Shown here: one piece after another, positions 1-64,000 of the stretch
How the letters are laid out: each line of letters opens with the position of its first letter
Numbering within the stretch: position 1 is the first letter of the stretch
Sequence record: NC_042060.1
DNA length: 64,000 nt
Reading direction: 5' to 3' (one strand)
The notes under the pieces: generated by a model
Database searches by the model: none
Told to the model about the DNA's origin: nothing
The model's input: only the letters and a program-made list of their open reading frames with translations
Made by a program: the position numbers and the translations under genes

Positions 1-363
1 GAGCCTCTTTTTAGTTTGATGTACGGACCTTCCCTTGAAGGATTCACTCTTTTCCTTATTACTTGATTTCTGCCATTTATGCGGGTCACTCGAACAATAT
101 AACTTTTCGGTGGCCCGCTTAAACTGTTTTTCTTGAGGGATCTCCTCAATGTTTTTCTTGGCATAATCTGTAATAAAGTCCTCTAGCCCTTTGGGCATAA
201 AGGCATCCTGAACAGGATGGAATTCTTCAAAGAAAGTATTAATGTATTTATCATCATCTACGGTAGACATCTTATTATCTACCATGGTATTTTTTTCTAT
301 AAGAGATACCCTCAGGGCATCTTGCCATCTTTCGATGACTTCTGGAAATAATTGAACGTTCAT
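1..363 (-). CDS. Hypothetical protein, truncated by the window edge (phiKZ gp121 position)
   Basis: Manual translation from ATG at 363 (MNVQLFPEVIERWQDALRVS...) stays open to base 1; not in the ORF track; early promoter just upstream. Confidence 0.75.
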   Translation of the reverse strand, partial: MNVQLFPEVIERWQDALRVSLIEKNTMVDNKMSTVDDDKYINTFFEEFHPVQDAFMPKGLEDFITDYAKKNIEEIPQEKQFKRATEKLYCSSDPHKWQKSSNKEKSESFKGRSVHQTKKRL

Positions 364-406
364 TTGGATTAACCTATTTTTAAATTAGAAGATCATGATC
401 ATTACT

Positions 407-414
407 GTAATATA
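407..414 (-). promoter_or_regulatory. Early (virion RNAP) promoter core TATATTAC
   Basis: Minus strand reads tttaagatcTATATTACag; matches the published phiKZ early consensus; intergenic and upstream of an ORF. Confidence 0.8.
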
Positions 415-443
415 GATCTTAAACTTTTTTTAATGTAATACAA

Positions 444-474
444 CATAAAGCCCTCCCCGAAGGGAGGGCCTATG
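444..474 (-). terminator. Intrinsic terminator after the capsid gene
   Basis: gccctccc/gggagggc stem, C(UUCG)G loop on the minus strand, CATA and TATG flanks. Confidence 0.85.
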
Positions 475-478
475 TCTG

Positions 479-559
479 TTACTCTTCTAACTTCCGGGCA
501 TTACCGTCTTCCAAATAACGGATAGTCCCATTTTCTAGATAACGGTAACCCTTTCCAGC
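479..559 (-). other. Putative stop-codon readthrough extension of the major capsid protein (AGKGYRYLENGTIRYLEDGNARKLEE)
   Basis: 26 sense codons in frame after the MCP TGA, no start codon of their own, triple RxLE(N/D)G pattern, ends in TAA 4 nt before the terminator. Confidence 0.6.
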
Positions 560-2803
560 TCACGGCTTAAGATCAGCAAGCTTACCGTTGAACTGAGTTT
601 CGCCCATGACTTTCTGGAAGCCAGTGATCTTGAACTCTAGTGCGAACGGAATGTTGTTGACGTGTAGGTTGAACGGAATGGCCGCGATTTCGCGAGTAAC
701 CTGGTGACCACCACGAGTGATCGGTAGGTCAGCGATAACAGTAGATACGTAGAAGAACTGGCCCCAGGAGAGGATGTCGTTTTCTTGTTGTACTGCGCGG
801 GTCGGAATTACAACTAGCTTACCATCAAATAGCTGGTTGTTGGTGGAAACGATATCGTACTTGAGATAAGCACCTAGAGTACGGTCGTCACCTTTAGTCA
901 TTAGATAGTTAGCAATCTCTTTGTCGGAGCAGAAGAGATACATCGGAGTTTCATCCTGGTTACCGGAGATAACACGGAAGGCAGCTTCAATGTTGGAATC
1001 ACGGTGAGCCGGGAATAGCTCAGCTTTAACACAGTTTAGGATCGCAGCGCAAACGTCGTCCCAACGATCTTTAGACTTGATGGTGTCGATGACTTTCTCA
1101 AGATCTAGTTCTTTGTAACGATAGGTCGGACGCATTACAGCGGATAGTGCACCTTCGATGATACCAAACTTCGGACGGTTGTAACCATTGTGTACAACTT
1201 CACGTAGTTGAGCAAGGTAGTTAAGCATGCGCTTAACAGCGTTGTTGCTGTTACGGATGTTGGTGTTAACGGTTAGAGCTTTAACAACCTCACCCGGACC
1301 TTCATCGGTCATGGTGTCCATCGGTAGAGTTACAGGAGCGTGCATCGGGATCGGATGACGGAACTGTAGTGCACGGGTCTGTAGTAGGTGACCACGCTGA
1401 CGACGGTTAGTGTTGGTGAAGCGAGTATCTAGTTCGAAACCGATAACAGCTAGGTCAGTTAGCTGATCTAGAATAGCTTTAACAGCCGGGTCAGCATTAT
1501 CCATTACCTGGCCATCTTCGTTTAGAACTTTATCGACGTAAGTGTCGGTAGCACCAAACTTAGAATCGCCTTTGGATAGGCTGATAGTACCACCAAAACC
1601 AACGCTTAGACGTAGGCTTAGTTTAGCAGTCTTAAGGTCGTTAATAACGCCATCAGCTGAACCGTCGATGAAAGTGGTATCGCCACTAACAACAAGGTCA
1701 TCGCTATCGAAACGGATAACTGCGTTCCGGGTATCACCAACTAGATCGGGCTGGAACACAGCGCGAGGTAGACGGTCAACCTTGAACTTAACAACTTTAC
1801 CGCCGAGTAGAACGAATAGGTTCTTTAGACGACCAGCCGGATCAATGGTGTCAGAAACTTCAAGCATGCCACGCTGAATGAGTAGGTTAGCATTGGAGTT
1901 ACCCATTAGATCAAGACGTACGTTCGCTTTTAGCGGAGCAGTAGTGATAGTTAGGTTCTGCTCGTTCTTGATGGTGTACGGAGGAACAAGAGCCGGGTCT
2001 ACGAAGAAGTCAGCATTGGAACCAGCCGGATCTAGGGCAGGAATTAGTGCAATGCTTTCGTCGTCGAGGATGGAAGGATCACGATAGGCTTCTACCATGT
2101 TCACTTCTTCGTTATCCATCTTAACGCCGGATACTTCGTGGTAAACGTCTTTCATTACAGCGATGTAAGGAAGAACCTGAACAACACCACCTTCAATCGG
2201 GTTGATAACGGTGGTCGGATAGATACGCTCAGCGAATTCATCCTGACGGCTAGCAGCTAGGTTATAACCAATAGTTACAACACGGAAATCACGCTGTGAC
2301 TTCTCGTTATAGTTCTCTAGGCCAACACCATTTTCGAATACTTGAATGCCACCAGCAGGGCCATTGAACTGATGCTGTACAACCTTAACATGATCTTCAT
2401 TAGAAGCTTTAGCTTTGGTAATACCACGTAGTGCACGGATATATTTAGTTTCATCAGCACAGGCGATAGCAGCCATGGTAGCAGCAGTGATTTGGTTCTC
2501 ACGGACACGTTCTTCACGAGCACGTACTTGAGGATCACTGGAACTTACTCGTTCGAAACCATAGTCGTTAACGAGCATTTGCATTTTGTTATAAATTGCA
2601 GCGGCATCTTGAATGTCGGTAGCTTGCACGGTACCGAAGTTTTCATGTGAAATGCTGCTAATAAGGGAACGACCTTGACTAACAACGCTGTCATTTAGAC
2701 CAATTTCACTTTCTAGGCGGCCAATGAAATCTTCCATTGAGAAGACTTCGTAATTCTTTTCGCCTTTGTGTTTAAACAGTTCTCTTAGGGCATGTACGCT
2801 CAT
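560..2803 (-). CDS. gp120: Major capsid protein
   Basis: 747 aa; sequence recognised as phiKZ gp120; G-L-E at residues 161-163 matches the known gp175 maturation site. Confidence 0.97.
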   Translation of the reverse strand: MSVHALRELFKHKGEKNYEVFSMEDFIGRLESEIGLNDSVVSQGRSLISSISHENFGTVQATDIQDAAAIYNKMQMLVNDYGFERVSSSDPQVRAREERVRENQITAATMAAIACADETKYIRALRGITKAKASNEDHVKVVQHQFNGPAGGIQVFENGVGLENYNEKSQRDFRVVTIGYNLAASRQDEFAERIYPTTVINPIEGGVVQVLPYIAVMKDVYHEVSGVKMDNEEVNMVEAYRDPSILDDESIALIPALDPAGSNADFFVDPALVPPYTIKNEQNLTITTAPLKANVRLDLMGNSNANLLIQRGMLEVSDTIDPAGRLKNLFVLLGGKVVKFKVDRLPRAVFQPDLVGDTRNAVIRFDSDDLVVSGDTTFIDGSADGVINDLKTAKLSLRLSVGFGGTISLSKGDSKFGATDTYVDKVLNEDGQVMDNADPAVKAILDQLTDLAVIGFELDTRFTNTNRRQRGHLLQTRALQFRHPIPMHAPVTLPMDTMTDEGPGEVVKALTVNTNIRNSNNAVKRMLNYLAQLREVVHNGYNRPKFGIIEGALSAVMRPTYRYKELDLEKVIDTIKSKDRWDDVCAAILNCVKAELFPAHRDSNIEAAFRVISGNQDETPMYLFCSDKEIANYLMTKGDDRTLGAYLKYDIVSTNNQLFDGKLVVIPTRAVQQENDILSWGQFFYVSTVIADLPITRGGHQVTREIAAIPFNLHVNNIPFALEFKITGFQKVMGETQFNGKLADLKP

Positions 2804-2875
2804 TTTTTATTCCTACGTAGGATGAGTTTTTGGTTTAAAAATTTGGGTCTACTAAGCATCTTTTCCGGAATCAAC

Positions 2876-3409
2876 CTAGCAGCTCTCCAAATAATAGGTA
2901 AAAATTTGTGTTGACGCCACGGATTCACGTGGGCGGGTGTTCAACATTTCATTTATCATACTATCAAAGAAAGTATGGTTAAGTTGAATTGAGACACGTC
3001 TAGGATCGCTACTTGCAATGTGCGCACTCTGCTGCACCGCAACCCACAGATTCTCATCTACAGGATATAGGTAATAATCGTACACTAAATTACGGTTACC
3101 TGCATCCCTAAGTTCATTAGTCGCTAGGCGGCTCTCTAAACGATTGTGTAAATCCTTCATCTTAAATTGTTCAGGACCGTCTATTTCACCTAACTCAGCA
3201 ACTTTGATTATCGGGCTTACTGCTAACTTAATATCTAGTTTTTCTGGTAATAGAAAGGGGAAAGCAGTTAAAGCCTGATGTATCTCCGCAAGATCATTTA
3301 CGGAGGTTTCGGAAACTATATAGTTGGTGTCTAACAATTTGTTAAATTGTACACCTGCTGTTTTATATGATTCAAAAACAGCTTTTGGCATAACCAGAAC
3401 TTGGGTCAT
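2876..3409 (-). CDS. Minor head protein (phiKZ gp119-like)
   Basis: 177 aa ORF directly upstream of the MCP; synteny. Confidence 0.8.
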   Translation of the reverse strand: MTQVLVMPKAVFESYKTAGVQFNKLLDTNYIVSETSVNDLAEIHQALTAFPFLLPEKLDIKLAVSPIIKVAELGEIDGPEQFKMKDLHNRLESRLATNELRDAGNRNLVYDYYLYPVDENLWVAVQQSAHIASSDPRRVSIQLNHTFFDSMINEMLNTRPRESVASTQIFTYYLESC

Positions 3410-3455
3410 TGTGAAAGTACCTATATTGTAACTTTAGGCTTTTGGGAACTGTCTA

Positions 3456-3459
3456 CATA
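3456..3459 (-). promoter_or_regulatory. Candidate late promoter TATG upstream of gp119 (P119L-like)
   Basis: Minus strand ctatattgcTATGtagacag in the divergent intergenic region; phiKZ late promoters have a TATG core. Confidence 0.5.
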
Positions 3460-3548
3460 GCAATATAGCAAATACATTCACTAAAATTACTAGCTATCTA
3501 AATGATACACTGTACATCTCTTAATTTCACAATTGGAAATCTATAAAA

Positions 3549-5096
3549 ATGTCAAGTCCAAAACAATTACTCGTTTCATGCATCACTCTATTATGTTTAG
3601 AAAATCGAGAAGATTCTCCAGTGGAACCATCCAATGAATTGGTTACTGAGATTCTTGATACTCTAAATGATAAGGGTGGTACATTAGATGTAGATCATGG
3701 TCGACAAACATTTTTAGATCTTCGTAATCTACTAGTGGATCTAAATAAGAAACAGAAAGCATATTTCCCAGCTACCCAACAGGTATTACAATCACTACAA
3801 GTATGTTGTCGTGAAGAAAGTTATCTATACGATGCTGTTAAAAATGCAGTAGAAGAAGAATTTCCAAATGGCATGGCATTAGCCATGCGTGTAACTTCAT
3901 ATCGTCGTGATCTAAATAGCTACTTAGCTGATGAGAAGGTAAAAGCTATTGTAAAAGAATGTTCATCAAAAATTCTTTTCAATAGAGGCTCTGCTGATAT
4001 TCCGGCAATCATTAATGAAATGGCAACCAGAGCTGACCCATATATTCGCGCGCGTGCTGAAGAGAAACACCCAGCTGAAATGGGTGCACTTGATTTTGGT
4101 AATTTAGATTCTATTGAAGGCTTCTTTGAGGAAGCTAAAACTATTCTTTCCCCAAATGGTGCTTTCCGTACTGGATGGAAAGGTTTTAACAGAATGCTTG
4201 GTGATCTGGGTGCATTAAAACGTGGCGAATTTATTATTGGTGGTGGCCTACAACATCAATATAAATCTGGCGTTTCTATGAGTCTATTTTGCCATGTGTG
4301 TCTATTTAATAAACCATACATGCGTGATATCAATAAGAAACCATTAGTAATGTTTATTACTCTTGAGAATGAGATTCCGGATAACCTTATTTTCATTTAT
4401 GAGTATATTTACGAAAATGAAACAGGTATCAAGGTAGATCGTAGTTCTATTAGTAAAGCTGAAGCAGCTGAATATGTATCAGCTCGTCTCCGTGAAAATG
4501 GTTTTGAACCAGTAATGTATCGTTTTGACCCAACTGAATTTACGATTGCTGGTTTAGTTAACTACCTAGATACATATCAAGCACGTGGTTATGAACTACA
4601 ATATCTCTGCGTAGATTATCTAAACATGTTGCCTAAAACTGGATTAGTGACCAGTGTAGCAGGTGATGACGTTCGTCTCCTATTTAGGCGAATGCGTAAC
4701 TATACTGCACCACGTGGTATCACATTCTTTAGTCCGCATCAGTTAAGTTCTCAGGCATTAGAACTAATCAGGGATAATATCCCACCAGAAGACTTTGTTA
4801 AACAAGTTGCTAACAAAGGTTACTATGACGGTTGTCGCCGACTTGGACAAGAACCTGATCTGGAATTCTTCTTCCACATTGTTAAAGTAAGTGGTAAGTA
4901 TTATCTAACCGTACAACGTGGTAAACACCGTAACGTTGTAAGTGATAGTAAGCATCACTATTTTGTTATGCCGTTTGATCCAGACCGTATTGGTGGTATT
5001 AGATGGGATATCGATAAAGAAGAAAACAATTACATGGACTTTGTACCAAGTCTTAGCAATATGCAAGCCACTGGTGGAGATGACTGGGGATATTAA
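3549..5096 (+). CDS. dnaB: DnaB-like replicative helicase (gp118)
   Basis: 515 aa; GWKGFN motif, divergent Walker A (GGLQHQYKSG), FITLEN, Walker B CVDYL, SPHQL. Confidence 0.92.
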   Translation: MSSPKQLLVSCITLLCLENREDSPVEPSNELVTEILDTLNDKGGTLDVDHGRQTFLDLRNLLVDLNKKQKAYFPATQQVLQSLQVCCREESYLYDAVKNAVEEEFPNGMALAMRVTSYRRDLNSYLADEKVKAIVKECSSKILFNRGSADIPAIINEMATRADPYIRARAEEKHPAEMGALDFGNLDSIEGFFEEAKTILSPNGAFRTGWKGFNRMLGDLGALKRGEFIIGGGLQHQYKSGVSMSLFCHVCLFNKPYMRDINKKPLVMFITLENEIPDNLIFIYEYIYENETGIKVDRSSISKAEAAEYVSARLRENGFEPVMYRFDPTEFTIAGLVNYLDTYQARGYELQYLCVDYLNMLPKTGLVTSVAGDDVRLLFRRMRNYTAPRGITFFSPHQLSSQALELIRDNIPPEDFVKQVANKGYYDGCRRLGQEPDLEFFFHIVKVSGKYYLTVQRGKHRNVVSDSKHHYFVMPFDPDRIGGIRWDIDKEENNYMDFVPSLSNMQATGGDDWGY

Positions 5097-5105
5097 CAAC
5101 ATAAA

Positions 5106-5125
5106 GCTCTCCCTTCGGGGAGAGC
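5106..5125 (+). terminator. Terminator after dnaB
   Basis: gctctccc-UUCG-gggagagc. Confidence 0.75.
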
Positions 5126-5150
5126 ACTATAATTTTAATAGGTAATCTAA

Positions 5151-5519
5151 ATGAGTGCAATTGATAATTTAGTAAATACTTTAAGAAAAAATATTAGTGA
5201 ATGTAGAAAGTTTAATCGCCCTCTATTTGCACGTGTATATGCCGCATCACAAAATTACGATAAAATCCGTTATGCTGTAGCAGAAGAAGCCCATTATTTT
5301 AAATATGGGAAATATGCAGAGGGTAATAATTTAAACATTGATGAACTCATCAGTGATCTTTATTTATATTACACTATTTACGTTGATATTATCCGTAAAC
5401 CATTACCCGATCCTAATGGGGATTTTATCAGTATCGTAAACCAAGATCACTATACACACATCTACTGGGATTTAGATCGGTGTGAATCTATTCCAGATGA
5501 TGTAAAGGAGTTAATGTAA
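5151..5519 (+). CDS. Hypothetical protein
   Basis: 122 aa ORF with aggt SD. Confidence 0.8.
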   Translation: MSAIDNLVNTLRKNISECRKFNRPLFARVYAASQNYDKIRYAVAEEAHYFKYGKYAEGNNLNIDELISDLYLYYTIYVDIIRKPLPDPNGDFISIVNQDHYTHIYWDLDRCESIPDDVKELM

Positions 5520-5520
5520 T

Positions 5521-5757
5521 ATGTACTATGGTAATGTTTATATTATCTTTATTGGTGGTTTATTAATATTTATCCTAGGATTGGTATTTGGAGGAATACT
5601 GGGAGAAGAGAACAATAACGTATATAAACTCAAATCCCAACAATTTGAATACTGCGTTAAAAATAAACAATCAAAAAATAATGACAGTGAAAATATCCAA
5701 GTTATTAAAGTATGCGCAGAGTCTATTGTACTCCTATATCCGACTAATGAAAAATAA
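5521..5757 (+). CDS. Small membrane-anchored protein
   Basis: 78 aa; N-terminal hydrophobic helix, two Cys in the C-terminal part; aaggag SD. Confidence 0.75.
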   Translation: MYYGNVYIIFIGGLLIFILGLVFGGILGEENNNVYKLKSQQFEYCVKNKQSKNNDSENIQVIKVCAESIVLLYPTNEK

Positions 5758-5766
5758 AGCATTTTA

Positions 5767-5793
5767 GCCCTCTTAGGAGGGCTTTTATGTCGT
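5767..5793 (+). terminator. Terminator with TATGTCGT tail
   Basis: gccctc/gagggc stem followed by ttttatgtcgt. Confidence 0.75.
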
Positions 5794-5912
5794 ATGGCTA
5801 ATATGCTAGTGAATAATGAATAAAATCGATTATAGAGCAAATTAGAAGGTATTAAAGGCATAAAGAAAGTCTATCTCTAGACTTATTATTTTTAATTAAA
5901 AAAATATAATCT

Positions 5913-6341
5913 ATACTGTGTCTCCTTTTAGGGAGACAGTATGTTTTAGCTAACGCTATTAGAATAATGCTAATATTATTTATTATTAGAATAAGGATAT
6001 ACCTTCGGTATAGTTTATTATGAAATAAAAGCCCCTACGGGGCGATCCGATTCCTCAGTTCCACATTAGGTAATATTCATGAGTAATATTTAATTACCAG
6101 TATCATTGAGTAATACTGGTAATAATATACTAGATTATTAACAATATGTATTGATCATTCTGATTAAGTCAAATTAGCTAATAAACAAATCAATTATCAA
6201 CGAGTGATAACTGGTATTGATTACTAGCTAAAGAGATTAATTAGGATATCTACATGAGGAGTCGCTACCCCATGTATTCTGGAGTTTCTCTTTAGCGGGA
6301 GACTTAACTCCACTTGGGAGCCGCTTTAGCGGGCGGCTCTC
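5913..6341. other. ORF-free hairpin-dense region; candidate replication origin or ncRNA
   Basis: At least six inverted repeats, an 11-bp direct repeat, and two hairpins sharing an identical 8-nt loop; no credible ORF. Confidence 0.45.
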
Positions 6342-6371
6342 ACTTAAACAAAAAAAAGAATTCAGATAAGT

Positions 6372-6391
6372 CCCTCTCCTTTAGGAGAGGG
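6372..6391 (-). terminator. Terminator
   Basis: ccctctcc/ggagaggg stem right after the 6400..6705 stop. Confidence 0.7.
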
Positions 6392-6399
6392 GTTGTTTA

Positions 6400-6705
6400 T
6401 CATAGGCTTCTCCTTTCGGTTACATAGAACTTCTTCTGATCCATGTCAGTGTATGTTACTATGAAATTGTCGAAGGGGTTGATGGATACGGCTAAACCTG
6501 CGTTGTTGACGTATCCTATTGTAGGGCCAGCCCAATAACCAATGAAGTTACCTCTACGATCTCGACATTGGATAACATTATCGGCTTGCGTTTTCGCAAC
6601 CGACATGCTATGGGTTGATCCATCGGGTCTCTTGAAAAAGAAACCTACTTCCTGCATTCTGTGCAGGTCAGGGCTAACATTGTTAGCGGTAACTGGAATT
6701 AACAT
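6400..6705 (-). CDS. Hypothetical protein
   Basis: 101 aa ORF with gagga SD. Confidence 0.8.
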   Translation of the reverse strand: MLIPVTANNVSPDLHRMQEVGFFFKRPDGSTHSMSVAKTQADNVIQCRDRRGNFIGYWAGPTIGYVNNAGLAVSINPFDNFIVTYTDMDQKKFYVTERRSL

Positions 6706-6835
6706 GATTGTTCCTCTTGTTAATCCAAGCCCACTTGGGCGAAAATGTTGAGTATTTTTTACTCAACGGCATATAGCCCTACTGTTACAGCAGTAGGGCT
6801 AATTCTTTTATTCTTAAAAGTTTAACTGAATAAAT

Positions 6836-6866
6836 GCCCTCTCCCGAAGGAGAGGGCTTATGTCGT
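6836..6866 (-). terminator. Terminator with TATGTCGT flank
   Basis: gccctctcc/ggagagggc stem, UUCG loop on the minus strand. Confidence 0.8.
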
Positions 6867-6870
6867 TAAT

Positions 6871-7146
6871 TTATTTAACCAGCGATGTTTCCCTAACACG
6901 AGAGATGCATAAATAATTACTGTAATCGCCGGGGTCGTACTCATCATACCCTAGACAACTTGTATGAATATATTCAGTACTGATATTAATCATATCAAGA
7001 GTAATACCATCACCCCATTTCTTAGTTGCCATCTCGATAATATCGGCGATAGTATTGGCTACATAACAATCACCCAAGATATAAAAGGTATCTTCGGTAT
7101 CATCCGGACGAAAATGACGAATACCATTCTGTGTATATTCACCCAT
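6871..7146 (-). CDS. Hypothetical protein
   Basis: 91 aa ORF, gagga SD, operon packing. Confidence 0.8.
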   Translation of the reverse strand: MGEYTQNGIRHFRPDDTEDTFYILGDCYVANTIADIIEMATKKWGDGITLDMINISTEYIHTSCLGYDEYDPGDYSNYLCISRVRETSLVK

Positions 7147-7147
7147 G

Positions 7148-7291
7148 TTAATTATCCTCTTTTCCTTCTTGAGTATGATGAGTGGGCTCTACCCAGTAAA
7201 AATCAATAAACAGATCAACTGGTTTACAGCCAACCATCTCGCTGTCATCGGCCCATTTACTTTCATCTACGATAATTTCTTCATTAGTCAT
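7148..7291 (-). CDS. Small acidic protein (47 aa, MTNEEIIVDESKW...)
   Basis: Manual translation; aaggag SD; exactly fills the gap; below the ORF-track cutoff. Confidence 0.7.
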   Translation of the reverse strand: MTNEEIIVDESKWADDSEMVGCKPVDLFIDFYWVEPTHHTQEGKEDN

Positions 7292-7330
7292 TTGTATTTC
7301 TCCTTATTTACTATAGTAAATATTGTTTAG

Positions 7331-7543
7331 TTACATAGTCCAATTAGTGGCTTCATCAACCATATCAGCTGCTTCTTTATCAGAAGCATTCCAGAGTTTA
7401 TCAGCCCATTCTTTATCCATTTCATTTTGGATATTTTCAAGACGCATGTAATTATGCCATGCCTGACCCAGTCGAAGATTCTTATTATTTTTGTAATAAA
7501 TTCCAAACTCACCACGAACTGATGCAGGAATTGAAATAGTCAC
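7331..7543 (-). CDS. Hypothetical protein
   Basis: 70 aa, GTG start with aaggag SD; GTGA overlap with the upstream ORF. Confidence 0.75.
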   Translation of the reverse strand: MTISIPASVRGEFGIYYKNNKNLRLGQAWHNYMRLENIQNEMDKEWADKLWNASDKEAADMVDEATNWTM

Positions 7544-7695
7544 TTTATAATCTCCTTAGTTACTATCTGACGTGCTTCTTTATAAGAAATATTCGGATTA
7601 TCATTGATGTATTTAAGAACTTTCTGATGTATAATGTTCTCTCGCTCAGTTAGTTCTTTTACTACTCTTTTAAAATAACCTGGTGATCGTTTCAT
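7540..7695 (-). CDS. Small basic protein, HTH-like (51 aa, MKRSPGYFKRVVKELTERENII...)
   Basis: Manual translation; fills the gap and is coupled to the next ORF. Confidence 0.65.
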   Translation of the reverse strand: MKRSPGYFKRVVKELTERENIIHQKVLKYINDNPNISYKEARQIVTKEIIK

Positions 7696-7697
7696 AG

Positions 7698-7925
7698 TCA
7701 TGGTTCTTCGATTAACAAGTTATTTGCCTCGAAAAAGAATGGGGCTGACCAGCTATAATCTGGTTCATTTACCAGTTTTACACTGTTCTTGGTTTTGATA
7801 ATCTTGCGATCATACCGCCAGTTTTGTGGTCCATGTTTAGGAATAGTGTAGTATTCACCATCGGGTAGATTAGTGGCTTTTTCCCATCCGAGTTCTTTAA
7901 TACTAAACTTTTTATCAGTTGTCAT
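7698..7925 (-). CDS. Hypothetical protein, paralog of 8281..8544
   Basis: Shared NLPxGxYxTxPxHGP motif; start placed at the aagga SD (alternative 7985). Confidence 0.75.
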   Translation of the reverse strand: MTTDKKFSIKELGWEKATNLPDGEYYTIPKHGPQNWRYDRKIIKTKNSVKLVNEPDYSWSAPFFFEANNLLIEEP

Positions 7926-7988
7926 TTTCTTTATTTCCTTGCTGTCATGAAACCACCCGGTGGCCGTATCAAGCTGCGTCCCCATGGT

Positions 7989-8273
7989 TTATACTGCACG
8001 TGGGATCACTGATATCTCAAGAGTCAGATCAGCCGCGTCCAGTAGGTTTACCAGGGCGTCCAGAGAGAACTTGTCAATCTTGCCTTTGAGAAGATCATTC
8101 AATCTCGGTTGCGTAACATGTATGCGAGCAGCAGCGTCTTTTTGCGGAAGATCCCAGCCCTTTATAGTACGGGTGAGAGCCCGCATGAGTTGGGAACGGA
8201 TACGTAGGTTTTCAGTTTCTTTTGTCGAGTCAACTAGTGTATCCCAGACACCGGGAGTGCATTCGTTTGCCAT
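7989..8273 (-). CDS. XRE-family HTH regulator (HigA/HTH_37-like)
   Basis: VWDTL..ENLRIRSQLM, then HTH LPQKDAAARIHVTQPRLNDLLKGKIDKFSLDALV. Confidence 0.85.
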   Translation of the reverse strand: MANECTPGVWDTLVDSTKETENLRIRSQLMRALTRTIKGWDLPQKDAAARIHVTQPRLNDLLKGKIDKFSLDALVNLLDAADLTLEISVIPRAV

Positions 8274-8280
8274 TTATTTA

Positions 8281-8544
8281 TTACCTCTTGAGGTAAATGC
8301 TCGGATAATAAACTACATTATATTTAAAGAAATCACTTACCTTGAATTTTATGTTCGGTGCAGTGATTAGATAACAATAATCACCATCAACCATAACGCG
8401 TCGATCATGGCTATATACCCTAGGACCATGTAACGGAGAAGTTACATAAATCCCATTGGGAAGATTCCGTAAATCGTCTTTATTCAGAAACTTACCATTA
8501 GGATTTATAGTTAATGGATAACAACCAGGATTAAGTTTATGCAT
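8281..8544 (-). CDS. Hypothetical protein, paralog of 7698..7925
   Basis: 87 aa; gaggtg SD. Confidence 0.8.
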   Translation of the reverse strand: MHKLNPGCYPLTINPNGKFLNKDDLRNLPNGIYVTSPLHGPRVYSHDRRVMVDGDYCYLITAPNIKFKVSDFFKYNVVYYPSIYLKR

Positions 8545-8560
8545 ATTTCACCTCTTTTAT

Positions 8561-8589
8561 AAACCACCCTTATATAGGGTGGTTTTTTT
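8561..8589. terminator. Terminator
   Basis: aaaccaccct/agggtggttt stem with T-rich flank. Confidence 0.7.
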
Positions 8590-8865
8590 CTATTGACCAA
8601 TATACGTGCTGGTGTATAATTCAATGGTTGGTTTATGAATGGTCAGATTATATTTCTTAGCTAAATCATCAATATCCCTGGAACAATCAATGAATTTGCC
8701 AGTCTCTCGGTAGCGCATCACCCATGAACCCCGAAATGGTGCATCATCTAATGGATTAATACCATATTCACGACATACCACAATTGCTTCATGTCGTGGA
8801 GTAGCACCAGTAGTGACAAAGTGATTTTCATAAACTGGGATCATTGATACATCTTTATTGCTCAT
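8590..8865 (-). CDS. Hypothetical protein, paralog of 9859..10110
   Basis: REYGINP..P.RGSWV.R...TG.FID motif; start moved to MSNKDV (agagagg SD). Confidence 0.8.
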   Translation of the reverse strand: MSNKDVSMIPVYENHFVTTGATPRHEAIVVCREYGINPLDDAPFRGSWVMRYRETGKFIDCSRDIDDLAKKYNLTIHKPTIELYTSTYIGQ

Positions 8866-8906
8866 AATAACCTCTCTAAAATTACCTGAAGGGATATGCA
8901 TGATAT

Positions 8907-9404
8907 TTATTTTTGTTTTTGACTGATCATGGAGGCATTGGTGAAGTAATATAACGCATGTTTCCAATCTTGAGGGTCATATGTGCACTTATGAGCAACC
9001 ACATAATCACCATCAATTTTTTTGAACAAGTTTACCATGATCACCTCATCCATATCAGTCCCGTTATGCACAGTTTGATAATTCAGTCTCACCAACATGT
9101 CATCTACATTGGTTTTCAACTGGAGACCATCTTTGAAGAAATCACGAACACCATCCATGATTTGTTCATTGCGAGACAGGATGTTTTCAGAGATCTGTTC
9201 GAACATACCCCTTGCACCGATCAAACGTAATTGATCGTAATTGGGTTCACCCATGCAGATGGCCTCATCATCACGATTACACATCTTCTCCAGCAGAACG
9301 ATAGGGTTATAATCCCAAGCAACCCCACCAGTTACAACAGAGGTCAAATAGCCATAGAGACTGAGTTCACTGTCACGCTCATTTGCAGGAATCATGCGGT
9401 TCAT
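8907..9404 (-). CDS. Hypothetical protein
   Basis: Start moved to MNRMIPA (gagga SD). Confidence 0.75.
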   Translation of the reverse strand: MNRMIPANERDSELSLYGYLTSVVTGGVAWDYNPIVLLEKMCNRDDEAICMGEPNYDQLRLIGARGMFEQISENILSRNEQIMDGVRDFFKDGLQLKTNVDDMLVRLNYQTVHNGTDMDEVIMVNLFKKIDGDYVVAHKCTYDPQDWKHALYYFTNASMISQKQK

Positions 9405-9439
9405 AATTAACGATCCTCGTATTGGTGTTGCAGCATAGC

Positions 9440-9823
9440 TCAGCAAGTCTCTTGAGCTTTCTCAAAACTAGCCATCGAGCGGGTGCGCGCACGCTGTAGA
9501 ATAGACAAGCCGTATTTTTTGAACTTCTTCTTGTGGATGAAACCAAGGCGTTCGTAGATGAAGTCTTTACGGTCGGCGCGAGGTTTACCATCAGCTACGA
9601 TACCACGGTCGAAAAGAGCCCAGAACAGAGCGCTTTCATCATGCAGGTAGTTGGCCATTTCCTGAGGCCACTGAACTGCGCATAGAGCAACGATTTGTTC
9701 AAGTAAACCACTATCTGAGATGGCATAGTACTCACGACCCTGAACATAGTTCATTTTGTCGAAGTTGCACATAGCCAGTCTGCCAGTACCCTGGTTGATT
9801 TTCTTTTGAATGTGTTCGTTCAT
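9440..9823 (-). CDS. Hypothetical protein
   Basis: 127 aa ORF, aggt SD. Confidence 0.75.
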   Translation of the reverse strand: MNEHIQKKINQGTGRLAMCNFDKMNYVQGREYYAISDSGLLEQIVALCAVQWPQEMANYLHDESALFWALFDRGIVADGKPRADRKDFIYERLGFIHKKKFKKYGLSILQRARTRSMASFEKAQETC

Positions 9824-9858
9824 GGTTTGACCTATTTTCAGATTTGGATTAATTATAG

Positions 9859-10110
9859 CTAGACGAAGGTATTGCGTTCGAATTGGATGGAATTACGTTC
9901 AACAATATCGTTGAGGTATTTATCATTGTCGATAAATTCCCCAGTGAGCATGTTACGCAGAACCCAGTTCCCCCGAAGTGGTATACCGCTGTTAGGGTTG
10001 ATCCCGTATTCACGCATCAAAATCCGACGATTGTGGTCAACACCTGGCTCCATGTAAGATTCACTGATAAAACATTCCACCATGTTGATAACTTCTTTAG
10101 ATTCGCTCAT
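9859..10110 (-). CDS. Hypothetical protein, paralog of 8590..8865
   Basis: REYGINP..PLRGNWVLR...TGEFID; aagga SD. Confidence 0.8.
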   Translation of the reverse strand: MSESKEVINMVECFISESYMEPGVDHNRRILMREYGINPNSGIPLRGNWVLRNMLTGEFIDNDKYLNDIVERNSIQFERNTFV

Positions 10111-10181
10111 TGACTTATTCCTTCTTTTGCAGGTATTATGTAATACGATAATGGATTATGGCTTTAACCATCAGATCCTTT

Positions 10182-10604
10182 TCACGCAGTTGGTTTGAAT
10201 GGATTTGCACTACGACTACGTTTTTGATATGAAATTAGTGCACCCCATACATTATCGGCTGATACATATTCAGGCATAGCTTTTTCATCATTGTAACTGA
10301 CACGGTATGCCTTAGCCACACCTGTGCTATCTACAATGTGAACTTTTTCAATGACAAATGCTTTTCCAGAAGGCCCAGGGATATGTAATCCTCTTTTAAA
10401 AAGTTCTTCAAGAATGCGTTCTAATGCAATTTTAGCATTAGGGTAATCATTATCAAGTGACTTAATACCACCTTTAATTTTATTATCTAGGTCACTGAGT
10501 GCCTTTTTAAAAACACTAACATCATGATCAAAACATTCGAGAGTGTGATCGAAGTTTTGCATGAGCGCTATTAGTAGACCATTAGGAAATACTACTTTTG
10601 ACAT
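10182..10604 (-). CDS. Hypothetical protein
   Basis: 140 aa, agggtg SD. Confidence 0.8.
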   Translation of the reverse strand: MSKVVFPNGLLIALMQNFDHTLECFDHDVSVFKKALSDLDNKIKGGIKSLDNDYPNAKIALERILEELFKRGLHIPGPSGKAFVIEKVHIVDSTGVAKAYRVSYNDEKAMPEYVSADNVWGALISYQKRSRSANPFKPTA

Positions 10605-10614
10605 ATATCACCTA

Positions 10615-10971
10615 TTAGTAAACAGTTGGGAACGTTTGTAGGAACCAATCATTAATACGTGTATTAACACTAGCCCCGTGTTCAGGCGCTACTTTAAAAC
10701 CAGCGACGATGTCCTGTAACTCTTCAGTGAGTTTGTTGTGTACTTTACCTTCACAATCGATAAAGTCTTCTGCGGTTGGCATAACCTCAGCGCGAATAAC
10801 AGAGGCACGCTTAGAAAGCATTGTAAGAATTTCATTAGACACTGAAGCAGCATTACGCAACTTATTGATTTTTACATCAATAACAGTTTTATGATAGATT
10901 TTACCAACTGCACACATTGTAACTGAACCAACAAAAATACCAAGACAGAGTGATACTTTATCAATATTCAT
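10615..10971 (-). CDS. N-terminally membrane-anchored protein
   Basis: Hydrophobic residues ~7-26 followed by a basic helical region. Confidence 0.75.
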   Translation of the reverse strand: MNIDKVSLCLGIFVGSVTMCAVGKIYHKTVIDVKINKLRNAASVSNEILTMLSKRASVIRAEVMPTAEDFIDCEGKVHNKLTEELQDIVAGFKVAPEHGASVNTRINDWFLQTFPTVY

Positions 10972-11032
10972 TTTGTATACCTATTTACGTTTATTGAAGT
11001 GATTAAAAAATAATACGATGTAGAAAATAAAA

Positions 11033-11050
11033 GGGAGTCCGAAGACTCCC
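11033..11050 (-). terminator. Terminator
   Basis: gggagtc-UUCG-gactccc on the minus strand followed by tttt. Confidence 0.8.
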
Positions 11051-11058
11051 ATTATCAG

Positions 11059-11499
11059 TTACACATCTGACACATCATCGAACAGATCAAGTTGTTTCCG
11101 ATTACGTCGTTCTTCTTCTTCGATACGACGATTCTCTTCTTCAATCTCTTTCTGCCGTTTGACAAGCCTCCTGTGCAGACTCATTTGCCATGCAGTATCA
11201 TAACGGCATCGCACTGATTCAATATATTTAAGCCCTACTTCATTAATGCTCTCAAGAAGATCCAGTGACACAAGTGTCTCCTTGGATGCATTAATGCTAG
11301 CCTTAAGATAATGGGCCATTGCTGTTGCTGGATGGAACGGTAGTTTATCGACATCCATGGTCTTTTGATAAGCTTTCAGTTTATGGATAATAATTCGTCC
11401 ATAATAGAATTCATAGAGTTTTTCTCTAGAATCCCAAGCAAGCTTACCGAGTACGGCTCCACTTACCATCCCTAATGTAAGAGATAGCTTAGAGTTCAT
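11059..11499 (-). CDS. Putative membrane-anchored coiled-coil protein
   Basis: Start moved to MNSKLSLTLG; charged C-terminal coiled coil. Confidence 0.7.
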   Translation of the reverse strand: MNSKLSLTLGMVSGAVLGKLAWDSREKLYEFYYGRIIIHKLKAYQKTMDVDKLPFHPATAMAHYLKASINASKETLVSLDLLESINEVGLKYIESVRCRYDTAWQMSLHRRLVKRQKEIEEENRRIEEEERRNRKQLDLFDDVSDV

Positions 11500-11806
11500 T
11501 GTTAATTGCATCCTTAATCCAGTTACGGATTTTTGATTTAATTCGATGTTTATCACTGATGGTGTTAAACATATCCAATCCATCATTAATAACGTATATA
11601 AGCTCTACTTCAATAAAGTCCGTCATTACTTCCACGGTGGTATTATCTGAATTAGATTTGATATAATCGGAATAGTCCTTTACTTTTTCACGGATATTCT
11701 TTTCTAATTTAATCTCATTATAAACAGTCACACTGACTTCGAACACATAGATGGTACCAGCCAGCATGAGACCAGTTTTTACAACATTACCGATAATGGA
11801 AAGCAT
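11489..11806 (-). CDS. N-terminally membrane-anchored protein
   Basis: 105 aa, hydrophobic N-terminus. Confidence 0.75.
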   Translation of the reverse strand: MLSIIGNVVKTGLMLAGTIYVFEVSVTVYNEIKLEKNIREKVKDYSDYIKSNSDNTTVEVMTDFIEVELIYVINDGLDMFNTISDKHRIKSKIRNWIKDAINNEL

Positions 11807-11851
11807 GATAATATCCTATTAGTTAATGAATGTAGATTTATTTTGATTATA

Positions 11852-12013
11852 TTAAAACTTGATATTTAGAACACGTTTAGCTATTATAATACCAACATAT
11901 ACTCCTAGTGCTATCTCCGCATATTTGGTGATGACGTTTTTAATCTTCTTATGTTTAGGTGCCTCGGGCACATCCGCGATAAGTTTTTGAAGTTTAACTT
12001 TATCAATATTCAT
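11852..12013 (-). CDS. Small membrane protein (53 aa, MNIDKVKLQK...)
   Basis: C-terminal hydrophobic helix; start moved to the aagga SD. Confidence 0.7.
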   Translation of the reverse strand: MNIDKVKLQKLIADVPEAPKHKKIKNVITKYAEIALGVYVGIIIAKRVLNIKF

Positions 12014-12121
12014 TTGTATTTTCCTTTTTACGATTAATTGAAGGTTTAACAAACTCATTCAAATATAATTTTATTATCGTAATTATATTTGAATGGGGCC
12101 TCAGTGAGGCCCTATCCATTT

Positions 12122-12460
12122 TTACATCTTACGAACTGTATCGAATACTTGATTCGTATAGTCATCGCCATAAATGATCGACAGCTTATTACGAATTACA
12201 TCCAGTCGATGTTTTTCAATATTGCTCTCAGCAACAGCACTATCCATTGTCTCAGTCATTGCAGCATTGACGAACATCATGAACTCATCTGATTCACCAT
12301 ACTCTTTTGAAATACTTTTAAACTGATCCCTGAAACCCATGAGTTTGTCAAAGTTGGCTTTAGTCTCTTTAGCCTTCTTGTAGATAACATACCCAGTTCC
12401 AGCCAGTGATGCAGTGGCCAGAAGAAAAGATACACCTTTTGCAATCGTATTGAATTTCAT
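12122..12460 (-). CDS. N-terminally membrane-anchored protein
   Basis: GVSFLLATASLAGTGYVIY followed by KKAKETK. Confidence 0.8.
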   Translation of the reverse strand: MKFNTIAKGVSFLLATASLAGTGYVIYKKAKETKANFDKLMGFRDQFKSISKEYGESDEFMMFVNAAMTETMDSAVAESNIEKHRLDVIRNKLSIIYGDDYTNQVFDTVRKM

Positions 12461-12494
12461 AATAAATATTCCTATTTACTAATATTAAAACTAT

Positions 12495-12941
12495 TTAATA
12501 GTTTCTGAAATGTTCACAAGTCGTTACTTCTTTCAGTCGTTTGATGATGTAATCTCGACTTTTATTGAATTGAAGTTTCTTTGCGTCATCCAGTTCATCC
12601 CATTGTGTAATTCTGGCCAGTTCAGGAACATTGTCATATTTTGCTTTGTTAAGTTTTTTAATCATGTCCCATACATAGCAACCTTCGATAAACCACAAAA
12701 GACTCGTGTATGTATCCTTGTCAATTAAATTTACTCCATAAAGACTAAGGTCAACCTTGGCTTCTTCTGCCATTTTAATGGTTTTCTTATAATTATCAAA
12801 TACATTGTGGAGGTTATGCTCTTCGCCACTGCTATCACAGTTTTCAATAGCTTTCATCAACTCCGGAAATGTATCACTATAGAACTTGATCAATTTACGA
12901 GTAATCGCCTCTTGCACTTTCTGCTTTTTAGTCTTTGCCAT
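12495..12941 (-). CDS. Hypothetical early protein
   Basis: 148 aa; first ORF after the early promoter; aggtgg SD. Confidence 0.8.
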   Translation of the reverse strand: MAKTKKQKVQEAITRKLIKFYSDTFPELMKAIENCDSSGEEHNLHNVFDNYKKTIKMAEEAKVDLSLYGVNLIDKDTYTSLLWFIEGCYVWDMIKKLNKAKYDNVPELARITQWDELDDAKKLQFNKSRDYIIKRLKEVTTCEHFRNY

Positions 12942-12999
12942 TTTATTTCCACCTATTTACATTAAGTTGTATGATAATGTTTACAGTATTGTCACAAAT

Positions 13000-13007
13000 G
13001 TAATATA
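13000..13007 (-). promoter_or_regulatory. Early promoter TATATTAC
   Basis: ttttaaacagTATATTACat. Confidence 0.85.
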
Positions 13008-13029
13008 CTGTTTAAAATGGTTTGAATAT

Positions 13030-13059
13030 ACGACATAAAGCCTTCCCCTGAGGGAAGGC
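13030..13059 (-). terminator. Terminator with TATGTCGT tail
   Basis: gccttccc/gggaaggc stem followed by tttatgtcgt on the minus strand. Confidence 0.8.
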
Positions 13060-13064
13060 CAATG

Positions 13065-13553
13065 TTAAACCGATGAATCTATCCACGGTGGATAAACAAC
13101 CACAATCTGGTTAGGCATGTGATTAGACCAATCTTCAATGATAGTTCTAACATCAGAGAAATCTAATCCACCATTAGCACACCCTAGAGGTGGTATGATA
13201 ATTTTCCAATCTGGATGAATACAGTCTTCTTCATTTTCCGCAGAATCCGATACGTTCTCCATCATCCACTCTAGACCACGTTCAATGAAACTAATTTGAG
13301 ATGGGTTCCGCCAGTTATCCTTAGTAGGAAACATCATGAAACGTTTACCATCGGATGCTTTGTAAATAACCGGATTACCAATAGTAATAATTCTCTTTTT
13401 GCAATCGTGTTTGTATCTTTCAAAAAGTTCAGGATACTTTTCTTTAAACGATTTGGCTAAACCAGCGCCCATGACGCCAACAACATTAACAGTGATTAGA
13501 TAAAGATCACCAGGTACATTGAATATATCTTTACCTATAATAAATTCAGCCAT
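13065..13553 (-). CDS. Macrodomain protein, DarG-like ADP-ribosylhydrolase (gp104-like)
   Basis: TVNVVGVMGAGLA, FPTKDNWR and IPPLGCANGGLDF motifs. Confidence 0.88.
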   Translation of the reverse strand: MAEFIIGKDIFNVPGDLYLITVNVVGVMGAGLAKSFKEKYPELFERYKHDCKKRIITIGNPVIYKASDGKRFMMFPTKDNWRNPSQISFIERGLEWMMENVSDSAENEEDCIHPDWKIIIPPLGCANGGLDFSDVRTIIEDWSNHMPNQIVVVYPPWIDSSV

Positions 13554-13633
13554 GATAATGGCTCCTTCTACAAGAGTACTAATGAGAAGATCAAAACATA
13601 GACCTTCTCATTAGATTGGGTGCATTTCCAGGC

Positions 13634-14026
13634 TTATTGGATTTCTGGATTAGCGTTGTAGAAGCCAATATAAGCCTTATTAAATTTCAAGTAATAATTA
13701 TACTCTGAAGGCTCACCAGTTATTTCCCTAAATACCTTAGCAGTTATAACTTCGAACTTAGAACGCCGTAGCATTGGGAATAATTTCTTACTGCGCGATA
13801 GCTCACACAATCTAATCGAGATAGCTTGATCTTTAAATAAACCTGATTTAGTAAAGAAAGCACCTTCATGAAGCCATTGAATTACTTCATTGAAGTCTGC
13901 GCGCCATTTCTTATGCTCATTTAAAGTTTTACCATTTATAAGATACCATAAAGCTCTAACTTTAGATCCAATAGTAAAAATACCTATTACCATTACTGCT
14001 AGACATATAGCAATTATAAATGACAT
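13634..14026 (-). CDS. Membrane-anchored protein (gp103 position)
   Basis: Start moved to MSFIIAICL (aggagg SD); N-terminal TM helix. Confidence 0.8.
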   Translation of the reverse strand: MSFIIAICLAVMVIGIFTIGSKVRALWYLINGKTLNEHKKWRADFNEVIQWLHEGAFFTKSGLFKDQAISIRLCELSRSKKLFPMLRRSKFEVITAKVFREITGEPSEYNYYLKFNKAYIGFYNANPEIQ

Positions 14027-14034
14027 ATGTCCTC

Positions 14035-14160
14035 CTAAATACCATTGAAGATTAAAGTTCCTATTAGTGAGAGAATGAATAACACGACCACATGATGAAG
14101 TTTTATCCATGTTTCAGGTACTACCGGTTGTTTAGGTTTATTTAAAGGGATGTTTTCCAT
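14035..14160 (-). CDS. Small single-TM protein (41 aa, MENIPLNKPK...VVVLFILSLIGTLIFNGI)
   Basis: Manual translation; ggag SD; first ORF after the early promoter; its stop overlaps the next SD. Confidence 0.7.
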   Translation of the reverse strand: MENIPLNKPKQPVVPETWIKLHHVVVLFILSLIGTLIFNGI

Positions 14161-14187
14161 GTATATACTCCACATTAGTTCATATGT

Positions 14188-14195
14188 GTAATATA
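14188..14195 (-). promoter_or_regulatory. Early promoter TATATTAC
   Basis: tcttaaacagTATATTACac. Confidence 0.85.
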
Positions 14196-14199
14196 CTGT

Positions 14200-14622
14200 T
14201 TAAGATCTTTCAAATACACCTTTCCAATTAGTAGGTCTTGGATAGGACCTAGGTAGTGATTCAGAATGTATAATGAATCCCTCGATATCCCCTTCTTTTG
14301 TTTTAACAGCAACTATATCTTTGATAATACCTTTTATTTGTAATAAGCTATTCATAATCTCACGATAGAGTTGATCAAATCTATTTGCAATGATATTAGG
14401 ATTTATTGGATAACCACAAATTGATTTATAGAAACTACACATTACATCATTGTATCTATCTGGAACACATGTCCAAAAGAAATTATGTCGTTCTTTAATA
14501 TAAAGAATGATCAAGTAGTTAAGATCATCTTCATCTTTTGCGGTATAATTAAAGTATTGTTTTAATTCAGAAAAGAATTGTTGTGACCACCTCACATCAA
14601 CTCGTATAAATAGTTGTTCCAT
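14200..14622 (-). CDS. Hypothetical protein (gp102 position)
   Basis: Start moved to MEQLFIRV (aggtg SD). Confidence 0.75.
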   Translation of the reverse strand: MEQLFIRVDVRWSQQFFSELKQYFNYTAKDEDDLNYLIILYIKERHNFFWTCVPDRYNDVMCSFYKSICGYPINPNIIANRFDQLYREIMNSLLQIKGIIKDIVAVKTKEGDIEGFIIHSESLPRSYPRPTNWKGVFERS

Positions 14623-14646
14623 AATACACCTAAATAAACCCTCCAC

Positions 14647-16612
<1,966 letters not shown>

Positions 16613-16616
16613 GGTA

Positions 16617-19672
<3,056 letters not shown>

Positions 19673-19700
19673 TTAAGATCATAAGATCATGGTCTAACAG

Positions 19701-19733
19701 CATAAAAGGGAGCCATGAAGGCTCCCCGTTATG
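19701..19733 (-). terminator. Terminator
   Basis: gggagcc/ggctccc stem with CATA and TATG flanks. Confidence 0.75.
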
Positions 19734-19737
19734 TTTG

Positions 19738-22188
19738 TTACTTAATGGCACGATTCACAGCAGTGTTAATTGCATTGGTAAGAGCTACAATGTAATCAAC
19801 TAGAACGGTGTGGTTTTCAGCCGATTGGCCAACAACTTCCCATACTGCACTAGCTAGTTGCCGGACTTTCTTTTTACCGGCTTTACTATCCATGCTAGCC
19901 ACTTTAGAGATATCACGGTTAGCTTGGTCAAGACGACGTACACCGCGGTTACCGCTAACTTTTAGAGAGGCATTACCAAGACCAATTAGAACTTTAGAAA
20001 GTTTCATTAGTTCAGTAACGTCCTTACGGCTAACTTTAGCAGTAGCAGTACCGGTAGCACCCCATTCACCAGTTGGAAGTGCAATAGCAGCTAATCGTTC
20101 AATATCTTTACTAGTGCGACCAGTTACATCACGGCCAGACTTCTCGAAGGTAAAACTACCTTCTAGTTTTCCACTGATAAATGAACTCTCAGGATATTTC
20201 TTAACAGGTACTTCTAATTTAGTTGCTTCTTCTAGAGCCTTATCAATAGCTTCTTCACTATCAGCTTCAATAGCAGTTGATAGGTGACCAACTAAACGTT
20301 CGATGTATTCACCATCGATTTTGAAGCATTTGTTAATAATATCGCTAATACGACGAACTTCTCCAGCAACACCGCGTACTAGATTATCATCACCTTTTAG
20401 AATACCATTAATTTTGATTTCTTTATTTTCAAAATTATCAGTATCTTTAAGCTTAACTAGAAGTTGGTCAGCTTTAGTATTAGCTGCGGCTAGTTCTTTT
20501 TGGTTAGCTTTAACATGGATGGATGCATTTGCACCTTCAGCAATGTTGTCGATAATATTTCGAACAAACTTACCAATAGTGCTATTAAATGATTCTAGCG
20601 AAGTAACCATCGCCTTATAGTAATCTTCTAGATTACCATAACCATAATCTTCCATTGCTGGAACACCAGGTGAATAGACATCAAAGGCGTTATGCAGGCG
20701 TTCTAAACAGCTATTAGCATGTACGATGAACTGAGGACTATATTGCTTATGTTCTAGGCCATAATGTAGAATCTCAAGCATGGATTCATTTGATGCCTGC
20801 TCTTCAAGTAATTGACCAATGGTTTTCTTACCATCTTCAATGTCATCTTCAAGCTTATCGGCTTCTTCAACTGCCTCATCAGCAGTCTCGTCAGCTTCTT
20901 CAACATCATCTTCAGTTACTTCTACGTCAACATCCGGGATGTCAATTTCACCTTCAGCTAACTTTTCTTCGATGTCATCTTCTGAAACGTCATCATCTGT
21001 TTCTGCAACAATTGTTTCACTGTCGTCTTCAACAGCACCTTCTTCAATTGTTGGTTCGGAAATAGTAGATGCCGTTTCGGTTTCAGCAACTGTTTCTTCA
21101 GTTTCAGCTTCATTGATTAATACATCAGTAGAATCACTGTCATCATTAGTTAATTCTTCTTCAGCTTCATCCCGAACTTCTTCCAATTCGCTTAAGCCTT
21201 CTTCAGCTACTTCTGCTGTTTCGGCAGCTTCTTCTACAATTGGATCAGTTACAGCTACTTCTTCATCAACTGCTACGATTTCATCTGGTTCAGCTTCAGC
21301 AGGAACACTTTCAGATTCCGCCTCTACTACTTCAGCTACTTCACTATCAGTTGTATCCGGCGTATCTTCTACGGTTTCAACAACTTCTGTTTCAGCATCA
21401 GCTACAGCTGGTTCAGTAATTTCGACTTCTTCTGTTTCAGTGATCTCTGTCTCAGGTTCATCATTGGAACTTTCATCAGCAGTTGTTTGCTCAGCACCGG
21501 CTTCTTCAGGAGTTACATCGTCATCAATACCAGGGACTGCTTCACTTACAACTTCACCAGCATCTAACACTTCATCTGGTAGTGTATCCATGGTTGATGA
21601 AACAGGTTCATCACCAGCTGGAAGTTCCTCAGATAGTGGTGCAGGCGGTGGAGTTTCGTCACCAAGTGGGGTTTCTTCAGTGGGGGTTAATTCCACTGCT
21701 GTTTCACCAGGTGCTTCTGCAACAGGTACTAGTTCAGTATCATCAGCCGCATCTTGTGCAGCTTCAATAATTTCAGTGGTTGAATCTAAAACCTCTTTAC
21801 CGCCTTCAGAAATTGTACCGATTTCTTCAGCGATTTCAGCTTCAGCAACTTTAACTGCTTCTTCGCCTTCTTCGACACTAGTGGTAGCTAGCGGTTCAGG
21901 AATACTTTCCTCAACAACAGTTTCTTCTGGTACAACTTCTTCAACAATTACTGCTGACTTATCAGCAGCATGTGCTGTTTCTTCATGTTCTTCAGCAGAG
22001 ATAATATCAGTATCTGTTTTAACAGTTTCATTCTCAATAGTTGCAGATGCATCATTATCTTTCTTTAAATCTTGAACTAGTTCATGATCATCTTTAACAG
22101 ATGTCTCGACTTTGGATACATCCTGTTCCACAGCCGTACCATCTTGGTTCTCAAGGCTGGCTACATATTTGTGAATATTTACCATCAT
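19738..22188 (-). CDS. Inner-body/head protein (gp97-like) with a very long acidic propeptide
   Basis: 816 aa; E/D/T/V/A-rich N-terminal ~460 aa; AME and SLE motifs. Confidence 0.85.
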   Translation of the reverse strand: MMVNIHKYVASLENQDGTAVEQDVSKVETSVKDDHELVQDLKKDNDASATIENETVKTDTDIISAEEHEETAHAADKSAVIVEEVVPEETVVEESIPEPLATTSVEEGEEAVKVAEAEIAEEIGTISEGGKEVLDSTTEIIEAAQDAADDTELVPVAEAPGETAVELTPTEETPLGDETPPPAPLSEELPAGDEPVSSTMDTLPDEVLDAGEVVSEAVPGIDDDVTPEEAGAEQTTADESSNDEPETEITETEEVEITEPAVADAETEVVETVEDTPDTTDSEVAEVVEAESESVPAEAEPDEIVAVDEEVAVTDPIVEEAAETAEVAEEGLSELEEVRDEAEEELTNDDSDSTDVLINEAETEETVAETETASTISEPTIEEGAVEDDSETIVAETDDDVSEDDIEEKLAEGEIDIPDVDVEVTEDDVEEADETADEAVEEADKLEDDIEDGKKTIGQLLEEQASNESMLEILHYGLEHKQYSPQFIVHANSCLERLHNAFDVYSPGVPAMEDYGYGNLEDYYKAMVTSLESFNSTIGKFVRNIIDNIAEGANASIHVKANQKELAAANTKADQLLVKLKDTDNFENKEIKINGILKGDDNLVRGVAGEVRRISDIINKCFKIDGEYIERLVGHLSTAIEADSEEAIDKALEEATKLEVPVKKYPESSFISGKLEGSFTFEKSGRDVTGRTSKDIERLAAIALPTGEWGATGTATAKVSRKDVTELMKLSKVLIGLGNASLKVSGNRGVRRLDQANRDISKVASMDSKAGKKKVRQLASAVWEVVGQSAENHTVLVDYIVALTNAINTAVNRAIK

Positions 22189-22287
22189 GTTAATATACCT
22201 TCTGTACAGAGTTTATGAGTTATGCTATTCGTCTTAGTCATAACTCCAAGCGACGAACGTTAACATTCAAAATATTGCGCTGGAATC

Positions 22288-23403
22288 TTACTTTAGATTT
22301 TCATCGCATACATTGAGTATGGCAGTCAAATTACGACATGTTAATTTAAATAGGTCGTGATAAGGAATAGCCAACCAATCAACATATGTTTCTACCAATG
22401 AAACAAGTTCTTGTATTTCTCTATCAGGTCGCCCTTCATTACGAGCACGTGTTAGTTCATCTCTAAACCTGATTAATGCACCTTTAAGAGTCCTTAACCG
22501 TTCATTTCGACGAGTACGCATTGATGCAGCATTTGCACGATTGATCTTATCAACTACCTTAACAACTCGATCAATAATACTTTCAGTAACTTGATGGTTG
22601 AAATGTTCAAATTCTATTTCGACTGGTAGTGGTCTAGGGGTTTCTTCAGATGGAACTAACCGTGAAGAAATATCCCTACACTGATCATAAGCACTTGCAT
22701 TCTTATCGGGATTATAGTTAATTACAATTTGATGATTACCTAGCAAATGCAATGATACAAATCGATTACCTTGATCGCGATAAACAGATGGTGTGGTTAT
22801 TTTAGTTGGGGCACTATTTAATAGTAGTTCTGCTAAAGCATCTGGACTAGCATTTGGATTCATATACGAAGGTATGATATTAGCTGGCCTTAGAATCACA
22901 TTGTCTAATCCATTGATATACCCATCAACTACTGTCTCCAATACGCGTAAGTGAGATAACAAATTAGCACTATTGGTAATAGGTTTATATCTAACACTTA
23001 AGTTCTGAATACGAGTTGTAATTAGAAATGTAGGATTCTTATTTTTACGAGTTCTAGCACGACTGTTAACTCGTAAGTTTTCTGCTCGAATTGCAACATA
23101 TTCAGCAGTAGCTGCTAGCACTACTCCACTATCCATCAGTTTCTCAATAGTGGTAACAAATAGTTTTATAACTCGATCAATAACATGTTTAATAGTATCA
23201 CTAATATCTTCAGTAGATACAACATCCTCTAATTCTTTGATAACCCCTTGGATCTGATTATAATCTTCCATACCGCCTAATAGATCCATCACTCGCCTAG
23301 CTAACGCTTCATCGCCTGATAATAAATCTGCAAGTCTTTTAGGTTCATCAAGATCAATAATCATTTCATCTGGAGTATCTTTATAAATATCAATTAATTC
23401 CAT
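22288..23403 (-). CDS. Head protein (gp96-like)
   Basis: 371 aa; GME and STE motifs; synteny. Confidence 0.8.
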   Translation of the reverse strand: MELIDIYKDTPDEMIIDLDEPKRLADLLSGDEALARRVMDLLGGMEDYNQIQGVIKELEDVVSTEDISDTIKHVIDRVIKLFVTTIEKLMDSGVVLAATAEYVAIRAENLRVNSRARTRKNKNPTFLITTRIQNLSVRYKPITNSANLLSHLRVLETVVDGYINGLDNVILRPANIIPSYMNPNASPDALAELLLNSAPTKITTPSVYRDQGNRFVSLHLLGNHQIVINYNPDKNASAYDQCRDISSRLVPSEETPRPLPVEIEFEHFNHQVTESIIDRVVKVVDKINRANAASMRTRRNERLRTLKGALIRFRDELTRARNEGRPDREIQELVSLVETYVDWLAIPYHDLFKLTCRNLTAILNVCDENLK

Positions 23404-23416
23404 TGCTAACTCCTAA

Positions 23417-23455
23417 CATAAGACGGGACTCTTCCGAGCCCCGTCGATATGTCGT
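23417..23455. terminator. Terminator
   Basis: gacggg.ctc/gag.cccgtc stem with CATA and TATGTCGT flanks. Confidence 0.7.
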
Positions 23456-23464
23456 CACTTATCA

Positions 23465-25108
23465 TTATTCTGCTTGGAATTTAGTGTTAATTACACTATT
23501 ATAAAGTCCAGTTGCAGTATTTGCGTAACGCATTGCTTCACGAATAATGGAGTCATGTTTAGGTGCACTATCTGTAATAATAGATGCTACCTTACGTGAT
23601 ACTTCTTCGATCTGTTCTTTAGAAACATCGTCGATTTTATCACTCTCTAGTTTCCGTGAAAGTTGATCAACATCATCTTCAAGTTGCTTAATGGCTTTAA
23701 CAATATTCCGACCGCCAGTGATAACATCAGCTGCATCATCAACCAGATTACGTAGAGCTACCGCTTCTTTCTTAGCTTGACTCTTATCAAAGTTCTTTAA
23801 AGTCACTTCAGTGCCAGGTTCTGCGGCTGTCTCATCATCCGTTAGATATACTTGAGTAGCAGTCGTAGTTACAAGCTTATTACCCGGTAAAGTGTTAGAT
23901 GTACTAGCGTAGTGTTTGAGAGGTCCATCTTGAAGTTTGTCCATCTTCTCAACTAGTTCACTAGCATCATTACGCTCTGGATCCCAAGCTTTAAGCACAG
24001 TGCCAATATTCGTTAGGTAGGTAGCATAGTCTTTTGCATATACAGATGCCATCCATTTAACGATAGGGCCATATCCAACGTTAGCTGAAGGCTGAATGAA
24101 TTTACCATTAGCAAATACGGGTCCACCATTTTTAACAGGAACCGTTAATTCACTGGGTATATTTTCAAACTTAGCATTTTGGATAGCTAAAATGAGTTCA
24201 TCAACTTTTACGCTCACACGCGGTACACTATTCTTAAGACTATCCCATACGTGGCTAATAATTTCACGTAGTTTAGCAATAGCTTTCTTGATATAAGCAA
24301 GCGCCTTACGACTTAACTCTTTAATATCCTCAGTTGAAATCTTAACTGGATATAAATGACTTTTACCACCAGTTGTATAGTTTTCTAATGAGCTAGTTAA
24401 AGTATTATCACCAAGTACATGACGATGTGGTAAGAGTGCAGAATGAATAAATGCAGCTGTACTTTGACTGATACCATTAATACCAGCTTGTCGAACAAGA
24501 GCTTTAATTGACTCTAGGGCATATGCGGTATTTAGACCTTGATTGATATCTTGCACTGCTGTAGTAACTACTTGTGCATTACCAATGTCCATGAAATCAG
24601 TAGGTTTATCCATATCCACTGCAACAGCGATCTGTGGCACCACGCCATTATGTGCTAGTGGAATAGAACTATCTTTGGCAGCCTGATCAGCGATTTGCTG
24701 AGTTACTGTTTCACCACCTTGTGGATTCTCTCCTTCGGCACCTGCTGGAATAACTGTTTCAACAGCAACATTAGGTTGTTCAGGAATAGGGGGTACTTCT
24801 GTTACTACATCTGTTTCAACTACGGTAACTGGTACAGCTGGTTGTTCAACTAGAGTAGCAGCTGGAGTCTCAACAATAACGCCATTATTAGGAGTATTAA
24901 CAATAGTGGTATCTGCATCCACTGGTGCAGTTGGTGTTACACCAACATTAATGTCAGACACATCTTGAATAGTATTTTCAGGCACAGCGTCTTCAGAAAT
25001 ACAATCGCCACTGGTCATGGCTGCTACTTTATCAACTGCTGTTTCAGGAATAGGTACCTCAGTATAGTCTTCTAGACTATCTAGATACTCATTGAGTTTA
25101 AATGTCAT
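23465..25108 (-). CDS. Inner-body/head protein (gp95-like)
   Basis: 547 aa; GISQSTAAFIH paralog motif; SLE and STE sites. Confidence 0.85.
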   Translation of the reverse strand: MTFKLNEYLDSLEDYTEVPIPETAVDKVAAMTSGDCISEDAVPENTIQDVSDINVGVTPTAPVDADTTIVNTPNNGVIVETPAATLVEQPAVPVTVVETDVVTEVPPIPEQPNVAVETVIPAGAEGENPQGGETVTQQIADQAAKDSSIPLAHNGVVPQIAVAVDMDKPTDFMDIGNAQVVTTAVQDINQGLNTAYALESIKALVRQAGINGISQSTAAFIHSALLPHRHVLGDNTLTSSLENYTTGGKSHLYPVKISTEDIKELSRKALAYIKKAIAKLREIISHVWDSLKNSVPRVSVKVDELILAIQNAKFENIPSELTVPVKNGGPVFANGKFIQPSANVGYGPIVKWMASVYAKDYATYLTNIGTVLKAWDPERNDASELVEKMDKLQDGPLKHYASTSNTLPGNKLVTTTATQVYLTDDETAAEPGTEVTLKNFDKSQAKKEAVALRNLVDDAADVITGGRNIVKAIKQLEDDVDQLSRKLESDKIDDVSKEQIEEVSRKVASIITDSAPKHDSIIREAMRYANTATGLYNSVINTKFQAE

Positions 25109-25195
25109 GTTATTTCCTCAAGGAATTTCTTTGCGCGCGTTTAACAATAAACCATAGAATTAGGTACTTAGATAAAAATGAACACTTAGATATAT

Positions 25196-26713
25196 TTATT
25201 GGCCATATCTTTCTAATTCCATATTACAAACAGCATTTCGTTGCTTTGCAATACGTAATAGGTAACTAATTAGTGTTGCGTATTCTGGTGACATATCGGT
25301 GATAAAGCCATTAATTAAAGATATAATCTCATTTGCATCATCACGAGCACCTTTCCAAATAGCTTTAGACCTACGTAGCTCCATGTCTTCAATACCCTGT
25401 GCAACTTTCTTCAGTTGTTCAAGGATATCTTTTTCAGCTTTAAATAGATCACCTAAACGACGAATAGCTTCTTTATTAACTTCTAATGTTTTACGCACTT
25501 CAATAGGAGGCCTTGGTTCGATCGTGATTGTATCTGGACCATCACCATGATTATCTTCACCAAGTCGTGGAGCATATTTATCTTTCTGGAATATAAGTTT
25601 ACTATTACCAGGTAGAGAAGTATCTTTTACTTTATCTAACTGATTAGCTTCACCAATAAATTCAAAAGCCTCTTTAAACTTATCTAGTTCATTATCTTCT
25701 AAGTCGTAGTCTTTAATTAATTTAACTACTTTATCAATGTTTGATCTAGCTATATTTGGCCATTCTTTAGCTAGAAATTGACTAACTTTTGTTTCATTAG
25801 TTAAATCGTCTAAAACAAATTCATCACCAATGAATAACATTTTAGGATTGTCAATCTTAATTGACATATCAAAATCAGGTGTTACCCTTTCATTTGATAC
25901 GATTGGCTTATTGATTAAACTTTTCGCTTTTTCAATTAACTCATCAGTTTTATCTTCAACTGATTTGATTCCAGTTAGTACACGCTGTGCCGCTACTTTA
26001 GCTTGTTCAATAACATGGACTATTAAAGCAAGTATCTTTTTACCTATACTTTCAATACGTTCTTTTATTTCTTCTTGAGAAATATTTACAAAACGCATAG
26101 CGCTGCTAGGGGTTGCATTAAAATCTTCAATACTAATCTTTTCAAAGCCGATAAGCTTATCAATTGATTCTAATGTAACGTGCATAAAAGCAGCTGATTG
26201 TTTAGTAATACCTCTATCACCAGCGGTATTTAATAAATCTATAAAACATTCTAAACTAGTACGCGCATGCAGTAATTGATTTAGCTGATATGTCATGTTT
26301 TGAGATGGAGGTGCATCATACGCAAAGATATTTAAATGATCATCATCACTATCTAAATCTTTACCATCCACTGGTGTAGGTCTATTATCAGGACTTTCTC
26401 GGGTATCATGGGGTGATGCTGGATATTCTTCTGATGCGACGTATGTTTTACCAAATGAATCAACTTCAGTAACTAAACCACGATCTGATTTCCAATGGAT
26501 ATTAGGTTTATGTGCTTCTTCAACATCTAACCCATTATTAGTTGCTTTTACATCATTTGGTAATTCATCAATTAATTTGGCAGCTTCTTCTGGTTCTTTA
26601 GATATTTGCTTGTCGTCTGTAGCAGCGTGCTTTAGTTTGGCTTTCGCGACTTTTTCTTTTACTTCGACAACACCATAACCTTCTAAACTATCAAGTAATT
26701 TATTTAAGTTCAT
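25196..26713 (-). CDS. Head protein (gp94-like)
   Basis: 505 aa; GITKQSAAFMH paralog motif. Confidence 0.85.
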   Translation of the reverse strand: MNLNKLLDSLEGYGVVEVKEKVAKAKLKHAATDDKQISKEPEEAAKLIDELPNDVKATNNGLDVEEAHKPNIHWKSDRGLVTEVDSFGKTYVASEEYPASPHDTRESPDNRPTPVDGKDLDSDDDHLNIFAYDAPPSQNMTYQLNQLLHARTSLECFIDLLNTAGDRGITKQSAAFMHVTLESIDKLIGFEKISIEDFNATPSSAMRFVNISQEEIKERIESIGKKILALIVHVIEQAKVAAQRVLTGIKSVEDKTDELIEKAKSLINKPIVSNERVTPDFDMSIKIDNPKMLFIGDEFVLDDLTNETKVSQFLAKEWPNIARSNIDKVVKLIKDYDLEDNELDKFKEAFEFIGEANQLDKVKDTSLPGNSKLIFQKDKYAPRLGEDNHGDGPDTITIEPRPPIEVRKTLEVNKEAIRRLGDLFKAEKDILEQLKKVAQGIEDMELRRSKAIWKGARDDANEIISLINGFITDMSPEYATLISYLLRIAKQRNAVCNMELERYGQ

Positions 26714-26745
26714 TTACAATTCCTCAAGAATACTTAATTACATAG

Positions 26746-26778
26746 CATAAGAGGAACCCCGAAGGGTTCCTCATTATG
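26746..26778 (-). terminator. Terminator
   Basis: gaggaaccc-UUCG-gggttcctc on the minus strand; CATA and TATG flanks. Confidence 0.8.
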
Positions 26779-26782
26779 TTTG

Positions 26783-28090
26783 TTACTTCTCATCATTCTC
26801 AGATGCTTTAGAAGTTTCTTTGCCATATGCAGCTAGTTCATATTTAACAATAAATGTATATTGCGCAGCGATGCATTTAGCAATATAGTTAACTAGTGCA
26901 CTATTGTCAATGCCACCAATATTCAGTGCATCACGTGCTGTTTCTTTTGACATACCTGCTTCGTCAGGATTCCAATCAGCTAGGGCCTTTTCAAGATTCT
27001 CAGCAATCTTGTAATCAATCTTATTAAAGTCCTGTAGTTTAATAACAAGACCTTTAAGAATATTAAGATGTGCTAAGATTTTACTCGGTGCACGGACATC
27101 AACTTCAACTTCATGTAGATCCGTTTCCCCATCACCCTCAACAACTTCCCACTTATTCACACCTGACTTAGAAGAAGTAACTTCTAACTTAACATTACCA
27201 GGAGCTTTCTCAACGGCTTTATTAATATCTTCAGCCATCTTAGCTTGTAAATCACTGGTGACTTGATCAATATCAATAGACTTGTCACCTTTGAGATAAC
27301 GTACTCCAAGTTCGCCATATTTCCTAAGAGCAGATACATACTGGGTTGAGAATACAGTCATGAAGTCTGCAATAGTCTTCGGATTATTTGCAATAAAGCC
27401 ACTACTAGATACCATATACTCAGAAGGAGTGAACTTAATCTCTTCTTTCTTTAGATCACCGGCTTTGAGTGATTTAATAGCATCAATAGTTTTAGTAATA
27501 CGCATATCGAGTGCAATCAGCTTAGGATTAAAATCTTTAATCTTCTGCTTTATCATTGCAACAATCTTCTTGATAATCTCTAAAGCTTTCTTACCTGCTT
27601 CTTTTAGTTTCTCTTTGAGATCCTCAAGAGAGATAACTGCTGCTTTCTGAATAGCGCTGCGTGGAGAAGCATCGTAATTCTCAAGCGCGGCAGTGAGTCC
27701 AGATTTTTCAATACCTAGGATACGATCAATTGATTCCATGCCAACATGCATGAAGGCAGCTGCTTGACGAGAGATACCATCTTCACCAGCTTGAAGTAAA
27801 AGACCTTGGAACTTTTCAAGTGCTTCTTTAGCATCTTCAATTAGCCCTAATTCATCTTCAGCTTGAACAATAGTTACTTCAGTATCTAATGCAGTTGGTT
27901 GAATAGCATCATCTGCATCAAGAACTTCTTCTACGGGATTATTTTCAATCTGATCTACTTCTGCTAAAACGGATGATACATCAGCAGAAGTTTTATTTTC
28001 AACGACTAATTCAACATCACCATGAATCGTAGTGCCTTGATCTTCAATTGATTCAAGTGATAGTTTGTCTAGCATTTTAAGTAGAGACAT
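26783..28090 (-). CDS. Inner-body/head protein (gp93-like)
   Basis: 435 aa; GISRQAAAFMH motif; ALE and SLE sites. Confidence 0.85.
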   Translation of the reverse strand: MSLLKMLDKLSLESIEDQGTTIHGDVELVVENKTSADVSSVLAEVDQIENNPVEEVLDADDAIQPTALDTEVTIVQAEDELGLIEDAKEALEKFQGLLLQAGEDGISRQAAAFMHVGMESIDRILGIEKSGLTAALENYDASPRSAIQKAAVISLEDLKEKLKEAGKKALEIIKKIVAMIKQKIKDFNPKLIALDMRITKTIDAIKSLKAGDLKKEEIKFTPSEYMVSSSGFIANNPKTIADFMTVFSTQYVSALRKYGELGVRYLKGDKSIDIDQVTSDLQAKMAEDINKAVEKAPGNVKLEVTSSKSGVNKWEVVEGDGETDLHEVEVDVRAPSKILAHLNILKGLVIKLQDFNKIDYKIAENLEKALADWNPDEAGMSKETARDALNIGGIDNSALVNYIAKCIAAQYTFIVKYELAAYGKETSKASENDEK

Positions 28091-28095
28091 GTTAA

Positions 28096-29418
28096 TTACC
28101 TTACCTGGGAGGGATTATTTACTTGTTCTTGCGTAGGTCTTTGAATTGGACGCTGGTAAGCTTTTAATTCTAACTCGGTCACGAATACTAGTCGACCCAT
28201 TACTCTGACTAAACCAGCAAGAGCATTACTAAAATCTGTTACAACGCGACTTACATTATTGATCATTAATGTAATTGAATTAATGATATTTGAGATAGCA
28301 GGGATGCCATCAGGTGCATCAGGATCTTGAACTTTTGCTTGACGATTTCGCATATTAGATTGTTGTGCCCGAATCCTACCAGCTTGTTGACGATTAGTCT
28401 CGGCTAACTGCATTAACCTACCAAATTCAAAATCTAGTTTAGTTGCATAATCTTTTCTAGCATCTATACGTTTAGCCATTTCGCTTAATAATACTAACCG
28501 TCTTCCAATTGAACTCGTATCATTAACCTTAAAGGTATTGTTACCTTCAGGTGCATCCTTCATAGTAGGAATAGTATAAAACTTAAAGGCAAAATCACGG
28601 ACAGTATTTACTAAAAAATCCCAATCCCTGATCTCTTCAGTCTGTGTTTCAGTTGGCCCTGCGCCAAATAAAGTCTTATTACCTTGAACTGGCATACTAC
28701 GATAAACTGTAGAACTTACTCTAAATCTATCATCTTTCTTAATAGGTACTGCACCCTTCATCCAGTTCTTAACATTAAACTTACTAAAGTCTTGTGCAGC
28801 TCTATCAGTCCATTTTTCATCAAATGATAATTTCCTAAGGATATCCGCTACAGATTGGATATACAAGAGTAGGGATTTATCATAGAAAGCTATCAAGTTG
28901 TTAACTTGCATGAGTATCGGATCAACTGTAGTCGGTTCGAATTTACCATCAATACTAAATCGTTTAGTATTTTTAAATTTTAATTCTTGCTTAAATGGCT
29001 CATGCTTAATATTTTCAGCTCTTTCTAAAAGCATGTTTATTCGTTCAAGAGTACGTTGATTACCTTGTGTAATAACACGTGCATACTCTTTTAACTCATC
29101 TCGATGCTTTGCTTGGGATTTTTTCATTTCATCCCAGGTATTTCGTGCTGTCTTAGATAGGTCTTCTAATGACACATTCTCAGTTTTTAGAATGTGTTCA
29201 CTAACAACATCTTGGTTATCTGCATATTTTTGAAATAAGCCATCGGTATAGGTTTTAACTAAAATGTCTTTTTCAGTGCATTCTAATCTACTTTGAATAT
29301 CTTCAATTGATGGCAATAATTCTTTTAGATATCCATCGCATGTAGCGATCATATCGACGGGGCTGTCCCCGTCGATTGATTCAAGTAAGACCGAATGACT
29401 AAGTGAATTATTAGTCAT
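28096..29418 (-). CDS. Head protein (gp92-like)
   Basis: 440 aa; VSLED motif; synteny. Confidence 0.8.
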   Translation of the reverse strand: MTNNSLSHSVLLESIDGDSPVDMIATCDGYLKELLPSIEDIQSRLECTEKDILVKTYTDGLFQKYADNQDVVSEHILKTENVSLEDLSKTARNTWDEMKKSQAKHRDELKEYARVITQGNQRTLERINMLLERAENIKHEPFKQELKFKNTKRFSIDGKFEPTTVDPILMQVNNLIAFYDKSLLLYIQSVADILRKLSFDEKWTDRAAQDFSKFNVKNWMKGAVPIKKDDRFRVSSTVYRSMPVQGNKTLFGAGPTETQTEEIRDWDFLVNTVRDFAFKFYTIPTMKDAPEGNNTFKVNDTSSIGRRLVLLSEMAKRIDARKDYATKLDFEFGRLMQLAETNRQQAGRIRAQQSNMRNRQAKVQDPDAPDGIPAISNIINSITLMINNVSRVVTDFSNALAGLVRVMGRLVFVTELELKAYQRPIQRPTQEQVNNPSQVR

Positions 29419-29427
29419 AGATAGTCC

Positions 29428-29958
29428 TCAGTCCTTATCTATTACTTCTACAGATCCAAATAGTAGATGTAGGGTATACATTAGATCATTCATACCGTTT
29501 TTGTGTTTAACCCAATTCTGGATCATTGAAACAGTATCTAGATCTAATTTTAACTCATTAAAGAGAGTAGCAATTTCAGCGCGCGGTTCAATGAGTTGTG
29601 CACCAGCATCTGGTTCAGTAGCTAGTAACATTGGCCATTGGGTAATTGAAATACGTCGATGACCCGTAGCAATGTATCGAACAGTATCTAATAGGAATTG
29701 ATAATTATAACTATCAATATTACTATTATTGTCCTGTAGAATAAACCAATTATAGTTTCCGCTAAAAAGACGAATAGCACAAGCTAGAACTTTCTTATGG
29801 AATTCCCAATATGCAGTTTGTGCAGGAAAGTTGGTAAAGATAAGATATAGTTCTTCAACTTGAGGATCACCGGGACGAGCAGTGAACCGTGAAATGGCCT
29901 GTTGTTGACCACCTGAGTAATTACGACCAAATGGGCGTACAGCATTAGTTGCTGGCAT
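29428..29958 (-). CDS. Minor head protein (gp91-like)
   Basis: Start at MPATN (ggagg SD); alternative 29973. Confidence 0.75.
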   Translation of the reverse strand: MPATNAVRPFGRNYSGGQQQAISRFTARPGDPQVEELYLIFTNFPAQTAYWEFHKKVLACAIRLFSGNYNWFILQDNNSNIDSYNYQFLLDTVRYIATGHRRISITQWPMLLATEPDAGAQLIEPRAEIATLFNELKLDLDTVSMIQNWVKHKNGMNDLMYTLHLLFGSVEVIDKD

Positions 29959-29972
29959 ATCAATGCCCTCCA

Positions 29973-30905
29973 TTAGTGACCAAGAGATAGTAGATCACGA
30001 TGGTTAGCAAAGAACTCAGATGCGCGATCTTGGATCATACCTAGGCGATAGTTATAATCAGAGATACGAATTTCATACTCTTTAATAAGCTTCTGTAGGC
30101 GTGCATCCACTTTACCATTACTTTGCATTTCCCGCATTTCTTGTAAACGTAGTTGAAGTGCAAGGAATTCTTGCTCAGCTTCTTTAAAACGTTCAACCTG
30201 ATACTCAGCTAAGAACTTGCCAAATAGCACGAACGGGTTCTGACGAGGTGAGAAGCCATCCATGTTAAGTGGATCACGTTGAGCTATAGAGAGAGCACTC
30301 ACAGCTACATCATAAGTACCTTCATTGACTTCAGCACTAGATGCACGACTTAAGCGTTGTTTCAGTTCATTAGTCTTAAGACTCATTGCTGGATACAGAG
30401 TAATGAATTGCGCCATATTAGTGTATAGCCATTCTTTCTCAGCACGAGATGATTTTAATTCTGTAGCCTTACCTAATTTCATTGCTTCTTGTGCAATTAG
30501 ATTTAGTAGTAGTTTACGGCCATAACGAATATAGAAACTAAGACCATCAACAAAACGTAACATGTTTGCACGGTCAAAGGTTAGATTAGAGTTAGTAAAC
30601 TGAATAGCAAATAAACGCCGGATTTCGCTTTCGATCATATCAAAGCTACCACGAATATTTGAAAGAGTATCCAGTACTAGTTTAATCGGTTCAGTATTAA
30701 AACTAATCGCTCGCCGTAGTTCAGTAGATAACCGCATACCTAAATCTGATTTAAGTTGCATATTACCAAATACTTCACCTACATCGTCAATAATTGGTGC
30801 GAGAGTTGCATCATATTCTTCACGTAATGAACGGATTTGATTTAATAGTTCACGACGTTCAGTAACTGGTGCGAGTTCACGTACATAATCAATAATTCTC
30901 ATCAC
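29973..30905 (-). CDS. Head/inner-body protein (gp90-like)
   Basis: 310 aa helical protein; synteny. Confidence 0.8.
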   Translation of the reverse strand: MMRIIDYVRELAPVTERRELLNQIRSLREEYDATLAPIIDDVGEVFGNMQLKSDLGMRLSTELRRAISFNTEPIKLVLDTLSNIRGSFDMIESEIRRLFAIQFTNSNLTFDRANMLRFVDGLSFYIRYGRKLLLNLIAQEAMKLGKATELKSSRAEKEWLYTNMAQFITLYPAMSLKTNELKQRLSRASSAEVNEGTYDVAVSALSIAQRDPLNMDGFSPRQNPFVLFGKFLAEYQVERFKEAEQEFLALQLRLQEMREMQSNGKVDARLQKLIKEYEIRISDYNYRLGMIQDRASEFFANHRDLLSLGH

Positions 30906-30912
30906 TCAGTCC

Positions 30913-32076
30913 TTAAATATTGGTAGACATGGTTTTATTCATCATTTTAAAGATCTCAGTGATATCCGGACCTTTATTCTTTTCAGCCATTTTAATTTCA
31001 TCAAGTCGGTGAGATGTAGATAGATCAACCCCACGATGATAAATAGTTACTCGCTCATAACGGTCATCAATAACAACAAGCATCATTAGATAGCTATTGT
31101 CAAAGATCTTTTGCCGAGTGGCGAAATCATCAATACGACCATAAAGAGAATTAGAAGCAGCTTTAAGAGTTGAAGTTGATACAATCGCGATATTTGATGC
31201 ATCTGCTAATGAAACCGTACCACTGCGAACTGATTGTTTCCAGTTGTTACGGCGGCGATCGGTGATTTGTTTATAAACACCTGATTTATCATTCATTAGA
31301 ATGCGATAATGTTCATCGATCATATCTTGACCTAGAACGAAGTCACGCCAGAATTTAATTTGACCAGTTTTTACTAGAAATAGGCGATGTAGCCAAGTAT
31401 CTCGTCCACCAGCACTAAAGATGTGCGCAATAATCTGAGGACTAACAGCGGCTGGAATTAAACGGATCATAACAGGAATTTTAGCTTTCTGCTTTCCTGA
31501 TTTAACATCAACGTTAACCAGCTTACCAACGGCAAGGTTTTCAACTTCATAAATCTTTTGTGTATCACCACTAGAAATACTTTGTGCACTTGTACTTTCG
31601 TCATTCGCTTCCATTGAAGCTACCCAACGCTCATGTGAGTGTTCAGCGACGATATTTGGTAAATGCACAGGCTTCTCAAAAGACTCTAATGAAGGAAGAC
31701 CATCAGAATACTCTTCGGCAGAGAATACACTAGTGCGAGTTACACCTGTACGGTTAGGATTAATAGTATCGAATACTTTTAAAGTATCAATCTTATCCAC
31801 ACCTAGAAGCATATTAACAGCTTGTAGATAATAACCAGTAAAAGACGATGAAACAAATTTCATAACGTCTTTCATGTAAGGTTGATCAACTAAGGTTTGG
31901 TCTACGATGACCAATGGTTCAACACGAGTTGGACGTGCTAGATCGGTTAGAGAAGAAATCTCTACACCATTTTTAGTGGCTTGTAGGACAGTCTGCATTA
32001 GACCACGTACACCTTGATCAGCAGCAACAGTCATCAGAGCAGAACTTACTGCTCCGGCGATTACAGGTAATGGCAT
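30913..32076 (-). CDS. Head/inner-body protein (gp89-like)
   Basis: 387 aa; internal SLE and SME motifs. Confidence 0.8.
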   Translation of the reverse strand: MPLPVIAGAVSSALMTVAADQGVRGLMQTVLQATKNGVEISSLTDLARPTRVEPLVIVDQTLVDQPYMKDVMKFVSSSFTGYYLQAVNMLLGVDKIDTLKVFDTINPNRTGVTRTSVFSAEEYSDGLPSLESFEKPVHLPNIVAEHSHERWVASMEANDESTSAQSISSGDTQKIYEVENLAVGKLVNVDVKSGKQKAKIPVMIRLIPAAVSPQIIAHIFSAGGRDTWLHRLFLVKTGQIKFWRDFVLGQDMIDEHYRILMNDKSGVYKQITDRRRNNWKQSVRSGTVSLADASNIAIVSTSTLKAASNSLYGRIDDFATRQKIFDNSYLMMLVVIDDRYERVTIYHRGVDLSTSHRLDEIKMAEKNKGPDITEIFKMMNKTMSTNI

Positions 32077-32112
32077 TTTTCTCTTCCTATATGGGTTTGC
32101 AGAGAGTTATAA

Positions 32113-36084
<3,972 letters not shown>

Positions 36085-36087
36085 GGT

Positions 36088-36118
36088 CATAAGCCCTCCC
36101 CTAGGGGAGGGCATTATG
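36088..36118. terminator. Bidirectional terminator between convergent genes
   Basis: gccctccc/gggagggc stem with CATA and TATG flanks. Confidence 0.85.
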
Positions 36119-36125
36119 TTGTATT

Positions 36126-37415
36126 TTACATTGCATAACCACGTTTAAAGTCATCAATGACTTTATCAAATCGACGCTGCCATTCGCGAATAGCATCATT
36201 GAAGCCATGGATCTTATAATCTTCACTAACTACTTGTGCACACTTACCATAATAGTTAAGTACGCAGCTAGCTGCTAGATATTGTGCTTGAGAATATTCA
36301 AACATCGTATCAGTAATACGACGCATACCTTCAAGGGAGGTATTAATTAATTGAACAGACTCACCAATAGCATCAATAGTTTCTTGACTATAGTTACGTG
36401 ATAGTTGCTTTAATTTACGTAAAGCATCACTACTATTGCGATATGCTTTTAACAAATCATCAAGTGGTGCGACAAAACGATCTTTTAATAGATGTGAGTT
36501 TTTCCAGAAATTCTTATCGGGGAAATCTGGAATGCTTGAACGATCAGGATATACTGTAGATAGTTCATTGCACCGGGTAGCTAGTTTACCAATCTCACGG
36601 ATGTTGACAATAGGCATAAGTGCACGATAATCATCACCATTGTAATTAACATATTCAATGATAGTGCCAACTAGCTTTTCCATTGTACCTAGTTCAGTAC
36701 GTGCTTCATTATTAATATTAATGATTTCTTTCTGGTAGTATACACTACCAAATGCAGCAGCATATACACGACTAGCTAGGATTTTAGGATCATCAATGAT
36801 TGATTGTGCAATTGCATCAAACTTTTCTAGTAATGCATCCTTTCGATTACCTAATCGATTTTTAACTAGTAACTCTTGAAAGAGAGTACGTGCTTGATCA
36901 ACTGCCCGGACAATCTTTCCATAACGAGTTGCTACAACAACATCACGCTTCTTAAAATCACTAATCCAACGCATCAGCTTAGCAAATAGTTCCATTAGTT
37001 TCTCAAACCAAGTCTTAAGAGTATTAATGATGGTAGCCATCACTGCCTCTTGAGAAATAGTCACATTAAGAGTACTACGGGTTGGTGTAAACATAGAAGC
37101 ATATTGCTCAAGTGAAGCTACTGCTTTCTTAGGAGCTTCAAACCCTTCAGTGCTCATGCGCTTAACTAATGCTCGAATACCATCAACATCTGGTTTTGAT
37201 ACGCCTTCAAGTTTAGTGATTGCATAAATATCAGATAGCTGATGAATCGCTTCGACAGCTACACACATCTTAGCTAAAATTTCAGGAGCCGAGGCACTTG
37301 AAACAGTCTCTTCTTCGCCTTCAACCATCTCTGGTTGGTTCTCATCAAAGAAAAGTTTTTCCTCTTCGACATCTACTTCTTTAACATGAGACATGGGTTT
37401 AACCTCACTCATCAA
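36126..37415 (-). CDS. Head protein (gp86-like)
   Basis: 429 aa; ASLE and ISQE motifs. Confidence 0.8.
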   Translation of the reverse strand: MMSEVKPMSHVKEVDVEEEKLFFDENQPEMVEGEEETVSSASAPEILAKMCVAVEAIHQLSDIYAITKLEGVSKPDVDGIRALVKRMSTEGFEAPKKAVASLEQYASMFTPTRSTLNVTISQEAVMATIINTLKTWFEKLMELFAKLMRWISDFKKRDVVVATRYGKIVRAVDQARTLFQELLVKNRLGNRKDALLEKFDAIAQSIIDDPKILASRVYAAAFGSVYYQKEIININNEARTELGTMEKLVGTIIEYVNYNGDDYRALMPIVNIREIGKLATRCNELSTVYPDRSSIPDFPDKNFWKNSHLLKDRFVAPLDDLLKAYRNSSDALRKLKQLSRNYSQETIDAIGESVQLINTSLEGMRRITDTMFEYSQAQYLAASCVLNYYGKCAQVVSEDYKIHGFNDAIREWQRRFDKVIDDFKRGYAM

Positions 37416-37854
37416 TACTACCGATTAATTGATTTAATGCATTACCCATGTCTGCTTGGATACGGTTATAATCTGGGCCATTAACAACGGCAGAGACAAT
37501 ATTGATATCATCGACAGTTAGATAATCATTAGCGGTATCAGATGTCAGTACAGCTTTGACAAGACATGGATCAGTAATACCGTTGATAAGACTTTGGCGA
37601 ATGCGAAGAATATTGTTAAAATAGGTTACGGCTAGTTTAGTATCAACTGCAATATTCTCATTAACTTTACTTAAGATTTTCTTAAATTTAGCAACAGCTT
37701 TATCCTGTTGTTCATTGAAATCAAGTAAAATCTCAAATGGAATCTGTAATGCCACCGCATTAGCTAGGAGCATTGCGCGGGTTTTACGATCAGAACCACC
37801 TAAGTTAGGCAGTTGCTTTAGAATACGGGAAAGTTCAAAACCTAATTGTTGCAT
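37405..37854 (-). CDS. Minor head protein (gp85-like)
   Basis: 149 aa; synteny. Confidence 0.75.
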   Translation of the reverse strand: MQQLGFELSRILKQLPNLGGSDRKTRAMLLANAVALQIPFEILLDFNEQQDKAVAKFKKILSKVNENIAVDTKLAVTYFNNILRIRQSLINGITDPCLVKAVLTSDTANDYLTVDDINIVSAVVNGPDYNRIQADMGNALNQLIGSIDE

Positions 37855-37865
37855 GATTTTTCTCT

Positions 37866-39107
37866 CTATTTAGTTAAGCGGTAGGCTCTTACAAATAAGT
37901 CATTATTTAATAGACTTTCTAAAGTATCTTCTAATTCAGTAGCCCGTTTATCTTTACGACGCTGGGGACTAAGGAAATCTAAAATTTTATCAAAAATGGT
38001 CCACTCATTAGCTAAATCATTTATCAATGAATCAATTACTTTAATGTCATCATCAATTCCTGGTTTTAGTGATGAGTCCTTTACCCATTTAAGTTGTGCT
38101 ACTAGATCTTGTTTAATTTTCATTAAACGTTGTCGTTGTTTGTCATAACGTGAACTAATTGGATCATATCCAACTTTTAAATTACCGGCAATGATACCTA
38201 GTGTAACAGGTAAACCAATGATCATAAATAGACCTTTGAATACCTCAGCAGTAATATGGCTAGAAACAGATTTATATTCACGGTCATTATAATACCGACC
38301 TGATTTAGTTAATGCCGTTGCCAGTGGCCTTCCATAACCTAATCGAGTGGCGAATAAATCAGCTAATTGTTCATCGCGTTTACGTGATTGAACATCACCA
38401 GTTAAATGCGGACGTTGCGCTTTCTTAAATGATGATAGAATGACTTTACGAATATTTCCTTCAGTCCTATCATTAGCAAACTTCTCATAATCGGCTGGAT
38501 CAACGTTTTTCTTTAACCATGTTTCATCCAATAATTGAATCTTATACTTATTAGCTTTCCTACCCTGTAAGATAAGTATACCTTCAGTAAGTGCATAGTT
38601 AAGATAGACGTAGTCACCCATTGTAGCCAGTGTTTCCCAACAATGCCCAATTTCATGTAATGTAATGGCAGTAGCTTCTGCTATACTAACACGGTTAATA
38701 GCCGATAATAAACCAATAGATAAACCGACCTTGTATTTAAAAGTTGAAACAGCCTCACCCGTAACTTTTAAATTTGTTAAATCAATATTAATGAATGTAT
38801 TGACACCTTGCTCAGTTGCTAAAGTAACTCGATTAATATTGTCAAATTTACTACCAGTATGTCCAACTGTAAAGGATGTGTATGCACCACCCATTATACC
38901 CTGATCATCCAGGTGTGTAAACTCTATATTCATATTGAGGATCTTAGAAACATCATCACTCAGTGACCTAAAATCATTAATATCTATTCTCTGTTGATTA
39001 TCTAATTTATCACGAATCTTGGTTAGATGTTCTTCGATCAATGGACCTAAGTCACGCTTAACATTCACATCTAACACTTCATTAGAGATTTCTATCGTAT
39101 GTAGCAT
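37866..39107 (-). CDS. Virion protein with zinc metallopeptidase signature (gp84-like)
   Basis: TLHEIGH (HExxH) plus downstream EQLADLFA. Confidence 0.75.
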   Translation of the reverse strand: MLHTIEISNEVLDVNVKRDLGPLIEEHLTKIRDKLDNQQRIDINDFRSLSDDVSKILNMNIEFTHLDDQGIMGGAYTSFTVGHTGSKFDNINRVTLATEQGVNTFINIDLTNLKVTGEAVSTFKYKVGLSIGLLSAINRVSIAEATAITLHEIGHCWETLATMGDYVYLNYALTEGILILQGRKANKYKIQLLDETWLKKNVDPADYEKFANDRTEGNIRKVILSSFKKAQRPHLTGDVQSRKRDEQLADLFATRLGYGRPLATALTKSGRYYNDREYKSVSSHITAEVFKGLFMIIGLPVTLGIIAGNLKVGYDPISSRYDKQRQRLMKIKQDLVAQLKWVKDSSLKPGIDDDIKVIDSLINDLANEWTIFDKILDFLSPQRRKDKRATELEDTLESLLNNDLFVRAYRLTK

Positions 39108-39208
39108 TTTATATCTCTACCAGTATTAATTTATAATCATAAAGATAAGGCTGCGTTGTATAGAATTCAATCTTATGCACTACGTATTATAAAAGAGGCG
39201 CACACAAA

Positions 39209-40723
39209 ATGTTTGAGTTATTGTTGTCTTCTGGACTAACAAATACGCCTATATATTCCGATCCTTATCCAGGTCCTAAAACACTGATAGCTGGGACAAG
39301 GGAATTAGGTTTGTATGGTGAAACAACATCTTCAGAATTATTTGGTTATGATGATGCAGCTAAATTAGTTAATATGACATTTGGAACAGTAATCAATGAT
39401 GGACAACCATGGTTAAAGTTCTCTAATAAAAATGTTACTTGTTACATACCAAAGAAACCAGCTCGTAAATCAATACAAAAATCACGGCTTAATAATGCCG
39501 GACTCCGTAATGGTGACTATGAAGTTAGATTTATGGGGAACATTTATAAATTTGGTTTATTAACAATGGCTGGTGCCACATCAGAATGGCAAAGGTTACT
39601 TTATAATGTTCACGTATCTAATTTAAATGGTGCTAACTGGCCTTATAAATTTACAGATAATGACTTAGGTATTAACCAAGCGGTCGCTGGTGGTATTAGC
39701 ACTGATGGTACTACTAACTGGGGAAGAGACCCAGGTAGTGATCCAGTTAATGACCAGCTCTATCGTGGCTACTATGCGATTGATATAACTAGCTCGTCAA
39801 GTAGTGAAACGGGTGCTGCAACCCAAGGTTGGCGTCCAGTGGTTTATGCTAGTGGTACATATCCATTCGTTAAAGATAATGTTATTAAACTTACTGATTT
39901 TGAAACTGATAACGAAATGGCAGCAGGTGCCCAAATAGGTAACTTAGTCTATTATTACGGTGGTAAGAATAATGCTAATACTGCTCTACGTACACTGAAT
40001 TTAGTCACGGGTAAGTTAACAACATTACAACCAACTGGTACGCCTATAGCAGTTAAACAATGCTCGGCTGTTGCATTTAATGGTAAAGTATATTTCTATG
40101 GTGGTGAAAGTGCCACAGATGGTGTACTTACTAAAGATATGCAGTGTTATGATCCTGCAACTAATACATGGGAAATAAAATCACCAGGCACGATAGCTTG
40201 CCGGTATGCACGTGGAACTAGTCTTAATGGGTTAATCTACATATTAGGTGCAGCTGATACAACTGCGACAAATAATCGTGGATTTACATTAATGTACAAT
40301 CCAACTACAGATACATATACCAGTGGTGCAGCATTTAATGATACTGGGGAATATACCCAAGATTATTCAGTGAGTATTTATAATAATAGCGTATGCGTTA
40401 TTGGTGGTACGGTTGGTGCTGGTGTTAATACTGGAATCATATCGTACAATCAAACCAACAATAATTGGTCCAAACCAATAACTACAGGTATACCTCTTGG
40501 TGCAGCTATTAATATACGCCCATCTGGTGAACTTTATGTAATCGCTGGTGAAAATCAAAATAACGCACCAATTAAGTATTATGAACCACGATTAGCACGA
40601 TGGATAAATTTAGGTAATTTAGAAACTGGTTTAGTGGATGCAGGTTTTGCCAATACGTTTAATAATGACGGTAAGATTTATGTTCTAAACGGTAATCAGA
40701 ATTTAAAATACCAAATTAGTTAA
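39209..40723 (+). CDS. Virion protein with C-terminal kelch-like beta-propeller (gp83-like)
   Basis: Six blades (YYYGG, YFYGG, YILGA, CVIGG, YVIAG, YVLNG) with W residues at blade ends. Confidence 0.8.
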   Translation: MFELLLSSGLTNTPIYSDPYPGPKTLIAGTRELGLYGETTSSELFGYDDAAKLVNMTFGTVINDGQPWLKFSNKNVTCYIPKKPARKSIQKSRLNNAGLRNGDYEVRFMGNIYKFGLLTMAGATSEWQRLLYNVHVSNLNGANWPYKFTDNDLGINQAVAGGISTDGTTNWGRDPGSDPVNDQLYRGYYAIDITSSSSSETGAATQGWRPVVYASGTYPFVKDNVIKLTDFETDNEMAAGAQIGNLVYYYGGKNNANTALRTLNLVTGKLTTLQPTGTPIAVKQCSAVAFNGKVYFYGGESATDGVLTKDMQCYDPATNTWEIKSPGTIACRYARGTSLNGLIYILGAADTTATNNRGFTLMYNPTTDTYTSGAAFNDTGEYTQDYSVSIYNNSVCVIGGTVGAGVNTGIISYNQTNNNWSKPITTGIPLGAAINIRPSGELYVIAGENQNNAPIKYYEPRLARWINLGNLETGLVDAGFANTFNNDGKIYVLNGNQNLKYQIS

Positions 40724-40729
40724 CGAAAT

Positions 40730-40758
40730 AAACCCTCCCGTAATGGGAGGGTTTTATG
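40730..40758. terminator. Bidirectional terminator
   Basis: aaccctccc/gggagggtt stem followed by ttatg. Confidence 0.8.
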
Positions 40759-40826
40759 ATGTGTCGAAGTTTATGTTAGCAGTAATGATCAATTGATAAT
40801 ATTTAATTAGGAATACCTTCCATTTT

Positions 40827-41195
40827 TTAATATCCTTCATTAAGTAGTTCTGCTAGAGCACGTGCCTGTGAAATATCAGTAGAAGCAAAAACATCAGAAA
40901 GATAGTTATCATGTTCTTTTGCATTCTGACGCAATTCATCCATTAGATGTTTATTAGATACCGCCCATACTTTCCACAGATTTTTATAATCATCATATTT
41001 GGGATTATACCCGTCTAGTGGTGGTTTTCCTTTACCAGCTTTCCAATGGTTGGAGTATATGCGATATCCTTTACAATCTAACTGCCAAGCTTCCTCAATT
41101 GTTCTGCCATCAGGAAGCCTTGCGTAAAGAGCCGAGAATCTTTTGTCACCAACAGATGAACATTCATATCCTCCTCGGCGCTTCCACTGATATAT
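40827..41195 (-). CDS. Unannotated 122-codon ORF with no canonical start; possibly NADAR-like
   Basis: Open frame IYQWKRRGGYECSSVGDKRFSALYARLPDGRTIEEAWQLDCKG...ARALAELLNEGY; begins at an ATA overlapping the polymerase TAA. Confidence 0.7.
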   Translation of the reverse strand: MYQWKRRGGYECSSVGDKRFSALYARLPDGRTIEEAWQLDCKGYRIYSNHWKAGKGKPPLDGYNPKYDDYKNLWKVWAVSNKHLMDELRQNAKEHDNYLSDVFASTDISQARALAELLNEGY

Positions 41196-43111
41196 TACTT
41201 TGGGTTCTTATAGGTATTAATAAACTTCTCTAGCAGGGTGTCCATTTTAGGAGCACCCATGATCTTCTGTGTGATTTCAATAGCATTAACCCTACCACCT
41301 GTTAAGTTTACGCCAACTTCACGGCGATGGTGTTCACTAATTCCTTCCATCATTGAGAATTCCATCACACATGTTTCACGTGCAATATTTAGAATCTGAC
41401 TAACGTTAGGATATGTCGACACGATGTCAAGGTCGGCGATATGACAGAAGATTAAGGTTTTATAATTCGGTAAATCTTTAACACACTGCAATCCATTTGG
41501 ACCTGCCATGTATGATGGTAGTGTAACAATCCAATCATTATGGCCAATAACATATTGATCAAGTTCATGCACCATCTGATCTGAACTTGAACCAATGACA
41601 CATGGCTCTGGTCTATTCAAATACCAGAAGTGCATATCGTCACATAGTCGTTTTGGGTTAGAACTAAAGTTCTTATAGTCAGATGCCTTAGAGAATAGAC
41701 TTATAGAGCGACCAAGGTCATTTACTTGTTCATCAAGTTGTTCTAGTCGAATGGAGTCGATGATGTTATAAAGACCATATTTGATTTTATGCTTAGTCTG
41801 CATCTCACGGTGCCAATCGATACCACCAAGATGTGCAGTTTCTTTAAAGGTTAACTTACCAAATTCCATTACATATCTAATAGAATCACCATAGGTAAAG
41901 TTATCATTTAATATAAAATCATCCACCGGTACCCATTCATTACTACCTACATTTTTAATATATTTAGTAATAACGCCGCCTGGTCGGTCAACTAGTTGTT
42001 TATTAAAACCTTCAATAAAATCTTCTAAGTCCTTATCATTTTTAATGGTCGTGGATTTATCGATGTTTAGTTCTTTTCTAAGAATAGACTCTAACCGATA
42101 GTTAGGATCACGTCCTTTAGCTAATCGAGTTACTCGATAAGTTGACATAGAATCGATACATTGAAAACTAGAGGGTGCTGTAATCCAATGCCATTGATCC
42201 TCCGGTCCTTTAGATTTAGTGACCCCAGATGCAGTGGTGGTCATAGGTTCATCAATCTTAAAATGGAAATACCTATAATTCTTAGGTACCGATGGATCAG
42301 AAAAAACATCAGCTGGATTAACACCATAGTGTTCTAATGTTTTTAAGATTCTACCAATGTCGAAGCTAATATTCCAGAATGCGAAGAAATCTGGTTTCCA
42401 GGTATGTAGTCGTTTAAAACATTCAATAATAATATCTACTGGTGTTTCAACAACCATTACTTCAATATCTAGACCACGTTCTTTAATTAGATGTGATAAT
42501 ACCTCTTCTTTTTGTGCTTGTTCTAATGTCTCTTTCACTGGATCTTCAATATCACTAACCCATCGTTTTAAATAGGCTAAGAAAGCTTTGTTCTTATGTG
42601 TAACTGACATACAGATAATCTGACCATCGTTCTCAGCTTCATAAACGTTGGTTTCGATGTCACCGCCAGCAACAGTGTTTAGAGAGATTAGACCAGGATA
42701 ACGTTCTTGATAATCATGCTTCAGATAACAGGTTGAACTAACATCACTGCCATATAGGTAAGGACTACGCGCTAGTTGACGAAGAGATCTAGCCGAATAG
42801 TCACCTAGGATTTTACTAATCTTACGTTTCATGTCAATTTGAGTTGACATGTATTTAACTAAGTTACGCTCATATTCGTAATCTTTCTTTTCTTTATGGT
42901 TACGCATTCCTTTTGAGGTAATCCAAAAAGGACGCTGGTAGTTTTCCCACATCCTTAAATTATTTGCAGTTGTACCATCTTCAAAATGAATTCGTTCTTT
43001 AACGAAATGCGCATCTGTAAACTTACCAAATTGATCAGTACAATAAGTAATATGTTTGGCTTCAATGCCCTTAATCTTTTTCTTATTTGTAACCTGTTGT
43101 TCATTAGACAT
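41195..43111 (-). CDS. Split family-B DNA polymerase, exonuclease/N-terminal subunit (gp82-like)
   Basis: ExoI DIET, ExoII WNISFD, ExoIII YNIID, motif A DIVSTYP; motifs B and C absent. Confidence 0.88.
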   Translation of the reverse strand: MSNEQQVTNKKKIKGIEAKHITYCTDQFGKFTDAHFVKERIHFEDGTTANNLRMWENYQRPFWITSKGMRNHKEKKDYEYERNLVKYMSTQIDMKRKISKILGDYSARSLRQLARSPYLYGSDVSSTCYLKHDYQERYPGLISLNTVAGGDIETNVYEAENDGQIICMSVTHKNKAFLAYLKRWVSDIEDPVKETLEQAQKEEVLSHLIKERGLDIEVMVVETPVDIIIECFKRLHTWKPDFFAFWNISFDIGRILKTLEHYGVNPADVFSDPSVPKNYRYFHFKIDEPMTTTASGVTKSKGPEDQWHWITAPSSFQCIDSMSTYRVTRLAKGRDPNYRLESILRKELNIDKSTTIKNDKDLEDFIEGFNKQLVDRPGGVITKYIKNVGSNEWVPVDDFILNDNFTYGDSIRYVMEFGKLTFKETAHLGGIDWHREMQTKHKIKYGLYNIIDSIRLEQLDEQVNDLGRSISLFSKASDYKNFSSNPKRLCDDMHFWYLNRPEPCVIGSSSDQMVHELDQYVIGHNDWIVTLPSYMAGPNGLQCVKDLPNYKTLIFCHIADLDIVSTYPNVSQILNIARETCVMEFSMMEGISEHHRREVGVNLTGGRVNAIEITQKIMGAPKMDTLLEKFINTYKNPK

Positions 43112-43181
43112 TGCTATAACCTCAGCACATATTGATATTTATCTACGTACTATATTAGTGCCTAGTAAAAGTAATAATCAG

Positions 43182-43211
43182 CATAAAGCCTCCCCTAGGG
43201 GAGGCGATATG
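43182..43211 (-). terminator. Terminator
   Basis: gcctccc/gggaggc stem with CATA and TATG flanks. Confidence 0.75.
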
Positions 43212-43212
43212 T

Positions 43213-44634
43213 TTACATACCAGCTTTCTGCCGGAAGAAGTGTAGAACGAGTTGCCGTTTACCTTCAGGGATGAAACGTGCAAGATAGTTAATATCTACC
43301 TGATAAAGCGCATCTGATACATCACTAGTAAATAGGCAGAATAGAGTAAGAAGATTAATGTGTGCTTCTTGACGGTTATTCTGAGTAGGTAGAGTAGCAA
43401 CAAAGCGAAGTGCGTTAGATTCACTAAATAGAGTATTACGATTTTTCTTAACGAAATCAAAGATAATATCCATGCCTGATTTAAAGCCTTCAATATCTTC
43501 GATTGTCATTACGTAGTTGAATACATCATCTAGTTTCTTTTGTGCATCGCCACCACGTTCGATAGTGATATAGTCACCAGGTTTAGCACCAGTGGCAAAC
43601 TGCTCTAGACGAGATTCGATAAATACTTGGTTCATTTTGGTCATACCTTTACGAAGTACAGGTTCATTAGATGTTGATTCACTATTCAAGATTTTAACTT
43701 CCCCGGTTGGTTTAATATCATCTTTACCAGAGAATACTTTCCATTGTTCAACAATAGTTTCAATATCTTGACTAGTGGTAGGTAAGAATAAACGATCGCG
43801 TAACTCAATAGCAATTTTAAAATCTTTTATCAGATTACTATTTTTAATAAGTCCTTCAGCCCAGTCTTCAAGCTCTGCTGTCGTCCAATCGGTAGGTGGA
43901 GCATTATCACGAATAACACTATTAACCCAACTACCACGTAGTGTTTTTGGTGGAGTAATACCTTGTTTAACAAAATCAACCACTTCTTGGGTAGACCAAT
44001 CTAGTGGAATATCACTAGTGTGAATACGCAGTTGCTTGACTAATTCTTCAAGCTTGATACTGTCTTCAGTATTGCGAATATCTTGTTTCAGAGTATCTTC
44101 ATTAACTACCGGTACAATTACTTCCTCAGTAGTCTCATTCTCTTTAGCCCTTTTAGTTAAAATATCATCAGCAATATCGGCAATATCATTAACTACACCA
44201 GTTAGACGATGGTTAGCAGCATCGATTAGTTCATCATCTGACCATTCATCATAAGGACGATATTTACGGGTTGGGTCAAATACAAAGCTACCGAGTTCAG
44301 TTTTACCTTTAGCAATGCCATCATTGGTAAACCATTCAATGACGTTTTCATCTGTCCATGTTTCAGGAATATCATGGTCAGTACGCAGTGCATTTACATT
44401 AACTTTAGCTAATTCTGAGGTATCGTTAACTGTATTAACTGAAGAATTAATATCATCTGCTGTAGTATATACTTCCTCAGGAGATACTAATTCAATATTT
44501 GTTAATCCTCGACCAATTTCAGAAGTTGGCTTATCTTCAGTTACTTCTGATAAAACTTCGTCTTTGACAATAGGTTTTTCAGGTAAACGATTGAGTTGAG
44601 GAAACTTTCCAAATCGTTGATTCTTTTTAGACAT
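43213..44634 (-). CDS. Conserved hypothetical protein (gp81-like) with an internal duplication
   Basis: 473 aa; two ~53-aa Trp-containing repeats. Confidence 0.8.
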   Translation of the reverse strand: MSKKNQRFGKFPQLNRLPEKPIVKDEVLSEVTEDKPTSEIGRGLTNIELVSPEEVYTTADDINSSVNTVNDTSELAKVNVNALRTDHDIPETWTDENVIEWFTNDGIAKGKTELGSFVFDPTRKYRPYDEWSDDELIDAANHRLTGVVNDIADIADDILTKRAKENETTEEVIVPVVNEDTLKQDIRNTEDSIKLEELVKQLRIHTSDIPLDWSTQEVVDFVKQGITPPKTLRGSWVNSVIRDNAPPTDWTTAELEDWAEGLIKNSNLIKDFKIAIELRDRLFLPTTSQDIETIVEQWKVFSGKDDIKPTGEVKILNSESTSNEPVLRKGMTKMNQVFIESRLEQFATGAKPGDYITIERGGDAQKKLDDVFNYVMTIEDIEGFKSGMDIIFDFVKKNRNTLFSESNALRFVATLPTQNNRQEAHINLLTLFCLFTSDVSDALYQVDINYLARFIPEGKRQLVLHFFRQKAGM

Positions 44635-44665
44635 TACTAGTTCCTTTCGGGTTATAATCTAAATA

Positions 44666-44691
44666 ATGGAGAAGCTGAGTAACTTCTCCAT
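44666..44691 (-). terminator. Hairpin after the vRNAP subunit gene
   Basis: atggagaag/cttctccat 9-bp stem. Confidence 0.55.
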
Positions 44692-44696
44692 CTATT

Positions 44697-46046
44697 TTAA
44701 CTGATGCGATCGCGATAAGACCATTTAACAGTCTTAAGAACAGCACTGTGCATTTTAGACATGAAGATGGATAGGAATCGACCACCAACACCTGCTGCTG
44801 CTGCCGGAATGCCATTGGGGTTCTCTGACATTTGTTTACCCATACAGACAGCACATACGTTCTTACCTCTACCTATTACACCATTAGCTGGATCACCACC
44901 GGCCTTACATGTCATTGGACCACGTAGTTCAATCTCAGTGCCAACTAGTTCATCAATATTAGTTTCTTCAATAAGGATAGATTTCCCATTCTTAACATAA
45001 GACAAGCCAATGAAATCTTTCTTATTAAATTGGTGAACAGTAGTTGGAATACCTATCCATGTATTGCAGTCTTCCATAATAATCCTGACTGTACCAACCA
45101 TTCGATAAATCGTTTTAGTTGACTCACCGCCTAGGGCTGTTTGTGCACCACGGTTATATGAACCATAACGTAATGAGTTATTCATTACTGGCATATGGTC
45201 AGTGTCAATGCCTTCTTCCAATGATTTACCGATATATTCAACTGATGTACCATCTTGGAATGGCGCTTCCCCACCAAACATACCAAATACTTTCTTACGC
45301 ACGCCACCAAATAATTTACTATGTTTAGTGTCATAGAACTCATAAGAAGGATCGTCTTTTAGATAGTCCTCATCTAGCTTGATTAATGCATTACCCATTT
45401 CTGCAATAACAGCCGGATCATCTAACCGATCTTTATATTTCTCTTCTAGTTCTTTACGTAACTTATCTCTGTCTGGTGCAGAGGTCATTGATTTCTCAGT
45501 AATGGATGTTACCAAGGTACTGGCATATGCTGGCAATGCTAAACAATGATCTGCAAACATCCGATATTGCCATACATATAACTTACCATCAGTTGCACGC
45601 GGTGGATTATCATCATCAATTGGATCATCGATCATGCGGTTAAGAATTTCTTTCTCAACTTTACCAATATCGAAATAACCAGATTGGAATGGGAACAGAT
45701 CACCAAAAGGTAAACATAATACTAAATGGTTAACAAAAACGTTACCATAAGTTGTTCTTAATGCACCTGGTCCTTTATAGTTTTCAATTTCACCAGGTTG
45801 TAAAATGAATTCATCTCGAAATGCTAATGGTTGTTTACCTTCAATATAATCGTCGATATAAACAACTTCATCATTAGAATCGCCTTCTTTATAGAAGAAC
45901 ATTTTACCATCTTTGAAATATGGCTTGTATAGATATTCACCACCATCATTTGGGTTATAAACGATATTAAATAAAACGTTAACCCATGCTCGTTTCTTAT
46001 CTAATCCAGCATTGATACCCATTAGAAAATAATCACGTAATTTCAT
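44697..46046 (-). CDS. gp80: Virion RNA polymerase beta' subunit fragment
   Basis: YNRGAQTALGG, IIMEDCNT, LRGPMTC, CAVCMG and FMSKMH correspond to conserved beta' regions; start at MKLRDY. Confidence 0.88.
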   Translation of the reverse strand: MKLRDYFLMGINAGLDKKRAWVNVLFNIVYNPNDGGEYLYKPYFKDGKMFFYKEGDSNDEVVYIDDYIEGKQPLAFRDEFILQPGEIENYKGPGALRTTYGNVFVNHLVLCLPFGDLFPFQSGYFDIGKVEKEILNRMIDDPIDDDNPPRATDGKLYVWQYRMFADHCLALPAYASTLVTSITEKSMTSAPDRDKLRKELEEKYKDRLDDPAVIAEMGNALIKLDEDYLKDDPSYEFYDTKHSKLFGGVRKKVFGMFGGEAPFQDGTSVEYIGKSLEEGIDTDHMPVMNNSLRYGSYNRGAQTALGGESTKTIYRMVGTVRIIMEDCNTWIGIPTTVHQFNKKDFIGLSYVKNGKSILIEETNIDELVGTEIELRGPMTCKAGGDPANGVIGRGKNVCAVCMGKQMSENPNGIPAAAAGVGGRFLSIFMSKMHSAVLKTVKWSYRDRIS

Positions 46047-46890
46047 TAGTATCACCTATGCTATTTAAAATCTTTTTAGCTTCATTTTCCATAATAGATC
46101 GTTCAATATTGTTAGATGTGAAATCATCTATAATACTCATTACGGTTCTACTAATTTCATTCTGTTCAGTATTTGAAATTAATACCAATCCGACAATTTC
46201 TTTAGCAACTTCAATAGGCGTCATAGCATCTAATGGGCCAAATGAAATTTGTAATAGGTCATCAATATTCCTTTTACCAACACGTAATCCTGCATTAACT
46301 AGTTCCATAGCTAACTTAAATGATGCCCGCGTATGAATACGAATAAGGCGATTAATTAAATTAATCCGTTCGACATTACTTACATTGCCATATGCTTGAC
46401 CACGGGTAGTAAGTACTGACTGAATAAATGATGTAATATTACTAATAAGTGTTGGTGATACACTTTCAATTAAGTCAATGATATTTAAGAAATCTACACT
46501 TGTATCGATAAGTTCTACCAGATGTGCTAACGTCTCTTCGGGTGAATATTCGGCTAACAGAATATCATTCACTTCATCTGGAATAATGTAATCTTCTAAA
46601 CTAAGGAGTGTATTAACAACAGCTTGCCGTTCAGCCTGAGTTGCTTCATCACTAATTTTAATAAGATGTTCATTTAGAATTTCATCTTGTGCAATGCGAA
46701 TGATATCATCAATGCGAGAAAGAAGCATTGCATTATCTGAGATACCTGATTGAATCTGACATACTGTATTTAGTTCATCTAGAGCTGCAACATAATTGAT
46801 CTTTTCAAAAGATGCTACACAGTCTAGGATAACTTCTTTACGCTCTTCATGTATAAGAGGCGTAAGATAACTATCAATGAAATCTTTCAT
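46033..46890 (-). CDS. Virion-associated protein (gp79-like)
   Basis: Start moved to MKDFIDSY (aagga SD). Confidence 0.75.
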   Translation of the reverse strand: MKDFIDSYLTPLIHEERKEVILDCVASFEKINYVAALDELNTVCQIQSGISDNAMLLSRIDDIIRIAQDEILNEHLIKISDEATQAERQAVVNTLLSLEDYIIPDEVNDILLAEYSPEETLAHLVELIDTSVDFLNIIDLIESVSPTLISNITSFIQSVLTTRGQAYGNVSNVERINLINRLIRIHTRASFKLAMELVNAGLRVGKRNIDDLLQISFGPLDAMTPIEVAKEIVGLVLISNTEQNEISRTVMSIIDDFTSNNIERSIMENEAKKILNSIGDTNEIT

Positions 46891-47062
46891 GACGATATCC
46901 TTTTTATACGGAATTATTAACATAGGGTTGGACAGATAGTTATTCTTTAATATAGTGTAAAATTACCAAATGTGTTAAATATATGTTGAACTAATCATTT
47001 TTTTTCATTTGTCAATTTATATTGGCAAATATTAAATTAAGCCTCTATCGGAGTATAACAAG

Positions 47063-47557
47063 ATGTCAAATAAAGCTAAAGAACCAACTCTAACTAAAGA
47101 ACAGGAAAAGACTCTACGTCTATTTGAACGTGCAGTTGGAGCATCAGCTGCCGCAGCTGATCATATTCTTAACCGTGATGGTTGGGATGTTGTCAATGTA
47201 CTAGCAGGTTCCGTAGGTAAACGTATTCTACAAACTGAAGTATTCATTAATCCAGTTATCAATAAGATCAATGAAATCATTCCGACGTTATCTGATCCTA
47301 CTGGATTCCAAAAGAACCTACAAACAGTTATTGCTGACCTTAATCGACTAACTAAAATTATCAGTGTCCTATATGCACAACATCAAGGTAAGGCTGGTCC
47401 AGCAAATAATGAAGATGAACTAAAACTCATCAGTGAACTTGTTACTAAATACACTGGTATTGAAGGTGCTATTGAACGCGGTATTGATGGTGTAATCCTA
47501 GCGATGATCGGCACTCTTCGAGAAGCTGGTTGGGACGAAAAACTAATTCAACAATAA
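47063..47557 (+). CDS. Hypothetical protein (gp78-like)
   Basis: 164 aa; ggag SD. Confidence 0.8.
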   Translation: MSNKAKEPTLTKEQEKTLRLFERAVGASAAAADHILNRDGWDVVNVLAGSVGKRILQTEVFINPVINKINEIIPTLSDPTGFQKNLQTVIADLNRLTKIISVLYAQHQGKAGPANNEDELKLISELVTKYTGIEGAIERGIDGVILAMIGTLREAGWDEKLIQQ

Positions 47558-47568
47558 TGGAGTTTTAA

Positions 47569-49170
47569 ATGGCTACTGCTGACTTCGATAATGAGTACGA
47601 TGATACTCCAGAAGAGAATTTACTAGATCAAATTGATGAGATCAATGCGCAACACGATCCTGACTCTAGTATTGAAAATAATGACGAGGTGGAAACTCCA
47701 CCTTTCGTTCCTGATCAAAAAGAAATTAAACTACGTATTCCACGTAATGCTAAAACTGGAAATATCCGGGATGCTTCTGAACCGGCTATTAAAGATAGTG
47801 CTAGCATTCTTACTTTACTACGTGAGAATCCCCAGACTGTTTATAATTTCCTGGATCACAATAAAGAACTATTTAAAGCATTTGCTGATAATAAAGTAGA
47901 TGACACTAGTGACGGTGTAAAGTGGACAGCTGCTATTCTGGAAGGCTTAGCTCACTCTATTGTTGAAGATGCACCAATCGGTGCAACTGCCCGAGAAGGT
48001 TCTGAATGGTCTAGTGAAATTCCTTATGGTGAAAAGATCATTCGACCTGGCCGACCTGTATTTAATACCAATGGTCGTAAAATGACCGATGATGAAACTC
48101 TAGTTTTCCTAACACGTAAAGCTAACATCGGTACGCCATATGATACTTTCCTACCTCATTCAGGTATTTGGGTAAAACTACGTGCACCTACTGGTACTGA
48201 AGTAGCTGCCCTACAAGCACGTCTAGCACAATTAAAGATCCGGCTAGGCGCTGAATCAAAAGGTATGCTGTTCTCAAACATGGCAGCTGTGTTACTTAAC
48301 ATGGTTAGTAGTTTAGCACTTGCATGTGTTATTCAATCCAACTATAAGTTCAACACCCCAACTGATCTAGAGCATGTTATCTCAGTAGCTGATGAGCCGT
48401 TCTTGCATCACGCACTAGCGGCGACTATGTATCCAGATGGATTTAATTATAGTTATCCATGCATTGCAGATGCCAATACATGTAACCATATTGAAACAGC
48501 GAAACTTAATATGTCAACGCTTGTTCAATATGATCTACTGGCATTCTCAGAAGAACAAAAGAAATATATTGCACGTAAGTTTAATGCATGTACTGAATCT
48601 GATCTTAAGACTTATAAAGAAGGATTCCGTATTGAAACTCAAGTAACTGAAATGTTTGGTGACGTTGGTGTTGTTCTTGAGATGTGTACAATTGCTGATC
48701 GCCGAGAGTCTGGTGATAGTTGGATTAACTCAATTATCGATATGACTCAAGGTAGTTTTAATGAACCAGTCGATGGTCCGCAACGTTCTCAGTATATTGC
48801 ACGTTTACAAAAGATCTCTATTGCCCGTCAGTTCTCACATTTTGTTAAAGAAATTAAAGTACGTGAAGATGACGATGGTGAAAGTTCTGAAGACAATATT
48901 CGTACTGCAACCACTAATCGTGAAACTATTGAAAAGTTCTTAACTAATATTCTATCCACACCGGAATATAATGACCGCTTTATTAATGCGGTGAGTAACT
49001 TCATTGATTCACAACTAATTGGAATGATTGCAATTACAAGTTGGAATTGTCCAGTATGTGAGTCACCTGCTGCTACTAAATTTAAAGAACGTTTCCCACA
49101 CTTAATCCCTATTGACATGCTGTCAACTTTTTTTACTTTGGCGGCCTCGAAGTCAAACCGGATGGTGTAG
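47569..49170 (+). CDS. Putative tail/baseplate assembly chaperone (gp77-like)
   Basis: 533 aa; LRAPT motif, Cys pairs (CIADANTC, CPVC), ends ...STFF like T4 gp26-type chaperones (inference). Confidence 0.6.
   Translation: MATADFDNEYDDTPEENLLDQIDEINAQHDPDSSIENNDEVETPPFVPDQKEIKLRIPRNAKTGNIRDASEPAIKDSASILTLLRENPQTVYNFLDHNKELFKAFADNKVDDTSDGVKWTAAILEGLAHSIVEDAPIGATAREGSEWSSEIPYGEKIIRPGRPVFNTNGRKMTDDETLVFLTRKANIGTPYDTFLPHSGIWVKLRAPTGTEVAALQARLAQLKIRLGAESKGMLFSNMAAVLLNMVSSLALACVIQSNYKFNTPTDLEHVISVADEPFLHHALAATMYPDGFNYSYPCIADANTCNHIETAKLNMSTLVQYDLLAFSEEQKKYIARKFNACTESDLKTYKEGFRIETQVTEMFGDVGVVLEMCTIADRRESGDSWINSIIDMTQGSFNEPVDGPQRSQYIARLQKISIARQFSHFVKEIKVREDDDGESSEDNIRTATTNRETIEKFLTNILSTPEYNDRFINAVSNFIDSQLIGMIAITSWNCPVCESPAATKFKERFPHLIPIDMLSTFFTLAASKSNRMV
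49128..49134 (+). promoter_or_regulatory. Slippery heptamer U UUU UUU (candidate -1 frameshift)
   Basis: In-frame ACT TTT TTT; the -1 frame is open from 49116 to 49631. Confidence 0.65.
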
Positions 49171-49631
49171 TTAATGATCTGAGATATAGTCGTCTTGAGG
49201 CCACTTTCACGGAAGATAGTGGCCACATCCTACATCCAAACTTTGGTTATGATAAGTTAACTGAAGATGATACACACTTAGATAGACTATTATCGACAGT
49301 AGGGGCAGTAAGACCGTCTACAGCAGCACGTTTAACAAGAGAAGCATATCTACTTGATTACGATATCGGTTCACCAGAAAACGGACCCATGTGGTTAAAT
49401 AAAGTAAATCCTAAAGAGGATTTTATCGAAGGTGGGTTGAGAAGGAGACTGACTAGAGATTTCTTCAAGTATAAAGTAGGTAGCTTATCTAATATGTCAT
49501 TAACTGAATTCTTTGAATTAGCTTATTCTGAGGTAGAATACATAATTGAATTATGTAGGAATATTACTCATAATGAGGCTGTTAATAACAATAACCAGTT
49601 AAATGAATTAAACAAGCCGTTAACTAAATAA
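49128..49631 (+). CDS. gp76-like frame, probably expressed as a -1 frameshift extension of gp77
   Basis: 87 sense codons without ATG/GTG/TTG between the slippery site and the ORF-track ATG at 49389. Confidence 0.65.
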   Translation, partial: FFYFGGLEVKPDGVVNDLRYSRLEATFTEDSGHILHPNFGYDKLTEDDTHLDRLLSTVGAVRPSTAARLTREAYLLDYDIGSPENGPMWLNKVNPKEDFIEGGLRRRLTRDFFKYKVGSLSNMSLTEFFELAYSEVEYIIELCRNITHNEAVNNNNQLNELNKPLTK

Positions 49632-49647
49632 AAAAAATAAAGACAGG

Positions 49648-49679
49648 CCCCTCTCCACATGGAGAGGGGTTTATGTCGT
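49648..49679. terminator. Bidirectional terminator with TATGTCGT
   Basis: cccctctcc/ggagagggg stem between convergent ORFs. Confidence 0.8.
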
Positions 49680-49680
49680 C

Positions 49681-49824
49681 TTACTTACGTGCAAAGCTAG
49701 CTACAAGACCTTTGATAGCTAGAACGACCATCCAGGCCGTTAACCCTTTTATTGGGTGGATATCAACCCGTTCTTCGATATCCAGATTACCCTCACTATT
49801 GATTACCTCAATTCGTACTTGCAT
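49681..49824 (-). CDS. Small membrane protein (47 aa, MQVRIEVINSEG...)
   Basis: Manual translation; aaggag SD; C-terminal hydrophobic helix. Confidence 0.7.
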   Translation of the reverse strand: MQVRIEVINSEGNLDIEERVDIHPIKGLTAWMVVLAIKGLVASFARK

Positions 49825-49919
49825 GGTCTACTCCTTGTCAGGATGGGATATGATATTCAAAAGTCTTTTGATATAAAGATGGCATATTACCCCACCAATA
49901 AAAGGCGGGGTAATATTTA

Positions 49920-50114
49920 TTAAACCATCAGATATCCTAATGGAAATAAAGCAAAGAAGCCATATAAAACAACAAGCAGTGTCTTTTGGCGAACATACCG
50001 GGATTTAATACTATCTTTATCTAAGTCAAACTTGACATAAAGATAAATCTGATAACTTTTATATCCCATACTAGCCACAAGGGCTATTACTATAAGTTGA
50101 CACAAAAAGACCAT
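49920..50114 (-). CDS. Small two-TM protein
   Basis: 64 aa, two hydrophobic segments. Confidence 0.65.
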   Translation of the reverse strand: MVFLCQLIVIALVASMGYKSYQIYLYVKFDLDKDSIKSRYVRQKTLLVVLYGFFALFPLGYLMV

Positions 50115-50169
50115 AGTGGGATGCTCTTATTATTAGAGAACAATGATCAATTGTTCTTACATAGCATGT

Positions 50170-50361
50170 CTATTTAATATGCATGATTATCATATTAAAT
50201 AACCACAACCCTAACATAAGGGTAAACATACTGCAAATCAAGCCACTTACAATCATTGCTTTTTGTTTGATTGTTTTAGCAGCAGCAAGAAATATAATTG
50301 AAGTTATTAATCCACTAAATGCAATTAATAGTGGTACTAAAAATAACAATACCCGAGCCAT
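50170..50361 (-). CDS. Small two-TM protein
   Basis: 63 aa; gaggtg SD. Confidence 0.75.
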   Translation of the reverse strand: MARVLLFLVPLLIAFSGLITSIIFLAAAKTIKQKAMIVSGLICSMFTLMLGLWLFNMIIMHIK

Positions 50362-50373
50362 ATAGACACCTCA

Positions 50374-50631
50374 TCAAAATAGATAAGTTGTACATGTCAG
50401 TGAATAGTTAGTCCAGCAACTAACAATAGTACTTACCCATATGGTAACTAATACAATGCTTACGGAGAGAAAAAGCATAGCGTACTGGCATGCACTTTTA
50501 TTAAAGATATCTTTAAACTCAAGATATGTTTTAATAATAAATATCAGCATGCATGTTAGAAGAATATCAACTAAGATCAAAGTACTGACTAGAAGCCATG
50601 TTGCACCAAAGATCTGATCAACTGTATACAT
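50374..50631 (-). CDS. Small two-TM protein
   Basis: Start at MYTVDQ (ggag SD); first gene after the promoter. Confidence 0.75.
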   Translation of the reverse strand: MYTVDQIFGATWLLVSTLILVDILLTCMLIFIIKTYLEFKDIFNKSACQYAMLFLSVSIVLVTIWVSTIVSCWTNYSLTCTTYLF

Positions 50632-50725
50632 TATTTCCACTCCCATAGTTTATAAGCTATAACTACAATTGTAATCATAATCAATTTTTTCTTCATTGTA
50701 AATACCCTATAGTTTTATCACATTT

Positions 50726-50733
50726 GTGATATA
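50726..50733 (-). promoter_or_regulatory. Early promoter variant TATATCAC
   Basis: ttttaaacagTATATCACaa; same upstream context as the 13000 promoter. Confidence 0.75.
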
Positions 50734-50772
50734 CTGTTTAAAATGCTTTAAATACAAAAAATAAAAAAAAAG

Positions 50773-50808
50773 CATAATCCCTCCCAACTAAGGGAGGGAT
50801 CATTTATG
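50773..50808 (-). terminator. Terminator
   Basis: atccctccc/gggagggat stem followed by tatgcttttttttt on the minus strand. Confidence 0.85.
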
Positions 50809-50815
50809 CCATTTA

Positions 50816-52354
50816 CTATAAACGCATCATGCGCATACTTTTAGTTTTACCCATGAAATGATTTTCTTTATTTCTAGCGTATCTGCAATGATGAGGTATG
50901 TTATTACAAACCATGAATGTTAACCTTGGTATTACATCAGGCCAGTTCTTCAATGGTCTTAGTCGTCCAAGAATTTGGATGCTGTCCTTTTTAGAGTCAG
51001 TTGCTTGTAATAGAATAACTTCCCTTAAATTCCTAATATCAACACCAGTACCAGATGATTTAATAGTTGATACAGTGATATCATTAGTCATTAATCTATC
51101 ATACGGACTACCCGAAACATGTCTATTAATCTGAAGATCTGGATATTGTTTCTTAAGATAAGCTGTCAGTACATCGATAAAGTTTACAGTCGCGCATAAT
51201 AGCAAACATTTCTGACCTTCAATACGATCCTTTATATAAACGCCATCTACAATACGTTTAACCATCTTTAAATAGAAGTCTAGTCGCCTAGGATTCTTCA
51301 TCATTACTGTTTCATAACGAGCATGGTTATATGTATTTTTAAATGGAGTTAAATAGTCCTTAGGTTTAATAGTTGGTTCACTATATAACAAGCCAATAAC
51401 ATTGATGTATGAGTCATATGCAGGTAACCTACACTTTGTAGTGGCAGGTAGCATGACATCAATCATTTTAGTAACAAACTGATTACCAGTGTATGGAGTA
51501 GCTGATAAATAGATTTGTTTATTGACATTGGTATATAGATCAGTACGAAATACTAATCCTGGATCTTCTTGAATCTCATCATTGATCTGCCAACCTGCTC
51601 CAATAACCTCATGGAATCTAGGTGGTGGTACATTAAATCCAACTACATCGATTTTTTCACCTAATCGTTCAAAAGTATCGATATATGCACGGTATGTTGT
51701 AGAACTAATGAGAATAATTTCAACACCCTCTAAATCATTCTCTAGGCCGCGATTAATTAGATTCTGTAATTCAGCAGATCCTGATACTTTTAAATATTTT
51801 ATACCTAGCTGATCTTCATAACCAACAAATGTTTCTTTTAATGCTTTCTCCCAAATACCGAAATATTTAGGTGGAATCATAACAACACCACGTTCTTTCA
51901 TTACTGCAACTGAAGCTAAACTAGTTAAGGTTTTACCTTTACCAGTCTGTAAATCAACACGTGCTGAATGTAAATGTGGTCTTAGAATATCTTCGCGGAT
52001 GGTTTCCTGATAATCCCTTAGAACATAATGTTCAAATAAAGTATAGTCTACTTTAACAGCTGTTGGTACAGGAATATCTACAATTTCAATTCTAGTAGAT
52101 GGTATATTCTTATCGGCTAGATAATTAATAAGTTCTTGAAGACATTCACGATGGATGAATACAGATTTACCATCTTCTGTTTCACCATAATATTTTTTCT
52201 TTATTTCCATTATGGTGCGTTGACCAGGTATCTTCTTAGGTTCTTTTAAAACCAGTTTATTAAGATATCCAGTCATCTTTAAGTATGTTTCCCGATCGTA
52301 ACCGGATAAACGAACACCATGGGTGTATCGTTCTGCTGTAAGAATCGGTTTCAT
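50816..52354 (-). CDS. SF2 helicase (UvsW/RAD25-like, gp75)
   Basis: LRDYQ, QTGKGKT, DEIQ, LSATP, SGTGVDI, QILGRLR; likely start MKPIL (alternative 52429). Confidence 0.9.
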   Translation of the reverse strand: MKPILTAERYTHGVRLSGYDRETYLKMTGYLNKLVLKEPKKIPGQRTIMEIKKKYYGETEDGKSVFIHRECLQELINYLADKNIPSTRIEIVDIPVPTAVKVDYTLFEHYVLRDYQETIREDILRPHLHSARVDLQTGKGKTLTSLASVAVMKERGVVMIPPKYFGIWEKALKETFVGYEDQLGIKYLKVSGSAELQNLINRGLENDLEGVEIILISSTTYRAYIDTFERLGEKIDVVGFNVPPPRFHEVIGAGWQINDEIQEDPGLVFRTDLYTNVNKQIYLSATPYTGNQFVTKMIDVMLPATTKCRLPAYDSYINVIGLLYSEPTIKPKDYLTPFKNTYNHARYETVMMKNPRRLDFYLKMVKRIVDGVYIKDRIEGQKCLLLCATVNFIDVLTAYLKKQYPDLQINRHVSGSPYDRLMTNDITVSTIKSSGTGVDIRNLREVILLQATDSKKDSIQILGRLRPLKNWPDVIPRLTFMVCNNIPHHCRYARNKENHFMGKTKSMRMMRL

Positions 52355-52412
52355 AAAAAAATCAACGATCGGTAAGGGGAGCAGTGCTCCCCAAACCTCA
52401 CGTCCTCCACGT

Positions 52413-54446
52413 CTATCGCAGTTTACCACCTTTAACTAGTAAGTCATATGGATGGTCATTCCTCATCTTGTTAAGGAAACTGCCTGGGTTATTTAGTGGC
52501 TCATGCTGCTTTTCGAAAGCCATCGCACCACCTAAACTACGACATTGCATTAGCCTATTATATTTTTCAAATTGGCCATTAATACCGGGTTTAGGTAAGC
52601 GATAGTCTCGATATTGAGCTGAACGGATCATCATAGCGTATATCAAGATCTCACAATGGGAAATATTAAGGCTAATCTTTTCATTAGCCATTGTTGCAAA
52701 TACAGGTAGTGCTTCAATTGGTGACTTGTAGTTTTTAAGATACGTTTTAGACGTATATCCAACTTTCTCAGTGCTTAGTTTACCTGCCTCGGCTGAGTCA
52801 CTACCGGAATGTAAGAAACTTTGGAATCGTTTCATTACTTCATACATGTTTACGTGCTTATTTGGTAGCGTTAAGAATGGTAGGTTAAAATCAAAACCAC
52901 GAAGACTAATGACGATATTGTCTCGCTGATCTAGTTCCCAACGGACCATCTTAATATGCTTTAGCATTTCAATAGATAGACTAGCCCTACGGTTATACAG
53001 CGACACAGTCAGAACATCACCACATTCACCATTCACCTCATCATCATAGACTAGGGCCAGGCTGGTTAGTTCAGTAGCTGAAGTAGCTGGATATGCAGTA
53101 AGGTCATCAATCATTAAAATGTCAGCAAGGTTTTCTGCCTCTGACCGTGCGATTACTAAACGATAATCCTTCTGAGTAAGTTCTTTCTTTAGATATAGTG
53201 TCTCTGGGATTTCACCTGTTCTTAAATAATTACTTTCAATTTTGCCAAGTTTATATTGTTCTACAGCAGAAGACGCATCGGTGTGTTTAGTAGACAATAC
53301 TGCTGAAGTAATTTTGTCACCCATCGATACGGCAGCAACCTGACCGATATTAGTTCCTTTTGGAATATTGATACCTAGTCGGCCATAACAAGTCATACAG
53401 ATACCCTGACTATCTGGATGATTACATCCAAATACAGACCTGAATTTCTGTTTAGTTCCAATTAGGTGTGTTTCATTTCCACGGATCCAGTCTAGTTTAC
53501 CATCTTCTTTTTGATAATATTTTCCTTTGAATGCTTTTAAAGTTAACTTAGTTACAGGATACTCAGCTAAGATTGTGGTCTTACAATCACCAGGATGTAG
53601 CCTTTGGACATATTGTGCAATAAGCTGAGATTTCCGGTTAAAGTATTCAGTTACTCGCAGTAGTTCTTTGTTATATAGTAGTGCTTTAGTACCTGAACGA
53701 GATTCAATCATATTCTCATACAGATTCCAAATACCATCAATATAACCAGTTGTTACCGGATATTTAAAGATATCTGAGTTAATGTCAGTTGGAAAGCCCC
53801 GCCAAGCAAATGCTTGTAGAAGCTGTTCAGTTTTCTGAGTACCAGAACGAAGACCTTCAATGATGCTGTTACCAATGAATTGGGTAGGATCATTAAATAC
53901 TTCTTTGACTTTACCATAACTAATTTTTTCGATACCATAAGTAGTTGGTTCGATATTATGGTTAGCCTCACGTACCTTGGGATGATTATATACTTCAGCA
54001 ATATCAAACATCGACAAGGTTGCTAGATATTCAGACAGTTTCACAGTGGTCTGATTATACAGCCAGTTCTTACCTTCAATAGCCAGTTTAGATAGTACTT
54101 CAGGATCTACTGTTTCACCTGACCAATCATAGATGTTCCAAATAGCCTTATTTAAATGCTTAACCATGGCCTTAGATGTTACTCGGCCACCTTCAACATT
54201 TAGATAATCTTTAGGGTTATCAGTTAAGATGCGATTGAAATCGATATGGTGATCAGATGGAATTGGGCAATCTTTATAATGTTTAAGAGGATACCAACAC
54301 AGAACGGATAATTTGGTAATACGGTCAACTGACACAACCGTTTTACCATCATCAAATTCGATTAGATGCCATTCTGAAGGGAGTGACCATAAATCATCAT
54401 AACTTAGATTTAGAAGATCACGCGCTTTATAACGATTAAGATTCAT
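52413..54446 (-). CDS. gp74: Non-virion RNA polymerase beta' C-terminal subunit
   Basis: 677 aa; ESRSGTKAL, TEYFNRK, CNHPDSQGICMTCYG, LSTKH, AFEKQ. Confidence 0.93.
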   Translation of the reverse strand: MNLNRYKARDLLNLSYDDLWSLPSEWHLIEFDDGKTVVSVDRITKLSVLCWYPLKHYKDCPIPSDHHIDFNRILTDNPKDYLNVEGGRVTSKAMVKHLNKAIWNIYDWSGETVDPEVLSKLAIEGKNWLYNQTTVKLSEYLATLSMFDIAEVYNHPKVREANHNIEPTTYGIEKISYGKVKEVFNDPTQFIGNSIIEGLRSGTQKTEQLLQAFAWRGFPTDINSDIFKYPVTTGYIDGIWNLYENMIESRSGTKALLYNKELLRVTEYFNRKSQLIAQYVQRLHPGDCKTTILAEYPVTKLTLKAFKGKYYQKEDGKLDWIRGNETHLIGTKQKFRSVFGCNHPDSQGICMTCYGRLGINIPKGTNIGQVAAVSMGDKITSAVLSTKHTDASSAVEQYKLGKIESNYLRTGEIPETLYLKKELTQKDYRLVIARSEAENLADILMIDDLTAYPATSATELTSLALVYDDEVNGECGDVLTVSLYNRRASLSIEMLKHIKMVRWELDQRDNIVISLRGFDFNLPFLTLPNKHVNMYEVMKRFQSFLHSGSDSAEAGKLSTEKVGYTSKTYLKNYKSPIEALPVFATMANEKISLNISHCEILIYAMMIRSAQYRDYRLPKPGINGQFEKYNRLMQCRSLGGAMAFEKQHEPLNNPGSFLNKMRNDHPYDLLVKGGKLR

Positions 54447-54469
54447 TATTTACCTCTTGTATTATTAAA

Positions 54470-54490
54470 CCCCTGATCAATGATCAGGGG
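54470..54490 (-). promoter_or_regulatory. Hairpin overlapping the gp73 stop
   Basis: cccctgatca/tgatcagggg perfect inverted repeat. Confidence 0.5.
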
Positions 54491-55400
54491 CATATTCTAA
54501 TGCAATACCACTACATTCAAGCAGGTGATCAAACATAGCTACTGGGCGAGATCCACCAAATGGAATCTTTTCACGATCAACTGCAACTGGTACAGATGAA
54601 GGTTTTTCTGCTGTTAGCCAAGACTCAATAACCGCAGCATGCGCCAATGGGTTATTAGTTTGGTCTAAGATTTCAGCAGTCGGACCTGGACCAACTGTAC
54701 AGTTATATGACCGAGTTTCAGATTCACCGAATGACCGGATAGCTGTTTCTCGACCAGGTGTGCTAGCCCTATCAGCATTGTTTAACTTAGAAGGTAGACC
54801 AAATGGTTGTGTTTTTACAGATGCTGCTGCTGACCAGTCTTCACCAATCTTTTCTAGTAGCATCATGTAAAGTGGACCCATTAAGACATTATCTTTAGTT
54901 GTTACCCACTTACCAGCTTGATCTCGATAAGATACCTTCCCATAGTGTGGTCGATACTTATCGCTATTAATTAATTTGTTGACTGCTGCCATTAGATCCA
55001 CTGGATCATCAACTGGTGCGTAGATATATGGGAATCCATCCATTAGTACTGTTTTAACATGTTCTGCTGGATTTGGGTGTTCCATCATTTTACTATGCAT
55101 TGTTGGAGCAATGATCTCATAGAAACCTAATAGTTCTTTAAATGCATAATCAACCCATTGCGTATTACCCATTACACTATTTAGTTGTTGCTGGGTTGGT
55201 TTGGCATGTCGATCTAGTCCAGCTTCAACGCGTAGGCGTTGAGCTAGATCTCGTGCAGCTGCGCCAAAACCATGTTCATAAATTCGACCATAATTTGAAC
55301 GACGCATGGTTGAACCACCAAAGATAATTAGATCTGCCCTATTACCATTTTCGTCAATAGGCATATCTTCATCTTCCATTACCTTACAGATGACGCCCTT
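54477..55400 (-). CDS. gp71-73: nvRNAP beta C-terminal subunit, exon 2 (gp73 part)
   Basis: Begins KGVICKVMEDEDMP...RADLII; RSFGESETR motif. Confidence 0.92.
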   Translation of the reverse strand, partial: KGVICKVMEDEDMPIDENGNRADLIIFGGSTMRRSNYGRIYEHGFGAAARDLAQRLRVEAGLDRHAKPTQQQLNSVMGNTQWVDYAFKELLGFYEIIAPTMHSKMMEHPNPAEHVKTVLMDGFPYIYAPVDDPVDLMAAVNKLINSDKYRPHYGKVSYRDQAGKWVTTKDNVLMGPLYMMLLEKIGEDWSAAASVKTQPFGLPSKLNNADRASTPGRETAIRSFGESETRSYNCTVGPGPTAEILDQTNNPLAHAAVIESWLTAEKPSSVPVAVDREKIPFGGSRPVAMFDHLLECSGIALEYAPDH

Positions 55401-55707
55401 CGTTATGTTCAGGTAAGTTCGCTACGCTTACCCCGCCTCTCGTATTGCAGGCAGCTGCATGTCACCATGCAGACCAGACTATATCTTAACCTTCACCCTA
55501 GGTGGTCAGGTCCCTCCCATTTCCACTCGCTTGAGTGTACTCCGCGTAACCGGATAGTCGTTGAACGTTCAATCCATTTCTGGAAAGCTTCGCTGCTGAT
55601 TGTCTCATTGAGATGTCCCAGCAATTAGAGAGGATTTACTTGACTCTTTCGAGATCAAGCAGGCAATTTGACAATATCCATTCCTGAGAGATGGATGGAT
55701 ATTAATT
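55401..55707 (-). mobile_element. Group I intron (IA-type, with P7.1/P7.2), 307 nt, no homing endonuclease ORF
   Basis: P, Q, R, S elements (AAUUGCUGGGA, AAUCAGCAG, UCAACGACUA, AAGAUAUAGUC); P1 with a U.G pair at the 5' splice site; terminal G; splicing restores FHGG/KGVIC. Confidence 0.93.
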
Positions 55708-56886
55708 ACCACCATGAAAATCAGTCATCTTGAAAGCACCAGCAGGCATCTTTTGGGCTTTGTAAGTTACTTCGACTCGCCATTCATCTAGTGGGTCTAG
55801 TCGATAGAATCGAGATAGTTTACGGACATTATCAGGTTGAGGTAGGAACATCTGTGCAGTTACAATAAGACGTTCAAATTCCTCAGTGATATGTAGATCA
55901 TCTTTACGACGTGCTAATAGACCACGATAGATCTTTAATAGTTCTCGATAATAACTGCTAAGATGAGTATGATATTTAACTAGTTGTGCATCCATTCCTG
56001 TTGGAGTAGGGGATGGATTTACACGCTCATCACGCCAAATATCAATATCAATAACCTTCGCACCAGGTGTGCCAATAACAGCTCTATCGAAAGTTCTATC
56101 TAGTGTACGAAGTGCCCTAGGAGTCATCTCGGCAGGAGCTAGATCATCATCATGGTCACGGATGGCGAAGATTACACCATCTGGTCGGATAACATCGCCA
56201 ATGTCTGGGAATGGTTTATAGACCTTATCATCGCCATACATGTTTAAGAAGAAAGCTTTCCTACCAGCATTAGCTACAGCCGTGCTATAACTAGTTGGCA
56301 TCATCCTTTTAAGGAAATTCTTATTAGCTACGAATCCATCTTCAATGGTACCAGCGGCAGATAGGAATACAACATTAGCATTAACACCCATCCCTAAAGT
56401 ACCGTCTTTCTTAACTGCACCAGACTGTGCAATCACTGTGTCTTTAGAGAACATTTCATTTGGGGCAATGGTTTCCCACACTTCTCGATTCTTTACAAGT
56501 TCATAACCAAAGTCTTGGTGATGACTCATGTACTCGGGAACATGTAAGACACCAATGGTTTTATATTTGTCAAAATAGTTTTCGTAGATAATAGTTGTTA
56601 CCGGGTTAGATCTAATACTGTCTTTACCAATACCCGTTGGATATTTTCTAAGAACATGTAGTACACGACAATCCTCAGGAAAACGAACATCATGTGTATA
56701 CTTGGCATACTCTAATTCAGCACCCGTTAGGAAATAACGCGATTCATTTCCATTTACTTCTGGTGCCTGGCCAATATGTGTTACAAACATAGCACCCCGT
56801 GCAGATGAGGTAGTGCCATACCAAGGATCTAAACCAGTATGCCCTAATAGGGTTAGATCAATTTCACGTTTACCTAGTTCAGCCAT
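55708..56886 (-). CDS. gp71-73: nvRNAP beta C-terminal subunit, exon 1 (gp71 part)
   Basis: Starts MAELGKRE; SSARGAM, TIEDGFVAN, ends KMTDFHGG; spliced product 393+307 = 700 aa. Confidence 0.92.
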
Positions 56887-56998
56887 TTTGTTTATCACCA
56901 TTAATTAGACAAGATGCAGTACTACTATATTTCTTATTTGCGCTGTTTTTAGATATAGCCTTTTGTAAGACTTCAATGTCTGGTATCACCAATCTCAT
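56879..56998 (-). CDS. Small upstream ORF (36-39 aa) overlapping the nvRNAP beta start
   Basis: AGGAGG SD followed by ATG-AGA-TTG-GTG in frame; TGA overlaps ATGGCTGA of gp71. Confidence 0.45.
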   Translation of the reverse strand: MRLVIPDIEVLQKAISKNSANKKYSSTASCLINGDKQNG

Positions 56999-57024
56999 AC
57001 CTCCTGTTTACTAATTACAAATCA

Positions 57025-57032
57025 ATGATATA
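57025..57032 (-). promoter_or_regulatory. Early promoter variant TATATCAT
   Basis: atttaagatcTATATCATtg upstream of the nvRNAP beta/beta' genes. Confidence 0.65.
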
Positions 57033-57062
57033 GATCTTAAATAAAATTTATTGGAATTTATT

Positions 57063-57425
57063 ATGGCGTTCACACTGTTAGCTAATCAGCCAGATTCAGG
57101 TGAATCTGTTTATTATGAACCAGGGTTCAGATTAATTATTGAGACTCATTTGAATATCTTACGTAATGTCAGATCCACACGTATTCAGATTCCACCTGAA
57201 CTGTATTACCAGTTCGAAGGAAACTTTTATGGATACATGGCAGAACGCCGTGTCAATCCTGATATGTGGTGGATTCAAATGCGTGTTAATGGTTTAGTTA
57301 GCCCTTATGATTTTGGTAAAGTTCTAAGGGATCCTTCAGCTAATGATTACACCAGCTATTTAATCATACCGAATAACGACATGATTCAACACCTCGTTAG
57401 CTTATATCAAACTAAAAAGTTTTAA
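57063..57425 (+). CDS. Small protein, possible LysM/T4 gp53-like fold
   Basis: Start at MAFTLL; motif MWWIQMRVNGLVSPYDF. Confidence 0.65.
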   Translation: MAFTLLANQPDSGESVYYEPGFRLIIETHLNILRNVRSTRIQIPPELYYQFEGNFYGYMAERRVNPDMWWIQMRVNGLVSPYDFGKVLRDPSANDYTSYLIIPNNDMIQHLVSLYQTKKF

Positions 57426-57430
57426 AGCAA

Positions 57431-57465
57431 GCCAGGGGACCCTTAGGCCCCCTGGTTTATGCCGT
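57431..57465. terminator. Bidirectional terminator
   Basis: ccagggg/cccctgg stem followed by tttatgccgt. Confidence 0.75.
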
Positions 57466-57466
57466 G

Positions 57467-58846
57467 TTACAGTAGACGACCCATCATTTGGTTTCCACCT
57501 AGATTCATCATCGCGGTGTTACCATTACCAGCTAGAGCGGGGTTTAGTGCTTGTGCAAATCCACCACCCATCGGCATTTGATTGCCCATGAGTTGCATCA
57601 TTTGCGGATGCATATTAGCCATCATTGGTTGCTGTGGCTGCATCATCCCAGGCATTGCAAAGTTATTGTTCATCATAACAGGTTGTTGCATCATTCCGGG
57701 TTGAGCAAATTGGTTTTTCTGCCCAGCGTTTAGAAGATCTTGGATAGATGCTTTATTGCTAGTTTGAACTTGTTGTGCGGGACGTTGAGGTGCCTGAGTC
57801 ATTGCTACAGCTTGACTCATAGATGGATTAACATTCACAGTTGTGCCTACTGGTACACGTGTAGAAGTAGTTTGTTCTTTAGCAGTATTACCCACTTTAA
57901 CTACACTATCCTTTTTCTGGACAGGAATTTGGGCAACTGGGTTTACAGTTTCAGAAGCTTCTTCTTCTACTTCATTGCTGACTCCTTCATTACCATCAAG
58001 AGAGGGGATCTCACGTTGCATCTTTGCAAAATCAGCAATCACCTTCTCATCAACTTTTGAATAAGGTTGAATAGCATCATCGAAGATCAGGCGATACTTA
58101 TCAATAACACTATTTAGTTGAGTAGTGATTTTGTTAAATGCCTGGATAAGACATACAAAATAAGGTGCTACCCGCTCAACTGTTCCTGCTGAATATTCAG
58201 TTGGTGAATCACCAAATGGTACAACTAGTTTAAATAGTTCGATTAGAACTGGCCGCTGTTTCTTAGGTACATTTACTCCAAGGATATCATCTTTAGAATA
58301 AAGATCCTCTACGATAGGGAACCGAATAACGCAGATACGGTTAACTGTCTTCCCATCAAATTTACCATTTGCTTTTAGATACACGCTTACAAAACGTGAA
58401 CGTTTTTCAGCAGCTTTGACAACCTTATTAAACCACTCAATGGTATCTGGCTTAGCACCGGATAGTTTCTTTAGGAAGTCTGAACATTCTGGTGGAATGT
58501 CTTTATGCAGAGTGGAGTCGGCAGCTACTTCTAAAATACGTGAAGTAAGATACTTCACAGTAAACATTAGATTAGCCTTAACTTGACGCTGCATATGCTG
58601 TAGTACTTGAGAAGTACCTAGCCGAGAGATCTTTTCAGATAGCGGGTGGAAGGCGATGTAATCATCGCCTAGCCCTTTACGAAGCCAATCTTTAGTAGGT
58701 ACCACTAGTCGCTTACCATCTACCTTTGCAGGTGCAGGTCGACCAAGTGGATCGAGAATACTGATCATATCCTCTTCACCTACTTTGTATCGGAAAGCAG
58801 GTAATACTTGATCACTATAGAACTTGGAAAGAGAAATCGTAGGCAT
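57467..58846 (-). CDS. Conserved protein (gp70-like) with Q/M/P/N-rich C-terminal tail
   Basis: Start at MPTISL; synteny between gp69 and gp71. Confidence 0.8.
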   Translation of the reverse strand: MPTISLSKFYSDQVLPAFRYKVGEEDMISILDPLGRPAPAKVDGKRLVVPTKDWLRKGLGDDYIAFHPLSEKISRLGTSQVLQHMQRQVKANLMFTVKYLTSRILEVAADSTLHKDIPPECSDFLKKLSGAKPDTIEWFNKVVKAAEKRSRFVSVYLKANGKFDGKTVNRICVIRFPIVEDLYSKDDILGVNVPKKQRPVLIELFKLVVPFGDSPTEYSAGTVERVAPYFVCLIQAFNKITTQLNSVIDKYRLIFDDAIQPYSKVDEKVIADFAKMQREIPSLDGNEGVSNEVEEEASETVNPVAQIPVQKKDSVVKVGNTAKEQTTSTRVPVGTTVNVNPSMSQAVAMTQAPQRPAQQVQTSNKASIQDLLNAGQKNQFAQPGMMQQPVMMNNNFAMPGMMQPQQPMMANMHPQMMQLMGNQMPMGGGFAQALNPALAGNGNTAMMNLGGNQMMGRLL

Positions 58847-60488
58847 TGTTATCACCAAATTTAGGATTGATTTGAGCAGGTTGAGCTACAGGATGTTGAT
58901 ACGGTTGCATGTTAACCGGCTGACCACTACTGTTTAGAATGTTTTGTTGAGTCTTAGTTGGGATAACATTCTTAACAAGATAGGTAAGGTCATTAGAGAT
59001 CATAGCCGGTGCAGATGCATCCCGAGTAATGACTGGACTAAACAGACTATCAATGAAGGTCGGTGCGATGAATCGTTCTACCGATTCATGATTTAGACTG
59101 ATATCAATAACAGTATCACCAGCTAAGTCAGAGTGCATGGAAATTTTAAACGGAATCTGGTTACCATAAGAGATACTGTTAATCGCATCGGTAATAAGAC
59201 GACGTTCAAAGTCATTAATCTGTGGAGTCATATCAATTCCATCCATGATACTCCTGGTACCATTTGGATGCATTTCGAATAGATAGTTATTCGCTCCATG
59301 TCCATTTGTAATTGCAAAGGAGGTTACCCGGAAATAGTTATCCATCATGATTGCTGGAACTACTTGTGCAAGTAGAGATGCTGCAACAGTGTGATGATCT
59401 GCACCACCCCAATGCATGGAATGCTCTGCTCGGTTAACGAAGCGTTGAGAATTACCATTATCCATACCAGCTTTAACTACACCATCAACCAGTAGTTCAG
59501 GGAATACTCGTTGTAGGTCAGCCAGTGTAACAAAGCCACGTTCCATGTAATTGCAGCGTTCTTTTAGAATGCGCATGAACATATTGGAATGGATATCTTG
59601 ATTTCGAAGTACAGCAGATGCATCGCCTAGCATCACTTCATCAGAGACACCTCCAAAGATATTATCGTTATCATTATTAGCCATCTCAGCTTCTTTAACA
59701 GAATGCTGCCATGCATTAAGAGTACTAGATAGATAACGAGTAGGAGAAGTATCACGGCGATTTGAATATTGGAAAGTGCCTGCTTCACCAACACTGGAGC
59801 GTTGGTCAATGATCCGGTCAAATACGCCTTGATGTAGTCCAGTTGATTCAATGCGTTTAGCTACTTGCATCGTTTGCTGAATTTGGAAAACATCTTCTGG
59901 TCGTTGGAGATATGATGAAGTTCCAGTATACATGCTAAACCCGTTCTGAGGGATAGTAATATCACTCATGATATCGACGGGTGCAAGGATCTGGTTAGAA
60001 CCTAGGATATGTGCTTGTTTGACTACACCGAACTCAGTTGGTCGTTGGCGCTCTACAATAACAGTTTCACTATTAAAATAGATACGCATGTTAGGATCTA
60101 GACTATTGCTAAGCGGACTAATAGAGCAATGGTCAGAGCAACCAAATAGAATCCGGCAAGTACGGGTATTACCAAAGAAACGGTTATTCTCCCATACTTT
60201 CATCATGAACCTAAACCGGCGCTCACCCCAACCATTGACGATAGGGACTTCACCTTGAGTTTGAGCACGTGGTGCAATCACATCAGCTGCAATTTGCTGC
60301 ACAGCTGCAACACCTAGATTACGACCATCATTAGTTGCTTCTTTTAAACGTTCAATAGAGTTCTCAGTGACCTCTACCGTAAATGGTCGAACATGCTCAG
60401 GTTGATAAGTACCAGTCTGTACTAGAATGAATGATTCAATCTGTACTTCAGTATTACCACCCATTGCTGAATTATTAAAACCTAACAT
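58815..60488 (-). CDS. Phage-nucleus protein import factor PicA/Imp1-like (gp69)
   Basis: 557 aa immediately downstream of gp68; assigned by synteny with phiKZ gp69. Confidence 0.7.
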   Translation of the reverse strand: MLGFNNSAMGGNTEVQIESFILVQTGTYQPEHVRPFTVEVTENSIERLKEATNDGRNLGVAAVQQIAADVIAPRAQTQGEVPIVNGWGERRFRFMMKVWENNRFFGNTRTCRILFGCSDHCSISPLSNSLDPNMRIYFNSETVIVERQRPTEFGVVKQAHILGSNQILAPVDIMSDITIPQNGFSMYTGTSSYLQRPEDVFQIQQTMQVAKRIESTGLHQGVFDRIIDQRSSVGEAGTFQYSNRRDTSPTRYLSSTLNAWQHSVKEAEMANNDNDNIFGGVSDEVMLGDASAVLRNQDIHSNMFMRILKERCNYMERGFVTLADLQRVFPELLVDGVVKAGMDNGNSQRFVNRAEHSMHWGGADHHTVAASLLAQVVPAIMMDNYFRVTSFAITNGHGANNYLFEMHPNGTRSIMDGIDMTPQINDFERRLITDAINSISYGNQIPFKISMHSDLAGDTVIDISLNHESVERFIAPTFIDSLFSPVITRDASAPAMISNDLTYLVKNVIPTKTQQNILNSSGQPVNMQPYQHPVAQPAQINPKFGDNNAYDFSFQVL

Positions 60489-60504
60489 AGAACTACCTCA
60501 ATTA

Positions 60505-62070
60505 TTACTGATTAAGTTTACCCAGATGAATTACCAGTTCGGTGATCACCGACTTAATTGTGGCCGGTACAACAAGGACTTTATTCTGAGTTACCTGTTC
60601 TGCTTCTTTGAATAAACGATCGGGTCCATGATAGATCCAGTTACTAGATCTAATGGATGCATGTGCAGATTGCACAGCAATGCCCGCAATATTTACAGGT
60701 GCTACTGGAACACCATTAATAGCTCGCTGTTGTCGTTGATGTGGATAAAGCTCATCCATTACGTCCTTATATTTAATTTGAATACGTGTACTATTACGTG
60801 GTTGAATGGACATTGCATGTTCACCACTATAATACAACTCTACTTGCATAAATACAGCAACTTGTTGGAAACCCCAATGCCACATTAGTGACTGAGCTGC
60901 TGCCAACAAATGGTTAACTGCATTTTTATTAATGTGGCTGAATGCTCTTGCAGGGAAAGCTTTGTGCATCACCCATTGTGCAAGTAATATCTGGTGTGGA
61001 TAGATATCTTTAGTAGCTGTAACTGCAACGCAATCTAGACATTCCTGAATTAACTCTACTGGGACAGTGTCATCGATTTTGTGAACCAGTTTAACTACAT
61101 CAAGAGCATCTAAGTTATAAGCTACGATATCACCAGGAGTAACTCGCTGTTTAGTTTTATGCGATTCGATAAATGATGTTTTATCATCATCATCAATACC
61201 ACCTTTATCTGGCCGTTTATCATTAACCCGGTCAGCAGTTGATCGTTCAGCAGGGTTTAGATTTGACTTAACATATCTAAACATATTTGAAACGATGGAA
61301 TGTGAGGTGGCATCGTTTAATGGTAGGATGGTTAATCGCCTAACCATAACTTTAGCCTGTAAGATATCCGGCACTTCAGCTGAACTCATACCTCTATAAA
61401 GGTTGGCTAAGGTGGGTGCTTCATCTTCTACACAAAACTTAACATATGCACTTAGCTTATCATAAGCTGTTTCTACTGGAGTTCCATCAATTGATATTTC
61501 ATCAACAGGCCAATGGTTAACCTCACAATCCGAGATGAGACTAATTACTTCACACTCTTTATGCATTTCCTGAGAAGTGCCCTGATCAATAAACTCGCCC
61601 CAAATAGGTACTAAAGGACGAAGAGCTAGTGATACAGATGCAAGGTTAATATAGTCATGTTTCAGATATGTTTGATCTGGTCGATTATATCGTGAATCAT
61701 CAGTGATAACTTCTTCAATATCTACTGGAATATAAAGTTTACCAATAGTTAGTAGCCATCGCCGAAAACTGTTCATCGGCATGGCTTTATACATCTCTTT
61801 GATGTAATAGGATAGACTCATTGCAATCCTCATCGGATCCATAGCCATATCCATGATCTTACGAATTTCTACATAACAATTCCAGATATGTTGTTGTGTC
61901 TCAGCACTTAGGCCACTCCAATAATCATTGATTTCTTGGAATACGCGTTGTTGATCTTGTACACGGATTTTACTATAAGCCGTAGTTGTCCAAGTTAAAC
62001 GTTTACCATTGTGTTCTGTAGCCACTTCAGTAAAACCAGTACCTTGAACTCCTGTAACGATGATTTGCAT
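60505..62070 (-). CDS. gp68: Non-virion RNAP promoter-specificity (sigma-like) subunit
   Basis: 521 aa from MQIIVTG; sequence recognised as phiKZ gp68. Confidence 0.93.
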   Translation of the reverse strand: MQIIVTGVQGTGFTEVATEHNGKRLTWTTTAYSKIRVQDQQRVFQEINDYWSGLSAETQQHIWNCYVEIRKIMDMAMDPMRIAMSLSYYIKEMYKAMPMNSFRRWLLTIGKLYIPVDIEEVITDDSRYNRPDQTYLKHDYINLASVSLALRPLVPIWGEFIDQGTSQEMHKECEVISLISDCEVNHWPVDEISIDGTPVETAYDKLSAYVKFCVEDEAPTLANLYRGMSSAEVPDILQAKVMVRRLTILPLNDATSHSIVSNMFRYVKSNLNPAERSTADRVNDKRPDKGGIDDDDKTSFIESHKTKQRVTPGDIVAYNLDALDVVKLVHKIDDTVPVELIQECLDCVAVTATKDIYPHQILLAQWVMHKAFPARAFSHINKNAVNHLLAAAQSLMWHWGFQQVAVFMQVELYYSGEHAMSIQPRNSTRIQIKYKDVMDELYPHQRQQRAINGVPVAPVNIAGIAVQSAHASIRSSNWIYHGPDRLFKEAEQVTQNKVLVVPATIKSVITELVIHLGKLNQ

Positions 62071-62103
62071 TTTAACCTCTTTTACCAATGTAGATACATG
62101 TTA

Positions 62104-62111
62104 GTAATATA
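62104..62111 (-). promoter_or_regulatory. Early promoter TATATTAC upstream of gp68
   Basis: tttgagatcTATATTACta. Confidence 0.85.
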
Positions 62112-62195
62112 GATCTCAAATTTTTTTTAGTATAACGGTATTTAGTGCTGAGGGCATATCGGTGCCTACTTCGAGAGTAAGCACCGAAATATGTT

Positions 62196-62936
62196 TTAGA
62201 AGGAAGGCATATCCTCATCAAAAGCTGAGTCATTATAACTATTATTAGCCGGCTTAGCATAACTATTATTGCCACCGTTGTTATAGTTATTGCGCTGACC
62301 ACCGTTATTGTAACCACCGCTATTACCATTACCCTGATTGAAATTAGCAGGGTTAGATACACCTTTAGCATCTGGATCGAATTCAGTTACTAGAAGATGC
62401 ATTACTAGTTTATATGCGGGGTCTAGGAAACCGTATGCATAAGCATCAGACATTTCCTTAGGTGATAGCTGACTACCATCTGCTTTGCGGATATCATGGA
62501 ATTGGGACGGGCCAAAGAAGAATTTGATCTTTGGACGATCAGGTTGAGTGCTCAGCACTGCGATGTAAATTCGACCATCTTGTGCACGGCCAACATGTAG
62601 CTTAGAAAGCTCAATAAAATTATCACGCTTTTTACCAGCTACGAAGTTATTGCGGTAAACAAAGACGCGTTCAGTATCTTCAGTTTTACCTTCAATTAAG
62701 TCCATTGCAAACTTAATGAAACATGCAAAGGTTGCTAGGTCAGTATTGAACTCAATTTTACCATGGTCTTTATCACCAGGTACATTAGTACGAACAGTAA
62801 CCCGTGGTTGGTTTTTAAACAGACCAAATCGTAGCGTCGGTCGTTTTTGAGAACCCTCACATGGTTTGGCATGTAGCCAAGTATTCATTACGTTAAAAGG
62901 GTTAACTACGGGTGCATTAGGCTGCTGTTGTGACAT
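62196..62936 (-). CDS. Conserved protein (gp67-like) with SSB-like G/N linker and acidic tail
   Basis: 246 aa; ends SAFDEDMPSF. Confidence 0.8.
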   Translation of the reverse strand: MSQQQPNAPVVNPFNVMNTWLHAKPCEGSQKRPTLRFGLFKNQPRVTVRTNVPGDKDHGKIEFNTDLATFACFIKFAMDLIEGKTEDTERVFVYRNNFVAGKKRDNFIELSKLHVGRAQDGRIYIAVLSTQPDRPKIKFFFGPSQFHDIRKADGSQLSPKEMSDAYAYGFLDPAYKLVMHLLVTEFDPDAKGVSNPANFNQGNGNSGGYNNGGQRNNYNNGGNNSYAKPANNSYNDSAFDEDMPSF

Positions 62937-63022
62937 GATGTGATAACTCCAAATTAAAACTAGATTCTTTTAACTAGATGGGAAATGATTTCTACGTAAT
63001 ATTATCGCAACAAGTATTTCTT

Positions 63023-63853
63023 CTATTTGAATTTCTTGTATGCTTCTTTTAACTCTTTAGAACCATAAGCAGTAATGTCATGATGAACTTTATCTGGTGT
63101 TGTTAATCCTGTCCATTTTCTAGATTGTGCCAATTGTTTTAATTGCGCACGAATAGCTTTGTCTTGTGGTTCAAGTAATTGTTTATCGCCAAATATCTGT
63201 ATAGCAAATGATGTAAAAGGAAATGGAGTATCTTCTTTTAAACCATTTAGTTTAGTATACCACATGTTGTATGTCTTTATTTTACCCGTATGGGATTCCA
63301 ATAAAAGAAGTCTATTAAAATGGGGTTTCCATAATAGTTCATGTGGGAAATGGGTTAATAGTAAAACAGTACCTTCAACCTTTGGAGGTTTATTAGATAT
63401 TTCCATTGTAGTTAAATCTGTATCTTTTAACTTCTGGTATAGTTCAATTGATACAAATCGTTCATAAACATCATAAGCTAATTGTTGCGGTGTTCGTGAT
63501 ACTTTAAATGTAGCTTTAGGGAATAACCACTTCACTGCATCTCGACCAGTAATGTAATATTTTACAGTTGCTTTTATCCCCGATTGCCGTAAAGCAACCG
63601 GGATTGTTTGTGCTTCTTGAAATAAAACATCGACTGCTGCAACCAAGTTAATATTAGTTTGTTGTTCAGACTTCATAGCCTGCCACATATTTCTTGCAAG
63701 AGTACGGACATTAATCCATATTTCTTTAATAGACTTAACATCAGTTGGTTGTCTAGGCTTTTGTGGATGTGTTCCTATAAGCCCTTCGAGAGCAAAAGAA
63801 GTTCCAATGCTAATCGGAATATTAGCACCTACATCTCTCTCGATAATATCCAT
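63023..63853 (-). CDS. Conserved protein (gp66-like), possible degenerate 5'-3' exonuclease/PIN fold
   Basis: 276 aa; IWINVRTLARN and LLLTHFPHEL patterns (inference). Confidence 0.65.
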   Translation of the reverse strand: MDIIERDVGANIPISIGTSFALEGLIGTHPQKPRQPTDVKSIKEIWINVRTLARNMWQAMKSEQQTNINLVAAVDVLFQEAQTIPVALRQSGIKATVKYYITGRDAVKWLFPKATFKVSRTPQQLAYDVYERFVSIELYQKLKDTDLTTMEISNKPPKVEGTVLLLTHFPHELLWKPHFNRLLLLESHTGKIKTYNMWYTKLNGLKEDTPFPFTSFAIQIFGDKQLLEPQDKAIRAQLKQLAQSRKWTGLTTPDKVHHDITAYGSKELKEAYKKFK

Positions 63854-63865
63854 TATTATTGCCTT

Positions 63866-64000
63866 TTATTTGAACTCTGTCAATAATCCCAATACCCGCT
63901 GGATCTGAGCAGCGTCCGCTGTAAATTTTTCAATATCTGGAATAATTAAATCAGAAATACTTTCTGGAGTTATATCCAAAAATTCTGATAAATCAAAATT
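63866..64000 (-). CDS. C-terminal 44 aa of the upstream gene (gp65 position; SbcD/Mre11-like by synteny)
   Basis: NFDLSEFLDITPESISDLIIPDIEKF...TEFK stop; frame open from the window edge. Confidence 0.55.
   Translation of the reverse strand, partial: NFDLSEFLDITPESISDLIIPDIEKFTADAAQIQRVLGLLTEFK

What the first reader, a model, noticed from the sequence alone, without database searches (positions are those of the whole stretch)
40827..41204. Start-less ORF behind the DNA polymerase, reachable by a -1 frameshift at C-CCA-AAG
Seen: the apparent 440-nt gap between the polymerase stop and the terminator holds a protein-like 122-codon frame whose first ATG is at codon 85. The last polymerase codons are AAC CCA AAG TAA. 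C-CCA-AAG (41198-41204) is an X-XXY-YYZ slippery heptamer with the shift-prone A-AAG, and a -1 slip gives CCC AAA GTA ATA TAT CAG TGG, exactly this frame. Alternative: TAATA is a mutated or non-canonical version of a TAATG coupled start. The segment FSALYARLPDGRTIEEAWQLDCK resembles the NADAR pattern FSNFY..DG..T.EH..Q..K (inference). NADARs remove guanine-linked ADP-ribose added by DarT1. If correct, an ADP-ribose eraser could be tethered to the replicase, complementing the DarG-like gene.
Basis: partly seen in the sequence, partly recalled or inferred. Interest (0 to 1): 0.8.

Follow-up and report, generated by a model that had tools for sequence, protein, structure and literature searches.

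The report
Frameshift extension of phiKZ DNA polymerase
In phiKZ-type giant phages, a conserved 122-codon gene with no start codon sits just behind one subunit of the DNA polymerase. It is most likely made by the ribosome slipping back one base at the polymerase's last two codons, which would attach a small, uncharacterised enzyme-like domain to a fraction of the replicase.

Summary
The window is a phiKZ-type phage, and the feature lies on the minus strand. The polymerase N-terminal subunit (gp82 homologue, 638 aa) ends AAC CCA AAG TAA. From C_CCA_AAG the -1 frame stays open for 123 more codons, with no ATG, GTG or TTG before codon 85.

The start-less part is under strong purifying selection within the phiKZ clade. 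Across non-redundant relatives, 23 of 24 junctions with this ORF in the -1 frame carry C_CCA_AAG, G_GGA_AAG or A_AAA_AAG in the polymerase frame. These are the three heptamers reported as highly shift-prone in E. coli. Seventeen of the 23 have no start codon near the ORF's N-terminus.

Three other relatives encode polymerase and this domain as one continuous ORF, and three more separate them only by an in-frame TAG. I conclude that a -1 programmed frameshift makes a 761-aa polymerase-X fusion (confidence about 0.8). No proteomic or ribosome-profiling evidence was found, and no stimulatory RNA structure was detected.

The NADAR assignment is not established. Sequence and profile tests are negative. 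Fold similarity is below threshold but enriched for NADAR, and the domain's fusion partners (DUF4326, SLOG) match those of NADAR. I found no prior report of this frameshift.

The parts
41195..43111 (-). Zero-frame ORF for the DNA polymerase N-terminal subunit (phiKZ gp82 / DNAP-N homologue), 638 aa, including its TAA stop.
   Evidence: ORF list. phrog_3011 'DNA polymerase', E 1e-241. 97-100% DNA identity to phiKZ PHIKZ082 and PA7 gp298. gp82 is the NTD/exonuclease/part-palm subunit of a split B-family polymerase (bioRxiv 10.64898/2026.09.30.755723).
41198..41204 (-). Slippery heptamer C_CCA_AAG, covering the last two sense codons of the polymerase plus the preceding C.
   Evidence: Read directly. 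Conserved in 12 non-redundant relatives, replaced by G_GGA_AAG in one, with A_AAA_AAG serving in 10 others. It is the only in-frame CCC/GGG/AAA-AAAG among 16,919 codons of the window's long ORFs. C_CCA_AAG is listed as highly shift-prone in E. coli (PMC5009743).
41195..41197 (-). Zero-frame TAA stop immediately 3' of the heptamer. It may act as a 'shifty stop' context.
   Evidence: Read directly. A stop follows the heptamer directly in every C_CCA_AAG / G_GGA_AAG junction except 201phi2-1, where it comes one codon later. A stimulatory role is inferred, not shown.
40827..41198 (-). The -1-frame extension: GTA, then ATA at the family's Met position, then the 122-aa X domain, 123 sense codons in all plus TAA. 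The predicted trans-frame product is 638 + 123 = 761 aa.
   Evidence: Translation. Full-length match to phrog_9995. Family alignment with N-terminus M-[YF]-x-W-x-R aligned on the ATA. AlphaFold2 pLDDT 96.4 with residues 3-5 forming a strand of the fold. Within the phiKZ clade, 19 synonymous and 4 conservative non-synonymous variable codons.
40827..40943 (-). The 38-aa CDS annotated in public records (PHIKZ082.1 / PA7 gp297). It is only the C-terminal fragment of X, starting at the first in-frame ATG.
   Evidence: Annotations. phrog_33573 (a 38-aa profile) matches residues 86-123 of the 123-aa query. Codons 1-84 upstream are also under purifying selection.
40730..40754 (-). Intrinsic-terminator-like hairpin ending the polymerase-X transcription unit. 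It lies between X and the convergent virion-protein gene.
   Evidence: Scan. No terminator-like site on the minus strand lies between the polymerase stop and X.
43188..43205 (-). Terminator-like hairpin upstream of the polymerase gene, marking the 5' boundary of the unit.
   Evidence: Scan. Consensus match only.

Best explanation
The 122-codon ORF (called X here) is the C-terminal extension of the polymerase N-terminal subunit. It is reached by programmed -1 ribosomal frameshifting.

Proposed mechanism:
- With CCA in the P site and AAG in the A site, the two tRNAs slip back one base to CCC and AAA.
- The zero-frame TAA that follows is then not read.
- Translation continues GTA ATA TAT CAG TGG and onward for 123 codons.
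- Most ribosomes terminate and make the 638-aa subunit. A fraction make a 761-aa polymerase-X fusion.

In the phiKZ clade this is the only evident route to X, because there is no start codon.

X is a compact, conserved, enzyme-like domain. Elsewhere it occurs as a stand-alone early-region phage protein, inside giant multidomain phage proteins, and fused to DUF4326, SLOG, RNase H, AlkB-like and helicase domains. The most likely role is counter-defence or repair chemistry on nucleotides or modified DNA bases, delivered at the replisome. It may be a divergent NADAR-like N-glycosidase.

What is shown and what is inferred:
- Shown: the anatomy, the conservation, the selection and the natural fusions.
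- Inferred: the slippage itself, its efficiency and the biochemical activity.
For: 1. No start codon. No ATG, GTG or TTG occurs in the X frame before codon 85. The family N-terminus aligns exactly on the ATA that overlaps the polymerase stop.
2. Purifying selection without a start codon. Six phiKZ-clade variants all keep CCCAAAGTAATA. Of 23 variable codons, 19 are synonymous and 4 are conservative. In codons 1-84 the split is 12 synonymous to 3 non-synonymous, against a roughly 1:3.7 ratio of synonymous to non-synonymous sites.
3. Heptamer conservation. 23 of 24 non-redundant junctions with X in the -1 frame have X_XXA_AAG in the polymerase frame, inside the short stretch from which a shift reaches X (388 codon positions). 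The split is 12 CCCAAAG, 1 GGGAAAG and 10 AAAAAAG. The background in the rest of the polymerase ORFs is 2 in 11,243 positions. The one exception (L075) has an ATGA overlap start.
4. Selection acts on the nucleotides. The codon before CCA encodes N, P, S, L, A or V but always ends in C. Where the tail is G-K, the codon before ends in G.
5. Seventeen of the 23 have no canonical start near the N-terminus. The Met-position codons include ATA, ACA, ACT, GTA and GTT. In the A_AAA_AAG group the polymerase frame runs on past X's N-terminus, so its stop lies 4-79 nt downstream of it.
6. These three heptamers are the ones reported as highly shift-prone in E. coli (PMC5009743).
7. Natural single-ORF fusions exist:
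   - P0345, 698 aa: DNAP-N at 30% identity plus X at 49%, on two contigs, next to a PhiKZ-type capsid gene.
   - P0266, on locus L084: polymerase residues 550-630 at 53% identity plus X, with the junction reading ...E-P-K-D-K-P-L-Y-T-W.
   - L058.
   Three further relatives have X in frame after a single TAG with no start codon.
8. In the window's 40 long ORFs, in-frame slippery heptamers are strongly avoided (50 observed against 113 +/- 11 in codon shuffles). The polymerase-end CCCAAAG is the only one of the three strong types (shuffles give 5.9).
9. No minus-strand terminator lies between the polymerase and X.
Against: - There is no direct evidence. I found no trans-frame peptide, ribosome-profiling data or reporter data, and no ribosome-profiling study of phiKZ among the papers searched.
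- No convincing stimulatory element was found. The consensus fold downstream of the heptamer is weak (-4.6 kcal/mol, covariation -0.3), and the window sequence folds no better than shuffles (z -0.67). By eye, Shine-Dalgarno-like upstream motifs are inconsistent.
- The host's tRNA-Lys repertoire was not checked. A tRNA-Lys with anticodon CUU would lower A_AAG slipperiness.
- In six relatives an ATG or GTG sits at X's N-terminus, so independent initiation also exists in the family. Weak initiation or re-initiation at AUA in phiKZ cannot be excluded as a second route.
- L058's fusion differs from its relatives by one extra C in a C-run, so it could be an assembly error.
- A sister group has X in the +1 frame, often without a start codon. 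The -1 model does not explain that group.
Confidence: 0.8

Rival explanations
1. X is a separate protein made by termination-reinitiation (translational coupling). A non-canonical AUA overlapping the polymerase stop (UAAUA) serves in place of the ancestral UAAUG. The heptamer is conserved only because the polymerase tail ends in Pro-Lys.
For: PhiPA3 and L023 have TAATG. PA1C has GTGA. L065 has TAG followed by GTG. L075 has ATGA. So coupling with a real start codon does occur in this family, and the stop overlaps or abuts X's first codon in the C_CCA_AAG group. X is a stand-alone protein in many other phages.
Against: The Met-position codons ACA, ACT, GTA and GTT are not near-cognates of AUG. 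In the ten A_AAA_AAG junctions, X's N-terminus lies 4-79 nt upstream of the polymerase stop with no start codon at all. The tail sequence before P-K is not conserved, yet the preceding codon always ends in C, CCA is never another Pro codon and AAG is never AAA. Where P-K becomes G-K, the heptamer stays slippery (L034). In-frame fusions show that X functions while attached.
Confidence: 0.12
2. X is a recently inactivated gene in the phiKZ clade (ATG to ATA start-codon mutant) that is no longer expressed.
For: The closest outgroup, PhiPA3, has ATG where phiKZ has ATA. Public records annotate only a 38-aa remnant.
Against: The ORF is intact in all six phiKZ-clade variants compared here, which span 96-100% DNA identity. 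Its substitution pattern is that of a coding sequence under constraint (19 synonymous, 4 conservative). Start-less but intact copies recur in several other lineages: HPP-Temi, Phabio, Noxifer, L024, L027, L031, L034 and the A_AAA_AAG group.
Confidence: 0.03
3. X is reached from a short frame-0 ORF. The AGGAGG plus ATG at about 41166 (annotated as a 29-aa CDS in some records) would start translation, followed by a -1 slip of tRNA-Lys on ACA-AAA-G. Alternatively the apparent shift is a homopolymer sequencing error there.
For: A strong Shine-Dalgarno-like GAGGAGG lies 5 nt before an ATG in frame 0, and an A-run follows where a -1 slip would enter the X frame. Some GenBank records call this small CDS.
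Against: Homologues align with X from residue 2-4 onward, upstream of that ATG. The GGAGGA encodes the nearly invariant G-G of W-x-R-x-G-G-Y-E. The sequence across this region is 100% identical in 33 or more independently sequenced genomes. The AlphaFold2 model uses residues 3-11 as strands of the fold.
Confidence: 0.01

Closest known systems
E. coli dnaX tau/gamma programmed -1 frameshift (A_AAA_AAG)
   Same: Both are -1 tandem slippage on an X_XXA_AAG heptamer in a replisome gene, giving two products from one gene in a set ratio. Ten relatives here use the identical A_AAA_AAG.
   Different: In dnaX the shift leads almost at once to a stop and makes the shorter product, and it uses an upstream Shine-Dalgarno sequence and a downstream hairpin (my knowledge of the system). 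Here the shift bypasses the stop and adds a 123-aa domain, and no such stimulators were found.
Tail assembly chaperone G/GT frameshift of lambda-like phages (G_GGA_AAG)
   Same: A conserved -1 frameshift near the end of the upstream ORF yields a C-terminally extended minor product. The heptamer is kept while protein sequences diverge, and related phages sometimes use other recoding solutions.
   Different: That case is a structural or assembly function in tail genes. Here the upstream gene is a catalytic subunit of the replicative DNA polymerase and the added part looks like an enzyme.
Retroviral gag-pol expression (frameshift in some lineages, stop-codon readthrough in others)
   Same: Related genomes join the same two coding units by different recoding devices. 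Here these are -1 frameshift, in-frame TAG, direct fusion and an unresolved +1-frame arrangement.
   Different: Different hosts and translation systems. In this family readthrough of the TAG is only inferred from the absence of a start codon.
NADAR / YbiA-fold ADP-ribosyl-guanine hydrolases (for example the DarT1-NADAR antitoxin and phage gp30.3)
   Same: The motifs line up in the same order: FSxF ... DG ... E-x-x-Y-Q ... K, an acidic residue directly after the last strand, and a terminal helix. NADARs are the commonest named family among sub-threshold Foldseek hits (TM up to 0.57). The fusion partners are the same (DUF4326, SLOG; against PMC9503650). NADAR domains of RNA viruses are likewise embedded next to the polymerase (PMC9503650).
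   Different: X is about 30-40 residues shorter. No Pfam NADAR hit (0 of 60 members at E<=1; 0 of 72 at E<=1e-4). hhalign probability is 0.2%. No Foldseek hit passes E 0.001 outside the X family itself.

Membership tests
Programmed -1 ribosomal frameshift site (tandem slippage) | An X_XXY_YYZ heptamer in the zero frame whose -1 frame is open into the downstream coding sequence | tested here: met
   C_CCA_AAG at 41198-41204, with the -1 frame open to 40827.
Programmed -1 ribosomal frameshift site (tandem slippage) | The heptamer is conserved across diverged relatives, including synonymous positions, beyond what the protein requires | tested here: met
   23 of 24 -1-frame junctions carry it, against a background of 2 in 11,243. 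The preceding codon's third base covaries with the heptamer (C with CCA, G with GGA) while the amino acid varies.
Programmed -1 ribosomal frameshift site (tandem slippage) | The downstream frame is a real coding sequence that lacks its own initiation signal | tested here: met
   No ATG, GTG or TTG for 84 codons. Purifying selection. Full-length family match.
Programmed -1 ribosomal frameshift site (tandem slippage) | A stimulatory element (downstream hairpin or pseudoknot 5-9 nt away, or an upstream Shine-Dalgarno-like sequence) | tested here: inconclusive
   RNAalifold gives a weak stem starting 7 nt after the heptamer (-4.6 kcal/mol, almost no covariation). The single-sequence z-score is -0.67. 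A zero-frame stop abuts the heptamer, which may substitute as a 'shifty stop' (inference).
Programmed -1 ribosomal frameshift site (tandem slippage) | The trans-frame protein is observed | not testable with these tools
   No proteomic or ribosome-profiling data were reachable, and the literature searches found none.
NADAR / YbiA superfamily | A significant match to the family profile (Pfam PF08719) or a profile-profile match | tested here: not met
   0 of 60 members at E<=1 and 0 of 72 at E<=1e-4 hit PF08719. hhalign probability is 0.2%, P 0.3-0.4.
NADAR / YbiA superfamily | [quoted passage not shown] | tested here: inconclusive
   The model (pLDDT 96) has four long helices, some short ones and small strands at residues 3-5 and 98-100. 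The best PDB TM score is 0.44, to NADAR 8bau, at E 6. In BFVD, 11 of the 45 non-family hits are NADAR-named proteins (TM 0.28-0.55, E 0.7-9).
NADAR / YbiA superfamily | A conserved charged catalytic residue in the last strand (Glu, Asp or His; PMC11125620) | tested here: inconclusive
   An invariant D101 directly follows the last strand (98-100). Its equivalence to the NADAR residue rests on a non-significant alignment.
NADAR / YbiA superfamily | Hydrolysis of ADP-ribose from guanine or other N-glycosidic conjugates | not testable with these tools
   This needs a biochemical assay.
PHROG 9995 / the 'X' family of about 120-130-aa phage proteins | A full-length profile match with the conserved motifs | tested here: met
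   phrog_9995 E 1.7e-55, residues 3-123 on profile positions 2-123 of 124. 28 invariant columns are shared with 59 homologues.
Translationally coupled downstream gene (overlapping stop-start such as TAATG) | An initiation codon (ATG, GTG or TTG) overlapping or adjacent to the upstream stop | tested here: not met
   The window has TAATA. The in-frame codons are GTA ATA. The feature is met in PhiPA3, L023, PA1C, L065 and L075.

The most novel reading that the evidence does not exclude
Nucleus-forming jumbo phages use recoding (-1 frameshift, readthrough or fusion, depending on lineage) to fit a set fraction of their replicative polymerase with a minimal NADAR-like base-deconjugating enzyme. This enzyme would remove ADP-ribose or similar bulky adducts, placed by DarT-type or related host defences, from template DNA directly at the replication fork. 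It would be a replisome-tethered counter-defence or repair module.
Probability: 0.3. Interest if true: 0.9.

Novelty: new member of a known kind. Interest (0 to 1): 0.78.

Why it matters
phiKZ is the model nucleus-forming jumbo phage, and its split DNA polymerase has just been solved structurally without this extension (bioRxiv 10.64898/2026.09.30.755723).

If the frameshift is real:
- The replicase has a fourth, unannotated component.
- Public annotations of more than 60 genomes, which give a 38-aa or 29-aa fragment or nothing, are wrong at this locus.
- The phage offers a clean natural case of -1 frameshifting at a heptamer abutting a stop codon in Pseudomonas.

The X domain is widespread: at least 800 representative proteins at 50% clustering. 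It is embedded in giant multidomain phage proteins and is uncharacterised. Its tethering to a polymerase gives a concrete, testable hypothesis about its substrate, namely modified DNA at the fork.

The switching between frameshift, in-frame stop and fusion among relatives is also a useful comparative system for how recoding sites evolve.

Tried and rejected
- **Frame-0 SD+ATG at about 41166 followed by an A-AAA-G slip or a homopolymer error.** Rejected because homologues align upstream of it and the sequence is 100% identical in 33 or more genomes.
- **Pfam on X and on 60 + 72 family members.** Only chance hits (GAUT_1, Chitin_bind_4) and no NADAR.
- **PDB sequence search with the family profile.** Only a marginal, implausible uL3 match at E 0.006.
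- **hhalign of X against a YbiA-type NADAR alignment.** Tried with a 60-sequence alignment and with one of 256 X-domain segments, under several settings; probability 0.2%. The NADAR alignment is not diverse (62% identity or more), so sensitivity was limited.
- **Foldseek against PDB.** Nothing at E <= 0.001.
- **Conserved RNA structure after the heptamer.** Not convincing. An apparent G-C to A-T compensatory pair between PhiPA3 and phiKZ did not hold in other relatives.
- **Literature searches.** phiKZ + frameshift, PHIKZ082.1, gp82 and ribosome profiling returned no report of this event.
- **P0376 (838 aa) as a polymerase fusion.** It has no similarity to the polymerase.
- **General TAG recoding in the in-frame-TAG relatives.** Their 604- and 608-aa polymerase ORFs contain no internal TAG, so there is no sign of a reassigned code.
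- **tRNA genes in the window.** None found.
Full report
**What is there**

The window is a phiKZ-type (Phikzvirus) genome. The region is 100% identical to PA7, KTN4, SL2 and many others, and 97.4% identical to phiKZ itself, where it covers PHIKZ082 / PHIKZ082.1 / PHIKZ083. The feature lies on the minus strand.

- The polymerase ORF 41195..43111 (638 aa, phrog_3011) ends AAC CCA AAG TAA.
- From the C at 41204 the -1 frame reads CCC AAA GTA ATA TAT CAG TGG and continues to a TAA at 40829-40827. The other two frames are closed.
- The only ATG/GTG/TTG-initiated ORF in that frame is 40827..40943, 38 aa. Public records annotate exactly that fragment; some also call a 29-aa out-of-frame CDS, and others annotate nothing.
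- A terminator-like hairpin follows at 40730-40754, and another precedes the polymerase at 43188-43205. None lies between the polymerase and the ORF on the minus strand.

**The ORF is a real, full-length family member**

The 122 residues after the ATA, called X here, match phrog_9995 end to end (E 1.7e-55).

- A word-indexed search found 500 homologues, mostly stand-alone proteins of 120-130 aa with no Pfam domain.
- An exhaustive profile search found 832 representative proteins.
- In the alignment the family N-terminus, M-[YF]-x-W-x-R-x-G-G-Y-E-C/V-S-S, falls exactly on the phiKZ ATA. There are 28 invariant columns.
- AlphaFold2 gives a very confident compact model (pLDDT 96.4), in which residues 3-5 already form a strand. 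The annotated 38-aa fragment cannot be the functional unit.

**The start-less part is under selection**

Six phiKZ-clade variants (96-100% DNA identity) all retain CCCAAAGTAATA and an intact 122-codon frame.

- Of 23 variable codons, 19 are purely synonymous and 4 are conservative replacements.
- Within codons 1-84, before the first ATG, the split is 12 synonymous to 3 non-synonymous.
- The ORF has only about 78 synonymous sites against 288 non-synonymous sites.

This excludes a dead gene and a 38-aa-only product.

**Junctions in relatives**

I collected polymerase-X junctions from annotated phages, IMG/VR and metagenomes, and analysed them with an HMM of X.

*X in the -1 frame.* Among 24 non-redundant junctions of this type, 23 carry an X_XXA_AAG heptamer in the polymerase frame, within the short stretch from which a -1 shift reaches X. 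There are 12 C_CCA_AAG, 1 G_GGA_AAG and 10 A_AAA_AAG in 388 permissible codon positions. The rest of the same polymerase ORFs contain 2 in 11,243 positions. The single exception (L075) has a canonical ATGA overlap start.

- The zero-frame stop follows the heptamer directly; in 201phi2-1 it comes one codon later.
- The codon at X's Met position is ATG (PhiPA3, L023) or GTG (201phi2-1, Viktualia, L065). In PA1C it is ATA, with a GTG one codon upstream that overlaps the TGA stop.
- It is ATA in the phiKZ clade, ACA in HPP-Temi, L024 and L031, ACT in L027, GTA in Phabio and GTT in L034.
- The polymerase tail before P-K varies in length and sequence. The preceding codon encodes N, P, S, L, A or V yet always ends in C.
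- In L034 the tail is G-K, the heptamer is G_GGA_AAG and the preceding codon ends in G.

*A_AAA_AAG group.* The polymerase frame runs on past X's N-terminus, so its stop lies 4-79 nt downstream of it. There is no start codon near the N-terminus, and the heptamer sits 0-13 codons before the conserved W/F-x-R.

Overall, 17 of the 23 have no ATG, GTG or TTG near X's N-terminus. The data show the opposite.

**The heptamers are the known strong ones, and the phage otherwise avoids them**

In the window's 40 long ORFs (16,919 codons), in-frame X_XXY_YYZ heptamers are less than half as frequent as in codon shuffles (50 against 113 +/- 11). The polymerase-end C_CCA_AAG is the only instance of the three strong types, where shuffles give 5.9 (2% of shuffles gave one or none). 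A_AAA_AAG alone is expected 4.7 times and observed 0 times.

**Natural fusions**

- P0345 (698 aa) is a single ORF. Residues 29-531 are homologous to the window's polymerase (30% identity, E 4e-39 and 1e-10, reaching query residue 621). Residues 558-676 are X (49% identity, E 3e-35). It was seen on two contigs, beside a PhiKZ-type major capsid gene.
- P0266 (236 aa; locus L084, on a contig that also has a PhiKZ_gp85 homologue) joins polymerase residues 550-630 (53% identity) to X in one frame. The junction reads GAA CCC AAA GAC, which translates ...E-P-K-D-K-P-L-Y-T-W.
- L058, a 201phi2-1-like contig, also has one continuous frame. It differs from its relatives by one extra C in the C-run, so an assembly error cannot be excluded.
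- Three further relatives (L036, L055, L061) have X in the polymerase frame after a single TAG (always TAG-CTN), with no start codon. Where the whole polymerase ORF is held (L036 and L055), it contains no other in-frame TAG.

So X works as a C-terminal appendage of this polymerase subunit in several lineages, and lineages differ in how the two are joined.

**Mechanism proposed**

tRNA-Pro on CCA and tRNA-Lys on AAG re-pair on CCC and AAA. The TAA is skipped, and 123 further codons are read, giving a 761-aa product alongside the 638-aa one. The anatomy, conservation, selection and fusions are shown. The slippage itself and its efficiency are inferred.

I could not find a stimulator. The consensus fold downstream is weak and almost without covariation, and the window sequence folds no better than shuffles. 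The stop codon abutting the heptamer may play that role, as in the 'shifty stop' concept cited in PMC5009743, but this is inference. The host's tRNA-Lys set was not examined, and no tRNA genes occur in the window.

**Where X would sit**

[quoted passage not shown] The paper does not mention a frameshift or an extension. X would be attached within 2-3 residues of that C-terminus.

**What X might do**

By sequence it is not a NADAR.
- No Pfam NADAR hit: 0 of 60 members at E<=1 and 0 of 72 at E<=1e-4.
- Profile-profile probability is 0.2%. The NADAR alignment I could build had low diversity.

By fold the result is ambiguous but not empty.
- Nothing in the PDB passes E 0.001. The highest TM score (0.44) is to a NADAR-ADP-ribose complex, 8bau.
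- In BFVD, after four true homologues, 11 of the remaining 45 hits are NADAR-named proteins (TM 0.28-0.55) and 5 are DUF4326.
- The non-significant hhalign alignment is seeded on FSAL/FSNF. It is collinear through DG, E-x-x-Y-Q and the terminal helix.
- An invariant Asp (D101) directly follows the last strand. NADARs carry their distinguishing catalytic Glu, Asp or His in the last strand itself (PMC11125620).

By context:
- X is fused to DUF4326 (17 of 72 multidomain members), YAcAr/cpYpsA SLOG domains (6), RNase H (2), DUF488-N3a (2), an AlkB-like dioxygenase and a guanylate kinase, and to a PIF1-like helicase.
- It is embedded in proteins of 2,000-6,000 aa.
- X also occurs as a stand-alone gene within the first 7 kb of N4-like Achromobacter and Delftia phage genomes.

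I read this as a counter-defence or repair enzyme of the nucleotide/ADP-ribose network, possibly a minimal NADAR-like fold, with about 0.4-0.5 confidence for the NADAR-like part. A macro-domain protein is annotated at 13065-13553 in the same window. I did not test any link to it.

**Rivals**

- *Re-initiation at AUA.* It cannot explain ACA, ACT, GTA or GTT, or the A_AAA_AAG group, but it may coexist in phiKZ.
- *Pseudogene.* Excluded by selection and by recurrence in other lineages.
- *Frame-0 SD+ATG route, or a sequencing error.* Excluded by the family alignment and by the region being 100% identical in 33 or more genomes.

**Novelty**

The mechanism class is well known. I found no report of this instance, and current annotations miss it. 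It would add a recoded accessory domain to the replicase of a heavily studied model phage.

Noticed in passing
L008, L009, L016, L019, L021, L022, L026, L029, L056, L059, L060 (D6 / Psa21-like relatives): In a sister group, X lies in the +1 (equivalently -2) frame and overlaps the polymerase end by 17-20 nt. All share GAAAAGAAG in the polymerase frame (E-K-K). The Met-position codon is GTG or TTG in 5 and CTG, ACG, CGG or TCG in 6, and L059 has no in-frame start at all. A -2 slip of tRNA-Lys from AAG to AAA would enter the X frame, but this is speculation.
   Followed up: partly
L036:1966, L055:1954, L061:1819: Three relatives have X in the polymerase's own frame after a single TAG, always followed by CTN, with no start codon. 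The 604- and 608-aa polymerase ORFs of L036 and L055 have no other in-frame TAG. This suggests programmed TAG readthrough rather than a reassigned code.
   Followed up: partly
L003 (PhiPA3) 634-1209; L007 (HPP-Temi) 1-601; L084 1550-3711: The polymerase N-subunit gene is itself interrupted in some relatives. In PhiPA3 the annotated CDS stops about 575 nt before the true C-terminal 85-aa segment, which is unannotated. In HPP-Temi an HNH endonuclease gene lies just upstream of the last polymerase segment. In L084 the subunit is split into a 482-aa protein and a 236-aa protein, the latter fused to X.
   Followed up: partly
window 41107-41196 (29-aa CDS in KEN19-type records) and 40827-40943: Gene callers place two small 'hypothetical proteins' inside X. 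One is out of frame, triggered by the GGAGG that encodes the conserved G-G. The other is the 38-aa tail. Both look like annotation artefacts propagated through dozens of phiKZ-like records.
   Followed up: yes
proteins P0256, P0274, P0282, P0329, P0354, P0356 and others: The X domain is embedded in giant proteins of 2,000-6,146 aa with few or no Pfam matches. They resemble the 'polyvalent' multi-effector proteins of phages and conjugative elements. P0243 appears to contain three X-like stretches.
   Followed up: partly
window 13065-13553 (-): A 162-aa macro-domain protein is annotated here in PA7 RefSeq.
   Followed up: no
window, 40 long ORFs: In-frame X_XXY_YYZ heptamers are strongly depleted across the phage's genes (50 observed against 113 +/- 11 in codon shuffles). 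A_AAA_AAG is absent although about 4.7 are expected.
   Followed up: yes
L037-L049, L068-L074, L077: A more distant clade of polymerase N-subunits (about 50% identity) mostly ends ...GCGGCATAA (a few end differently, for example L074 with GTGAATTAA) and has no X gene within 1.5 kb downstream. The polymerase-X link is therefore confined to part of the family.
   Followed up: no

Follow-up and report, generated by a model that had tools for sequence, protein, structure and literature searches.

Organization of the gp77 locus

The DNA analysed, a 64,000-nt window of sequence record NC_042060.1, was that of Pseudomonas phage PA7/phiKZ. On its + strand, the ortholog of PHIKZ078 (nt 47063..47557, 164 aa, phrog_14050; gp78) was located directly upstream of PHIKZ077 (FDI90_gp303; gp77), a 0-frame ORF of 533 aa at nt 47569..49170 that matched phrog_4585 (E 7e-196), corresponded to the Chimalliviridae core gene cg18, for which there were 1684 family representatives, and would encode the short isoform proposed below. 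All annotated relatives had a gp78-like ORF ahead of the gp77-like one, and the two probably share a transcript. The other neighbours of gp77 were gp79 (head protein), gp80 and gp74 (RNA polymerase subunits), and gp75 (helicase), which bears out the remark in an initial annotation of this DNA that the pair has no tape measure gene beside it.

A second reading frame, -1 relative to gp77, was open at nt 49116..49631 on the + strand (171 codons and a stop), overlapping the 3'-end of gp77 by 55 nt (nt 49116..49170, + strand). This overlap held a run of seven T residues, the proposed slip site, which was read as T_TTT_TTT in the 0 frame, that is, in the X_XXY_YYZ register, 11 codons ahead of the 0-frame stop. 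From the T-run on, the -1 frame would supply a C-terminal extension of 165 residues, and a slip would give a long product of 522 + 165 = 687 aa. The run, the bounds of the open frame and the length of the joined product had all been claimed by the initial annotation and were found to be correct when re-derived. Runs of seven or more T residues occurred 14 times in the window, both strands counted, and only the gp77 run was both situated deep in a long ORF and followed by an extended open -1 frame, an arrangement beyond what chance would give.

In the databases, the CDS annotated in the -1 frame was PHIKZ076.4 (FDI90_gp304 in PA7), which encoded 80 aa at nt 49389..49631 (+ strand). The initial annotation had called this downstream ORF gp76, a name that belongs to another ORF on the opposite strand. 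The ATG at nt 49389, which is the 92nd codon of the open frame, was the first ATG, GTG or TTG in the -1 frame, and no Shine-Dalgarno-like sequence was visible before it. A GC-rich hairpin at nt 49648..49669 scored as a terminator on both strands and terminates the unit of gp78, gp77 and the extension as well as the convergent unit opposite.

The AlphaFold2 model of gp77 was of good quality (pLDDT 88, pTM 0.88) and contained a terminal helix at residues 517-532. Alignment of 114 sequences showed F521 to be invariant and F522 and L524 to be conserved in at least 90%; this conservation of the 0-frame tail suggests that the short isoform has a function as well. For the -1 piece only a poor model was obtained (pLDDT 58), with which a fold search returned nothing; the extension is probably a disordered linker followed by a small helical domain. 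The PHROG families matched by both pieces were of unknown function, the Pfam search of gp77, the -1 piece and their relatives (20 and 54, respectively) gave no match, and comparison of the two pieces and their family profiles with PDB sequences gave nothing meaningful.

Conservation of the junction and its reading frames

The -1 downstream frame, the overlap and a T5-T8 run were present in all 85 evaluable related loci, which represented 67 distinct junctions and were as little as about 22% identical to gp77 in amino acid sequence; four further named phages, beyond these 85 loci, had the identical layout. Phages possessing it infect Pseudomonas, Erwinia, Salmonella, Serratia, Klebsiella, Ralstonia, Xanthomonas, Vibrio, Aeromonas, and Bacillus. 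Among the relatives, the overlap varied from 46 to 262 nt and the -1 frame remained open for 128-170 codons beyond the 0-frame stop where the contig allowed, while the +1 frame was usually closed within a few codons. The U-run and the open upstream -1 frame, which the initial annotation had proposed to look for in orthologs, were thus seen in every lineage, and this comparative evidence gives strong support to its claim that a conserved -1 frameshift at the T-run connects gp77 with the ORF downstream.

Homopolymer runs are classic places for sequencing error and mutation, and a single frameshift in a once-single ORF, arising by gene breakage or misassembly, might leave two such frames behind. 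However, the same frame change was shared by 47 phiKZ-like genomes and by all 67 distinct junctions, from phages of Pseudomonas to those of Bacillus, and both frames were under purifying selection, the overlap stretch that follows the T-run being constrained in each of them. No in-frame fusion was found among the best 150 of the 1684 family representatives, each of which stopped no more than 26 residues from the end of the profile. Sequencing error was ruled out, since the 47 genomes were independently sequenced and possessed both frames with the same bounds, and the broken-gene or assembly-error reading is effectively refuted.

All database records annotate the two ORFs as separate genes, in which case the downstream ORF would be translated from its annotated ATG or by termination-reinitiation and the -1 overlap would be incidental; in some lineages, such as PCH45 and Psa21, an ATG or GTG does occur shortly past the upstream stop. 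Against this, the -1 relation was kept in every lineage and conserved residues of the -1 piece preceded any start codon in most of them. Four of its five near-invariant columns were upstream of the annotated ATG, where F39, G40, Y74, and P87 are near-invariant, the match to phrog_12109 covered residues 33-169, and tblastn alignments to other genera began at residues 1-6. Before the conserved F-G pair, 35 of the 54 lineages compared had no ATG, GTG or TTG, and 51 had no start codon with an SD-like motif. In addition, the first Phe codon of the proposed slip site invariably ended in T, and the run was 24 to 132 nt away from the 0-frame stop, depending on the lineage, which makes a restart linked to the stop unlikely. 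Both independent initiation and stop-linked restart of the downstream ORF were rejected on account of the variable stop distance and the missing start codons, and the two-gene reading is considered highly improbable.

The annotated 80-aa CDS is instead judged to be the -1 extension, called too short. In the database records, the downstream ORF was given arbitrary starts and lengths of about 45-155 aa. Used as query in a protein word-search, the -1 piece retrieved one near-identical partial match, and its alignment retrieved 11 short ORFs truncated by the gene caller.

Selection on the T-run and the nature of the proposed slip

Over the 67 distinct junctions, a four-T core was 100% invariant and the first codon of the slip site was TTT in 66, whereas in the rest of these genes Phe was encoded by TTC in 69% and by TTT in 31% of cases. 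The run is in part forced by conserved Phe-Phe coding; in Bacillus phage AgentSmith, T7 was retained though it encodes V-F-L in place of F-F. As judged from these codon and residue patterns, the T-run is under selection at the nucleotide level. A perfect X_XXY_YYZ heptamer in the 0-frame register was observed in 46 junctions, and the remaining 21 had N_TTT_TTY, with a non-T first base and T5 or T6 runs, bar one with a displaced T5 run; the non-T first base is weaker for tandem slippage.

Search for a stimulatory RNA structure gave negative results. The single-sequence fold downstream of the phiKZ site revealed no stimulatory structure (z = -0.78), RNAalifold yielded 0 consensus pairs, and an Rfam search had no match. 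In a z-score test of 67 lineages, the mean did not differ significantly from that of controls (-0.69 versus -0.47), while values below -2 were found in 22% of the lineages versus 4% of the controls. Neither a downstream structure nor an upstream SD-like stimulator was identified at the junction, but such elements are not obligatory for the -1 frameshift class.

The same two proteins would be produced if the phage RNA polymerase stuttered on the T-run, giving a subset of mRNA with one extra U. Slippage of this type on A/T runs is known for Thermus dnaX and for IS elements, in which, as in gp77, a homopolymer run opens access to the -1 frame. Consistent with it are the homopolymer nature of the run, which was T7-T8 in 40 of the 67 junctions, the lack of a conserved stimulatory RNA structure, and the transcription of these phages by unusual multisubunit polymerases of their own, genes for which are neighbours of gp77. 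Unlike in the Thermus and IS cases, however, the runs of the gp77 family go down to T5 or T6 alone (27/67), and runs of T5-T6 are short for efficient polymerase stuttering. Furthermore, in those 46 of the 67 junctions the run extends 5' so as to complete the heptamer in the codon register of the 0 frame. As the register is immaterial to a polymerase, its retention points to the ribosome, and transcriptional slippage appears unlikely, though less so than the two-gene reading.

The explanation that best accounts for the data as a whole, with a probability of roughly three in four, is a ribosomal -1 slip that generates two isoforms of gp77 from one mRNA. The anatomy and conservation of the junction suggest that it is most likely a family-wide programmed recoding site, giving isoforms of about 533 and 687 aa. 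Most ribosomes would stay in the 0 frame and stop at nt 49170, producing the 533-aa protein, whose last helix would begin at the slip site. A fraction of them would move back one nucleotide on the T-run within nt 49116-49170, presumably by tandem slippage of two Phe-tRNAs on the T_TTT_TTT heptamer, and read the -1 frame to nt 49631. In the resulting protein of about 687 aa, the terminal helix would be swapped for the probably disordered linker and the small helical domain. Both isoforms would then be made and needed, and the slip efficiency may set the ratio between them.

A -1 slip on a homopolymer-rich heptamer also operates in E. coli dnaX, where it yields tau and gamma, which share the N-terminus and are made in a set ratio; there the shorter product is the frameshifted one, and the slip depends on flanking stimulators. 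The gp77 site would resemble it in the type of heptamer and in the common N-terminus of the two isoforms, but differ in that the frameshift would give the longer product and in that no conserved stimulator was found. The programmed -1 frameshift of E. coli dnaX is mentioned in PMC7412058.

Literature on phiKZ gp77, PHIKZ077/076.4, frameshifting in jumbo phages or Chimalliviridae, and hub assembly combined with frameshifting was searched, and this site was not described there; most of the matches to "gp77" concerned the gp77 of other phages. If the proposed slip occurs, it would be the first recoding event found documented for Chimalliviridae within the literature searched, and the annotation of cg18 would be corrected in hundreds of jumbo-phage genomes, with the small downstream ORF reinterpreted as the C-terminal domain of another isoform and thus as a piece of the core proteome that had been missed. 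The gp77 site would also offer a simple conserved place to measure frameshifting in a setting where phage ribosome-binding proteins remodel translation. A broader and rather doubtful extension is that the recoding site is an ancient, family-defining feature of nucleus-forming jumbo phages, that the giant baseplate hub, or some other early step, requires the short and long cg18 isoforms in a fixed ratio, and that the downstream ORF is a hidden core domain; in a more unusual sub-case, the shift would be made by the phage RNA polymerase or tuned by the phage ribosome-binding proteins.

Relation to tail assembly chaperones and baseplate hub assembly proteins

A conserved -1 frameshift in the tail assembly chaperone genes of long-tailed phages (lambda G/GT; P2 E/E') was reportedly described by Xu, Hendrix & Duda in 2004, and the initial annotation had read the gp77 junction as a frameshift of the G/GT style. 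The proposed slip itself, -1 and near the 3'-end of the first ORF, agrees with that reading, as does, on sequence anatomy and conservation, the predicted production of a short and a C-terminally extended isoform; membership of the chaperone family is not supported. Also in common with G/GT and E/E' are a layout kept across very divergent phages when sequence is not, the lack of a conserved stimulatory structure, and products that are apparently not virion components. In contrast, tail-assembly-chaperone Pfam families matched neither piece nor any of their relatives (20 and 54), the products, at about 533 and 687 aa, would exceed those of G/GT-type pairs about fourfold in size, and no tail tube or tape measure gene adjoins the pair. 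Unlike G/GT, gp77 is surrounded by genes for RNA polymerase subunits, a helicase, and a head protein, its product is seen in an early proteome, and the fold search described below favoured T4-like hub assembly proteins, a different class. The strings CPxC...FF and SLTEF..., which the initial annotation had likened to those of myophage chaperone pairs, are present in the sequence and would at most be tentative markers of a chaperone family. That the pair is a true lambda G/GT or P2 E/E' chaperone relocated from the tape measure gene is therefore very improbable.

No solved structure matched the gp77 model, Foldseek against the PDB returning nothing with an E value under 0.3. Against BFVD, at least 12 entries named baseplate hub assembly protein, hub subunit or hub protein were retrieved, with E values of 1e-4 to 5e-2, probabilities of 0.95-1.0 and target-normalised TM scores of 0.43-0.59, the structures on both sides being predicted models. 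The T4-like hub entries in BFVD of about 250 aa, for which the probability was about 1 and the target-normalised TM score 0.5-0.59, also bear the name "hub assembly chaperone", and proteins of sizes intermediate between these and gp77 were among the matches. Some GenBank records also designate gp77 homologs as putative baseplate hub assembly protein.

In T4, gp26 and gp51 are listed as hub assembly chaperones, gp51 being required for assembly and absent from the particle (PMC3004832). Both are matched by PF12322 (T4_baseplate), which matched neither gp77 nor its relatives. With hhalign, the gp77 family aligned to gp26, to gp51 and to a 10-sequence alignment of both only through a local CxxC match, which was not significant (probability 9-52%), and pattern scans for relatives of T4 gp26 and gp51 returned close ones only. 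The models thus suggest a resemblance by fold alone between gp77 and the T4 hub-assembly proteins; a CxxC near the C-terminus is shared as well, but gp77 is about twice as long and has no PF12322 match.

As to presence in the particle, gp77, gp78, and their orthologs in phage 201phi2-1 carried no virion or mass spectrometry note, unlike their neighbours, and the main text of the Goslar virion paper made no mention of gp81, the cg18 homolog. In Churi, the gp77 homolog (0-frame product) was reported among the early-expressed proteins, and this early expression fits a late role in tail assembly poorly. The modelled fold points to the baseplate-hub-assembly class of T4 gp26 and gp51, and the proposal that gp77 serves in morphogenesis as a member of this class, without being part of the virion, is tentative, with the chances slightly against it.

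Should gp77 belong to that class, the pair would act like G/GT, with a fixed ratio of short to extended form and without family membership, and the logic of tail morphogenesis by which a -1 slip provides two isoforms would reach another class of proteins. For T4 gene 26, too, two products are annotated, namely 26 and the internal 26'. In having two products it is like gp77, but the second product of T4 arises from an in-frame internal start, while that of gp77 would arise by the proposed frameshift.

Organization and conservation of the gp77 junction

Between nt 47000 and 50000 the window matched Pseudomonas phage PA7 at 100% identity and phiKZ at 99.1%, and the genes concerned were PHIKZ077 and a small ORF named PHIKZ076.4 in RefSeq (FDI90_gp303 and gp304 in PA7). 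In the initial annotation the downstream ORF had been named gp76, which is another ORF on the opposite strand, and PHIKZ076.4 is the correct name; the anatomy described there was reproduced in its open -1 frame, T7 run and first start codon. PHIKZ077 (gp77) extended from nt 47569 to 49170 (+ strand, 533 codons), and the -1 frame was open from nt 49116 to a stop ending at nt 49631 (+ strand, 171 codons), giving a 55-nt overlap on the + strand within which a T7 run lay in the register T_TTT_TTT of the 0 frame, 11 codons ahead of the 0-frame stop. The -1 frame offered no start codon ahead of the annotated ATG at nt 49389 (+ strand), which was itself preceded by no Shine-Dalgarno-like sequence. 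The unit was closed by a 9-bp, GC-rich hairpin (nt 49648–49669) that scored as an intrinsic terminator on both strands and lay between the convergent ends of the -1 ORF (+) and a PHIKZ076.3-like ORF (-). Two separate ORFs were annotated in every database record of the locus, and no paper describing a recoding site in gp77 was found in the literature searched.

The locus was fetched from 19 named phages (phiKZ, Churi, PA7, PhiPA3, 201phi2-1, PA1C, Psa21, Phabio, Noxifer, Xoo-sp14, RSF1, PCH45, SPN3US, Ea35-70, Bacillus phage AgentSmith, Halocynthia phage JM-2012, Aeromonas LAh10, Vibrio BONAISHI and Klebsiella FBKp24) and from 71 IMG/VR contigs. The frame open past the 0-frame stop was the -1 frame in all 85 evaluable loci of the main census, continuing for 128–170 codons where the contig allowed, whereas the +1 frame was usually shut within a few codons. 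Its overlap with the upstream ORF was 46–262 nt and contained a run of T5–T8 in each of the 85, so that the U-run and the open -1 frame, both proposed initially as checks in orthologs, were borne out; four loci added later behaved in the same way. The 85 loci provided 67 distinct junctions from genomes with a local G+C of 30–60%. Both frames were kept with identical bounds in 47 independently sequenced phiKZ-like genomes, thereby excluding sequencing error and recent breakage.

Selection on the T-run and apparent selection on both frames

Fourteen runs of at least seven T residues were present on the two strands of the window, and that of gp77 was the only one located deep in a long ORF, with 519 codons ahead of it and a -1 frame that stayed open for 167 codons after it. 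None of the other 13 fell in the body of a long ORF: they were in intergenic or short-ORF stretches or, for one of them, 24 codons into a gene. This AT-rich genome thus seems to avoid long T-runs in its coding sequence, against which the gp77 run stands out. Across the 67 junctions a four-T core was invariant, including the third position of the first site codon, versus a top-base share of 0.34–0.6 at ordinary 0-frame third positions nearby. That codon was TTT in 66 of the 67, even though TTC made up 69% of the Phe codons in the remainder of these genes. A perfect X_XXY_YYZ heptamer in the 0-frame register was observed in 46 junctions; those without it, mostly from one subgroup of Pseudomonas phages, had a first base other than T. 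In Bacillus phage AgentSmith, Val-Phe-Leu replaced Phe-Phe at the site, with T7 retained in register.

Judged from its sequence, the -1 frame already encodes protein ahead of the annotated ATG. Residues 33–169 of its translation matched phrog_12109, the annotated Met being residue 92. A tblastn search with this translation matched 68 Pseudomonas phages, and alignments with phages of other genera (PhiPA3, 201phi2-1, PA1C, Psa21, Phabio and Noxifer; 34–40% identity) mostly started at residues 1–6, beneath two annotated ORFs. In an alignment of 54 such translations, each running from the T-run as far as the stop, five columns were near-invariant, and four of them (F39, G40, Y74 and P87 in the -1 piece of the window) preceded the annotated ATG. 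Of the 54 lineages, 35 possessed no ATG, GTG or TTG in the interval separating the run from the conserved F-G pair, 45 had no ATG there, and 51 lacked any start codon with an SD-like motif in front of it. Searching 1.84 billion cluster representatives with a gp77-family profile gave 1684 members (1112 at E <= 1e-30); the best 150 all stopped no more than 26 residues from the end of the profile, and therefore none of these 150 carried the extension as an in-frame fusion. A 96-aa "hypothetical protein, partial [Klebsiella pneumoniae]" (P0021), from a 288-nt contig, was 85–89% identical to the -1 ORF, began upstream of the annotated ATG and diverged in its final 20 or so residues; it is probably phiKZ-like phage DNA inside a bacterial assembly.

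The 0 frame was conserved in the overlap as well: F521 was invariant in 114 family members, F522 and L524 were at least 90% conserved, and all 67 junctions had T as the middle base of the L524 codon. A few codons past the site, some 0-frame third positions were unusually conserved (share 0.76), and base changes at these positions do not alter the -1-frame translation. Both frames thus look to be under selection in the overlap, that is, dual coding. In the AlphaFold2 model of gp77, a confidently predicted helix (residues 517–532) ends the protein and begins at the site; a functional C-terminal helix would be retained in the short form and replaced in the long form.

Proposed mode of recoding and comparison with known systems

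Family-wide programmed -1 recoding by the ribosome, yielding two functional isoforms, is the best explanation, with a probability of roughly three in four; recoding of either kind, by ribosome or polymerase, is very probable. A slip on the T-run by polymerase stuttering would yield the same shift, but fits less well than ribosomal tandem slippage, which is favoured by three features of the run: it keeps a codon register, it extends 5' into the codon before, and it occurs in T5–T6 variants. No conserved stimulatory RNA structure was found by folding of the window (z = -0.78), by the test of 67 lineages (mean z -0.69 versus -0.47 in controls, p = 0.53; z < -2 in 22% versus 4%), by RNAalifold (no pairs predicted) or in Rfam (no match). 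In a subset of lineages, the Psa21-like L007, L023, L026 and L027, the 70 nt that follow the T-run gave a markedly stable fold (z of about -3 to -3.6), which could be a lineage-specific stimulator.

The G/GT-style joining claimed initially is supported as regards a conserved -1 site, with short and extended products predicted from the anatomy. The proposed short and C-terminally extended isoforms, the slip near the 3'-end and the lack of a detected conserved stimulator resemble frameshifting of the G/GT type in tail assembly genes; however, assignment to the lambda G/GT family was rejected on gene position, protein family and size. Unlike dnaX, the proposed gp77 shift lengthens the product, and unlike T4 gene 26, whose second product 26' is annotated from an internal start (T4 locus L087), it would not use such a start.

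Relationships of gp77 and its neighbours

gp77 is Chimalliviridae core gene cg18, given as hypothetical (PMC10299810 supplement). Pfam and PDB sequence searches gave no match, and its confident model (pLDDT 88, pTM 0.88) had no counterpart among solved structures. Among predicted viral structures, jumbo-phage homologs ranked top, followed by intermediate-sized proteins and then, with E 1e-4 to 5e-2, a probability of about 1 and a target TM of 0.5–0.59, by entries some 250 aa long that were labelled baseplate hub assembly protein (T4-like), baseplate hub subunit or hub assembly chaperone. T4 gp26 and gp51 (L087, nt 7803–8429 (-) and 8480–9229 (+)) are by sequence paralogs, since both matched PF12322 strongly (E 9e-64 and 4e-52); they are tabulated as hub assembly chaperones in a review of the T4 tail, which states that gp51 is absent from the particle (PMC3004832). 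Profile-profile comparison of the gp77 family with gp26/gp51 yielded a local CxxC match and nothing more, so that membership in this class, suggested by the fold, is unproven; a function as hub assembly chaperone is plausible but likewise unproven. Annotations of phiKZ and 201phi2-1 carried no virion or mass-spectrometry note on these genes, unlike their neighbours, and gp81, the cg18 homolog of Goslar, goes unmentioned in the main text of the paper on that phage's virion structure. A purely late role is less well in keeping with the listing of gp256, the homolog in Churi, among proteins detected early in infection (PMC11849849). The -1 piece was modelled poorly, with low confidence at residues 1–48 and several later segments and a confident helical bundle at residues about 101–160; it gave no fold or family match.

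All annotated relatives had a gp78-like ORF (window nt 47063–47557; phrog_14050) ahead of the gp77-like one, and the two often abutted or overlapped by a few bases (e.g. 201phi2-1, PhiPA3 and SPN3US), which suggests translational coupling and functional partnership. Family annotations were inconsistent, the LAh10 gp77 homolog (L109, nt 994–2589) being annotated as a "putative ZipA-like cell division protein" versus "baseplate hub assembly" labels elsewhere. The Churi homolog (OM718002; L002, nt 5683–5826) of the 47-aa PHIKZ076.3-like ORF (nt 49681–49824, - strand) was labelled "baseplate hub protein", an odd label for an ORF of this size that may have been displaced from the neighbouring gp77 homolog.

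Follow-up and report, generated by a model that had tools for sequence, protein, structure and literature searches.

The interrupted polymerase gene

The window, which is the whole 64,000-nt stretch of DNA that was analysed, contained a homolog of phiKZ gp71/gp73, the C-terminal half of the non-virion RNA polymerase (nvRNAP) beta-like subunit, interrupted by a 307-nt group I intron (Table 1). In phiKZ, gp71-73 was assigned to this half of the subunit (PMC4666361). Over the 2.6 kb that were compared, the window was 100% identical to PA7 (genus Phikzvirus; 266,743 bp), to KTN4, and to many other phiKZ-like isolates.

The two exons were searched separately, never as a joined protein. Exon 1 corresponded to residues 1-393 (E 1e-271) and exon 2 to residues 394-700 (E 1e-211) of PDB 7OGP chain C. 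The two matches abutted exactly at 393/394 of this 700-residue chain, without gap or overlap, and the 393 and 307 codons gave 700 residues. On the minus strand, the 5' exon ran as ...TTT CAT GGT GGT to position 55708, and the 3' exon continued as AAG GGC GTC from position 55400. An HGNKG-type segment was restored across the junction, with HGG at the end of exon 1 and K at the start of exon 2. The first 57 residues of exon 2 were aligned with residues 1073-1129 of the E. coli beta subunit, in which the first lysine corresponded to K1073. Therefore, the intron was located inside the HGNKG active-site segment (beta residues 1070-1074). These results bore out the original prediction for this DNA, in which the intron split the catalytic region of nvRNAP beta and splicing restored HGGKG and a 700-residue subunit.

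The intron began with AATTAA, which placed an in-frame stop two codons in, and an in-frame ATG was located in exon 2, 21 nt past the splice site. GenBank records annotated two separate CDSs and no intron. As a result of this annotation, PA7, KTN4, and dozens of phiKZ-like records list an essential polymerase subunit as two unrelated CDSs, and they omit both the intron and the seven codons holding the active-site lysine. The phiKZ genome paper already predicted an intron at this site (Mesyanzhinov et al. 2002, cited in PMC10914365), and the spliced product is in the PDB.

The next gene (window 52413-54446, minus strand) encoded a 677-codon homolog of phiKZ gp74 and carried the RefSeq label 'RNA polymerase beta subunit'. 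The nvRNAP literature places gp74 in the beta'-like subunit (PMC4666361).

Architecture of the intron

The sole Rfam match in the 64-kb window was the intron, which matched RF00028 at 55455-55683 on the minus strand with 84.2 bits (cut-off 50, E 6e-20). The alignment covered the full model (positions 1-253 of 253). The positions of the exons and the ribozyme elements are listed in Table 1.

Table 1. Exons, intron, and ribozyme elements of the interrupted nvRNAP beta gene (window coordinates)
Feature	Position	Strand	Description or basis
Exon 1, gp71 homolog	55708..56886	-	393 codons from annotated ATG, ends ...FHGG
Exon 2, gp73 homolog	54477..55400	-	307 codons + stop, starts KGVICKV
Group I (IA-type) intron without ORF, 307 nt	55401..55707	-	RF00028; boundaries from sequence, exon matches, and RNA contigs
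P1 5' strand, exon GGU + intron AAUU	55704..55710	-	Read from sequence, pairing checked
Internal guide sequence AAUUGCC (P1 3' strand)	55662..55668	-	Read from sequence, pairing checked
P1-extension hairpin, 9-bp stem AAUAUCCAU/AUGGAUAUU, 13-nt loop	55673..55703	-	Alignment with phiKZ and FBPa36, RNA contigs, fold
P2 hairpin, GAAA loop	55639..55659	-	Pairing check and fold
P3 5' strand CCUCUC	55628..55633	-	Pairing check across related introns
P4-P5-P6 domain; P5 of 4 bp with 3-nt loop; P6a loop GAAA	55567..55623	-	Rfam, pairing, fold
P7 5' strand GACUA	55555..55559	-	Rfam and pairing
P7.1 and P7.2 hairpins, subgroup IA signature, between P7 and P3'	55524..55554	-	Rfam insert, pairing, fold
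P3 3' strand GGGAGG	55513..55518	-	Pairing
P8 hairpin	55488..55512	-	Pairing and fold
P7 3' strand UAGUC	55477..55481	-	Rfam and pairing
P9 hairpin, GUGA (GNRA) loop	55455..55472	-	Rfam, pairing, fold
P9.1 and P9.2 peripheral hairpins	55412..55452	-	MFE fold
Terminal (omega) G	55401	-	Sequence; intron contig of run X11 ends here

The P1 helix was composed of 7 bp, in which the last exon base, U (55708), was positioned opposite G to form a U.G wobble at the 5' splice site. The unconstrained MFE fold recovered all nested helices, with a free energy of -97.1 kcal/mol (z = -2.97; 0 of 100 shuffles were as good). The P7.1 and P7.2 hairpins formed a 33-nt insert relative to the Rfam consensus and folded as UCCG/CGGA and CACUC/GAGUG, respectively. 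Their location between P7 and P3' assigned the intron to subgroup IA.

The helices were supported by covariation among seven related introns, in which P3, P4, P7, P7.2, P8, and P9 stayed paired through differing sequences. All six positions of P3 were paired in each of the seven introns, which held five sequence versions of the helix, and the outer 4 bp of P8 were paired in all seven, each with its own sequence version. The P1 extension, P2, P9.1, and P9.2 were unaligned in the MAFFT alignment of distant introns, and covariation was read elsewhere.

The original prediction had described a complete, ORF-less ribozyme core of group IA, with P1, P2 and P9 with GNRA loops, P3, P7, P7.1, P7.2, P8, and a terminal G. 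Each of these elements was found in the sequence or the fold, the Rfam alignment agreed with a complete core, the P7.1/P7.2 insert agreed with group IA, and no ORF of at least 60 codons was found inside the 307-nt intron. Two short ORFs in the intron (53 aa on the plus strand, and 43 aa on the minus strand with a TTG start) span the ribozyme core and were taken as chance. The term 'minimal', also part of that prediction, holds only in a relative sense: with 307 nt and a P5 of just 4 bp the intron is compact, although smaller group I introns are known.

Splicing in phiKZ infections

Logan contigs from four RNA-seq runs, from four studies of phiKZ infection, were compared with the window at 54400-57000. 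In runs X2 and X10, which came from different studies, contigs joined 55398 to 55706 and skipped 307 nt. The joint had a 2-nt ambiguity that included 55400/55708, the junction predicted from the sequence and the one present in 7OGP chain C. One joined contig was 2,201 nt long, with 754 and 1,181 bases on either side of the joint. The joined contigs contained the exon letters of the intron-containing allele and not the recoded letters of KEN49, an intron-less phage described below; therefore, they represented spliced RNA rather than intron-less DNA. Furthermore, an intron contig in run X11 ended exactly at 55401, the terminal G. Two of the four runs gave unspliced contigs only.

The phage in these runs was of the HNH-bearing phiKZ type. 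Its unspliced contigs contained 916 extra letters between 55681 and 55687, and its exon 1 differed from that of the window at 37 of 1,181 positions. When phiKZ was aligned with the window, P1, the guide sequence, the first 21 nt of the intron, and the 3' 270 nt from the guide sequence on were identical, so the intron of the ORF-less strain would be expected to splice in the same manner. The native phiKZ nvRNAP contains a single gp71-73 polypeptide of 74 kDa (PMC4666361). In a long-read phiKZ transcriptome, evidence for splicing at gp72 was not found (PMC10914365). The joined contigs argue otherwise, against the published doubt on in vivo splicing of the phiKZ gp72 intron.

Probable loss of the HNH gene

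In reference phiKZ, the intron at this site is 1,218 nt long and carries the HNH gene gp72. In phiKZ, a 13-bp stem (AAUAUCCAUCCAU/AUGGAUGGAUAUU) surrounds a Shine-Dalgarno sequence and a 316-codon ORF. The gp72 ORF gave weak Pfam matches to NUMOD4 and HNH_3, at or near the cut-offs, and its final codons traverse the guide sequence and P2. When the window was aligned with phiKZ and FBPa36, ~911 nt were seen to be missing from its P1-extension hairpin, within the loop. The stem of this hairpin retained 9 bp and had lost one GGAT repeat, whereas the 13-nt loop kept AGGA, a remnant of the ribosome-binding site of the ORF. The deletion joint was located in the hairpin loop near 55681-55687. No clear microhomology was found at this joint, and the direction of the event therefore rests on parsimony and on the Shine-Dalgarno remnant. 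Since the HNH ORF is deleted, the intron can no longer mobilise itself.

The presence of the HNH gene gp72 at this position in phiKZ and its absence here had been stated in the original prediction, and both were confirmed by this sequence comparison. The alignment with the phiKZ intron, which had been proposed as a means to place the HNH deletion, located the ~911 nt in the loop of the P1 extension. The extra hairpin in the P1 loop had been considered a possible scar. The deletion joint indeed lies in its loop, but the stem already exists in phiKZ: what is left here is the base of the ORF stem, shortened from 13 bp to 9 bp.

Engineered orf72 deletions of phiKZ are viable (PMC12676376). The KTN4 paper reports that HNH genes differ between KTN4 and phiKZ, and the intron was not analysed there (PMC4908380). 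The ORF-less allele is unannotated, and a description of it as an intron was not found in the searchable literature. Variants of this kind are known: a working ribozyme that lacks its mobility gene represents a textbook step in the homing cycle.

Distribution of the alleles within the genus

The ORF-less intron was present in ~38 phage records, whereas the gp72 ORF was present in only five (phiKZ twice, OMKO1, fMGyn-Pae01, and FBPa36). One record, KEN49 (PP456877.1), was intron-less and contained an uninterrupted gene of 705 codons. One flank haplotype was shared by 37 of the ORF-less records, which differed from all HNH-bearing records at three silent sites 37-49 nt upstream. These sites were rejected as an endonuclease-linked signature, because intron-less KEN49 has the flank of the HNH-bearing phages. 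They are best explained by shared ancestry within the ORF-less lineage.

KEN49 differed from its nearest relative, OMKO1, at 20 of 2,103 exon positions. Four silent changes were clustered within 14 nt, at -4, -1, +6, and +9 of the insertion site (2540-2570 in locus L027; window 55392-55711), where KEN49 reads GGA GGG AAG GGA GTT in place of GGT GGT AAG GGC GTC. When 29 differences (the number against FBPa36) were placed in a simulation, ~0.7% of trials (~0.007) produced a cluster of this kind somewhere in the gene, and none of 20,000 produced one at this site. The recoding removes the GGU needed by P1. Judged from the pattern of substitutions, the KEN49 cluster may reflect either escape from homing-endonuclease cleavage or the boundary of a co-conversion tract.

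When seven Phikzvirus genomes were compared, two intron haplotypes were found, which differed at five intron sites and at +3 and +6 of exon 2. Haplotype A was composed of phiKZ, OMKO1, the window, KTN4, and SL2, and haplotype B of FBPa36 and T2P. Members with and without the ORF were present in both haplotypes, and the joints of the ORF-less members were 6 nt apart. ORF-less T2P keeps the Shine-Dalgarno sequence and ATG of the ORF, directly joined to the 3' flank of the ORF at a GATG repeat. In view of the presence of both states in both haplotypes, the two different joints, and the T2P remnant, two independent ORF deletions would be the economical reading.

Between the guide sequence and the 3' end, the aligned portion of the intron, every polymorphism among the seven genomes was located in a loop or conserved the pairing. 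P2 contained a compensatory change from C55-G64 to U-A in phage T2P, P8 contained changes from G.U to G-C and from A-U to G.U, and P9.2 contained a change from G-C to G.U. The P9 loop was changed from GUGA to GCGA in haplotype B. This pattern indicates that the ribozyme is under purifying selection.

The HNH genes of phiKZ (gp72, L003:1487-2434) and FBPa36 (L001:1826-2773) were intact 316-codon alleles that were 80.7% identical in DNA (80.6% in the comparison of phage records). Their dS was ~0.97 and their dN/dS was 0.11, whereas the surrounding intron core and exons were only ~2% different. The HNH alleles are thus far more diverged than the intron, and the history of the ORF would be much deeper or separate.

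Comparison with known introns and distant relatives

The intron of the window and the phiKZ gp72 intron share the GGT|AAG site, P1, the guide sequence, both splice sites, and the same 700-residue spliced protein, and the P3-P9 core was 100% identical over 185 nt. The differences were the ~911 nt with the NUMOD4/HNH ORF, absent here, and the stem length.

The T4 introns of the IA2 type (td, nrdB, and sunY) resemble the intron of the window in the P7.1/P7.2 insert, in P9.1 and P9.2, and in being inserted at a conserved position in an essential nucleic-acid enzyme. An IA2-like affiliation is suggested by one feature: intron positions 222-305, in the 3' part, are ~80% identical to the td intron of T4. 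However, the host gene is different, P5 is much reduced here, and the T4 introns carry the ORF in P6 or P9, whereas the ORF of the present element, where present, is located in the P1-loop extension and runs through P2.

The HNH intron of PhiPA3 gp210 is also a group I intron, located at a catalytic motif of an RNA polymerase beta-type gene in a nucleus-forming Pseudomonas jumbo phage (PMC11620839). In contrast, that gene encodes a subunit of the virion polymerase, the site is different, and the intron has an active endonuclease, which is absent here. The PhiPA3 intron endonuclease was shown to harm phiKZ and acts as a weapon between phages (Birkholz et al. 2024, PMC11620839).

A wider comparison was made with 17 more distant relatives from IMG/VR, with 30-71% protein identity. 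Nine of the 17 were intron-less and eight contained a group I intron (RF00028, 73-82 bits). The insertion site was HGG|KG in five of the eight introns and one codon upstream, HG|GKG, in the other three. Five were ORF-less (304-450 nt), and three carried an ORF of 265-311 codons (1,316-1,378 nt). At the site of the window, IMGVR_UViG_2706795739_000001 (309,208 bp; 70% protein identity) contained a 450-nt ORF-less intron (L013:3551-4000, 79 bits). The introns at HG|GKG (L015, L021, and L024) and at HGG|KG (L013, L016, L017, and L022) were homologous, inserted 3 nt apart, and each followed GGU. The intron-less relative L020 was a near-twin of L021 and L024. The same hotspot is used across distant nucleus-forming phages.

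According to Goddard and Burt in 1999, mobile introns reportedly pass through a homing cycle of invasion, fixation, ORF decay, and intron loss. HNH-bearing, ORF-less, and intron-less alleles at one site in Phikzvirus, and the same three in the distant relatives, resemble this cycle. The ORF of the window differs in that it was lost by a clean deletion and not by slow decay.

Origin and persistence of the ORF-less intron

The element is very likely a working IA-type group I intron in the nvRNAP beta gene, namely the gp72 intron minus its HNH ORF. Following standard group I chemistry, P1 would form in the folded pre-mRNA when the guide sequence AAUUGCC pairs with the GGU at the exon end and the four intron bases that follow it. 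An external guanosine would attack after the U of the U.G wobble, and the freed exon end would then attack after the terminal G. GGT and AAG would be joined in this way, giving ...FHGG-KGVICKV... within a 700-residue subunit. Without splicing, translation would stop two codons into the intron, and KGVICKV with the active-site lysine would be lost. The HNH ORF would have been removed by the ~911-nt deletion within the loop of the P1-extension hairpin.

The most likely reason for the persistence of the intron is that any inexact excision at the active-site codon pair would leave no working polymerase. An occupied site, which is no homing substrate, may add to this persistence. The commonness of the ORF-less lineage is most simply explained by descent, since 37 records share one flank haplotype.

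The original prediction had suggested that an intron lacking an endonuclease may still protect by interrupting the target site, a reasonable idea in view of the PhiPA3 gp210 work (PMC11620839) and of the recoded KEN49 site. This reading, in which the ORF-less intron was positively selected as a 'vaccine' whose split recognition site gives immunity to the gp72-type endonucleases of relatives, is possible but rather unlikely. The genus still contains intact HNH alleles, which are under purifying selection, and the clustered silent changes of KEN49 resemble a cleavage escape or a co-conversion boundary, as this explanation would have it. On the other hand, some phage HNH intron nickases, such as I-HmuI, also cut intron-containing DNA, so occupancy need not protect, and the abundance of the ORF-less allele may be simple descent. 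The use of an intron endonuclease as a weapon between PhiPA3 and phiKZ is a precedent, although in nucleus-forming phages the enzyme may not reach the DNA of a rival (PMC11620839). It is likewise doubtful that the ORF-less allele dominates the phiKZ-like phages because occupied sites, or recoded ones as in KEN49, escape the minority gp72-type nickases. If this were true, intron occupancy of jumbo-phage RNA polymerase would have been shaped by phage-against-phage warfare.

The opposite order of events, with an ORF-less intron as the ancestral state and an HNH gene that entered the P1-loop hairpin later in the lineages of phiKZ, OMKO1, and FBPa36, appears improbable. Free-standing endonuclease genes colonise intron loops, which was counted for this order, as were the far greater commonness of the ORF-less form (~38 compared with 5 records) and the divergence of the HNH alleles relative to the intron, as if they were separate arrivals. 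However, the ribosome-binding site and start codon of the ORF with the GATG joint in T2P, and the AGGA remnant and the stem minus one GGAT repeat in the window, count against it, and since both haplotypes have members with and without the ORF, two diverged ORFs would have needed the identical loop position twice.

It is hardly credible that the intron is a dead, non-splicing relic and that each of the two annotated CDSs yields its own polypeptide of the subunit, as the GenBank records, the in-frame ATG of exon 2, and the long-read study without spliced phiKZ reads (PMC10914365) might suggest, because separate CDSs would drop KGVICKV with the K1073-aligned lysine, the core is identical to that of phiKZ, for which spliced RNA and one fused protein have been observed, and the variation within the intron conserves its structure.

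With the ORF-less allele regarded as a gp72 intron that lost its HNH gene, one codon pair in one genus contains the HNH-bearing, the ORF-less, and the intron-less recoded states of a mobile intron. These phages provide a natural strain set for the question raised by the work on PhiPA3 and phiKZ, namely whether intron occupancy protects against the homing endonuclease of a rival.

A second group I intron in the same genome

Elsewhere in this genome, no ortholog of gp72 was found; the one paralog, with 35% identity, lay next to a second intron. This group I intron was located outside the window (C1:256751-257055, minus strand; locus L006:1501-1805; RF00028, 74.8 bits), and it appears to split the gp55-like nvRNAP beta' gene. 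Downstream of the core of the second intron was an HNH-like ORF of 345 codons (C1:255543-256580, minus strand), part of which was 35% identical to gp72. This genome therefore harbours two such introns, one with an endonuclease gene and one that is ORF-less. In all four RNA-seq runs, there were also contigs that matched the window only at 55471-55491 and 55612-55632 (21 nt each), with 210 other letters between these two core segments. These contigs evidently represented a paralogous phiKZ intron transcribed in the same infections.
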